A DNA stretch of 64,000 nt from Pecten maximus (lineage: Eukaryota). The notes under the pieces are model-generated. The model was not told the DNA's origin. It did no database searches and saw only the letters and a list, made by a program, of their open reading frames with translations. Positions 1-64,000 of the stretch are shown in pieces (positions within the stretch are counted from its first letter, which is position 1; each line of letters begins with the position of its first letter). Position numbers and translations under genes: made by a program. The DNA lies in assembly GCF_902652985.1 (NCBI RefSeq), contig NC_047020.1:15748001-15812000 (forward strand), read 5' to 3'.

Positions 1-118
1 CGCTATTTGGTTCAAATTTTGCAATCGGCTTTTGCAGTGGTCATTAAAACGCTTTATTTCAGAGGTGATCTGTATTAAGCTTTTCGATGATATCGAAGTA
101 TGCGGAAACTGCAATAAA

Positions 119-3100
119 ATGGACAGATTTGAGTGGGGTGACGACAGCTTTATTCCTGGTGAAAGACAAGTATTACAGCAACGAGGGGTGGCTTTGTATG
201 ATGGATATGATAAGGTATTGTCTTTCTTCCATATATGAGTTTCACGTGTAACTGTATATATATATATATGTGGCGCATCCCCGATGCAATTACTGGCAAA
301 ATTACGACTGCCCTTTTGACAGTTTGCCGTCATTTTGTTGAGAAAAAAACTAAAGTTAGATTGTAATGATACATGATTTAGCACGATGGGTGTTTTGTGT
401 AACATGTCATTATATTTTCAGACTTCTTTTCAAGATGGAATTCTGGTTTTATCAACACATAAGCTAATATGGAAAGATATAAGGGACAGGGTAAGTTGAT
501 AAGAGTTTAGCTGTTTCTGTATAAATTATAAATGCGTATGTGTTGTGTGTAACACTTGTTATATTTAAGCATATACCTATAATAGAAGAACACGGTATGC
601 TAATTTCAATCACTCCATGTCCACGTTTTTAAATTTATGATTATTCTAGATCTGTTCACTTTAAAGTTTAATCGAAGATGTTCACTTGGCAGACTCCACA
701 ATGCTGAAATTGATATCTCAAAGTCAAAAGTGGGCATTTGGAAATGAAATGAATTCTGTATGTGATATGATCGTGCTGTTTTTCAAGTCAAAAGTGGGCA
801 TTTGGAAATGAAATGAATTCTGTATGTGATATGATCGTGCTGTTTTTCAAATAAAAGCATTTAAGAAAGTTTTCACTTTGTTTATTTATTGTCTTTTTCA
901 TTGTAGTCCCGTATTTTGGTATTACACCTTTCACTTGTTGTATTTCTGGAGGAACAACCATCAGGATTCGCTAAAAGGTTTTTATCATAATTCATTTACT
1001 GAATGGTCTTGCTAAGACTTGTATCACAGTATGTCACTGTTGTGAATCTGTAATATTTAGTGTTTCACTGATAGCGAATTATCTGTTATATAATATCCTG
1101 ATAATATTATATTATAGTAACATTAGTATTTTAAGGTTCTGTATACGTACCAAATATGATATTAAAGAACAACATATAATAAAAGACCTAAAATTTTCAT
1201 GATGGATTGTTTTGACTATTTTTAGTGTTTTTAGAGATCAATTTTAATAAATTTCATATTTTGGGATAGTGTCTAATTTTTGAATTTCAAGAAAATAAAA
1301 TATGTCAATATCGTGAACTGACACCACAATCCATAATGAGTATTTGATAACAAGTACATATAATTGTACATTAATTCTGATGTTTATAATCATTGATTTC
1401 TGTTAGTGCCAAGATTATTGTCCACCTGAATCCTGTGCCAAGTCAAAAATCTCCTGGGCCTGTTTCTCACAGTGTCAACCACTTCATCAGACTCTCCTTC
1501 AGGGATGCTGGCGAAAGAGAGGTAATGTCAATGTCATTGTACAAAGTCATTGATGTATGCCAAGTAGGACCATTGTAGTATCAATGTCATGATCAGATAA
1601 CAGAACTATTGCTGTGTAACATTAATGTATACCGTGGTATATATGTGGCATTCATATAATTATATTTACATTAACACTGCAGCCCCACTATATAACTTTA
1701 CCAAGCTCACTTGGAAGTTATGAGTCCATAACTTCCAAATCGTTATTATGACGTCATTGATATAGTGACGTCATAATTGTCACGTCGGCGATAACGAAAG
1801 ATGGCTGTTGAAAAGGCTGTTCTGTCTTTGACGATAATAATTTGTTCATTCATTGTCGGAGCAAAATTCCTGGATATAGTCTTTAAAAATCGTTGTCAAA
1901 TGTAAATATAAGCATTGAACTGCTTTTAGTTGGAAGTTATGGGCTGATGAATGCCAACTGGACAAAGGCAAATTCAACATGAAGCGCTAGCGCGCTTCAT
2001 TAAATTTGCCTTTGTCCAGTTGGCATTCATCAGCCCATAACTTCCAACTGAAAGCAGTTCAATGCTTAAATAGTACAGTTATAAATGATTATCTCCCTTC
2101 TAAAAATAAGATTGTTTCCATATAATACAGTTATAAATGATCGTTGTGGTATTTGACTGTTATTGAGTCTTTATCTTAATAAATTCAAATCTAGTAAGAC
2201 TTATTGCCTCCCCCACATCAAATTGTTTTCCTTACACACAAAGAAAACCCCAGATTATCTCACTTCCACAAATCAGAATGCCTCCCTTATTTAAATAAGA
2301 TTGTTTCCATGATAAGCACTAGGTTGTATTTGACATAAGAGTGTCACCTGTATACATTCTAGAGTATCTCTCTTACAGAGAGCAGATTATCTCTCTTAGT
2401 TACATTGCTTCCCTTTGATATAACCGATTGTCACACCAGATTTAAGCTGTACATCTGATTGTCTCCCTTGTTTCTATGAGATTGTCTCCCTTACACACAC
2501 ACCCTCACTCACATTAGTTTTAGTCTCCCTTTATACCATCAGGATTGTCTCCCTTACACACACACCCTCACTCACATTAGTTTTAGTCTCCCTTATACCA
2601 TCAGGATTGTCTACCTTACACACCATCACATGTTTTAGGCTTTACATCTGATTGTCTCCCTTATATCCATGAGATTGTCTCCCTTACACACACCCTCACT
2701 CCCTTATTCCATCTCAATTCTGGATTGTCTCCCTTACACACAAACACCATCACGCACACACACACAGTTTAGGCTTTACATCTGATTGTCTCCCCGATAT
2801 CTATGAGATTATCTCCATTACACACACAAAATGTTTTCATTGATATCAGATTGTTTGATGTATATATGACATGTCTGCCTTGCACACACAGATATTTTCA
2901 CTGCTTTTGGAATTTGGTCATAACTTTGAATTGGCAATAAAGTTGGACAAATATCCAATTGGCAAATATGTGAAAGCAAAAAGATGTAAGATTTTCATCA
3001 TAATTAATAGGTTGATTTGTCTCTCAGTCTCTAGGGTAACTCATGTACTTATTGAAATGAATCAATACCCAATTCAACCATCTGAACCCATGACTATCAT

Positions 3101-6100
3101 TGTTAGATAAAGATTGGACAGATACATCCAGATATTTTGACAATTTATTGAAACTCATTTTTTTTTTGAGATTTTAATGATTGCACTAGGGAAAAAAATA
3201 AAGGTTTTGCCATTGGGAATGGAGCCAATCTTTGATCCTGAATCCAGCAGAAAGAAAAACCCAGACAAACCAGAGTAATTTTCCTTAAATGCAAGTTATA
3301 TTGATCATGGCCATGTTAAGACTATATCATACTTTAGGTCACTTCAGCTCTTATTTCATTGACCTTTAAAACAATTTTGCAGTTTAATCAAGCTTTTTCT
3401 GAGCAACTTGAAAAGAGACTATGGGAACAAAGTATACCAACAGCAGTCCCTGCAGCGCAGGTATTATAAACCATTTTCTAGTACTTATATTCCCTTCCAC
3501 CTTCACTTGTAAGTACCATGCAGTCATTGAATACTTTACTGTTTTTAGGTCACCTGAGACAAAGTCTCAAGTGACCTATTCTAATCCCCTTTTGTCCGTC
3601 GTCGTCCGTCGTCCGTCCGTAAACAATTTACATTTTCGACTTCTTCTCCAAAACCCCTAAACCAAATTCCATGAATATTGGCAGGAAGCTTCTATGGCTA
3701 AAGGTCAACCAAAATTGTAAATTATATGGTCCCCACCCACCAGGGGCCTGAGGGGCGGGGCTAAAAAAGGGTCAAATTGACTTAAACTTCAAAAATCTTC
3801 TTCTCTACTCTCAGATATGGTGGAATCAAACACTCTTCGTAGATGGAAGGGTCTTAAGGTGCTTTACCAAAATTGTAAATTTCATGACCCTGGGGTCTCA
3901 CGTTTGCCCCTGGGGAGGGGGTAAACTTTACAATAGTTTATATAGGGAAATCACATTTTTGACTTTTATTTGTTTTATTTCTATTGGAATTCATTCTAAT
4001 TTGGTAAACATTGTCAGCATGAGATGACAGTTTGATGGCATGCACATGTTGGCCCTGACTGACCCCCAGGGGCTGATGGGCGGGGCTTAAAAGGGCCAAA
4101 TTGACTGAAATTTAAAAAATCTTCTTCTCAAGATGGAAATAAGGTGTAATCAAATACTCTTTATAGTTAGAAGGGTCTTCAGGTGCTTTACTTAAATTGT
4201 GAATTTCATGACCCTGGGGTCTCAAGTTTGCCCCTTGGGAGGGGGTAAACTTTACTATAGTTTATATAGGGAAATCACATTTTTTACTATAATTTGTTTG
4301 AATTTTATTGGAATTCATTCTAACTTAGTTAACATTATCACCTTGTGAAGGCAGTTTGATTGTATACACATGTTTGCCCTGACTGACCCCCAGGGGCTGA
4401 TGGGCGGGGCTAAAAAGGGCTAAATTGACTGAAATTTCAAAAATCTTCTTCTCAAGACCAAAATAAGGTGGAATCAAATACTCTTTATAGTTGGAAGCAT
4501 CTTAAAGTGCTTTACTAAAGTTTTGAATTTCATGACCCTGGGGTCTCAAGTTTGCCCCTGGGGAGGGGGTATACTTTACTATAGTTTATATAGGGAAATC
4601 ACATTTTTCACTATAATATGTTTGATTTCTATTGGAATTCATTCTATTTTGGTTAACATTATCAGCTTGGGATGACAGTTTGAGGGTATGCACATGTTGG
4701 CCCTGACTGACCCCTAGTTGCTAATGGGCGGGGCTAAAAAGGGTCAAATTGACTGAAATTTCAAAAATCTTCTTTTCAGACTGAAATAAAATAGAATCAA
4801 ATACTGTTTATAGATGGAGGGATTTTAAGGTGCTTTACTAAAATTGTGAATTTTATGACCCTGGGGTCACACATTTACCCCTGGGGAGGGGTAAATTTTA
4901 CTATAGTTTATATAGGGAAATCACATTTTTGACTGATTTGTTTGATTTCTATTGAATTCATTCTAACTTGGTTAACATTTTCAGCATGGGATGAAAGTTT
5001 GATAATATGCACATGTTGGCCCTGACTGACCCCTTGGGGCTTATGGGCGGGGCCAAAAATGGTCAATTAAATTAACTGAAATATTTCAAATCTCAGGTGA
5101 CCGTTAAGGCCCATGGGCCTCTTGTTCATTTAGCTATGAACTCATGCCTGGTAAGACATCTATTCATTGTAGATAAGGAAAAATTCTTACTATCTCATTG
5201 TGCTGTAAATATTGTCCATCCTGTACTTTAAGTAAAAATAATGTGTTAGCCTCCCTGAGCTTAAAACCGGACAAATATGAAGTAATTTCAGAAATCTTAA
5301 GTTTTAAATGCTTTGCTGTTACTGCTGGTAGTCTTTTGTAATGATTTATAGCCATGGCCTCTGTGATTGAAATATCTCTTTGTCGATGTCATATAATTAA
5401 TTTTTTTCAAATGAAACAAAACGATATATTAACAGTTAAATTTGTTGCAGAGCGGGCGACATCGGGCAGGAATTATGGGTATTGAACGATCATTGAAGCA
5501 AAAGCAAAAGGACACTGACAAAGATATCTCTAAAGCTTTTGAAGATCTCAGTAAACTTATGGATAAGGTAAGGTGATGACCATGGTGCTATAACTTTATG
5601 TCTGTGCTTTGAAAAGATTTTAAAGGGATTGATGATAAATTATTTCATTCCCTATAGTCAAAAATAGGAAACTACCAGTGAGGTTTCTCCAGGGACAAAT
5701 TCTGCCTACATAAAGATCAGTTCTTATCTAAGTTTGTCATTGTTTTACTACTAAATTTATTATTGTTTACCACATTATCTACAAATTCATGTATTTATCT
5801 AGTTGGCCGGACTTGTTTGATATCCGTTTCTTTAAAACTGTCTATTTCTCTCACCTGTACTATGTACTACAATGTTACTGGTTTCTGTTTTTGATAATTT
5901 AATGTTGAAAAATATGGCACATTATCTTTGAATTTATAATAATTGTAAAAATATACAATAGTGATGTATCTCATTTTCACATAGGCAAAGGAAATGGTTA
6001 ACTTATCAAAAACAATAGCAACAAAGATAAAAGAACGCCAAGGTGAAATATCAGAAGATGAGGTAGGTGAGATGTATTCCGTTCTCTATAACTAGACATG

Positions 6101-9100
6101 TGTCTGATATTCACATTGTTTTATTATACTTGACACAATTACCTGGTTTGAACTGGTTTACTCTGTTTTATAGTTTCACTTATACGTAGTAACATGGACT
6201 CTTTTTCAGCTTGCTCTTCATCTACCATAAATTATGTAGATCTATACATTTATATATTTTTTGTTGTTTCTATCCCAATATTTATAATAAAACCGTTATG
6301 TTTTGAATTCATGCAGAGTGATAAAATGTCATATTTACTGAGCTATAAATTTTTATGTTTCTAATTAACAGACAGTGAAGTTTAAGTCCTATTTACTCAG
6401 TATGGGTATACCCGATCCTGTGACCAGAGAAACACACGGAACTGGTGACAAATACTACTCGGAGTTAGCTAAACAGTTGTCCAAGGTCCTAGAAAATCAA
6501 CTTCAGGTAATCATACATCTCATACAAACAGTTGTTCAATGTCCTAGAAAATCAATATTTTGATCTATTCATACAAGTTATGCCATGTCACCATTTAAAA
6601 AAAAAATGAAATATTAAGTAAAGTCATAAACATATCTACATAAAATCATAGATAATTATGACATCATAATAAATAAATGAAGTTATATGATTATCTCTAT
6701 ATTCCGTCAAAAATCCACTCTCTTATATAGAAATTCATTTGAGCATTCTCTCTTACATTTTCATAAATTTGAGTTATGTGATCAACAGAATCTTACCGTT
6801 GAGTTCAGTAATTTATTAGGTCCAGAGTCTTTAGGAGATTGCGTATTAATTATTTTTTGATAAATTCCATAATACATAGCTATGTAAGATCCTCTATATG
6901 TTATAAAGTAGTTTACGCGTTAGTCTCACACTGACACAGATGTTATCTACTCCAACAGGAATGTGGTGGAATCATGACATTAACAGATGTTTACTGCCGT
7001 GTGAACAGAGCTAGAGGAATGGAGGTGAGCCATGTCAGGATAAACCTGTTGATCACCTAGTTTACAACAAAGTGATACTGTGATACAGCTTGTAGCTTGT
7101 GTCCTCCTACAGATTTTCCATTGTAGGTGGTGGGAGTCTAAAAGGAAGCTTGGGTCAGCAGGTCCATAGAATGCTATCACGAAGCACTTACCCGGTAGGA
7201 GGGGGTTGCGATAGCTCAGTTGTGTCAGACTATGTAACCTCAGGTGAAGATCAGAGGTGTTTGGTTTGATGCTGCCTACCCATGATCATTTGTGTTTCTG
7301 GGGAAGCTGAGAAACAAACTGGTCTGTGCTGCCATGGTAGTATCCTTGGGCAAGACACTTTACCTTGATTACTCTGGATGGCATGGAAAGGGCCTCACTT
7401 ATGTTGTTAAGTGAGGTAGCTACAAGGGGATCCCAACTTAAAATAGCCATGGCTGTTCACGGGGCGATTAACCCAGCAAAATAACAATAGAGGATATGAC
7501 TTATAATTTCATAGAACACCTGTAATTAGGCTGTCATTGTTGTGTATGCATCAATATATAAAGTTATAAAACAGTAAATATATACATACTAATGTCTAGT
7601 AATATTTGATATACTTAACTAATTACTGTCTGCACATTACGAATTAGACGAGAGAAAAAGTAAATGTAATTTGTTATTTAGGTATTACTAATATCCTATG
7701 CCATGAAGCCTGTAAGCTCTAGTGATACACAAAAACATGTAATACCAAAAATACTTTTTACTATTCATCAATGAGCACTTCTTCACAATTATTCTGATTT
7801 ATTAGCCCACCATCATCAGATGGTGGGCTATTCAAATCGCCCTGCGTCCGTGGTCCGTCGTCCGTCCGTCCGTCCCTCCGTCCGTCCGTCCGTAAACAAT
7901 TCTTGTTATCGCTAATCCTCAGAGAGTACTGAAGGGATCTTTCCCAAATTTCATATGTGGGTTCCCCTTGGTGCCTAGTTATGCATATTGCATTTTGAGA
8001 CCAATCGGAAAACAACATGGCCGACAGGCAGCCATCTTGGATTTTGACAATTGAAGTTTGTTATCGCTATTTCTGAGAAAGTACTGAAGGGATCTTTCTC
8101 AAATTTCATATGTAGGCTTCCCTTGGTGCCTAGTTATGCATATTGCATTTTGAGACCAATCAGAAAACAACATGGCCGACAGGCAGCCATCTTGGATTTT
8201 GATAATTGAAGTTTGTTATCGCTATTTCTGAGAAAGTACTGAAGGGATCTTTCTCAAATTTCATATGTAGACTCCCCTTGGTGCCTAGTTATGCATATTG
8301 CATTTTAAGACCAATCGGAAAACAACATGGCCGACAGGCAGCCATCTTGGATTTTGACAATTGAAGTTTGTTATCGCTATTTCTCAGAAACTTATGAAGG
8401 GATCTTTCTGAAATTTCATATAAAGGTTCCTCTTGGTGCCTAGTTATGCATATTGCGTTTTGAGACCAATTGGAAAACAACATGGCCGACAGGCAGCCAT
8501 CTTGGATTTTGACAATTGAAGTTTGTTATCGCTATTTCTCAGATACTTATGAAGGGATCTTTCTCAAATTTCATATGTAGGTTTCCCTCGGTGCCTAGTT
8601 ATGCATATTGCATTTTGAGACCAATCAGAAAACAACATGGCCGACAGGCAGCCATCTTGGGTTTTGACAATTGAAGTTTGTTATCGCTATTTCACAGAAA
8701 GTACTGAAGGGATCTTTCTGAAATTTCATATGTAGGTTCCCCTCTGTGCCTAGTTATGCATATTGCATTTTGAGACTATTCGGAAAACAACATGGCCGAC
8801 AGGCAGTCATCTTGGATTTTGACAATTGAAGTTTGTTATCGCTATTTCTCAGAAAGTACTGAAGGGATCTTTCTCAAATTTCATATGTAGGTTTCCCTCA
8901 GTGCGTAGTTATGCATATTGCATTTTGAGACCAATCGAAAAACAACATGGCCGACAGGCAGCCATCTTGGATTTTGACAATTGAAGATTGTTATCGCTAT
9001 TTATCAGAAATTGCTGAAAGGATCTTTCTGAATTTCATTTGTAGGTTGCCCTCTGTGTCTAGTTATACATATTGGATTTTGAGACCAGTCAGAAAACAAC

Positions 9101-12100
9101 CTTGCTGACAGGCAGCCATCTTGTATTTTGAAAATTGAAGTTTGTTATCGCTATTGTACAGAAGGTACTGAAGGGATCTTTCTCAAATTTCATATGTAGG
9201 TTCCCCTTGGTCCCTGGTATTGCATTTTGGGACCAATCGGAAAACAACATGGCCGACAGACAGCCATTATCGCTAAATCTTAAATTTTATATATAGGTTC
9301 CCCTTGTTTGAAAAGTACTAGATCTAGAGGGCTGTTTCTGAATTTACACAGATTAGTAAGACTTAGAAGAAGGGAAAAGTAGAGAAAAGATCAATCTGAC
9401 ATGGAACCTATAAAGATCATTCAATGGTGGGCGCCAAGATCCCTCTGGGATCTCTTGTTGATTGTCCTTTTGATCCGTGTTTTGTTTTTGTCCATTCAGT
9501 TGCTTTCACCAGAGGATATGTTACATGCATGTGAAATGTTGGAATCACTGCGACTCCCTGTTAGGTAAGCTTATCATAACTGAAGGTGAAATGTCACACT
9601 CATAAATACTGCCTATGAGGTAGATTTGCTGTAAAGTACAGTTTCTAGGAGGAATAAGGTGAAACACCAGTCATTCTTCATCTGCTAAAACTGACCATAA
9701 TCTTAGGCACCACAATTCTGACCTGTCACCTGTCTGCTAAAACTGACTATAATCTTAGTCAGCACAATTCTAAAAGGTCACCTGTCCGCTAAAACTTACC
9801 ATAATCTTAGGCACCACAATTCTGACCAGTCACCTGTCTGCTAAACTGACCATAATCTTAGGCACCACAATTCTGACCAGTTACCTGTCTGCTAAAACTT
9901 ACCATAATCTTAGGCACCACAATTCTGACCAGTCACCTGTCTGCTAAACTGACCATAATCTTAGGCACCACAATTCTGACCAGTTACCTGTCTGCTAAAA
10001 CTGACCATAATCCTCATTTGTCTGCTAAAACTGACCATAATCTCTGGCTATTAAATTCTAACCAGTTGCCTGTCAGTTTAAACTGACCATAATTTCTGGC
10101 TTCAAAATACTGACCGTTCACCTGTTAAACTGACCATAATCTCTGGCTTTGAAAGTCTGACCAGTCACCTGTCTGTTAAAACTGACCATAGTCCCAGGCT
10201 TCAAAAGTCTGACCAGTCACCTGTCTGTTAAAACTGACCATAATCCCAGGCTTCAAAAGTCTGACTGGTCACCTTTCAGTGAAAACTGACCATAATCTCT
10301 GGTTCCAAATTTCTGACCAGTTAGCTGCCTCTTAAAACTGACCATAAGCACAGGCTTCTAAGTTCTGACTGGTCACCTGCCTGTTAAAACTGATCATAAC
10401 ATCCAGCTCCAAAATTCTGACTGGTCACCTGTCTGTTAAAACTGACCATAATCTCTGGCTCCGAAATTCTGACCGGTCACCTGTCTCATAAAACTTGTAT
10501 GTAATAATCCTATACTTCAAAATTCTAATTAGGCACCTGTTTTAGGACAGCCAACCAGTCAGAATTTTGGAGCCTGTGGTTATGGTTGATTTTAGAGGAC
10601 TATCTGCATGATAAAATTTCTGTAGGTAAAGCGCGAGTTTTCAGATTTCAATATAAATGTCCATATAATTACAGAGGATTGAATGTCATTGTTTCAGAAT
10701 GAAGGTGTTTGATAGTGGAGTGATAGTTCTACAGCTACAGTCACACGATGAGGAACGAGTGATAAGTGATATAACAGATTTGGTAGGTTATCACTAAGCT
10801 TTCAGATATTTATGTAGATTGAACCCTATTACACTCTGTAGGACAGCTTTATTATCATGATTCACTTTTTCTGGAAGTTCTAGATTTACCTGATCCTGAT
10901 TGATACCATGGTGTAACTTTTTATCATACGCCCTGGACTATCGGACATTCTGATGTTATCATATTTCTCTCATATTCTTCATATCAGAATTTTAAGATTT
11001 GTTTATGGTATTCCACAAGATAAGTTTTAAGGTAACACAGCAGCACACAGGACAAGCTTTGATATAAAAGTACACTGTACAAGTTTTAATGTAACACACA
11101 CTACACAAGACGAAGTTTCAAGGTCAAAGTAAAGTACTACTTAAGAATTCAAATAAAGATTCAATATTCAAATATTTTATACCAATTTGCAGGTGAAGGA
11201 GAAAACAAAACTGACTGCTGACGAGTTGGCCCAGCTACAAGGAGTTTCTGTGATATTGGCCAAAGAAAGGTACGGCATGTTTTTATTTATCTGTAGTTTT
11301 CCAAAATAATGATACATTTTTCATAATGAAGAACTGGTGTTTCTATTTGCATCTTTGATTTTAATGATCGAAATGATACTATATGTACATGAATACATCG
11401 AGGTTCCCCAAGCAGTGATGTTTTGTTATCATGTTTAACTTTTGTTAGTTAATTTTCAAATTTAGGAAAGACACTCGCTTCTACTTCAATATACAATGTA
11501 TGTTTATATCTAACCCATTTGAGGATGAGAGTATGATTAAATGAAATTTCATAATCCAGAGTTTGTCTGAAAGCTATCCATATATATCCTTTTGAAATGA
11601 AAATAGGACACTTAATTTTCAGGAGGCCCATTCAAATCTTGAGGTACCCCAATTAATGTGAAAAGGACCCCATTCATAAATTACCGAGAGCAAACCTTAC
11701 AGTATACAAATAATTAGGGCCCCGCATCGAGAGATGCGGGTGCCCTATAGTAATCAGGTTGTCCGTCCGTCCGTCCGTCTGTCCGTTTTTTTAGCCCACC
11801 ATCATCAGATGGTGGGCTATTCAAATCGCCCTGCGTCCGTGGTCCGTCGTCCGTCCCTCCGTCCGTAAACAATTCTTGTTATCGCTATTTCTCAGAAAGT
11901 ACTGAAGGGATCTTTCTCAAATTTCATATTTAGGCTCCCCTTGGTGCCTAGTTATGCATATTGCATTTTGAGACCAATCTGAAAACAACATGGCCGACAG
12001 GCAGCCATCTTGGATTTTGACAATTGAAGTTTGTTATCGCTATTTCTCAGAAAGTACTGAAGGGATCTTTCTGAAATTTCATATGTAGGTGACCCTCTGT

Positions 12101-15100
12101 GCCTAGTTATGCATATTGCATTTTGAGACTATTCGGAAAACAACATGGCCGACAGGCAGTCATCTTGGATTTTGACAATTGAAGTTTGTTATCGCTATTT
12201 CTCAGAAACTAATGAGGGGATCTTTCTGAAATTTCATATGTAGGTCCCCCTCAGTGCCTAGTTATGCATATTGAATTTTAAGACTAATTGGAAAACAACA
12301 TGGCCGACAGGCAGCCATCTTGGATTTTGACAATTGAAGTTTGTTATCGCTATTTCTCAGAAACTAATGAGGGGATCTTTCTGAAATTTCATATGTAAGT
12401 TCCCCTTGGTGCCTAGTTATGCATATTGCATTTTGAGACCAATCTGAAAACAACATGGCCGACAGGCAGCCATCTTGGATTTTGACAATTGAAGTTTGTT
12501 ATCGCTATTTCTCAGAAACTAATAAGGGGATCTTTCTGAAATTTCATATGTAGGTCCCCCTCAGTGCCTAGTTATGCATATTGAATTTTGAGACTAATCG
12601 GAAAAAAACATGGCCGACAGGCAGCCATCTTGGATTTTGACAATTGAAGTTTGTTATCGCTATTTCTGAGAAAGCACTGAAGGGATCTTTCTCAAATTTC
12701 ATATAAAGGTTCCTCTTGGTGCCTTGTTATGCATATTGCATTTTGAGACCAATTGGAAAACAACATGGCCGACAGGCAGCCATCTTGGATTTTGACAATT
12801 GAAGTTTGTTATCGCTATTTCTCAGAAAGTACTGAAGGGATCTTTCTGAAATTTCATATGTAGGTGACCCTCTGTGCCTAGTTATGCATATTGCATTTTG
12901 AGACTATTCGGAAAACAACATGGCCGACAGGCAGTCATCTTGGATTTTGACAATTGAAGTTTGTTATCGCTATTTCTCCGAAACTAATGAGGGGATCTTT
13001 CTGAAATTTCATATGTAAGTTCCCCTTGGTGCCTAGTTATGCATATGGCATTTTGAGACCAATCTGAAAACAACATGGCCGACAGGCAGCCATCTTGGAT
13101 TTTGACAATTGAAGTTTGTTATCGCTATTTCTCAGAAACTTATGAGGGGATCTTTCTGAAATTTCATATGTAAGTTCCCCTTGGTGCCTAGTTATGCATA
13201 TTGGATTTTGAGACCAGTCAGAAAACAACCTGGCTGACAGGCAGCCATCTTGTATTTTGAAAATTGAAGTTTGTTATTGCTATTGTACAGAAGGTACTGA
13301 AGGGATTTTTCTCAAATTTCATATGTAGGTTCCCCTTGGTCCCTGGTATTGCATTTTGGGACCAATTGGAAAACAACATGGCCGACAGACAGCCATTATC
13401 GCTAAATCTTAAATTTTATATATAGGTTCCCCTTGTTTGAAAAGTACTAGAGGGCTGTTTCTGAATTTACACAGATTAGTAAGACTTAGAGGAAGGGAAA
13501 AGTAGAGAAAAGATCAATCTGACATGGAACCTATAAAGATCATTCATGGTGGGCGCCAAGATCCCTCTGGGATCTCTTGTTTCTTCTGCACAAAAATGAT
13601 TGAAGGAGATGAAGGATTTGTATCAAATTGGAACTGATGATTCCTCATGCATCCTAGATCAGATGTGTAGTATTTCATGCAAATCGAATTCAAAATGGCT
13701 GTTAGGCGGCCATATTGGATTTTAACATTAACATGAAAATACTGGATCTTTGTTGTTTTTAACTGTTCGCTATTCGATTATGCAAAGTTGTCAAGAAATA
13801 AACCAAGAGCTAACTGACAGAATGATCAAACTCATAGTTCAAGGTCACAAGTTCAAAGGTCAACGGTCAAGGTCATCCTGGGTCGGCTTCAAAATGCCAG
13901 GTAATCGACCCTTTTGGATTTTAGCAGTCAAAACAATTTTGACATTTTCTTATCAATGAATGATCTTGTTTTTGATATGCTTTTATATTAATTTGAAACA
14001 TTAGTTATAGCAGATTGCAGAATTGTTTATTAGGGCCCCGCATCAAAGATGCGGTGCCCTATAGTAATCAGGTTGTCTGTCTGTCCGTCTGTCTGTCCGT
14101 CTGTCCATTTTTTTCTTTTGCGCCAAATTATTGACAAGAGTTGGAGGATTTCGGTGAAAATTGGTACATAGTGGTATTTAGGGAAGCCAAAAACAATGGT
14201 ACCACTTACAAAATCAACTGTTGCCATGGTAACAAATGGAGGTTTCTGATTGGTTGAAATATCGATATTGTTCGATTTCGGTGAAAATTGGTACATAGTG
14301 GTATTTAGGGAAGCCAAACACAATGGTACCACTTATGAAACCGTCTGTTACCATGGTAACAAATGGAAGTTTCTGATTGGTTGAAAATTCGATATTGTTC
14401 GATTTCGGTGAAAATTGGTACATAGTGGTATTTAGGGAAGCCAAACACAATGGTACCACTTACGAAACCGTCTGTTGCCATGGTAACAAATGGAGGTTTC
14501 TGATTGGTCAAAATTTAGTTATTGTTCGATTTTGGTGAGAGAATTGGTATATAGGGGTTTTGAGGGAACAATGGTTCACCTTTCCAAAACCTGTGTTGTC
14601 ATGGGAATGAAACAGAGGCTTCTGATTGCGGCGAAAATTGGTACATACAGGTATTGAGGGAAGCCGATTTTCGATGATGTAACATTTTACATATTGACAT
14701 AAAACCACAATACACACATACATATACAATACTATTACAGTCTTCCATTAGCATAATTTATGACTTATGCAAAGTTGGTCACAATCAAACAAGATATCAA
14801 CTGACCAAAGTTCAAAGTCAATGGGTCATATGTTAAGGTCGGTTTGACATTTTTTAAATGGTATTAAAGATTTTGTTATGACATTATGAAGGTAAGTTGG
14901 TGTCAAGCGACCAAATTTTGAAGTTGATTGGGTCTAAATATAAAAAGTTTTAAAACAAAAAAAGGTGAAAAAAGTACTGGTTTGGATTTCTTATACCTCA
15001 AATGACAAAAAAAGGACATTATTAAAATATTTTTAAAAATCCTTTTTTTTCTCCCCTTTTCTTCACATTTGGTATGTTTTGTTTTTCAGAAAACCCTCTC

Positions 15101-15755
15101 AAGTTTACCTTATTAGAATAACTGCATTGAGTTTATATCAGTTTGTGTGCTCCTTGATATTAGATTTGAAACAAATTTGAAAAGTGTAATGCTTGTAGAA
15201 TTCTTTTAGCTAGCTTTTCCATACAATAATAATAAGCAGTATTGTCAGTGGCCCTATTAATGCTAACATTAATGAAACAATAGCAAAGGTTAATCAAAAA
15301 CATATATCTAATAGTTTCATGTCAGTATATTACAATCAGTGTTTTTCCTGGGTATTTTTACAGTGCACAGTGTATTCCTAAAAACGAAACTGGGAATTTT
15401 TTCATTGATTGTGAAAAGTCGTCATACAAATGTTATTTGGAATTTTCGAGTTGATTTTGGGGAAAAATCAGGCTAAAACGCATTGAGAATGGGGTCGTTT
15501 GGCGCACCCAGTTATATAGGCAGGAAAAACACTGACAATAATTATTACATTTACCCTGAAGGGTCAGACACATAGCGGGGCCCTTTCTGACGTGTCAGTG
15601 TTCTAGTTTCCATAGTTGATTTGTTTATCAATCTTTAACTCACAATCCTTTATTACAGGCTATTTCTGACAGAGAAAGTTGGTGGAATTTGTAGAGATGA
15701 GACAGTGGAAGGACTTAGGTTTTACAGTAATTACTTTCTGACAAGAACAGATTAA
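119..15755 (+). CDS. VPS36: ESCRT-II subunit VPS36/EAP45 (GLUE domain plus winged helices), 382 aa, 13 coding exons: 119-214, 422-490, 907-977, 1407-1521, 3383-3460, 5451-5567, 5985-6062, 6372-6506, 6959-7024, 9500-9564, 10698-10782, 11193-11269, 15659-15755
   Basis: All introns are GT-AG with compatible phases. The spliced product [32 protein letters not shown]...[12 protein letters not shown]...GIMGIERSL...[16 protein letters not shown]...[17 protein letters not shown]...[27 protein letters not shown]...[10 protein letters not shown]...[16 protein letters not shown] is co-linear with metazoan VPS36 motifs. Confidence 0.97.
721..850. repeat. Tandem duplication of a 64-bp unit (2 copies) in VPS36 intron 2
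   Basis: AAGTCAAAAGTGGGCATTTGGAAATGAAATGAATTCTGTATGTGATATGATCGTGCTGTTTTTC starts at 721 and again at 785. Confidence 0.95.
1660..2070. mobile_element. Palindrome-rich non-autonomous element ending in a 160-bp hairpin (family uncertain)
   Basis: Inverted repeat 1909-1987 / 1992-2068 with a very short loop. Small hairpin TTGGAAGTTATG-agtc-CATAACTTCCAA at 1711-1738 uses the same 12-mer. Inverted ATTATGACGTCA/TGACGTCATAAT pair near 1745-1777. Richer in CpG than the flanks. Left boundary is approximate. Confidence 0.6.
2380..2830. repeat. Degenerate minisatellite built on ATTGTCTCCCTT(ACACAC) in VPS36 intron 4
   Basis: About ten recurrences of (A)TTGTCTCCCTT with CA runs, plus a near-perfect ~60-bp duplication at about 2482-2620. 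Confidence 0.8.
3545..5126 (+). mobile_element. Non-autonomous Helentron/HINE-type element with about 4.3 copies of a 324-bp internal tandem repeat
   Basis: 5' subTIR GGTCACCTGAG with nearby inverted CTCAAGTGACC; (GTCC/GTC)n microsatellite; AAATCTT marker at 3793, 4117, 4441 and 4765; 3' CTCAGGTGACC plus hairpin AGGCCCATGGGCCT and CTTGTT end; T-rich insertion site. Confidence 0.88.
7201..7487 (+). mobile_element. tRNA-derived SINE with CORE-like domain
   Basis: Degenerate A box (TAGCTCAGT), CORE-like TCCTTGGGCAAGACACTTTACC, tail GCCATGGCTGTTCACGGGGCGATTAACCCAGCAAAA. A homologous copy lies at 23848-24154. Confidence 0.78.
7802..9459 (+). mobile_element. HINE/Helentron-type element (family B, copy 1) with 9 copies of a 155-bp satellite monomer
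   Basis: 5' TAGCCCACCATC-atca-GATGGTGGGCTA hairpin and (GTCC)n; monomer marker at 8016, 8171, 8326, 8481, 8636, 8791, 8946, 9101 and about 9248; 3' ATGGTGGGC plus hairpin AGATCCC-tct-GGGATCT and CTTGTT. Confidence 0.92.
9680..10600. repeat. 51-52-bp minisatellite (about 16 copies) ending in one inverted copy, VPS36 intron 10
   Basis: Unit CTGCTAAAACTGACCATAATCTTAGGCACCACAATTCTGACCAGTCACCTGT with markers at 9691, 9743, 9795, 9846, 9898, 9949 and 10001. A reverse-complement unit ACCAGTCAGAATTTTGGAGCC..TTATGG lies at about 10555-10595. Confidence 0.92.
11791..13581 (+). mobile_element. HINE/Helentron-type element (family B, copy 2) with 10 copies of the 155-bp monomer, nested in family A
   Basis: Termini nearly identical to 7802-9459. 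Monomer markers at 11989, 12144, 12299, 12454, 12609, 12764, 12919, 13074, 13229 and about 13377. Inserted in the T-run after the host microsatellite. Confidence 0.92.
15337..15534. mobile_element. MITE, 198 bp, 14-bp perfect TIR, 5-bp TSD
   Basis: CAGTGTTTTTCCTG ... CAGGAAAAACACTG flanked by ACAAT at 15332-15336 and 15535-15539. Confidence 0.85.
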
Positions 15756-16144
15756 TGGGAACAATTGAGAGCCACTTCGTCCCTTGGATATGAATTATAA
15801 AACACCAGTAATGATAGGACATTTGGAATGGAAAATTTATTTGTTACCAGTACAGCACACATAATTCAGTAGCCTCATGGATATAAGTTTCGATGTAAGC
15901 TTGTTACCTGTGGATTTAAACAACAGAGTGTAATCGTGACTGGATAGTGGGAACTACCAACTCGGTGATGACTTTATTGATGAGGTTGGATAGAGGAATG
16001 TTGGATAAGTGGAGGCCAGATCTAAATTAATGATGCTTCATATTGGGATAATAAATCTTTTTTTTTTCAAACTTTATTTTATAACAATTGCAAAACAAGT
16101 TCTACGTGGTCAGTCAAGTGACCCTATACCTTTTGTCCGACCAG

Positions 16145-16365
16145 GGGGTCGCGGTGGCCAAGTGGTTAAGGTGTCCCTGACACTTTATCTCTAGCCCTCC
16201 ACCTCTGGGTTGCGAGTTTGAAACCTAAGTGGGGCAGTTGCCTGGTACTGACCATAAGCCAGTGGTTTTTCTCCGGGTATTCCAGCTTTCCTCCACCTCC
16301 AAAACCTGGCACGTCCTTAAATGACCCTGGCTGTTAATAGGACGTTAAACAAAAACAAACCAAAA
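16145..16365 (+). mobile_element. tRNA-derived SINE with V-domain-like core and 12-bp TSD
   Basis: A box TGGCCAAGTGG; B-box-like GAGTTTGAAACC; core GGTTTTTCTCCGGGTATTCCAGCTTTCCTCCACC; tail GGCTGTTAATAGGACGTTAAAC(AAAC)n; TSD TTGTCCGACCAG at 16133-16144 and 16366-16377. Confidence 0.88.
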
Positions 16366-17212
16366 TTGTCCGACCAGAGAATCCAATCCCAGTCTCCTAG
16401 GTGAAAGGTGTGTTACCACTGTGCCACCCAACCAACAAATTATATTTGGCTGGAAAGCAAGACAACTGGTTTACTTTTTAATGGAATAGCAGGAGAACAG
16501 TTTTGGCTGCATGCAATAAAGCAGTCTTAGTTTCTATCCGTATAGTTTTTTTGAGGGAAATATTCAGAGATGTTCATCAGACCATGTGGTCACCCGCTAT
16601 TCCATACAGAAGTAAGATATATACATTAAATACCATTATCTAGGTATCTATTATTATGTGCTGTGTGGGAAATGATTTATTTTATATTTTCTGATGAAAT
16701 AAAATATTAGCGTTAGTTTATTTGATTGTACAGGGGTATTAATAGTGTATAATACATAGTGAAATAAATTATTGATGTATATTAATTGTTGTGTGATTTG
16801 TGTAAAGATAACAACAGAAGTAGAAAAATTGTAAGCATTTAATTGGCACTTTGAATGATTAAAAACAATGTCGCATATCACAGTATAGAATGAACATATA
16901 AACTGAATTGTCCAATGAAATACAAACACATTTGTTCCTATCTAATGTCTGTTGAGTAGTGGGTGTATATCTAGGATGTGTTAGGATGACCAGTTTTGAA
17001 CAATTTAATCAGTTTTAAATCACCAAATGAAATTGTCACACTAGGACATCCTATGAAGATGCCAGAGTGTCACAATAGGATACATATAAAGATTCCACAG
17101 TGGAATGTCATAAGGGGATGCCACAATAGGATGTTGTATTTGGATGAACTTTAAAGTTACCACGCTGGTATGACCTACGAGGATGCACTGGAAGATGCCA
17201 CAATAAGATGCC

Positions 17213-20200
17213 TTATGAAGTTACCTCATTAGGACATCCTACGAGAATGTTATTTTTAGGTGTACATGATGGAGGAATTAGAGAGCACAAATCTACAGTA
17301 TACCCACTCTCTTTGGCTAGCAATGCACGATCTGTGTCCACAAGGTTCATACAGTATTTACCTACAAAAGGAATGTAGCATATTAGCCCTTTTGATTCAT
17401 CTAATTTCAGATTGAGATCTTAGTATATTTAAAATAGGTAAAAGTGACATTTCTTTTTGTTTGATTTTAGTCGAGACCATTATTCAGCACATTACAAAGA
17501 GAAATCTGTTCTGAAGTCGGCAAATATCCAATTGCTTTAATTTAAACTAGTCTAAGTCCAGACAGACGCAAGATAAACACTTGACTCATAAAGAGCTGAA
17601 TTGAAGTTCTGACAAATACATGTAGTGAGATATGTTTGGATAATTTAAGACACCCTCAATATTATAATATTCTATTAATAATTGGAGCATTTAATTTGAT
17701 AAAAATTTTGCTGGTTAGCAAATTACACACCGGAAGTGGCACTATATAACACAATGGTAAGTAAAATGATTCCAAAATTCTGTACCTTGCTCCAAACAAA
17801 TCTAGGCATTTTGATTAGTTTTGGTCCTCGTAATAAAAGACTAATAATATTATGCCACATATTGCTTCTCAATATCCAAGATTGTTTACACAATTTGATT
17901 TTCTAGATCTTGACTGTTAACATACTGCTCCTGGAAATCAATTATCATTACAAATGACTATAACATACCTTGCTCCTCGAGATCTCTATTGAATTCTGTC
18001 TGATCTGCTGCATGACCCAACACAATAAAATCCTGTTAAAATAGAACATCTTGTAAGTACCAAGTCCTGTAAACAGTACATAGCCCTGTTCAGAACGGTC
18101 ATAGTCGGTGAGAAACCTAGCAATGCCGTCATGTAGGTGGTAAACCAATAAAATAACAGATAATGGACTTGTTCCCCATAAATTGTCATTCTCAACAGAT
18201 CATCAGGTTCTCTACAAACACCCTTATGAGTGGGACCTGTGACATAAAACTGTCCTCCTATTGGTTAAGTGAAATCTTGTTTAATCTTGACTTCACCAAA
18301 GCCTGATCAAGTGTAGAACTTGATGTTACCATACTAGAGTGTCGAATACTGATCAAGTGTAGAACTTGGTGTTATCGTACTAGAGGGTCGAATCCTGGTC
18401 AAGTGTTGAACTTGATGTTACCATACTAGAGTGTCAAATACTGATCAAGTGTAGAACTTGGTGTTATCATAATAGAGTGTCAAATCCTGGTCAAGTGTTG
18501 AAATTGATGTTACCATACTAGAGTGTATTTGGTGAAAGGGTTTATACACTAATATACTCAGCGTCCCTTCATTATCGTGGTGGAACCATAATTGTGGTAA
18601 CAGTGACAAGGACATTGCCAAACTAACAAGAGATCTGAGCCGGGTTAAATGATATCCTACAAAGTTTTTCAAAGATTCACATTAGGGATACAATACGATT
18701 ATTCTATAATAATGACTCCATTCTCCCAATTTTGGATAAAAATTTGTCAAAAATCATAGCATAACTCATTATCTCGCATACGGGGAGCATATACTACCTT
18801 GGATGGAATGTTGGCCGTCTTGAAATGCTGACTCCTTGGATACGTCATCAGGTGTGTGTTTTGGATGCCACCATAGCAACAAGGGCAGATAACAAACTTT
18901 GCATTGTTCTGTAGACATTGATGTAGAACCATGTCTGTGGCTGAGCCACAAGCATGCAGACATGTCCCGACATCAAAGCTCCCTCGGAAATAATCCTGAT
19001 TACACTATGAAAACAAAAGGTTTCATAAATTGAAAGTAAACTTACTAAATCTTTTAAAACTCTTCAATACATGTATTACTCAAGCCTGTTCAATGGAATT
19101 AGGGATTAATAGGAAGAGTAATATTTCTGTGTTTCTATTTGATTAACAATTTGCATTTCAAATGATATTGCTAGCTTTTTTGATATTTTCGAGAAAATAT
19201 TTCTAATATTTCTTTTTCAATTTGCATTTTTCTGTCTCATTGTATCAAAGGAATACTATATAGCTATCAGTTAGGTATTTAAACTGCTTAAATCTGTTGT
19301 ATAATTTCTCAACAAGTTGTCTGCAAGTAGGAAAAATGTCTTCAGCAAAACAAATCAAACAATAATCAGCACTCTCACAGATCAATTTTAGTTTTACCTG
19401 GAAAAGTGTAACGTTGTTGAGACTGGCTTTCTCCACACGAGTCTTGGCACGCATCAAAGATGACTCATTATTCTCAACCAAATAAACCTACAAATAATAA
19501 AATCACATTGTACACATGAAGTCAAAGATACATAGAATATGTATGTAATGGTTTCCAATTGAATGTTAAGTATAGTTCACAAATATAGTAATATATATAG
19601 TGAAACTGACTTTAGTCTAAACACTGTGGGACCGAGTTAATGTGTCAGATATTTTTGGTTTGGTTAATTTAAGGTAACATCCTATTAACAGCCAGGGTCA
19701 TTTAAGGACGTGCCAGGTTTTGGAGGTGGAGGAAAGCCAGAGAACCCGGAGAAAATTGTCTGCTTAGAGTCAGTACCATGCAACTGCCCCACGTGGGTTT
19801 CAAAATTCTCGCGACCCAGAGGTGGAGGGCTAGTGATAAAGTGTTGGGGCACCTTAACCAATGCGCCATTGCGGCCCCAGTGTGTCAGATGTGTGAGTGA
19901 AAATGAGTGAAATATATCTATTTGTGGTATTCACAGAGAGAAGATGTAATTAATTATCTAGAAAGATATCATCACAGTGCTATACAGATAGTTTGATATT
20001 TAGTAAATATTTAGTACCGAGGTTTGTTGCAAATAGGTATCAACACAAAAACTGTTATTTATCCTATGATAACTTCACCTGCACCAGATCTGAATTAAGG
20101 TGAAGTTCATAAAATGTATCATTTTGTCATAATTAATAGCACTTTGGATAATATTTTAGCATGTCTGTGTTATACCACATGCATAAACAACTGTGGAGAA

Positions 20201-23200
20201 GTTTCTCTGGACTCCAGTCTCTGGAGTTTATGTATTTGATAACGTTTTAGGGAAGCCCCCATCCCCAATTGGCTTATAGCCTATATTGAACAATATTTTA
20301 TACAAACTCCATTCCATGTTAAGTTAATCAGCGACAATCTAAACATAGACAAGACTTTACATTCCCTGTTTAGTATTTATGAATAGCAACTATCTTTCTT
20401 AAGTCAAGATTAAATTTAATTTGCTACTACAATATTTTTTAAAACCTCTTTCCCCATATTCCAGTCCAAGTAATAATTTGACTTTTTCAAGTCACCTGAA
20501 ACTGACTTCAAGTACAGAAAGAGTGAAGACGCTATAATATATAGATCAGTTATTAGGTAACAGATTTGTGACATATTTCACTACATCCTCACCTTACAAT
20601 CTGGCATCAAATAGGCTATGACCAATCCAAGATGACCCTGTTGTAAAAAAGAAAAGAAATAACTCAAAAATCTTTAATTTGGAGATTACCAGCTGACTGC
20701 CACAAATATAACAAATGGCTTGTACATTAATGTAACTTTAAATTAATTTGAAATCATATCTTAGAAATCAGTGGCTACGTACAGTAACACTTTAATAACA
20801 GATTATCCCAATCAGAAAACAGATTATAGCCATGTGACAAGTCCAACTGACCCCTCCACTACAGAAGTCGACGATGATGTCCCCTGGTTTTGCCAGAGCT
20901 TGGACCGCCGTCACTAAATTCTCCAGCTGCTGACATTTCCTCATCAGGCGCTTCTTAGGCAAGTCTGGAACAGACAGAATCAAACCATACCAAATTATAC
21001 TCTCATAAGTCTAGCAATGAGACAACATTACACTAAACAAATCTAGTGTCTAAACAGAGTTCATATCAAAATTATACTCAGACAGAGGTGGCATCACGAT
21101 ATCAACATATTACAACATACAACCAAAAATAGCAAGGATACAAAACTCATCAACATGGGTGCTCCCATAAAACCATACTGGTAGTTTTTGTTGTTGTAAA
21201 TTATGTTATCAAGGACTTCTTGTAGCCAATTAAATGCACCAATTAGTTATTAAAGACAAAGGATCATGGAATTAGTTCACTTGTCTTTCAATATACCCCC
21301 CCCCCCCCCCCCCCCTAGTCCAAATATTAGTTCTCCAGGCTGCTTAATACACAAATGTCTTAGAACAAGTTTATTGCACACTTATCCTTTTTAAATTCAA
21401 GTGAATGTACTTCATTTATCATATGCAGACACCTACCCTATACTGAAGGCTTAAGTCTACAGTAACTAACATTGGAATATGTTTTAAAACTGATGTAGAC
21501 AGCTATATCTATTCTGTAGGCTTAGTCTACAGCAACAAGAGCTGTCACCGAGGGGGTGACAAGTATACCCCCGCTTTTCCATGAGTATACACTAATTTAT
21601 TCGCAGTCAATCCATTGAAAACAAAATAAATCCATAGCAGGACAAACTTGTAACCATTTCTTACATAAAGGGTCATAACTCTGGGTTTTATAGGAAAAAG
21701 CTGTTCCTGGCGGCAAAATTCCATGTGGTCCTTCAACTCTGTATAAAGTTTCAAGAAAATCAACCCAAAACTAAGTGTATGCATAGACTGACAAAATTTT
21801 GCTCGTTTTTAAAGAAAAAGGGGCATAACTCTATCAGAACTGGTAATTCGGCAAAATCTTTGCATAGAGCTAAGCCTCATAGGGTCCTCTAACTACATAC
21901 CAAATTTTAGTAAAATCCGTTGAAAACAAAGCAAATGCATAGGCGGACAAGCTAGTAACCTTTTTTTACATAAAGGGGCATAACTCTGTAAAAAGGGGTT
22001 TTTCAGAAGAAGCTGTTACTGGAGACACAACTTCATGCCATCCTTCAACTCTGTATAAAGTTTCAAGAAAATCCATCAAAAACTAAGTGAATGCATAGCC
22101 GGACAAAATTATGATACATTTTGTATGAAAAGGGACATAACGCTGTTAAAAAGGGCTAAATCCCAAAATCACTGCAGGCGACACAAGTTCATATGGTCTT
22201 CTAACTACTAACAAAATTTGAGTGAAATCCATAAAGAAATGAGCGAATGCATAGCCGGACAAATTTTGTGACGGACGGACAAGGTGATTCCAGTATACCA
22301 CCCCTAACTTCGTTGCGGGGGGTATAACTAACATGGGAGTGTGTTTCATTTACCTGATGTAGACAGTTATATCTATCCTGTAGGCTTAGTCTACAGCAAC
22401 TTACATCCACAGATAGGGTTCAATGGCAGTAACTCATGTAGACAACTACACTATCATCTAACCTTTGGTCTACAGTAAATCACTTACCAGCACCAGGGTG
22501 TACCCCATCAGGAATTCCCTCCCACACCAACTGAACTGCTTCTCCACACGGGTGGTAGCCTAATTCCACACTGATATTGCTCTCCTGTAAAAAAGTAGTA
22601 TCAATCATTAATTCCAGTCTTGAATTTCATTTTCTTTCATGATATATTCCAACTACAAACGTTCGATGAGATCAACCCCCCCCCCCCCCCCCCCCCAATT
22701 AACTCATCATTAATACTAAGTTCACATTTCAAATTTCAAATCTGCCTTCAACACATGATCAGTGCTCAGATATATACAAATGTAAGAGTCAAGTTATGTT
22801 TTCATATATCCAACATATTCTGTTATCTACATTTTCCTAGCTAAAATGTTTGTCTCAGAAATTTTATCCAAGAAAATCAATTCTATCTTGTTCAAATGAC
22901 AAAATGGACAAAAACAGGTGTGAACATTTTCCTTGTTATAAAGTTGTTGTCTGTACATGGGTAGTGGCCAAGCAAATCAGGACTCCTCATTTCCAACTCA
23001 AAAGGTGCAATGATGGGAGTTTTTTGTCTTACCTTCACCTTTTCCAGTGCACTTGCAACTTCTGGTTTGATGGCCCGGGACTTGGCTCTACATCTCCGGC
23101 TATCAAAGTAAAACAAATTCCCCATCATATATACATAGTAAACTACCAATATTACATTAATTACAGGTAACATTTTTCGAATTATAATCTATTGTGTAAA

Positions 23201-26200
23201 TGTTTTTTTTAGTGCTTTACCAATATATTGGAAGTAAAGTCAACAGAAATCAACAGGAATCTGTTTTGATACTAACACAATTTCATTTGATTTCTTGCAT
23301 AAAATAAAGAAACTTAAAGTATGGTAATTTACACTAATAATGCTTGAAATATGTCATACTGAAAAATGTCAAAGTGAACATATACTACATCTTTTGTATA
23401 ATTGTTTCAGTACCTAAGTTCCAATTCATCCTCCTTGCATTCCTGCTCCTGGGAAGGAGAAACAAAACAATATTTTGATTCCCGTTGACTGGAAATATCA
23501 GAAACATCTGAGGTGTCTAGAAGGTCAGTGTTATACCCACAATTCCTTGCACATTCCTGTATCCGTGGTAAACTAGTCATGTGTTGGATCCAGGAAATAA
23601 TTCTAGGCACGTGACCAATGAGGCATTGAAGGTCAAATGACAAACTTTCCTGTAAATTAAAGATATCATATTTTGATATTGGTTTTATCAATATATAATT
23701 CAAAAGAAAGAATTGTAGTTATTGTACCCTAAGCATATAGAGTATTAATATTAAATAATATTAGATTATTCTATTAAATCTTAATTCTAAAACATGATGA
23801 GATTGTCACTTAGAAAATACTGTTGGATTTTAAAAGTACTAGTGTATGTTTTTTTGCTGGGTTTATCGCCCTGTGAATAGCCATGGTCATTTTGAGGTAG
23901 GGTCTCCTTGTAGTAGGTCATGACTACCTCACTGAACTTACAAGAGGCCCTTTGCATGCCATCCAGAGCAATTAGGGTAAAGTGTCTTGCCCAAGGACAC
24001 AATCACGACAGTACAGACTGGCCCTTTTCACAGCTTTCCAAGAAACACACACTGAAAAGGCCTAGGTAGGGAGAATTGAACCATGCACCTCGGATCTTCA
24101 CCAGAGGTTATATGCAGCCGACACTTTAAATGTCTGAGCTATCGATGCCTTCCCTAATCTGTTTGAAATGCTTCCATGATTGTAGCTCTTTTAGCCTAAT
24201 ATCAAACACTCACAATTCTGAGATTGATGAAAAAGTCTGTCCCTATTGTCAATTATATACATCAATACTATTGTAAGCACAAATAACCGAAACTTAGCTG
24301 TCTGGGTACCTCGAGCTCACTGTCAGATTAACTTGACTGTCTGGGTAACTCGACTGTCAGATTAACTCGACTGTCAGATTAACTCGACTGTCAGGTTAAC
24401 TCGACTGTCAGATTAACTCGACTGTCAGATTAACTCGACTGTCAGATTAACTTGACTGTCTGGGTAACTTACTGTCAGATTAACTCGACTGTCAGATTAA
24501 CTCGACTGTCAGGTTAACTCGACTGTCAGATTAACTTGACTGTCTGGGTACCTCGAGCTCACTGTCAGATTAACTTGACTGTCTGGGTAACTCGACTGTC
24601 AGATTAACTCGACTGTCAGGTTAACTCGACTGTCAGATTAACTCGACTGTCAGGTTAACTCGACTGTCAGATTAACTCGACTGTCAGATTAACTCGACTG
24701 TCAGGTTAACTCGACTGTCAGATTAACTTGACTGTCTGGGTAACTTACTGTCAGATTAACTTGACTGTCAGGTTAACTCGACTGTCAGATTAACTCGACT
24801 GTCAGGTTAACTCGACTGTCAGATTAACTTGACTGTCTGGGTAACTCGACTGTCAGATTAACTCGACTGTCAGGTTAACTCGACTGTCAGGTTAACTCGA
24901 CTGTCAGGTTAACTTGACTGTCTGGGTAACTCCACTGTCAGGGTAACTCCACTGTCAGATTAACTCGACTGTCATGGTAACTTCACAGTCAGGTTAACTT
25001 GACTGTCTGGGTAACTCGACTGTCAGGGTAACTCCACTGTCAGATTAACTCGACTGTCATGGTAACTTCACAGTCAGGTTAACTTGACTGTCTGGGTAAC
25101 TCGACTGTCAGGGTAACTCGACTGTCAGATTAACTCGACTGTCATGGTAACTTCACAGTCAGATTAACTTGACTGTCTGGGTAACTCGACTGTCAGGGTA
25201 ACTCAACTGTCAGGGTAACTCGACTGTCATGGTAACTTCACAGTCAGATTAACTTGACTGTCTGGGTAACTCGACTGTCAGGGTAACTCCAAAGTCTTGG
25301 GTAACTCAACCGTGTTACTAGACTGTTTGGGTAACTCAACTGTCAAGGTAACTCCAAAGTCTGGGTAACTCAACTGAGTTACTAGACTGTTTGGGTAACT
25401 CAACTGTCAGGGAAATGTCAGCAATGGACCTGTGTTAATGTCATTTTAAGATATCTGATTTCTATAAAAAAGGACATGCAATATTTGTGGGATAGGGTTA
25501 AAAAGGGACTAATATGTAAAAGTTCATGAAGATTTAAAATTCCAGGTATACAGTGTAATTGAATGGAAACCTACCAACAAATGGTACACAAACGGGAAGA
25601 GGATAAGGTCTGCCACTGTGATTGTATTTCCTTCAGCATACAAATGAATCAGATCAACGTCACGAAATGTCAATGTGTTCAAAAAGCTTGTAAGTTCCTC
25701 AAGACTTTGGAAAGATTTCTCTAAAGTGCATCTGTCTGACTGATTAAGCTGGTTTTGTTGCGAGCTGCTAATCCCGTTTTTAATTTCCAGATTTTTAACC
25801 GATATTCCATTTTCACAAGAACTGGATTTCTTTCCAGTTTCTTTGGATACACCACCATTACACATCAAGTTAATTCTGCTAACACAATGGGTCAATGGAT
25901 AGTCACGTTGCAATCTAAACCGGGAAAGGCCAGAATTGCTGTCAGTTTCCTCTGCTTCCTTTATAACTTGTGACAATAAACATCTTTTTTGTTTGTCATC
26001 GTTGTGAAGTTTGGCTGGTGTCTGGAAATGCCATTCCAATTTCATAACATCCTCTGGGACATCAATCTTTGGTTCACTGTCAGTATCTTTAATCTCTCTG
26101 AAAAGTAGGAAACATTATAATCACACAAGATTCCTGCAGTCATTGTACAAATATAATACAAAGCATATGTTGTTGACCTGGACATTGAGAAAAAAGATAA

Positions 26201-29200
26201 TATCAGTGCTGACCTTTAAACTCATACATGGCTCAAGAAATTTGGATAAAATTGAGGACTACACTTTCCATATTGTAACAAATATAATATTAATTTTAGT
26301 AATCAAATATTCTACTCTGGTTCCAATGACCTTGCGTGAAAAAGCCAGAATACAACTATGAGGGGACAAAACATGAAATTGTGCTAGCCAGTGTGTGAAA
26401 AAGTAACACCAATCTTACATCTCTGGGTCACCATTTAGGAAAAGATGATGGAAGAAGGACACAACACCAAAGTATAAGCTCTCTGGTCCTTTAGACCAGG
26501 TCACAGATCTGAGCTAAATATTCTATTATTTCATAATTTGACCTTGATGTTTGACTCTGAGTAAAAATGACCTCTGACTCAGTGACCTTGATCTTTGGTC
26601 AGTTGACTACTTGTTTAATTCTGGGCAACTATGCCATAATAAAATATTAACCAATAAATACTAAAATATTTGACCTTTGACCTAGTGACCTTATCATTTG
26701 GTCTGTCAACTTTTTGTTTAATTCTTACCAATATTTCTTCAGTGTCACAAAAAATGTTCATCAGTGAAAAGATAGATCTTTGACCCAGTACCCTTGACCT
26801 TTTGTTGTCACTTAACTCCCTGTTTAATTCCATTTCTTGACTAATGCTTAACAACAGGCTGTGCTCCAGACACATTGTCAATGCCACTATGACATATTAA
26901 GTCACTAATAATTAACACCTACCAAGTAGTCACTAATCATTTGAGCATAAATTAATCTTTCACATCAAATGTAGGTAAATGGAATACCTGATTTGTTGGA
27001 TCAATTCACCAATGCTGTTTGGAATGTCCACTTCACATAGCTTCGTCCATCCTGAAACCTACACACTCATCAATCAGCCCTGTGTGTTGGACAAAGATAT
27101 TTAAACTCTATGGCAGGATAAGGATAACTAATATCAGGACCCAAGTTCTACCAAATACAAGCCATAATTATTGTTTACAGAGGGTTTACCACATTTACAT
27201 TATGTGAAGCTCTAACAATAGTCGCCGAGATAAAATATCTGAATCCTGTGAATCATACCTGGGAAATAGTATTAATGTATGTATTGTAAATATGTTATTT
27301 CCTGGGTGGGTAGTAGGGGGAGGTGATATTTCGATATGTAAACTATACATGTTTTTAAGCCCCCTAGTATAAATTTCCAAGTTTACAGTATATCTTTATT
27401 TCTTATCAACGACATATACACAACATATCAAACTCTCTTTGTAAATAAGGTAATACTAACATTGAAGTGTAATTCATTGATTTGCAATATTTGTTTGTGT
27501 TATTTAACTTAAAAAACAACTATTAACATATCCTAAAATCATTCAACATAACAAAGAGGTAGTTATCATTATCCAATAATATGAGGTCATTAAGGATACA
27601 CTACCCGGTATATGATAGGAATGAAATACAAAGAATGAGAAAGGTCTGTATATTCTTAAAAAAATTATTACTGAATAGGCCCATTGAAAAGTCCTATCAT
27701 TTCTCTGACGACACATTATTAAACTGCATATTATTAAGGCAATGATTTCAACATAAGTTAAGACAATCTAAAATAAAAACTTCATAACTTACCTCAGCAC
27801 AAGCCTTTAAGCTCCCACCACGGAATCCCTGTGAAAAATTACAAACACTAAATATCATTTCCAGAGAAAACAAAATCATTACATCTGAACAGGTGGGTTT
27901 GGTTTATTTTGTTGAATGTCCTATTAACAGCTAAGGTCATTTAAGAACGGCCTCCCATGCGTGCGACATGCATGCGTGTGGTGAGTGCATAAATGATATG
28001 TGTGTTTTGGGAGGCTGAGGTATGTTCGTGTTAAGTCTCCTTGTGATAGGCAGGAACTTTTGCCGATTTATAGTGCTACCTCACTGAAGCATACTGCCAA
28101 AGACACCCAGCAGGACACCCCACCCGGTCACATTATACTGACAACGGGCGAACCAGTCGTCCCACTCCTAATATGCTGAGTGCTAAGCAGGAGTAGCAAC
28201 TACCATTTTTAATGACTCTGGTATGTCTCGGCCAGGGGACAGAACCCAAAGCCTTCCTCACAGGGGCGAACGCTCAACCGAAGACCAAAAGTGAGGCATT
28301 GTCAAGGGAGACATTAGGAAGAAGAAAGTTGTTCAGAAAGAAGAGAAAAAATTGAGTCACCTCTTACGATCATGCAATGGGGGTAGCAGGTACAATTCTT
28401 ACGCCCTACCTGCAGGGGATTCTGAACAGGTACTACATATATATACTGAGTATGAGTATATATATTAACTCAATAAAATACAGTCATGCTGAAGCATTAC
28501 ATGTCATCTCACAGCTCCACCCCTATTACAGTCCTTTACAAGTGTCTGAAGTTTGATCCCAATTCCTTAAGTTACAAAGCCTCTAAAACACTGACAAATA
28601 TTTTCGAAATTTGTAATAGTGACCTTAACCCAACAACCTTGGCACTCTAGCATTTATCTGTCCGAGATAAAACTATCCTAAATAAGAGTCTAAAGTTTAA
28701 TGAAAATGAGAAACAAGCTATAGAGCTAAAAAGGATATTCTAAAACTAGGATTTTTAAAAAAAATAGTTCTGGTGACCTTGAACAGACACACCGGAAACT
28801 CAAAATTATCAGAGGTATTATGGTCCTTTGTATTTGTGTGAAGTTGGATAAAAATCCCTCATGGAATGAAGCCTCTTGAGGGCTAGCGCTGACAAGGATT
28901 TTCTAAATATTTAAAGTAAATGTGACCTTGAACGTGACCAGGAAACCTTGACAGTGATCCTGTCCGATTTATTGTGGGTCTATGACTATGTATTTGGGTG
29001 AAGTTTGATCAAAATCCCTCACAGAATGATGCCGCTAAAGGAAATCTAAAAGTCCCTTCAGTTTTACTGGTATGGAACTAAAAATAATCAAAATTAATTA
29101 TCTGTATTGTGTGTATAAGAATGGCATTCCCCAAGATAATATGGTTTCAGACAAGAGGCCTAGAGGGGCCTACAACGCCCACCCAACTCCACCTTGGATA

Positions 29201-32200
29201 TTTCATGAATGGCAAAATATATTCAGATTTAAGTAAAATTTAAAATATTTTTCCACTTTTGAACCGACTCTTCCAACAATGGTTCACACTACAGGGTTGA
29301 CTAAATCCTGCCATTCTTGAAAAAGAAAAAGTATTTCAAAGTTTTTTGTTTGTTCTTGTTTTGCTATATTTCCCTGATTGAGCCCCCTTTTTCCCACCCC
29401 AATGGTGTCACATTTTTCATTATGCAACATGTAAATACAACATTGCCAAATAATTCTCCAGACCAAATTTCATCAAAATCCATTTAGTTTTTTATGACTG
29501 GTAGCATTATTAAAAGATTTACCCTTTGGACCAGGTGAGTTACAAAAATGGTAATTATTAAAACAAAGGGCAATAAATATGTAAGTTACTGTTGAATAAT
29601 TTCAATTTTTAAACTTGTGCGAGATCTTGTCAATATATGGCTGCATACAAAGTTTCATCAAAGTGATATTTACTCAATTATAGTGGTCAAAAGGTAACTG
29701 TTGATGGACAAACAGACAGACAGATTTGGTCCTTTGGACCAGATGAGCTAATAAGACTCTACTACTATATACCTGTTTTTCTTTTACAAAAACTCAAATT
29801 TTATTAAAGATTTTGTAAGAACCGTTGTATGATTTGGTTACTTTCAACTTTTTTACCTCACTTTGCTTTCTATCGTACACATTATTTTAGACTTTTCCTG
29901 ATATATTCTATAATTCATTTCAGAAACCATCTGTCGACCATTGTGTTTTCCCAACTCAAAATTTGAATTGGCACAACTTGAACCTACATATGAAATCCCT
30001 GAGACCAATAACAAGGACTGTTTATGAAAAGACAGGTGATTTGAATATCAAAATTTGAAAGTGATTATTATAGTCTGTAATATTTTCTTTTGAAATAATA
30101 TCAGTATAAAAGATATGTTTAATACACTATATCACAGAATAATTTAGCAGAGTTTGGACCTTTTTCTTCTTCATCAAATAATTCATATTTCGAAACTTGG
30201 ATAAAAAATGTACACAAGAAGTTTTTTTTTCACTCTCATCAAATTAAGAAACTTATACTATTTCTTTCAAAAATGTACAGATACCTTCATCTCATCATAT
30301 TACATGCCAAAAATACTTTTTAGCCATTTAAAAAAAATTGTTTGAGGGTTGGTGGGGGAGAGAGACAATCACAAGGGCTTGACACATTTCTACGACTCGG
30401 AATGAAATATCTAACTCCAAGGTCTGACCTCCTTCCTGTGGCTAAATATTTCATTCAGTGTCTATTGTCATATGAACTTGTCAAGCCCCTGTGGGATCAA
30501 TGAAAGTTTGGACATCATATGAATAGCTCCACTGCTAGTGTTTGATAATATGTTTAAATTACAAGTCATTTGACATTAGAACAGAGACTTGGCTTGGCTG
30601 GTGTAAAGTAGGTTTCCGCCAGTCATTAAAACCTAACTAAACAGAATCTACAGTATCTACAGTGGAAGTATGTATACATACTAGAGGTGTTACACTCTGT
30701 ACAATCTATCCTGGTCTGTCAAGTACATATCCTCAAAACCTAAAGGGTATCAAGTTGTCACACTTAACATTCACCAATTACTTTCAACTATAGATGTCAC
30801 ATTAAATTAAGAACTGACTTTGTAATAAGGTTCTACAATTTACCCTCGTTATAATGCCATCTTTCATCCACAGCAGTTATGGGAGTATTACGAGGGTGGC
30901 TATAGTATTGAATTATGAAAATTACAACCTTGAAATTTTATAAGAGATTGCAATACCAACATCTTATGAAATACAAGCTGAATAATATATTTACATGAAT
31001 TTTATAGATTAATATATACAAAAATGTTAATGATTTCCTTGATTTTGTGCATGTTTTTTATCTGCACAAGATGATCTCGCCGTAATAACATGTTACACGA
31101 TTTACATAATATATATTTGTTAGTCTATTTTGGCTATACATTTTAATTTGTAGAAGGTTCAGGTTGTCACAAACTTAATTTCTGGAAATAAATATTTTTT
31201 TCTGGTTTTGCCGAAAGACCATCTGTCAAAATTTAAGAGAAATATTTGAATCGGCAGTAGCATAGCTCAACTGACACTCAGTAGTTTTATCTGAAGTAAC
31301 TATATTTCCATTAGATAGTGGCTTTGGCCTCATACACAATAATAACAAAGTGAAAAGAAATCAGTCATGCTTTTATACAAACCAAACCATAAGTGTTGGT
31401 GGATGTGACATCAAAAAAATATTGAACAACGATCTACCTAGCTCAGCAATAGAAAATCATCCAAACCTAAAGCTCATTAAGTTACCCGTACAATTTGCAA
31501 AGAGCAATAAAGAGTTCCTTGATCACCAAAAACAGAACAAAATAGCGATATTGTCGAGGGAAATAAATAGTGATTCGTGACATTTGTATTGTAACGAATG
31601 TGGCAGTGGCGGTATGTGAGGATGGCAAACTTATTGAAGGATTATATATAGGAAATCTGTTCCAGAGGTTTAGGTAGCAGCATGAGAAGGTGGAGGTAGA
31701 TCTTGGTGGAGATAGGTCAAGGGTACACTGGTCACTGTATATGAATAGATCAGTAACTTTTCGATTATGAACAGAATTTTAGCATTGACTGCAACGTTAA
31801 CCTTTGAAAGATTAACCAAATCGCAGGTTTACACAATATTTTTAGTGGCCATGTAGGCACCCTATAGGTCAATAATTGGTCACCAATGTTGAATTTAAAG
31901 CGCCATGGCCACTAAAATAAGCGCCACTTTGAGCCCCGATACCCTGCCTGTGCTGGGCTTCCAACTAGCAACTTCTTGCTCTCTGAAGGCAAACCTCCCG
32001 CTAGCCTAAGGTGACCAATATTAATACTCTCCACATTTACATATGAAACTCACCAACAAAAAGTCAAAATCTTCTGCAGGAGAATGTGTATGGGCAATGG
32101 TGACAATCTGACGTATTATGCTGCAGAGACCTGATCTTATCAGCCTTCCTCCATCCTCTATGATTACAGGAAGAGCGCAATTCTGATAACCTCCCTCTGA

Positions 32201-32416
32201 GTTTGTAAATGTGTGATTATACTTTTGTAGAATATTTTGATTTACTGTCACACAAACGGAACGATTGATTCCTTCGTCGACCAAGGTCAAATGGAAGTCC
32301 ACTGTGTCACTGATGCAATATTCAGTCATGAACAAAATGGCTGCTGACTGTAGTGGTAGGACTAGACTAGAATCCTCTTTCTTTACACCCGCTATAAATA
32401 CTTTAGTGCCCGCCAT
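17213..32416 (-). CDS. GSTCD: Glutathione S-transferase C-terminal domain-containing protein (GST-C-like plus class I SAM-dependent methyltransferase domain), 686 aa, 13 coding exons: 32416-32054, 27828-27793, 27058-26988, 26097-25575, 23649-23414, 23099-23033, 22584-22488, 20964-20852, 20637-20593, 19487-19398, 19004-18798, 18032-17969, 17361-17213
   Basis: All introns are GT-AG with compatible phases, 2061 nt in total. Recognised GSTCD motifs: LLGFRGGSLKACAEVSGWTKLCE, LHNDDK, TVADLILFP, RKCQQLENL, IVDFCSGGGHLG (SAM-binding motif I), LHACGSATD, CPCCYG, LGHAAD, CMNLVDTDRA, CTPKNNILVG. Confidence 0.95.
18303..18525. repeat. 46-bp minisatellite, about 4.8 copies alternating between two variants
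   Basis: CTG(A/G)TCAAGTGT starts at 18303, 18349, 18395, 18441 and 18487. Confidence 0.92.
19653..19878 (-). mobile_element. V-domain-like tRNA SINE, same family as 16145-16365
   Basis: Reverse-complement homology over the full length; flanked by TGTGTCAGAT direct repeats at 19641-19650 and 19881-19890. Confidence 0.85.
21534..22327 (-). mobile_element. HINE/Helentron-type element with degenerate ~155-bp internal repeats
   Basis: One end reads AACAAG plus hairpin TGTCACC..GGTGACA plus TATACCCCCGC. The other has (GACG)n and TATACC..GCGGGGGGTATAA. Repeated AAAGGG(G)CATAACTCT motifs lie inside. Confidence 0.82.
23848..24154 (-). mobile_element. CORE-like tRNA SINE, same family as 7201-7487
   Basis: GGTAAAGTGTCTTGCCCAAGGACAC (CORE, reverse); B-box-like GAATTGAACC and A-box-like CTGAGCTA (reverse); matching tail. 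Confidence 0.8.
24295..25412. repeat. 17-bp minisatellite (about 65 copies) with higher-order structure, GSTCD intron 4
   Basis: Unit TTAACTCGACTGTCAGA and variants; 85-bp (5-mer) blocks at 24971, 25056, 25141 and 25226. Confidence 0.97.
27895..28420 (-). mobile_element. Composite SINE: 5' structured module, pyrimidine-rich linker, decayed tRNA head, Meta-like domain and shared LINE-type tail; 11-bp TSD
   Basis: TSD TCTGAACAGGT at 27884-27894 and 28421-28431. Minus strand has Meta-like AAAAATGGTAGTTGCTACTCCTGCTTAGCACTCAGCAT...GTCAGTATAATGTGACCGGGTGGGGTGTC and tail CTTAAATGACCTTAGCTGTTAATAGGAC..(AAACC). Confidence 0.85.
28470..29755 (-). mobile_element. Decayed HINE-type remnants in GSTCD intron 1
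   Basis: GTGACCTTGA motifs, ACAAGAGGCC-hairpin end at about 29152, (GACA)n plus GGTCC..GGACCAGATGAGCTAA end at about 29715-29752. Boundaries are approximate. Confidence 0.55.
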
Positions 32417-33559
32417 TTTCAGTCAGCACAAATGAAAAATGCAGATCCTAACCAAACAGTATCCTCATCTGTAGAAATTTACCTGGAAAACAGAAATATA
32501 CTTAGCATTTAGTTTTGAGACTGAACAAAAGATAATTTTTTCATTAGAATGTTTTTAGAATAAAACAACTATTTATCAGCCTTTAATGCTCTAAAATGCA
32601 TTAATATTTTAATTTCTGTACTTCAAATACAAACATTCATCAGCATTGTACATGTTTGACAGTTCCACATGTCCCAAACTTCACTAACTTGTCAGATCAT
32701 GTCAATTTTAAGGGATTACTGTAACGCCAATGCCAGATACTTGTCATGTCCAGAACCATAAAAAAATGTATCAATTTAAACATCCTGTGTAGGTCTAAGT
32801 AATATATTGTATCCTAGATTGGCTGGGGGAACTATTTTTGCCAACTTAAGCTGAAATATTTATGTCAATTTTTCAACATACAAGAATTTAATTGCTACAA
32901 GTTGGCATGCATGTGACCCAACTGTAGCTCTGACAGCGCCTGTCATCAAAAATTACCGCTGTCTTAATTATAGCTACAACATTGCAGAAAAGGTGTACCG
33001 CTGTCTTATAGCTACAACATTGCAGAAAGGTTTTGTCGTACAAATTAGGCCTATATAGATGTCCAGTCTTCTGCAAGCCAGATTTGATGACATCTTAAGC
33101 ATGCATTCATGGCAATGGATACAATTCATAATTTCCCCGAAGACTAACTTTAGAGAGAAAAATAAAAACACTTTTTTTATGCAAGGTTGCTCATTTTTTG
33201 TTAGACCCCTTAAAAATCCATCAGATGTTCAAACTTTTTTTCTGTTAAATTTTTTTTTTTTTTTTTTTATCTTAATTTTTTCCCCAATTAGGCTACACAG
33301 CAAATTCAAAACAAACATTTTAACACGTTTTAAAGAAGTTATTTTAAACGGATCAATGGAATATTCTTGATTATATATACACATTCTCAATCGTTTCAGT
33401 AGCAGACATTATAAAATCAAACCAAACTAACAAACGGATGGGTGTGTCGAATCCCGTGGGTGGCAACACGACTATTGTCATTATACGAGGTCAACAAAAG
33501 CACATGGTCGAAATCAAGTTTCATTTTCGGGCACCTGTTGATAGTTACATGTTCTCCAA

Positions 33560-34290
33560 ATGATGCTCTCGCGCGATCACCATCTTGTCGGTGTTACCTA
33601 GTTAATGCAAATGCTAACCAGCAATCCACGATAAACTGTTGGACACGTGTAGCTCGGCTGTGCATACTTAAACATAAATATACATAAAAACTCAAATTAC
33701 TGAGTCAACTCTCTCCGTCATTCTGTCGCCAGTTTCCTGACGTCACATGGACGAGGCGCATGCGTATGCCAATGTATTGAAAATGCTAAATTTGTTCTTC
33801 CGCTCGTAGATATAGTACCAGGTTGAAAGATACATTTAATCCTTTATATTATAAAATTTGTCTTTGTTTTCAATTCGACTCCTTCATTAAAGCGTTTTTA
33901 ATGTGAAAATGTAACAGTAACGATAATAATAACACAAACAAAATAACAGGAAGTTGGTCTAGAAAATTTAGGGCGAATTAATTTGTGCGATCTATTTCCG
34001 TAGTTCGGTTCCTTCCGTCATACTGTCGCCATCCTCAATAAAGAAGAAAACTGGAACAAGACTGGTACAAATTTTGATGGCAATCATTTTAATTTCATAA
34101 TTACTCCAATAGGAATAATTAGACGAATTACTGTGTCGACATATTCTGTCCTGGACCTATTCCAGCGATCTAGAGGTATATAGAATTTCTGTAAACATGA
34201 TGCATTCGTTTTGCGATCAGATTCATTCTCGGCCATTTTGGTTTCATCTAGGAGTGTTTATTGTAAAACATTACTTCCGTTTAGCATTTC
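33560..34290. promoter_or_regulatory. Putative bidirectional promoter of GSTCD (-) and SMAD1/5 (+), including a probable non-coding SMAD exon ending at 34175
   Basis: CpG-enriched stretch between divergent genes. CRE TGACGTCA at 33738-33745; NRF1-like GCGCATGCGT at 33756-33765; ETS-like TTCCG/ACTTCCG; YY1-like GGCCATTTTG at 34231. Donor AG|GTATA at 34175/6 and acceptor at 39437 just before the SMAD ATG. TSS positions are inferred. Confidence 0.65.
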
Positions 34291-35218
34291 TGTTTCTTTT
34301 ACATTGGTTTATATTTTAAGAATTTCCGTTTGTCATTACATCTTTCTCGTAGACTGTCCTTAATTTTGATCTGAAACATTTAGTGTTGAAACCTCTCAAC
34401 TGTTGAATGTATCTCGCAGGCGAGACGAATGTCTGAGACGTTGTGTTTACATAATAAGGTAGCTCAGTTTTATCAGTTTGATTGTATATAAATTACCGCC
34501 CATCGTTAAACTGGGATATTGAAATGCTGCTGTCAGCTTTCAAGTTATATATGTGAAGGTTTTACTGTTTAAAATGCTTTATATCAAAACTGATGGCAGA
34601 AAACAAAATTCGACATTCTCAAAATTGAGATATGTCTAGGATGTTCATATTATGCAAAAGAACTTTGATTTCTGTCTATTGAAGGAAATGTGGACATGTT
34701 AATCCCAAGTAAGAAACTACATTCAAACAATATCTTGGTGCTAGCTATATGCTAGGACCTGTTATTCTCTCCTTCATGCCATGCCATCAATAGTGAAAGG
34801 TCAATATTCAGCTTTATACCTTTCAAGGATAATACACAACATGGATGGACAGCAATATTGAATTTTTGTTAACTGTAGAGTGGGGGTACGTAATTTCGCA
34901 CACTTTCGGTATGTAATTAAATACATTTCCAGCAAATCAATTTCAAATCAAGAAAGAATACCTCACATTGTTAGATGCTTCGTAACATACAAGTGTGCAA
35001 CCTGATATGCGCACACGTATCACTGCGCATGGGAGCTGTTGTTAACTTGTGTTTATTGCTGGATTTGAAGACAATCGGGAACGTAATTTCGCATACCCAT
35101 CTAACTTTTTTAATTTTGTTTGTAAAAATAGTTTTCAACCATTTTGTAGACAAACAACATCCTGAACTAAGATTAATCCCAATGCCATGATTAAAATAAT
35201 CTTTAAAAACAAAATAAT

Positions 35219-35376
35219 CAGGGCATCCAGTAGACCCTTGAGAGTATGTTTTTGACTCTCCAAATTGAGATCTGACTCCTGCGTTTGAAGGGACATGTTT
35301 TGACCCTTCAGATTTCTGAGAAAAGGTGATTTCACTTCTGAAATTGCTAAAAGTCGAGGGTCAACTGGATGCCCTG
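35219..35376. mobile_element. MITE, copy 1 (158 bp), 19-bp TIR, 6-bp TSD AATAAT
   Basis: CAGGGCATCCAGTAGACCC ... GGGTCAACTGGATGCCCTG; AATAAT at 35213-35218 and 35377-35382. Confidence 0.88.
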
Positions 35377-36776
35377 AATAATATAAAATTGGAAAGTGTC
35401 AATTTACCGCCAGTTTTGCTTTAAATAATGACCGCTCCCTACGGAGGTAATGTAAACAAGGCAGCGAAAATGACAGGGTGTCTGCAGTCAATGCTGTTAT
35501 TAGTTGTACTTTGGTGGATTTATATTCAGTTTTATTTATAATCGGATCAAATGATATTTTCCCTAAGTATTTGCAAATTCACATGGCAATCAACAATTGG
35601 GATTATTTTAAATAAAATATTTAATCATCCTGTATCAATTTTATCGGAAGAGAGTCGTATCAGTTAAAATTTGTTTTCAAAACGAACTTAATCTGAAAAG
35701 ATGTACTTAAAATGGCATATGTTCCACTAAAGATTGGCATTAGTCAACATATAAACAAAAAGGTACAGTCCTCGACCACTTGGAGGAAAAACGCAAAAAT
35801 TTGTCAGGTGTGGGAAATAACGTACCCTTGCTCTATATCTGCCATTCAGGCATATGCTATGTTTCATACATGGATAATTAAACATGTTATCAGTATGATG
35901 CTCAGTATGTTGACATTATTCATTAAAAACAATAAACCAAAATAAACACTCTGGACCACAGACATAAACAATTCAAAGTTGTATTGACCACTTATGTCAT
36001 GAAGTCAAGTCTAGTAATTTTTGTTTTACCTTTGTGCATATGATAAAATGATAATAAGCAAACAGGGAATTAGCATTGCATACTTATCAAATGTGTACAA
36101 TGTATTTTCAAACAATGTCAACAAGCTGCTTGCTGCAATGATCACACATATAACTGAAGGTTACATTTTCTAATGATGTCAACAAACTGTTTTGCTGCAA
36201 AGATCACACATTCAACCAATTACGGAAGTGTTCAATCCAAGATTCTTGCACTAAGAGGGCCAGTTGGGCCCACAATGTTAAAAAAAAAACATTTCAAACA
36301 CGAAAGAACTACCAAAGATACTTGTTCAAGGAATAGAAATGTAACCATTTTGACACAAATTTGCTAATGTCTGCACTGTATTAAAAGTATGAATAATGAC
36401 TTTTTTTGCAGTCATACATTTATTTAGCACAACTCTGCCACATGATAATTAACCTGGATAATGATATTATCAGAAATACAATTATAGATAGATATAAGAA
36501 ATATCCAGCCTGAGAAATTGGTGACACATCTTGTCTTTGTAGATATAAAAGGAACTCATTTCAAATTCTTTTTATCTTGAAAACCCCCATTTTTCTCAGA
36601 ATGATCAATCACTGTTGGAGAAGTATTTCTTCCCCTGACTTCTGACTTGTCATTTTTTATCAGAAGACTTTCCAACTTTCTCTTAAACCTTTCGTCTTTA
36701 TTAGGACAAACTCCTGAAAATATCAAAATTTATAATGTTGGAACAATCAGAAGTATTATTCTTTCATATTTAGACT

Positions 36777-36950
36777 CAGGGCATCCAGTAGACCCTTGAG
36801 AGTATGTTTTTGACTCTCCAAAATCAGATCTGACTCTTGAGTTTGAAGGAGCATGTCTATTTGAGATAATGTTTTGACCACTCATATTTCTGAGAAAAGA
36901 TGATTTGACTTCTGAAATTGCTAAAAGTCAAGGGTCAACTGGAAGCCCTG
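36777..36950. mobile_element. MITE, copy 2 (174 bp) of the same family, 5-bp TSD AGACT
   Basis: Highly similar to 35219-35376 with an extra ~16-bp internal segment; AGACT at 36772-36776 and 36951-36955. Confidence 0.88.
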
Positions 36951-39447
36951 AGACTCATAATAGATTGAAATATCCTGAGTCGAGAAACAACTTTTGATGC
37001 TTGTAGCTTTCATCACCGTGACATAAACCTAAGGGTTAATCATAATCACTTAAATGATAGAAATCCAAATGCGGCAGATCAGCCCGTCGGGGTGTACAAA
37101 TTGTGCCATTTTAATCATAAAAGGTCATTGACACAATGGCGCGTCTTTCATTGATCAATATCTTGGATTGTTCTGAAGACAGATTTCAATGGTTATGATA
37201 TATATGTGTAAAATGATTGAAACCCTGTAACTATGCATTCTGTCATGTTTAAATATTTAAGATTTTAATTTAGATATGTAGAATGGTGTTTTACATAAAA
37301 CATGTATTTCTCATGTAATCATATTAGATATTTAAAACTTGGCCAGGTCGACAAATAATCTATCAATCAACTGTTGTTGATGGAATTGAACAGCACTTGC
37401 CAAATAAAAAACTTGAAATCACAGATGGTTAAATATCAAAAGGGATACATGCCAAATTTAGTATGGCCTCTTTTGGTATTTCAAGGAAATACCAAGAGAT
37501 GGTCATGCTAATCTTAGACAAATTGTATGCCTTGCATTGAAGTGCCATGTGTTTATTACCAGTACTTTTTTTAACAACAAAATGTAATGATTACCAAATT
37601 AATTACATTGTGAAAGTGATTTTGTTTTTATTTAATTACAATACCAAGTAAATTCCAATGTGAACCAAATAAAAATGCAATCCATATTACATAAATTCAT
37701 TTTAAAGGTGTGACCTGTTCATGTTATAACCATGGTATCAAAAGTTAAGATTGAAAATTGCTCTTTCACAAAGTAAGGTTTATTCTATTTCATCCTACAG
37801 TATTTCGTTGTTGGAGTTTTTAGTTCCATGTGGCACACTACAGTTAACAAAGCAATGCTGCAGGTGTTATTTTTCATACACCTGTGCAGTAAAAACCAGT
37901 ATCAAAGTGTCCTTTATATGCAGTGTTTTAAATTTTTGAATTTGATTATTAATATTTCAGTCAAGTAAATCGTGTATTTGACATAATGTATAGCAAAAAG
38001 GGATGTCATTTTCATGGAAGATTGATTTAATCTCTTATAAATATGTAATACAATTGCTTTTTCCACATTTCATCATGATCATGATTAAACTTCCTTAAGC
38101 ATATAATTGAGAATGTATGATTGAAATGTATATTACCAAAGGCTGTAAAATATGATAATGTCTCTTCAAGATTTTATATGAACAGATTGTCATCATGTTT
38201 CCTCTGCTGTTTTCTGGTCACATTATTGTATTAGTTAATGGTTTTCAAAATGTCACAGTTTTTACTTCAAGTTCAACATAAACCCATACTTGTGTTAAGA
38301 TTTCTGCTAAAATATTATTAGTGTGTACACGTCGCCAAATAAACACTGGCAGATATCTGATCTGTATAATGTGTGGCAGAGTTATGTCACCACGATATTC
38401 AGCGATCTTTTGTATGCAACCCTGTTGCACTTAAGTGTGTACAGGCCAGTCATGCATCCTATACTTATAAAGTACATTGTACTTCACCTTTCATCCCTTT
38501 GGTATTGGGTACTTATAAACTGCTATGGTTTTCATATTGTGTTACAATATTCTGGCAGCGCACTTAAAAATGGTGGTTGACTAATGTGAAATGTGCAGGG
38601 GGATGTGATAATATCCTATAATGTATATACCTAAGTATGCAGACAGCAATGTGTCAGAAGGTTTTTCGGCAAGAGTTTTCAGGATAAACAAAAAAGCAAT
38701 ACTAGCAGAATCAGCAACCAATTTATATGCCAACAATTAAACTGTTGGTAATGTATAATGTGATAAATATTATTATCATTTTCTTGCACAAATTGAAATC
38801 GGTTATATAGGTTATGACTTAGGATTGAGCCCAACACAGTTGTTCATCCTTATAGAAATTGGGTAATGTGGTACATATGCTTGGCCTTGCTTAAGTTGCT
38901 TATTTAATAAGCATTTATTATTATCACCTTCCATTTAATCTTTATAAGCTAAGAATGTATTATGTAAATACATGTTTATCAGGATCTAGGTTTTTGCCTC
39001 ATTGACTTCAAGCTTGTTATTTTCACACCCAAAACTTATCCGTTTCCTTATTTTCACACCCAAAGCTTATCCGTTTCCTCTATTGCTATAGTTAGTATGT
39101 AATAGACGGGCTATTTTCTCTGGGTCAATGATTGCTAGTCAGGCATAAAATACCCCCTGATCTGATACCTTATAACTGACTGATCATGACTAGTCATAGA
39201 ACACAATATACTACTATTTAACAATACTGAACAACTGGTATTGTGGTATGTAGGAGTGATATTCAGTGCTAAGCATTACTTAAATTGGTTTGATGTAGTT
39301 TTAATCTCTAGAAAGTGAAGCTGTGACTGTTGAGTTCAAAATTACTAACATATGACATAATGTTGTGATTCATGTTTTTGTTCTTTATCTTCCAATTATA
39401 AAATCATCAACTTATATTTTTGATTTCTATCTTTCAGATATTATTGA

Positions 39448-43676
<4,229 letters not shown>

Positions 43677-46600
43677 GTGCATTTTACGCACATACTGAAC
43701 CTAGGTCATACAGAAAAGAGAGAAAAATCTCCAAATAAAATCAACAAAAAGGACTAATCTCGTCAACTCCTGTTGGATTGTGATCTGCATTTTGTTGCAT
43801 ATTCGTATTTCGTTGTAGATATTGATGTGTGTAAATGATTGTGAATGGTATGTTCCAGCAATTGTTTCCCCATTCATTGGAAAAAATTATGCCCTAAGAT
43901 TATTACTATAAACAAAGACTTCAAAAAACTTCACATCCAGAAAGTTTGTGAAAATAGCAATTATTTACTAACACAAGTAGATATTGTTTCTAGAGTAATA
44001 AGCAAGTTCTTTTACGACGATCATAAGAATCCTGATTATTAGTCAAATCTGGTATAAATGGGGATTTCATTAGAGTATATAACCAATGCTGTACAGGCAT
44101 AATTGTTTAATTGATAGACATCAGCTTTTCTGTTGTCACATTCTGTAAAACAGATTTATCATTCAGTATATTAATGTGTTAGAAAATTGAATACCAACAA
44201 ATAAGTAACACTGTGTGCTTCATTTAATGAAGTACTTTAGATTTGGAGCTTGCAACCTTTAGAATGAAGACAAATTTTGTCAACATTAATTATTTCATTT
44301 GTTAGATTTCTGAATAAAAGGTATCATTGTCTGAAGAATATGTAATGTTTTAACAAAGCAATAACTATGAGAAAATTGACTCTATGTAGGTAAATCTTTG
44401 ATATATCTGTATATTTACTATCAATGCCTATTTGAATGATGAATTTAATGAGAAGCAATAATTGATGTTTGTTTCCCGACCCCTTTCTCTTTTCTTCAAC
44501 CAATAATATTCATCTCTTCTGTATTCAGGGAGGTTTTTGTAGGTTGTTATTTTTTTTAAGCAATTCAGAAACAATAATTCATGCTACCTCTGGATTGTAA
44601 TTACTTGACAATTCTGGAACACCGAATGTCATGCATGTTATCATGCATGCTGGGACAATTCAGAAGATGTCATAAAATGAAGTTGATAAAATCCCCATTT
44701 TGAATTTACATATTAACAAGATATTTTTTATTCATTTATATTTTATACTGTCAATGTTGTACCTGTGAAAGATTTACACACAGAAAAAAAAACTAGAGTG
44801 TTCAGTAGTCTAATGAAGTTTTCATCTAAAATAACATGGGGTATGTTTAACATACACTCTTCTTGATGAAAAATTATATCCATGTCTGGAGAGTGCTACA
44901 CATGAAGGGGATCTCGTTTTCTGTGATGAACTAGGAGGTTCTAAAAGCTGATATTGTTGCAATGCTTAGTGAAAGTTCAGCAAAACAATTTGAAATCTAT
45001 AGAGTATAGACATGAAATTACACTGTTATGGAGACCATTTTATTTTATGCATTCTCCACTTGAAAGAGAGAGCTGTGCTCTCAAAACATTGTGGAATAAT
45101 TTAATAAGTTTTTCTATGCATATCTGCTATTTTTGTTAACATCTGATCCAGTCACAAGACACCGATATTGCTTTTTCATTCATTTGGATGAAAAACATCT
45201 AGTCTGCTGAAACACAAGGTAGATTTATAGTCAAATTAGCCACTAAAATCTCATTGTATGACTGTTCTGATATGATTTAAAATGTTATGGAAATGTCATT
45301 AAATGATGATTTTGAAGGCAGTCTTGTATTCACGTGAATAGTATGTTAAAAATACTGAAGTATTAAAAGTTATTTGTTTTGTTTGAAAGGAATTTAACTA
45401 AGTTTTATACTATAATAAGATATGTTTGAAATTGAAATTTCATTGTATTGGAACCTTCTACTGTGAAAATCAAATGTGTGATGTGTCTGCTGTAGTAACC
45501 GTGATAATATCCATAATAGTATCCCATTATCTTTCAATTTGTATGCAGGCAGATTTGTTGCCAGTTATGGAGTATCAAAATATCACTATATTTCGGGCTT
45601 CCAGTAATGTGTTTCCATGTCTTGCATGTTGTTATGAAGGTCTACTTAGGCTATATATGTGTAGTTAAACTTTTCACATGCACCATACTTAAGCATTATT
45701 TGTGTAGTAATTTTGTCATGTGTGTTATGAAACAGGTTTTGCAATTTTTGTGGTTATACTTCAGACTGTATGTGTACACTCGCAGTCATTATAATACCAG
45801 AAATCACTTGAGTCGTCTTCTCTAATTTATAGTACATGTATTAGGAATCTTGTCAGGCTTCAGTAGGTAAACATATTAATTGTTAAACACTCAAACTGAA
45901 GACCTGATACGTACCTGATATCATGGAGTTAATTCTGATTGAGAATCTCAAATATGTTTGTGTACCGTGTCATCTTAAACTGCCAGGGTAACAGCAATGT
46001 ACAGATAAACAAGTAGTTCTGTATAAGATATACACTATCTGGATTTGTTGTAAACTGTCATGGAGTATAGCAACACTTCAATAATGTCTTTCTCTTGCAT
46101 TCCTAGTTTTTATAACTTAAGTACTTTATCCGTACAAAACCTAAGACAAGAAAAGCCAGCTTCATGAGTGCCATTTTAATGTCAATATGATAATCTGTTT
46201 GTTAGTGTTATGCTATTATAAAAATGGAAAGCTTGGGATGTGTCATGTTAAATGCCTGTATTTCCTTCCGTGGTATTATTATCAATATTGTAACGTTATT
46301 GCTGTTGATCAGATAAACATGGTGTTGTCATGTCACATTCTGGTTTTAAAATGTGACATAAATTCAAATTATTTTAGGGAGATATTCCTTGTCTAAAACT
46401 TATATCCTGGATTGCTTCACTGTAAGAGATTGATACTAGTTAGGTTAAATTACTTACATTTGAATTAAGAAAATCAACATCAAATTATATATACTGTTTA
46501 ACTGACACCAGTGTAGTGTCTGACACAAATCTTCCACATTTTGTTGACTTTAGACCAAAATTTTTATTAAGTCTCTTTTACGATCTATTGGATGTTAATT

Positions 46601-48330
46601 GTTGTGTACAGGAATGTTAACATAATTACATGGCTGAGACAATCACATGCTGTAACTACAAACTGCTGTTGTCATTAATCATAGCTGTATATCCAAGTGA
46701 CTATGTCCTCATGATTAGTTTGTCGTTGTTTTGTACATCATCAAGTTACACTTGTCTTTGCATTCTTTAATTTGTTTGATTTGTTTAACACTATGCTATT
46801 TTTAAAGACCTTTTAGTTTAAAATCATTGTGAGCTTCTGATAAAGATATAACAAATCTTCACAAAAATCAGTTCAATTAAAAAAAATACTGATTTTAATT
46901 ATGATGCTTTAAGTTATAAATCATTGGCATAAGGAACATAAAAGCAATTCAGCAGTTTTCTTCTTTGTAACTTGTCAAGAAATACTACAGAAGTGTTCAT
47001 CAGGCAGCTTCTTGATTTCATTTGAATTGCTAGGCTAACCTTTCCTGGTAGAACAGATAATCTTCTGGTAGAGAACATATTGAGTCAGTATTCTACATAA
47101 ACATGTAACTGTGTTCATTCTACATACAATAACACTGAAAGTGGGTATGATAACCATGCTTTTGTTTGCATGCTTTTTCGTTCATTTTTATTCAGCATTT
47201 CTGTTCCCTGTTTGAATGAGAAGGATGAGATAAACCCTCCTATATCGCTGATTTGTTATTTTATTTTTCCTTGTTTTGTCCTACAAAGAAATGAAGTATT
47301 GGAAAGTATAATTTTAGATAAAAAGTATCTTAATGTTGATAAATCGTTTTAAATAGATATTTCTTTGTTATGAATATATTGTCTCTATTTTTGTTATGAA
47401 TCTGAGATGCTTTAATATGGACCATGTTCAATACAAACTAATCTATAATATACTTGGTATGCACAAGATAGAAATCCAAGAAATGGAAGATAAAGGTATT
47501 TGATAATTTTTTATTGAAAAAGATAATTAATTATTCTTGTGCTTATGATAATTTACAAAAAGAAAAAAGCAAATAATCATATGATCATAGAGAGTGTCTA
47601 ATTAAAAGCTAAGTGAAGGTCTTGAAAATATGTATACAAGTTGTGAGTATGCACAACCACTGATTGTTTTGACTGTTGAAAATAACTTTAACAATTTTTT
47701 TTTCAAGAAATTAGAATCTCTCCAACTTGCGGTGCTATATAAATTATCATTTTTCTGTGTCTAATGCAGATGCTGCGCTAAAATTGAGTATTTATTTGAC
47801 TTCTGTGTTTTAACCTTTAAATTGAACGTTAACCTATTGTAATGATTAGAGACAACTGCTTCAGTGTAAGCCATTGATTGGCCAAGGAATTTACCGTACA
47901 ACTGAACTTGTCAATGTTTAGGATGACGGCATTGATTACCTTGTGTGTATTAATGATATATTTTGAACATGGTCCATTATTGTTATTAAAAACTGTAGAA
48001 ATGACTATTCATTTCACGTGATCTGACAAGAGTGCTAAGACCATGAACTGTGACCAGTTTTGTAAACAGTGCTGGGCATTGTTTTATTTGATAAGCTTTG
48101 TTTTGAACATTGCTTGCTTTTGTTCAAATGAGAGTAGGTGTCTAAGAAATATGAAAACTAATTCAGTCCTGTTTTCCCCTGAACTTTTTTACATAACATT
48201 GTTCAAAGGACAAAACAACAACTGTGTTATTGTGTATTTTGTACAGGTTGGCTAAGACAACATTTAGCTTAGATTTTTTTCTACACTATTGTATGATATT
48301 ATTTCCATGTAATAATAAACTTACAACACA
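43677..48330 (+). other. Probable long (~4.6 kb) 3' UTR of SMAD1/5
   Basis: No recognisable TE or satellite for 4.6 kb after the stop; AATAAA at 48314-48319 followed by a T/GT-rich tract. Earlier AATAAA sites exist (about 43735 and 44313). Confidence 0.5.
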
Positions 48331-49529
48331 CTTCTTTGTTTTAATTGTTGATATTTTAGCCTTTCATCAGATCAGATGATTGGCCTTTCAAAGCTGGGTG
48401 TAGATGTAGTCCCAAGTTTAAAATCCTCCTTTCATCTAAAATGCATGTCCATGTCGTAACTTCTGGACTTCTGAAGAACATTTGAAACATTTCCTTAGAA
48501 ATACCTCGCTAATTTGAACTTATTGATACTCAAGAGGAAAGGAGTGCGATTCTAATATTACCAAATTGCTACCACCCAAATGTGATGTATACACAAGCAA
48601 ATATCAGGCTAATCCAGAGAATCACATATCCTCAAGCTTTTGATTCTTATTAGGCAAAAAAAAAAGGAATTTGGTTATCCTTTTCATATCATATGCCATG
48701 GTCATAAACTAGGTACTTTAGATCTGCAGATCTTTCATTGAACCATAATTGATTAAAAGATCCTAAGGACTCTGCTTTTAAATTTCTAAATTGATTGATA
48801 TGTGAAAGGGTGTAAGAGTCTGGGATCTGAACCCTTGCCTTCTTGCACAAGTGAGTGAACTCCTCTTTAATGCTTAGCAAGTGTTTATATTCTTTAAAGT
48901 GTGAAAATCATGCCATGACAATACTAGTCCCCAGTGCAGTGGTGGCCAATCCTGGAATCTCAAATGCTTACAGGAGGGTTTAAGGGTTAAACATTTCCCT
49001 TCTAGCCAAACTATGTTGCCCATGGAATTCCTTTGCATGTCTATTTGCCACCATCAACATGCAGGTAGGGAGGGCACAACGCGCTCGGTTAATGTAGCTT
49101 TGAGCTCCCTTTGGCTCCTGACGATGCTTCAACAAGAACTTGTCCTTTCATTGATATGGAAGGAACTGACTGATGTTGCACTGCAGCCTTAAGATGACCA
49201 CAATTTTTTCTTTACATCGAGATTACTTAATTTGCCGTGGCATATCAATCATTGTTGTCTGAAGGGCTGTTACTGTGTGATAATTTGAGTTCTTAGGAAC
49301 CAACAAACCTGTATGTTTTACATTGAGATATAGCAATTAATGTCTAAAGTTCAAGGTCAACAATACAGTATAAATAGAAAGTTTTTTCCACTCAAGATTC
49401 TTTGGTTAACTCAAATTCCTGCTGACATCTCAACAGGTGTAACGTCAAATGTTTCCCATTTGCTTAAAAGAATCATTTTCTTCAGTATTTATCTTATTTA
49501 TTAGGAAGGGGAATCCAGACAGCCATTGT

Positions 49530-51218
49530 TCGCTCACCTGGTCCGAATGACCAAGGTTAGCTTAGGCCATACCATGGCGTCCGGCATCCGTCTGTCAAAC
49601 AACAATTGGCTTCTTCATAACCGCTGATCAGAATTGAACAAAATTTCACTGGTAGCATCATTATAGGGAGGGGGATTAAAAATTGTACAAATGGTGGGGG
49701 CTGAGGGGCAGGGCCAAAAGGGGTCTATTTTGCTTAATTGATGCAAAAGACTTCTCTGGAACTAAGCAATTAATATCACTAATATTTGTCTGGAAGTATC
49801 ATTATGGGGTTGGGATTCAAATTGTACAAATGGGGTTGACCCCCAGGGGGCCTGAGGGTGGGGCCAAAAGTGGTCAATTCGGCTTAATTGATATTAACAA
49901 CTTATTTGAAACTAAGCAATTGATATTGCTCATATTTGACTGATTCTACATATTCTTATGGGTTAGAGATACAAAATTGTACAAATGGTGGGGCTGATGG
50001 GCGGGCCCAAAATGGGTCCATAATCCCCCATATGGCAATATTGATATTAATGACTTATTCTCTGGAACTAAGCAATGTATGACATTGATATTTCAGTGGT
50101 AACATCCCCAGGAGGCTCGGATTTAAATTAATACAAATAATGGGGCTGACACTTCCCCGCCCCTACCCCCACCCCCTGAGGTCTGGCGTCTTTCCGTACC
50201 CAGAAGACTTATTTCTTTCATTTTCCACACCCCATAACCATAACCCCATAATCCTCATGTAAAAATAGGCCCGGGGTCTTTTCCCACCCCAAGGGACTTA
50301 TAGTTTCTTTAAATACAATCATGTTGAATCTTGACATCATTTCTGGGTTTAATCTTTGGAGCAGTCGAGACCCCCACAACATAATTATACATCAACAAAT
50401 AAAGCCAAAATGTATTAGCAAATGGATCATAAACATAAATAGCTCACCTGGTCCGAAGGACCACAGTGAGCTTATGCCATACCGCGGCATCCGACGTCCG
50501 TCTGTCAACAATTGGCTTCTGAACCGCTGATCAGAATTTAACCAAATTTGGAAGGAAGCATCCGTAGGTGGCTGGGATTCAAATTTTTACAAATGTTGGG
50601 GCTGACCCCCCAGCAGTCTTTGGGAGGGGCCAAAAGGGGTCCATTAGCAATATTGATATTAACGACAAAGGACTTCTTCTCTGGACCTTAGCAATGTATG
50701 ACATTGACATTTCAATGGTAACATCCCTAGGTGGCTGGGATTCAAATTTATACATATGATGGGGCTGACCCTCCAGGGGTCCGATTGGCGGGGCCAAAAG
50801 TGGTCCATTTGGCGATATTTATATTAACAACTTCTTCTCTGGACCTAAGCAATGTATGACATTAGTATTTCAGTGGTAACATTCCTAGGTGGCTGGGATT
50901 CAAATTTATACAAATGATAAGGCTGACTCCCCAGGGGCCTGAGGGACTGGGCCTAAAGGGGTCCATTTGGCAATATTGATATTAACGACTAATGAATTCT
51001 TCTCTGGCCCTTATAGCAATGTATGACATTGATATTTCATCGATAAGATCCCTAGGTGGCTTGGATTCAAATTTATACAAATGATGGGCTGATTCCTCCC
51101 CTTTGAAGCACCCGATAATCATAGCATTGTAAGACATTAACAAATATAACCTGAAAATTATTTTCATGTTTGCTCACATAAACCATGTGAGCGACTCAGG
51201 CCATATGGGCCTCTTGTT
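49530..51218 (+). mobile_element. Two nested or tandem HINE-type elements with degenerate ~170-bp repeats
   Basis: GCTCACCTGGTCCGAA.GACCA..GT.AGCTT plus CCGTCTGTC modules at about 49532 and 50441; repeated GGGGCTGACCCC..GGCCAAAAG.GGTC units; 3' end GTGAGCGACTCAGGCCATATGGGCCTCTTGTT. Confidence 0.78.
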
Positions 51219-51415
51219 TTCATGATCGTGAGAAATTTAAGTTGTTGGCAATGTTGACATTTATTCCGAACAAATCTATGCAATACATGTATATATATAT
51301 AATTTATAATGGATCTCTGCGTCATCTCTTCTATTGGCCACCCAAGACTAATCCTTTTCAGAGTAATCATACGTTTTACAAAGATATTTCCAATTTCCCA
51401 AACATTCTACCTATA

Positions 51416-52612
51416 TTTTAGGTCACTTGAGCTGAAGCCTTGTGATTGACCTATTAAAATTGCGACAGATGGCCATCTTGGATTTTGACCATTGAAGTTT
51501 GTTACTGCCAGTTCTCAAAATGTAATGAAAGGATTTTTATAAATTTCATATGGAGGTTCCCCTTGGTCACTTGTGTGCATATTTGTTTTTGGGGGCGATC
51601 AGAAAAGAACATGGTCGACAGTCGGCCATCTTGGATTTAGACTATTAAAGTTTGATATCGCTACAGTATTCCTCTTTCTCCAATCACATATGTAAATTTC
51701 CCTTGGTTCTTAGTTGTGCATATTGCATTTTGGAACCGATCACTAAACAGTCTAGCCGACAGGCAGCCATCTTGGAAATTGACAATTGAAGTTTATCGCT
51801 TTTTTTCAGAAAGTACTATAGGAATTTTTACTCAAATTTCATATGTAGATTTCCTTTGGTTCTTAGGTTTGCATATTGGATTTTGGGACCGATCAGAAAA
51901 CACAGAGAATTATCAGTAAATGCAGTATGATGGTACAATTGAAGTTTGTTATCGTTTTTTTTCAGAAAGTACTGAAGGAATTTTTCTCAAATTTCATTTG
52001 GTTCTTAGGTTTGCATATTGGATTTTGAGACCGATCAGAAAACACAGAGAATTATCAGTAGATGCAGTATGATGGTACCAGTATGCACATATTGGCACTG
52101 ATTGTCACCCAAGGGCTGATAGGTGAGGCCAAAATGGGTCAAACTGACTGAAATAGAACCATGGGCCTCTTAATTCATACTTCCACCAAATCTGATTCTT
52201 GTAATGATCAGAAAATGGATGAGTCACCATAAAATAAGCTATCTCACTTTCCTTAATAATACTCCATAACTTGGAAGTGATCTTAAGCCATGATGTGCTG
52301 TCTGTCGTCCATCCATCAGCTGTTCGTCCGGCATCAACTTCTTCCTTTAAACTACTTCTTCTCAAAAACCAGAAGGTCTAGAATCATATATGGCTTGTAT
52401 GTTCCCTGGAAGCCCCACAAATTTTGAGAAAAATTGATCTTGACCTTTACTGGGGTTACTGGGGTCAAAGTTTTTAAAACCTTTAATGACCTCTTCTTAA
52501 AACCCAAAAGGCCTAGAATCAATTTAAATTCTTTTGATTGACAGAAAGACAGAGAATCACCAAAGAAAAGAATACTAGGTGGTGCAGGATGCATGCCCAT
52601 TAGGCCTCTTGT
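51416..52612 (+). mobile_element. Decayed HINE-type fragments, including diverged copies of the 155-bp monomer
   Basis: TTTAGGTCAC..TGACCTA start; GCCATCTTGGATTTTGAC.ATTGAAGTTTG monomers at about 51470-52080; GCCCATTAGGCCTCTTGT end. Confidence 0.68.
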
Positions 52613-53690
52613 CTGTTCATGAGCCTATGTATTCCCTGTAATACATGTACTTACACTGATATTGAAGATTTGTTAAATTTAATACACTTATATTTTGCTT
52701 TGATACAGGATTAATATTTAAACTTTGTAACCAAGTTATTAATCATTGTAACTTTGCTGTTCTAATGGTCTATCAAATGAACTTTTTCAGCGAGAAGTCA
52801 CCAGTATTTTAACAGGAATACATTGCTGCATGTGTATTAAATACCAACAAAATAAATCTTACACATTAGAATTATTCAAATATTTATAAATCACATTTTG
52901 AATTGAAATTATTTATTGTGTTGAGTTACAGAATACAAGCTTTTTAATTAAATTTAGAAACTATCTAATTAACATTTTATTGCACATTTCACTTCTGTAA
53001 CACAGCATAGAAAAGAAAAGGGATCTTTGACTGGACTGATATAGAAATATTAGGGATATAAAAGTATTAGGAGATAATTTTTAATACATTTTTGTTAGTC
53101 GGTATGAAAGAGACATACTACTAAACTAGGACAGCAATGATCAGGAATTACAACACATTGATTACTCACTGTTAATAATACTGTCTATAGATCAATATCC
53201 AAAACATTTATAATCACTCTGAGTATTAGCAATGAACTTTAATACTCCTGTAAATATACTACAGATGTAGACTAAAGTTCTACATTGATTGGCTGTTTGT
53301 AAAACCATCTTAGTAATAAAAATTATATTATAAACTCCTAATCCTCCATCAATAGGAATGTATCTGTATGGCAATGATTTGTATTGATAAACTCATTTTC
53401 CAAAGATAGGGTTATAAGGATCTCTAAAGGGCCTAGCTCCCAATCATGCCTGGCAATGATGATCTATAAAGCAGTTCTATGTCCAAAGTTTGGTATCCTA
53501 GAGTCTTGTTTTGCATTTTATCAGATTTCCTTTAATATACAACGTCAAATGACCCCTGTCATTATAAAATGTACATGATTCAAGACATGTTTAAAATAAT
53601 AAACCTCTCGTGCTCACACTCAGAAACATCTGACATTCATTTCACCCTAAATGGACCATTTTACTCCTTAATGTGACTATATAATGTCTC

Positions 53691-56279
53691 TTATCCAATT
53701 AAATATCGTCTTCCAAATAACTGGCATTTCTTTTCAAAACTCTGTGACTCAATAGGCTTGTTTGTTTCGTAGAATGGATTCATGGAATGCTACAAAACGG
53801 AACACAAAACATCATTAAAAACAGAATTTTAAACAGTGACAATATTATTTTTTCTGATATTATTTTCTTTGTGCTGAATATTTTTGAGATAACAAGCCTC
53901 ATATCAGTTGTCCATTACAGGAATCATAACTGAAAAGTCAACTTCACACCTTGATTTTGATCTACTTACATTATGTATAACCCTTTCTGGTGAGCTTTAA
54001 CTTAAGATCAGTAATACATGTTGAATACAAAGAAAAGTTTTGAAATAGTATCAATATTATTTATATATTTATTTCAAAATGGCCAATATCCTTTGTACAA
54101 AACTGACCTTAGTAATGAAAGCCACATTCAAAACTTTTCAACAATATATCAAAATGCAGACAATCAACATACCTGTTAACTTTTCAAATTTGAAATGGAG
54201 AATTTTGTAGTCAATATTTGGTTGACAACAATAACATCCATACCAACAGCATTTTTCTTTATTTTTACCTACCTTGATGTAAATTTCATACATTTCTGTA
54301 AAGAAATTTCGAATTCCATCTTCATTTTTCATATCATGCAACATCATAAACCTCATGCCTGATTTTAATCAAGGAACAAAATGAAATGTATTTTTAAAGT
54401 GTTAAACTGACAATAGATATATCTACAAAGATACAATAATTCTGTAGAAAATAAGACGTTTCTATTTTATAATAATATTTTGTAATATACAATTATACAT
54501 GTATACTTTCTGAAATGTCACAACATGACTCACACCCCAATCCACCCTGTTTCCCATTATGCAACGTTTAGAGAAGTTTGGATGAAAACTGCTGGGAGAC
54601 TTGCCTGAACAAGACTTTGTCAACAAACATGTAGAATGGGCATACTGCCATAACAAGATTCAGATGGCAGTAATTTGCGACAAACCAGAGGCTAATATTT
54701 ACTTTACCAGTAATATGACTGCTGGACTAACAAGACATGTGCTATGATGTCTGGCGTCCAATAAAAGATATACCTAAATACTAAATTCAGGCGAAATCAG
54801 GCAATGTCTTCATTTCAACCAATTAGAGGCCACCATATAGAGTTGTCATGGCAATAAAAGCTACAAAGTGACTAAATCTGATCAAAACCTGACAATATTC
54901 AGATTCCAATCAAGCACAAGTCAAAATTGCGTTACCGTAGCAATAGTTTTGGAAATGCCTATATATCAAATTACCGGTATAGGCTTTGTTTATAGTTATA
55001 ACATTTGACCAAAGCTAATCAAATCTGTCAAATGACTGATGAGCTAATCATGGAGCTATTTAAAAAAACTTGTATACAGTGACCAGTTACCATGACAACC
55101 AAAATTTGTATCTTGATGTAACAAGAACAAAACTGCAGAAAAGAAACTTTGCTGTGTAATTGTTTAAGTTTAAATAGATAAAGCTTGAAAGCTATAATAA
55201 CATCTATTGAGCAACACGCCCTTAATTATCAATCAACAAAAGGATACGACTTGCTGTGACGAAAGCTGAGACAAACCATTCGTTAAATTTGTCTACAATC
55301 TTAAGGTACATGTTGTTTGTGGTCCACATCTGTTCATCCACAAGGTCTAGAGCTTCATGAGCCACAAACTGATTTAAGTGACGGTGATCATCTTTCTACA
55401 ACAAGCAATGCTCAGGATATAGGTAATACAACATAATTACTTAATTGACATTTTTGAGATAATCTTTTTATCCTTAACATTAGTGAGCTAATATTTTGAT
55501 TGATAAGAGACAGAAAAGAAAACATGTTGACAATGTCAACTAGCATATCCATTATTTTCTATAGCAAGATGACCATTAACAGGGCTATAGTCTGTATATG
55601 TATCACTTAGGGACTAGATTTCCTTAAATCTTGGTGGCAGCCAAAAATCTTCAATCTATCTATTAATACTTCATTAATTCTATTGGATATAAAAAGCTGC
55701 ACTCACATGCCCATCAATACAACACTGACTTTTCCTAGTGATGTTCAAATCAATTCACAATTAACCTCCCACCTGGGGGAGGGGGTTCACACCTTTCAAT
55801 TACTCAACAATGAGTTACATCTTTTTGAGTTGAAATTTCATCCATCTTTCAAACAGAGTAGACTTTCAAATTAAATGAATAATTTGATGGGTAGAAATAG
55901 GACTGCTGATGATGGACAGGGCACTATTACATATCAACCTTACAAAGCTCCTAACAGCAGGTGAGCTCAAAATGTTCATATTAGAATATTTCTGCTTAAT
56001 TAGGTCATACATAATTTTATAAATGATCCTAGCTATCAATTAATATTCAATGGACCTAGATGTACCTGTACAAACCAATATAAAGAGAGTGTTATTGTAA
56101 ACTGTCTGAATGTCCATGGTATCGGTGTATCATTAGAACCTATCACACCTGTTATGCTAGACTTATTTATCAAAAAAACAAACCTTTGGTTCATTGGCTC
56201 TGCTTTGAGGAACAAAATCCATTTCAAACACAGGGTTATCATGGTGACCAACAATCACAAAATAGTAGTTGCCTGCCAT
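53691..56279 (-). CDS. TRAPPC2: Trafficking protein particle complex subunit 2 (sedlin/Trs20), 142 aa; coding exons 56279-56184, 55395-55248, 54358-54273, 53789-53691
   Basis: Spliced product [142 protein letters not shown] matches sedlin throughout. Confidence 0.97.
54359..55247 (-). other. U12-type (minor spliceosome) GT-AG intron of TRAPPC2
   Basis: 5' splice site |GTATCCTTTT; branch sequence TTCCTTGAT (54376-54368) with its branch A 11 nt from the 3' end; no polypyrimidine tract between branch and AG. Confidence 0.93.
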
Positions 56280-57270
56280 GTCTGGCTTAATGCACTCAGG
56301 ATATATCTATATATCACGAAAAAATCCAGAGTCTAGGAGTCTGTGTTTGTCAACTGTAAACAGATAAGACAATAAATAATAAATGACTAATTTTTCATCG
56401 AAAGTCTATACTCATACATATTTAAATTACACAAACAATAACATCAAAAATACAACAAAACTTTGTAATACAATACAACGGGAAAAAGGCGAATAAAATT
56501 GGACGCTTGAGATTTTTTCTAAAAACAGATAATTGTCATGACATGGTAACAATTACACAGAACTGTTTCATGTTCTATGTCTGTACATGTGATTGTTTGT
56601 AATTTAGGCTCTCTTGTGTTTTGATAAAGGGTTAGAATGCCTCTAAAATTCAATAATTAAATTGTATCATTACATGACCAATTACAAATATATGTATAAT
56701 ATGTATACAGGATAAATATGTAATATATGCAGTTAGGCCTGCCTTCAGTTAAAGTAAATAAAACCAGGTAAGTTAAATAAGCCCTGATAAAAGGAAGGAG
56801 CAATGTAGCCAGAAGACCTGGACTATACAACAATTACTGCTGACACTTGATTAACGTATTCTGTCTATAGTGTTGCATTTCAAATTTTAATAGGACGGTG
56901 TAATGAAAAATACAACAAAAACAAGTGAAAATATCAAAAGTGTTATTCTCAAGCGAGTGAAAATATCACCTATATTTTCACCATAAAACCCTTTAGGCCT
57001 ATATTTCACTGCAAACATTGTTATAAAAGAGAGCTATACCCTCAAATATGAGAGCATTTAAAATAAATTGTGACCAGAACATATATGTCGTGGCATGTGG
57101 CTGAAATCAGTGATTACAGTGTATAATATATGCATATAATCTCAAATATATTATATTAAATTTAATCATATGATAGAGAGAAAGTCTATAAAATTATAAT
57201 ATTTGTGCGTAATTGAACTGGATATAGTCTATAGGTGACAATTCATACAGGCAGCCACTTTAGTGTTCAG

Positions 57271-57398
57271 CCATGAGCACTTGTATCTGGTTATTAACAC
57301 TAGAATTAAAATTATCCTCGATATGTAGTCTATAGCAAATATCGAGGGTAATTTTTAACTCTGGTGTTAGGGTAATGGCCAGATACAAGTGCCTATGG
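57271..57398. repeat. Imperfect ~128-bp inverted repeat in the presumed TRAPPC2 5' UTR intron
   Basis: GCACTTGTATCTGG...TTATCCTCGATAT / ATATCGAGGGTAA...CCAGATACAAGTGC. Confidence 0.8.
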
Positions 57399-58084
57399 TT
57401 CAGCCACAGGGGCATGTCTAGTCTTATATGAAAACTAGCGAGAAATACCTAATATTATATTTAATAAGTAGGTATTTCTGGATTTTTAAAAAATATAATA
57501 CTAGACATGTCACTGTCACTGTGCCTGTGGTTCATGTGCAGATGCATTAATAACGCAAAAAGAGCCTCGTACTTAAACAGTTATATACTTGTGAATAACC
57601 CACACGTAACCATAACACATACAATATCTTTTCTGGCGTATTCAGTTCACATTGCACTTCTGTTTTCCCTGTATATTGTCGATTGTCAGATTGCTGGAAC
57701 TTTTGACAGGTGTTGTCTGAACCGCTTTCATTTACCCGTTCCAACCAATTCTTCCATTTAAAACTGGCTATTTTAAATAGAGCACATCAGGATCGGGTAT
57801 CCTGATAATATTTACAAAAAGGTACAATTCATATGATTTTGTACTCAGTACATATAATGAGAGTTTTCATGTATCTTTTGACCGTAAAATATAACTATTT
57901 TAAAGTTTAAGTCGGTTTCTCCACATAAATGAAAAGCTCCTAGAAATAGGCTAGTTCGAGTAGAATGCAGGTATTAGTAAATGTTATATTCAACAGAATT
58001 ATGTATAGGTTTCACGTTTAAAATATTGATTTTGATAGTGATAAAAACTTAAATTTCATGGTGAATTATTGGTAAAAATGGATG

Positions 58085-58480
58085 TTAACCTGCAATGGTT
58101 TTGAATAATGGACTTTTTGGTTAGCACCGAACGCACCTTACATGTTGTTAGCCAATGAATGACGGTTTAACATTTAACGCGCGCGGAGGTTTGCAGGCAA
58201 CATACTCAATGAAAATAAACCCTTGATTTTAAGTTTAATAAACCGGGGTTTTGTTTTATATGGATTGTTGGTGCATTTCCTTACGCAATTATTTTGTTTG
58301 TTGTTTATATGTCCATTTCACTCTACTCAAACATTGTTTTGCGAAAAAGTACTGAAAATGGAAATTCCATAGATTAATACGCGGCGTCAAAATGGCCGCT
58401 GTGGAATGTGTTTAGAGAACGCTGACACTTTGCAGACGAGCCAGAAATCAAAGGTTTTCAGCTATATCGATAACCGGTAG
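58085..58480. promoter_or_regulatory. Putative bidirectional promoter and first non-coding exons of TRAPPC2 (-) and PCM1 (+)
   Basis: CpG-rich patch (ACGCGCGCGG, ACGCGGCGTC); CCAAT near 58152; YY1/TISU-like CAAAATGGCCGC at 58388-58399; DRE TATCGATA at 58465-58472; plus-strand donor CG|GTAGA at 58476/7; minus-strand donor AG|GTTAA at 58090/89. Exon assignments are inferred. Confidence 0.62.
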
Positions 58481-58830
58481 ATTTCTAAATTGTCTTGTCA
58501 CATTTTTTTGCAGAGAAATAACATTCCCGTGTGTGTGTTGCATGATTGTGTCATGTTGCAAATTAGAAAAAGTTTCGAGTTTGTGCTCTGACAAAACACA
58601 TTCTGGTCTGAAAATGTGAAACTAAGGGACAATCAAGCTGTCAGTGATTGCTTTAATTTCTGTATTTTTTGGCATCGCAAGTCTTTTTATCACATTTTAA
58701 TATATATGTGTAAGTTATTGAAATGACAGCACTCCAACGTCTGATTGTCATTGCTGTTAATTACTTTTATATCCAGTCCCTTCCAAATTTGCCGGTCACT
58801 TGTATCTGATCCGATGTGTTCTCCTAAGTG

Positions 58831-58987
58831 CAGGGTTCACACTGGACCCAAAATGCATGGGCCGCCCATTTTGACAAGATTTCAGAAATCGTATGGGCCA
58901 AAACATAGATAATTGAAGAAATTTGTGAGCTTTGGTGGGCCATTTTGGAAAATAAGGGGGAAATGGCCCCATCCAGAGTTATCCCTG
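58831..58987. mobile_element. MITE (157 bp), degenerate CAGGG TIR, 6-bp TSD TAAGTG
   Basis: CAGGGTTCACACTGG ... CCAGAGTTATCCCTG; TAAGTG at 58825-58830 and 58988-58993. Confidence 0.72.
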
Positions 58988-59344
58988 TAAGTGCCTACGC
59001 TAGGCCTTCTGTAAACACTCAAAATGTAACTCATCGACATCAACAGGACTTAAAAAAATAAATTCCATAAACTTTAGAATAATGTTTCCCACTATCAACT
59101 TAAAATTACCAAGATCCTGCCATATTATATGTTGGGCATAAATTTCTATCCTATGATAAGTAAATCACTGAAATACATGCAGATGATTTATTATATATGC
59201 CTGAAAATCACTAATTTCAAAGGCTTGATTTCATCTCAGTAATGCAGGAGTGTCTTGCATTTGTAAAACTGTCTCGCAGACTCAGGGAAACTCACAACCT
59301 TTATACTGATATCAGTTGCTTTTAAGATGAACAGATAGCTTATA

Positions 59345-59590
59345 TTATTAGTCGGTTAAAGTGTTGGTCTCTTTGGATTCAAGTTGGCTATATAACCTCG
59401 GGTAAAATCTAACTGGTCTGTGCTGTTGTAGTTGTGTCTTTGGGCAAGACAATCATATTGCTTTGGCATGCAATAGGTCTCCTGCGTGTTCATTGAGGAA
59501 GCCATGGCCACCAGCTATTACAGTACAAGGAGACCCAGTCTCAAAATCACCTTTTCATGAGGAGAAACATTAACCTTAATGAAAACAACA
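59345..59590 (+). mobile_element. Diverged partial CORE-like SINE
   Basis: AACTGGTCTGTGCTG..GTGTCTTTGGGCAAGACA and ACAAGGAGACCC segments are shared with the 7201 and 23848 copies. Confidence 0.55.
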
Positions 59591-59963
59591 GAGAATGTAA
59601 ATGTAATTCTAACTCAAAATCCATCAAATGAGTTTAGATTATGAACAAAGATTATGAATTTGCAGTTTGCACAAAGATCCTTGAAAAAGTAAAAGGAGAA
59701 TGTAAAAAATTGGCAAGGATTGACATGTCTCTATGATTTCAGTAGTTGTGGCTTGAACATTAAAACTCACTGATATTTATTTCCAACTTCTAAATTTCAT
59801 AAATTTACCCAACTAGACCAGCAGAAAATTGTCAAATATCATTTGATAGATTTGCATTCCTTATAAATGTACATTGGTAAATAAATATTTTGAAGGTCGG
59901 AAAAAGATGTCTACCCATGTGTAAAATAAACTATATTACTATCATACTATGTTAATGTACACA

Positions 59964-60842
59964 TAGTCAAGACCGCCTGTCTATAACGACCGATTTTAAG
60001 ATTCCCCGTGATATTTTACTATATAACGACCCTTTGTATAGCGACCACCTGTCTAATGTGACTAACGACCGGTGATTTTGGAACGGTGGTCGCTCATTTG
60101 TTTTCCATAGCGACCGATCTCTGTCGGCCATCTTCTGCTCTCAGCAGTAATCCTTCATAAAATCTCCGGAAAATTCAGACACATCGACCCTGGCATGATT
60201 GTATAAACAAAAGACCCCAACAACCCTGGCCTGATTATATAAACAAAGACCTCTACCACCTGTTAGCCTATAATTACTGTCACTGCCCTGGCCTGGAGCT
60301 TGGAGGAGTGGGGTCACCATGCGTGTCGCCTGTCAACACTAATAATGAGTCGTAAACTGCCACAAATACCGTATCCGAATTTCAATTTGAGTCGGAAAAA
60401 AAAATCTTTTGGTTTTAAGAAATTAGTTTATGTCACAAAAATAATTAGTAGTAACACAAACATAATTCATCAGTTTTTGTGTATTTCTTTGCTGTTATTA
60501 AAGAAAGAAAGGGAGATAATTTAATAAATACATTTAGTAATATTTCAGAATTTTTTTTTTTTAAATACTTTGGTATCTATTAGACCATTTTGAGTTGTTT
60601 TGTCTTGGACTCAACAAAATCACATTTTATTCATGGATTTTTAATGGAAAAGTCTTTTTAATAAAGATTAACCCTTCAGATTTATAAAAAAAATATATAA
60701 TAATTTTCAATTACAAGTTATCTATGACAATTTCACGTAAACTAGTTAGTGGGATAATTTTGACCTGTCTATAAAGACAACCTGTCTTTAGTTACCGTTT
60801 TTCTGACTCCCCTTGGGCAGTCTTTATAGACAGGTTTGACTA
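59964..60842. mobile_element. Non-autonomous Tc1/mariner-pogo-type element
   Basis: Imperfect TIRs TAGTCAA..CCTGTCTATAACGAC / GTCTTTATAGACAGGTTTGACTA followed by TA; subterminal GACC(A)CCTGTCT repeats. Confidence 0.6.
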
Positions 60843-61516
60843 TAATTAGATTTAGTAAGTTTTTGTACACCATCAAATTTGACAAGTATTGTGGTATGAT
60901 GTCGTCTGTCTGTCTGTCCCTCCGTCTATCTGGAAAAAACTTTGTCCAGCGATCGCTTCCTACATTTTTTGACGAATCTCTTTGAAACTAGGTAGGCTTT
61001 ATAATCTTTTATAATCTTGATATGTTGTTGTTTCCCCAAAAAGAATTTTGATTCAACCATTTTGCAAAAGTTACTGACCTTTGTTTATTTCAGTATTTGA
61101 TTATTGTTTGGAGATATCCTGCATTTTTTTTTATTGATCTCTTTGAAACTTGGATGTTATAATCATATGAAGTTGTGTTTGGTTGAAAAGAATTTTGAAT
61201 CAATTATTTTTCCAAAGTTATTGCCATTTGTTCATTTCGGTATTTGATTTTTGTTCAGAGAAAATCACATTTCTTTGAAACTGGGAAAGCATTATTATAG
61301 CTATAGTCATTATATGGGTGTATATTGTTCTGCGCGGCAGTATTCTTGTTTTATATTAGGGCTGTTCACAATCGATGATAGGCGCTTGGAATCTATTGTC
61401 TGACATGTATATTTAGCTACAATATTAAATTTGTTTTCCTAATTCCATTAATATCAAATCAATTCTCTTTTTATATAGTAATCAAATTTTGCTCTTTGCT
61501 TGTAGAATTTTCAAAC

Positions 61517-63771
61517 ATGGCAACTGGAGGCAGTCGCCAATTTATGAAATCTGCATCCACTGACCCAAAACCAAGAAAGGCATGGCAGAGGTCAACTAGT
61601 GCATCAGATAAGGATGACAACATCAGCATACACAGTATTCCAAATGATCTGAGACCTAACAATTGGGTAGGTTAATTAGATGTACGGTAGCTGAATTGTC
61701 TTTAATCACATGGGTATTATCATATGATTAAAGATTGTAACCTATGTTGAGACTGATAGGCTTTGAAATTTGTGTGTTTAACTTTCTGTTTCCTGATTGA
61801 TTATAATACCCTTTTCCTACCAGTAGTTGACTACATTGTTTTTTAGTCTTTATTTGCATAAAAAAATAATAATAATAATAATGAAATGCAGAGAATTTTT
61901 CCTGTACAACTAACAGTAAATGGACCAAACATATTAATTGAATTTAACAACCAAGCAAAAAAAAAAAAAAAATGAAAACAAACTTGCTGACTTACCCTGT
62001 GTGCTGAAACCTGAAATTGGGACCAAACGATACCAAAGCTTACTATATATTTTAAGATCCACTGGTAGATGTTGTATCAAGGCTGGTAAAAATAAAAACC
62101 GTAATTTACTATCAAAATAAAGGCAGTGCTACCCATATTTTCCAAAATCTGTATGTTAGCTTTTTGTCATCATTCATATCATTTTCATACGCAAATGTAC
62201 ATTTACTGATACATGTACAGACTTCAAAATGTAACAATCAGTCATCACTATTTCTATCAGTAGTGTTCCTTTCATTTTTACTAACAATTTTTAGTTGCAG
62301 TTTAGTACTTTTAGCTATATGTTTTGTTTGTTTAAATAGTGTTTACTTAGATGGGCATACAGAGTATAGGAATATGGTACATTTCCACCCGTCTATTTAC
62401 GCCCGTTATGAGAAAATTTCCAAAAAGTTTCTGCTATAAGAACACTTAATACGGTAATACTGCTCTATTGTTCTCAAAAAGGCAAGGGGAAATGATTATG
62501 GAATTGATAGCCTGTTTAATTTGTCATCAAGTGAAAAAAAATTACAAGACATCTTGTGAACTGTGAAATATTTCAAGATAATCTAAAAACCAATACAGTA
62601 ATTCATACTTACTTTATAAAGCCTTTCCTTGTTATTATTTAACTAACACCAGTATCCAGTTGGATTTTAATTCTGGTACATGCATGTAAATCTATAGTAA
62701 TAAGTACCTATAGTAGTGAACTAGATTGTTTGATGTGGTTTCATTTGGTTATTTTTGTTTAGTAATCATTAACAACTTTTCTGTGACTTTGGTTTTATCC
62801 TGCCCGTAAACACACAATATAACATTGAAAATCTGAAAATTAAAGATTTAATATAAACAACATATTCGGAAAGACTCTTTTTAGCATTCATGCATTTCAC
62901 CAGCCCAAGCAGTAGCTAAATATTTGATAGTTCCGGACATCAGGCTAGTGGATTTTTACGCCCTTGATGTTGCTCCTGACTACTTATGTTCAAACAGGCC
63001 AGGGCTTGTTGGGATAATGTTGCATGCAGAAAGAAAAAGAAGGATCATAAAAAAACAAAGCAGACATCATTGAGGACCCATTAATATGTATTATAAAGTA
63101 ATGCTTAAAGGGTAAAAAATACTGTCACCTGATTCATGTCAACTTTCATCATGAGTTGCCCATCCACATTTATCTAATGTCTATCATTTAATTGAGAACA
63201 GCAGACAAAGGCATTGAACACAGTACTTATCATATTTATTTTACAGTTTGTAGTTAACTTTTTTACAATGTGGCAGAAAGTTGCTGTCAGATCTTAATGA
63301 ACAGAAGATAAAGCCAAGTATGATATATAACAAGTTAAGATCTTGTAACTACAGTCATTAAATTGCCTAAAGGTTTCCATATGGTCATCTATTAGTCCTG
63401 ATTTCTCTGTTAATATTCATCTTTAATGTTTTTTCTTTTGATATAGATCACTATTTTCTAATTAACACTAATCTGGTTTGATTTATTGGTGTGAAGTTTT
63501 TCATTACTTTTACCTGGTTCTGTCTAACCTGTAGGATTTTTCTGGCTGGAAACCTAACCCTGGTATAGATAATACTAAGCGTCGGAAGAAAGGCAATCCG
63601 GAAAGAGAGAGAGAACAGTCCCTATCATTGGACTCTCCGCCCCCATCTGAACGTCAGCAGCGCACCCCTTCAACCTTTCCTCGCACTCGCATAACCCCAA
63701 GTACACCCACCTCTCAAAGAGTTGCGCTAGAAAAACTTCGCCAGCACATGACATTTAGTGATTTAGAGGAT
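61517..63771 (+). CDS. PCM1: Pericentriolar material 1-like protein (centriolar satellite scaffold), 5' part only: coding exons 61517-61666 and 63535-63771; continues beyond the window
   Basis: Phase-0 GT-AG junction. Product MATGGSRQF...DLRPNNW|DFSGW...RRKKG...SLDSPPPSERQQRTPSTFPRTR...QRVALEKLRQHMTFSDLED parallels the vertebrate PCM1 N-terminus (MATGG...NNMDW...TPHTFPHSR...ELEKLKQRINFSDLD). Recognised from memory of the family. Confidence 0.8.
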
Positions 63772-64000
63772 GTAAGCATATATATTACTGCTTCAAACTT
63801 CACATTTATACATGGTTGTGTGTAAGTGGTAGATCAAACTCCCTCTTATTTAAAATTTCCGTTGTAGAATATCATTTAGTATAATACTGGGTTGTTTTCT
63901 TTGTTTATAGACAAAATATCATTTCTCATTTTGATTTCATTATTAACTCTTGAGAAAATTTCACCTACTCAAGGATCCAGTCTGATTGTAATGAGATAGA

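Follow-up and report, generated by a model that had tools for sequence, protein, structure and literature searches.

A SINE on the minus strand of the Pecten maximus genome raises the question of why an element whose Pol III boxes are lost across its whole family should begin with a pseudoknot-capable module, and what that module would do as RNA. The stretch of DNA that we analysed (the window) comprises 64,000 nucleotides of contig NC_047020.1, positions 15,748,001-15,812,000 of the forward strand, and all coordinates below are window positions. The SINE copy is 526 nt long, occupies 27895-28420 on the minus strand and lies between two copies of an 11-bp target-site duplication (TSD), ACCTGTTCAGA, at 28421-28431 (5' copy) and 27884-27894 (3' copy). 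An earlier note on this DNA had placed the module at 28420-28352 of the minus strand, directly inside the duplication, and it is present there. Downstream on the same strand follow a CT-rich linker (28301-28350, limits approximate), a decayed tRNA-derived head (28225-28300, limits also approximate) with its A-box region at 28287-28273 and its B-box region, GGTTCTGTCCC, at 28246-28236, the MESC/Meta conserved domain (approximately 28110-28210, by eye against the published alignment) and an I/Nimb-type 3' tail (27895-27945) that ends in short A/C repeats. ARAGORN detects no tRNA in the tRNA-derived head, and the broken B box remarked on in the earlier note turned out to be family-wide, with the GGTTCTGTCCC core present in 25 of the 29 copies scored. 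Moreover, the module is not unique to this copy. A search of the scallop's own genome returned 351 candidates; 40 of them were scored, and among 30 loci retrieved the majority hold a copy of about 520-540 nt, so that the SINE is multi-copy.

Several features of the surroundings were also recorded. A 36-nt stretch at 27793-27828 of the minus strand, flanked by cag and gtaagt, resembles a small exon by eye; if so, the SINE would be intronic and in sense orientation. The window also contains tandem arrays, with repeat periods of 155 nt and 17 nt, at 7900-9290, 11850-13420 and 24200-25400. Two inverted copies of another tRNA-headed SINE, with a tail that resembles that of the SINE studied here, lie at 16145-16363 and 19675-19878.

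By sequence comparison, the element is a pectinoid MESC SINE with a LINE-derived head of the type published in 2016 (PMC4758252). In the sections of that paper covered here, Matetovici et al. describe pectinoid MESC SINEs of 520 bp, in which a 68-bp head like the 5' end of Nimb-17_LMi is followed first by 88 bp of CT-rich sequence, then by the tRNA-derived part and finally by the MESC domain. The heads are named LP (LINE promoter) and are also found in the 5' ~70 nt of I-3_DR and RTE-9_CPB (PMC4758252). The window SINE has the same order of CT-rich region, tRNA-derived head and MESC domain, the length of about 520 bp and the TSDs. It matches the Chlamys alignment of supplementary figure S2 in the part of PMC4758252 available to us nearly letter for letter, including the broken B box, and its ~68-bp 5' domain corresponds by eye to the Nimb-17 homology region of that figure. 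The element is thus the same as the published MESC/LP SINEs, for which the sections covered of PMC4758252 give no RNA fold, covariation or viral occurrence. The proposal that a SINE with decayed Pol III signals had borrowed a LINE-derived 5' cassette is therefore correct in substance and not new, given that description and the Meta SINEs known to have Nimb partners. In the same genome we found an intact LINE (L425:1340-7450, contig C17 of G000) with an ORF1 of 499 aa, an ORF2 of 1,223 aa bearing APE, RT and RNase H domains, and a 14-bp TSD; L427 and L438 are further LINEs of this kind. The tail of L425 is common to the window SINE, and from this likeness L425 is likely the mobilising partner of the SINE. 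The tail match agrees with the use of Nimb partners by Meta SINEs reported in the part of PMC11481361 that we covered.

Comparison among copies indicates that the window SINE is an ordinary, damaged copy of the published SINE, whereas its head belongs to a real, uncatalogued RNA family. A 12-nt deletion in the linker of the window copy creates a T6 run that is shared by only 2 of 37 copies, all 37 of which carry T4. The suggestion that T6 would stop Pol III consequently fails as a family feature, and we rejected the run as a terminator because it arises from this deletion. The same deletion removes TGGGA, the 3' strand of stem P3, which is kept in 33 of the 37 copies; the 5' strand remains at 28378-28383, as judged from the 37-copy comparison. 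In addition, the window copy reads TGACTCAA in place of CGACTAAA, with the changes CGAC>TGAC and TAAA>TCAA. The CGTAAGA heptamer noticed in both loops did not generalise either, its first occurrence being found in 1 of 27 representatives of distinct families. The conserved piece at that site is AGAAUW (28394-28399, the 3' end of loop 3), which is present in 24 of the 27. Hence, the T6 run and the paired CGTAAGA loops are peculiarities of this copy or of its family, and the window copy, having lost stem P3, is probably impaired.

On comparative evidence, the head is a predicted H-type pseudoknot with covarying stems, joined by an AGAAUW linker to a hairpin that is nearly invariant and has a loop resembling a T-loop. 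Its plan reads stem 1 (3-5 bp), U, stem 2 (~7 bp), a loop with AGAAUW at its end, then stem P3 and, after a small internal loop, GUCG-UAARAGG-CGAC-UAA. The two stems of the knot that had been proposed from this copy, CCCT/AGGG and GCAGGT/ACCTGC, can both pair, although comparison with homologues shifts the register and assigns U28414 to loop 1. In the window copy, stem 2 would then comprise 7 bp, GCAGGUA (28407-28413) with UACCUGC (28386-28392), and stem 1 would comprise 3 bp, CCC (28415-28417) with GGG (28406-28404). The loop-1 U is found in 25 of the 27 representatives. Stem 1 reaches 4-5 bp in the GCCC subfamily, a G standing at that place in 20 of 37 copies. By itself the window module folds no better than its shuffles (z = -0.24; 77 of 200 as good, by a method without pseudoknots), and the case therefore rests on the homologues.

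These homologues were collected with the hairpin core as anchor, which gave 95 matches in the own genome (30 retrieved; control 0), at least 122 metagenome stretches and 46 loci in prokaryote assemblies, in addition to viral loci. The 27 representatives, 21 non-viral and 6 viral, were chosen by eye, and one without 3' flank was dropped for the pairing tests. With sequence-only anchors, stem 2 formed 6.08 of 7 pairs with its own partner strand against 4.51 with swapped strands in the remaining 26 families; the corresponding values were 3.77 against 3.29 of 4 for stem 1 and 4.35 against 3.69 of 5 for P3. In each case 0 of 20,000 permutations was as high, several of the representatives being related and phylogeny being ignored by both the permutation and the alignment controls. 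In the six viral copies alone, stem 2 holds (21 of 20,000 permutations), stem 1 holds weakly (347 of 20,000) and P3 pairing has no significance (8,872 of 20,000). An unfitted MAFFT alignment of 18 non-viral copies agreed for stem 2: 5 of its 7 pairs change on both sides, and its score was 0.321 against 0.160 in shuffled and at most 0.169 in slid controls, while the mere count of such pairs did not exceed that in shuffles (143 of 500). The fold descriptor was passed by 11 of 350 shuffled flanks. No Rfam family was found for the window region at E <= 10, nor for the module in 12 other loci at E <= 1. Covariation and the lack of Rfam matches support the idea of a structured, uncatalogued RNA. In the literature searched, outside of which lie most subscription journals and Repbase, we found no description of the head fold or of its viral occurrence.

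The downstream hairpin P4 (28356-28370, with a 7-nt loop UAARAGG and the C>T change in the window copy) behaves differently from the stems of the knot. It showed no two-sided change in the 18-copy alignment, all loci having been selected on P4. A search for P4 variants in viral contigs gave 20 loci, three of them with a full module and all three with the same P4; two further searches gave 43 and 11 loci, of which the 39 new ones all scored at most 27.3 bits. Covariation of P4 is thus unsupported, and its constancy could mark a protein- or DNA-binding site. In the portion of PMC4810234 seen, a T-loop is defined as a pentaloop on a closing pair, with U in position 1 and A in position 5. The P4 loop, G-UAARA-GG-C, fits this pattern (PMC4810234), with the reservation that the loci were selected on that very sequence, and it is predicted to be a T-loop.

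The module is also found outside this SINE family. The similar GTCGTAAGAGGCGACTAA motif that the earlier note placed near LINE 5' ends proved real, since in L207 and L225 the module is followed by ORF1 and then by an APE-bearing ORF2. Both of these animal LINE 5' ends lie inside prokaryote genome assemblies, where they likely represent host contamination. The ORF1 of L425 is 44% identical to theirs, and the UTR segment that follows their module is common to L425 (match scores 96 and 82, with a shuffle maximum of 74 for L225). In front of this segment L425 carries a different head of about 170 nt. Heads are thus exchanged between elements. The L425 head has no Rfam match and may resemble RTE heads. 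A second LP-type SINE family of the own genome lacks a tRNA part (L039, L040, L034, L046, L050, L051, L054 and L057); it has two tandem modules, with stem 1 as CCCG/CGGG, as well as a linker rich in pyrimidines and a tail of the I/Nimb type. Minimal elements, each about 190 nt long (L228:1-235, L206:97-300 and L139), consist of the module, a short linker and a LINE-like tail. Two of them stand at contig ends in bacterial assemblies, probably as chimeric or mis-binned animal DNA. None of 20 LINE stretches of the own genome, drawn from 150 protein matches, bears the module at its 5' end, and the four model matches within them are SINE copies. Among the 46 prokaryote-assembly loci, 9 scored at least 34 bits; five of the nine were training sequences, and they look like animal DNA. 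No phage match to the module was found. The SINE family is present in contigs from RNA runs, which carry no strand, start, 5' end or level.

Support for a role as RNA comes from viruses. Six distinct viral loci emerged from five viral scans, and a covariance model built from the non-viral copies gave them 38.7-66.1 bits, against at most 27.3 bits for 75 loci with the core only; such core-only matches in viral and prokaryote contigs are mostly chance. Five of the six lie in RNA-virus contigs, in which the module is on the coding strand, between 30 and 122 nt from the contig end; the stop codon of the nearest long frame precedes it by 6-101 nt. Proteins of these contigs match RdRP_3 (L305 and L356), RdRP_4 (L285), a noda-like capsid (L305) and Peptidase_A21 (L259). 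For the fifth contig, L245, the protein has no PDB match and the only lead to an RdRp is a feature-level Atlas match. L245 carries two tandem modules that differ by an A-U to G-C swap in stem 2. The sixth locus, L275:4953-5027, is intergenic in a DNA-virus contig of 212 kb, close to NAD ligase and BRO genes; here a full module precedes a 1,046-aa ORF by about 170 nt. Whatever its role, a fold that animal retroelements share with unrelated viruses constitutes an RNA family not yet catalogued. The viral copies could in principle be neutral captures of host retroelement RNA, the fold being of use to retroelements alone, for instance in ORF2p binding or as a second-strand signal. Although the small number of distinct viral loci fits such captures, and each copy could stem from an already compensated host family, this origin is highly improbable: all five RNA-virus copies are in the sense orientation and in the 3' UTR, no LINE tail follows the viral copies by eye, and the compensating change in L245 separates tandem copies within one virus.

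The loop lengths point in the same direction. Inserts of about 60-70 nt and about 135-145 nt are found in loop 3, and stem 2 still pairs. Among the metagenome matches listed, 88 have the hexamer and 54 of these also the 5' anchor; mean stem-2 pairing in them was 6.20 of 7 with short spacers (41 loci), 5.75 at 26-100 nt (8 loci) and 5.80 at 135-144 nt (5 loci), values given with no null. Pairing that is kept across such inserts fits an RNA better than a DNA promoter of fixed spacing. Together with the covariation and with viruses that have no DNA stage, the variable spacing argues for a role as RNA.

What the head would do for the element may be read from the element's 5' end. Among 35 SINE copies examined, 15 bear TSDs, and in 13 of these the 5' end lies 5-7 nt before GCAGG, at the foot of stem 1; the 15 include two duplicates, and 7-nt TSDs may be chance. 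The published explanation is that LP is a presumed promoter, proposed with Pr77 as the analogy in the sections seen of PMC4758252. The head would then be mainly an internal Pol II promoter with a secondary RNA fold, as in the trypanosome Pr77 promoter/ribozyme. In its favour are a head that replaces or precedes decayed tRNA heads, a B box degenerate family-wide and a P4 that is invariant in sequence without covariation. Nevertheless, we consider it improbable in view of the compensated stems in RNA viruses without a DNA stage and of a spacing that varies by up to ~145 nt. Scallop-type copies also start with pyrimidines, and none of the 13 heads of 5-7 nt starts with G, which would be a weak sign against capped Pol II starts.

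A precise 5' end, a compact knot with invariant loop bases and a module that can be swapped for another structured-looking head (L425) would also suit a new class of self-cleaving ribozyme that would cut at the foot of stem 1 and so liberate the element RNA from read-through transcripts. According to the part of PMC5786205 consulted, 5' ribozymes are known in six LINE clades, a precedent for this idea. However, the ribozyme reading raised in the earlier note was not supported, and we regard it as similarly improbable, as neither the window region nor the other loci match an Rfam ribozyme family and the module shows no known catalytic core. Among the 27 representatives, core motifs of hammerhead, twister-order, hairpin and twister-sister ribozymes were found in none and the HDV L3 motif in two; with the pistol core included, every ribozyme motif occurs in 0-2 of the 27. 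Moreover, a cut would remove the 3' end of a linear RNA-virus genome, twice in L245, and tandem modules inside SINEs would truncate them. A cut by RNase P or at a tRNA mimic was also considered and dropped on reasoning only, since it would fall at P3 and not at stem 1.

We tentatively favour a different role, to which we assign a probability of roughly two in five: the head may stop 5'-to-3' exonucleases (Xrn1/Xrn2) and thereby set or guard the RNA 5' end. SINE RNA would come from host read-through transcripts, in which the head would fold as predicted in cells and the P4 T-loop would dock onto the knot. The knot would halt Xrn1/Xrn2, so that read-through RNA is trimmed to the first base of the element, and the block would protect the uncapped RNA until the partner I/Nimb LINE copies it. 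Trimming to unit length would make the Pol III boxes no longer needed. In viruses, the same block would give short 3' UTR RNAs, as exonuclease-resistant RNAs (xrRNAs) do in the sections seen of the review PMC8374639. The coincidence of SINE 5' ends with the foot of stem 1, heads that can be swapped and the viral 3' UTR copies count for this role. Tandem xrRNAs are usual in flavivirus 3' UTRs, at least in the literature that we could consult in part, and may be compared with the tandem modules of L245. The covered part of PMC12397905 reports that class 3 xrRNAs depend on a T-loop-like contact and stop Xrn1 at the base of P1. Xrn1 is not stalled by ordinary pseudoknots of the frameshift type in the portion of PMC10321173 seen, so that an H-type knot alone would be insufficient. 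In the review, again as far as covered, xrRNA rings have 15-16 nt (PMC8374639); the equivalent here, by count and without a 3D model, is about 14-15 nt in 13 of the 27 representatives, those with compact modules, and much longer in the others. Long loop-3 inserts would break a fixed ring unless looped out, which counts against a block. So do the insignificant P3 pairing in viruses, the lack of two-sided change in P4, the position of the L275 copy 5' of an ORF in a DNA virus and the 20 own-genome LINE stretches without a module at their 5' end.

Some of the same observations would suit a binding site for a host factor, such as the ribosome, an initiation factor or an RNA-binding protein. In the 3' UTRs of viruses and the 5' UTRs of LINEs, the fold would then serve cap-independent translation or ribosome tethering; in SINE RNA it would provide a route to nascent ORF2 protein, much as is proposed for the Alu domain. 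The invariant T-loop-like hairpin and AGAAUW suggest a recognition surface, and a host-factor site would accommodate both the location in the 3' UTR of tombus-, noda-, tetra- and toti-like contigs and the copy upstream of the 1,046-aa ORF. We nevertheless find this explanation rather unlikely, because it leaves unexplained why the module stands at the exact 5' end of elements, and because non-coding SINEs and the minimal elements of ~190 nt retain it.

If the head blocks Xrn1, internal promoters and ribozymes would be joined by a further means by which non-LTR elements define their 5' end, and the success of a SINE with dead Pol III boxes would be explained. According to the parts covered of the 2021 review, no xrRNA had yet been discovered in a cellular RNA (PMC8374639). 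With somewhat greater reserve, we propose that the head may represent a new class of exonuclease-blocking RNA, the first to be shared by viruses and cellular retroelements, in which a T-loop would support the pseudoknot and which would pass among LINEs, SINEs, positive-strand RNA viruses, double-stranded RNA viruses and large DNA viruses and would make the SINE promoter dispensable through trimming. As a fold of 70-80 nt with defined stems, it brings the questions of LP head function and of cellular xrRNAs together in one in vitro experiment.

The module can be compared with several known systems. As a hallmark of about 70 nt at the 5' extremity of otherwise different elements, it is like Pr77/L1TcRz and the HDV-like ribozymes at LINE 5' ends. 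The HDV-like ribozymes have a nested double pseudoknot, an L3 of UYCHCGY and a G at +1. The module differs in its strand order, S1-S2-S1'-S2'-P3-P4-P4'-P3', in having no G start and in showing the L3 heptamer in 2 of 27 representatives, and it has no Rfam match; a loose C-N-A-A after P4 is present in all 27, the loci having been selected on it. The Coremin motif has a GUC..GAC hairpin followed by UAAA-like bases, and its sequence occurs in none of the 27 representatives. Like the module, Coremin is a short conserved viral 3' UTR element with a proposed pseudoknot, although its loop and order differ, as far as the sections of PMC10321173 covered here show. A further comparison is with the class 3 xrRNAs of Tombusviridae and Solemoviridae, including ST9a, as described in the part of PMC12397905 available to us. 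Those have P1 and P2 joined by J1/2, with a T-loop-like L2B inside the apical loop, a scaffold that we did not find in the module, which has a single short stem 1 and a separate T-loop-like hairpin downstream; the module, known here from its sequence, also occurs in animal retroelements and is without an Rfam match. Both nevertheless have a hairpin loop that pairs downstream, which in the module is indicated by stem-2 covariation, and both share a site in viral UTRs, a boundary at the base of the first stem and a motif of the T-loop type, which in the module is predicted (PMC12397905).
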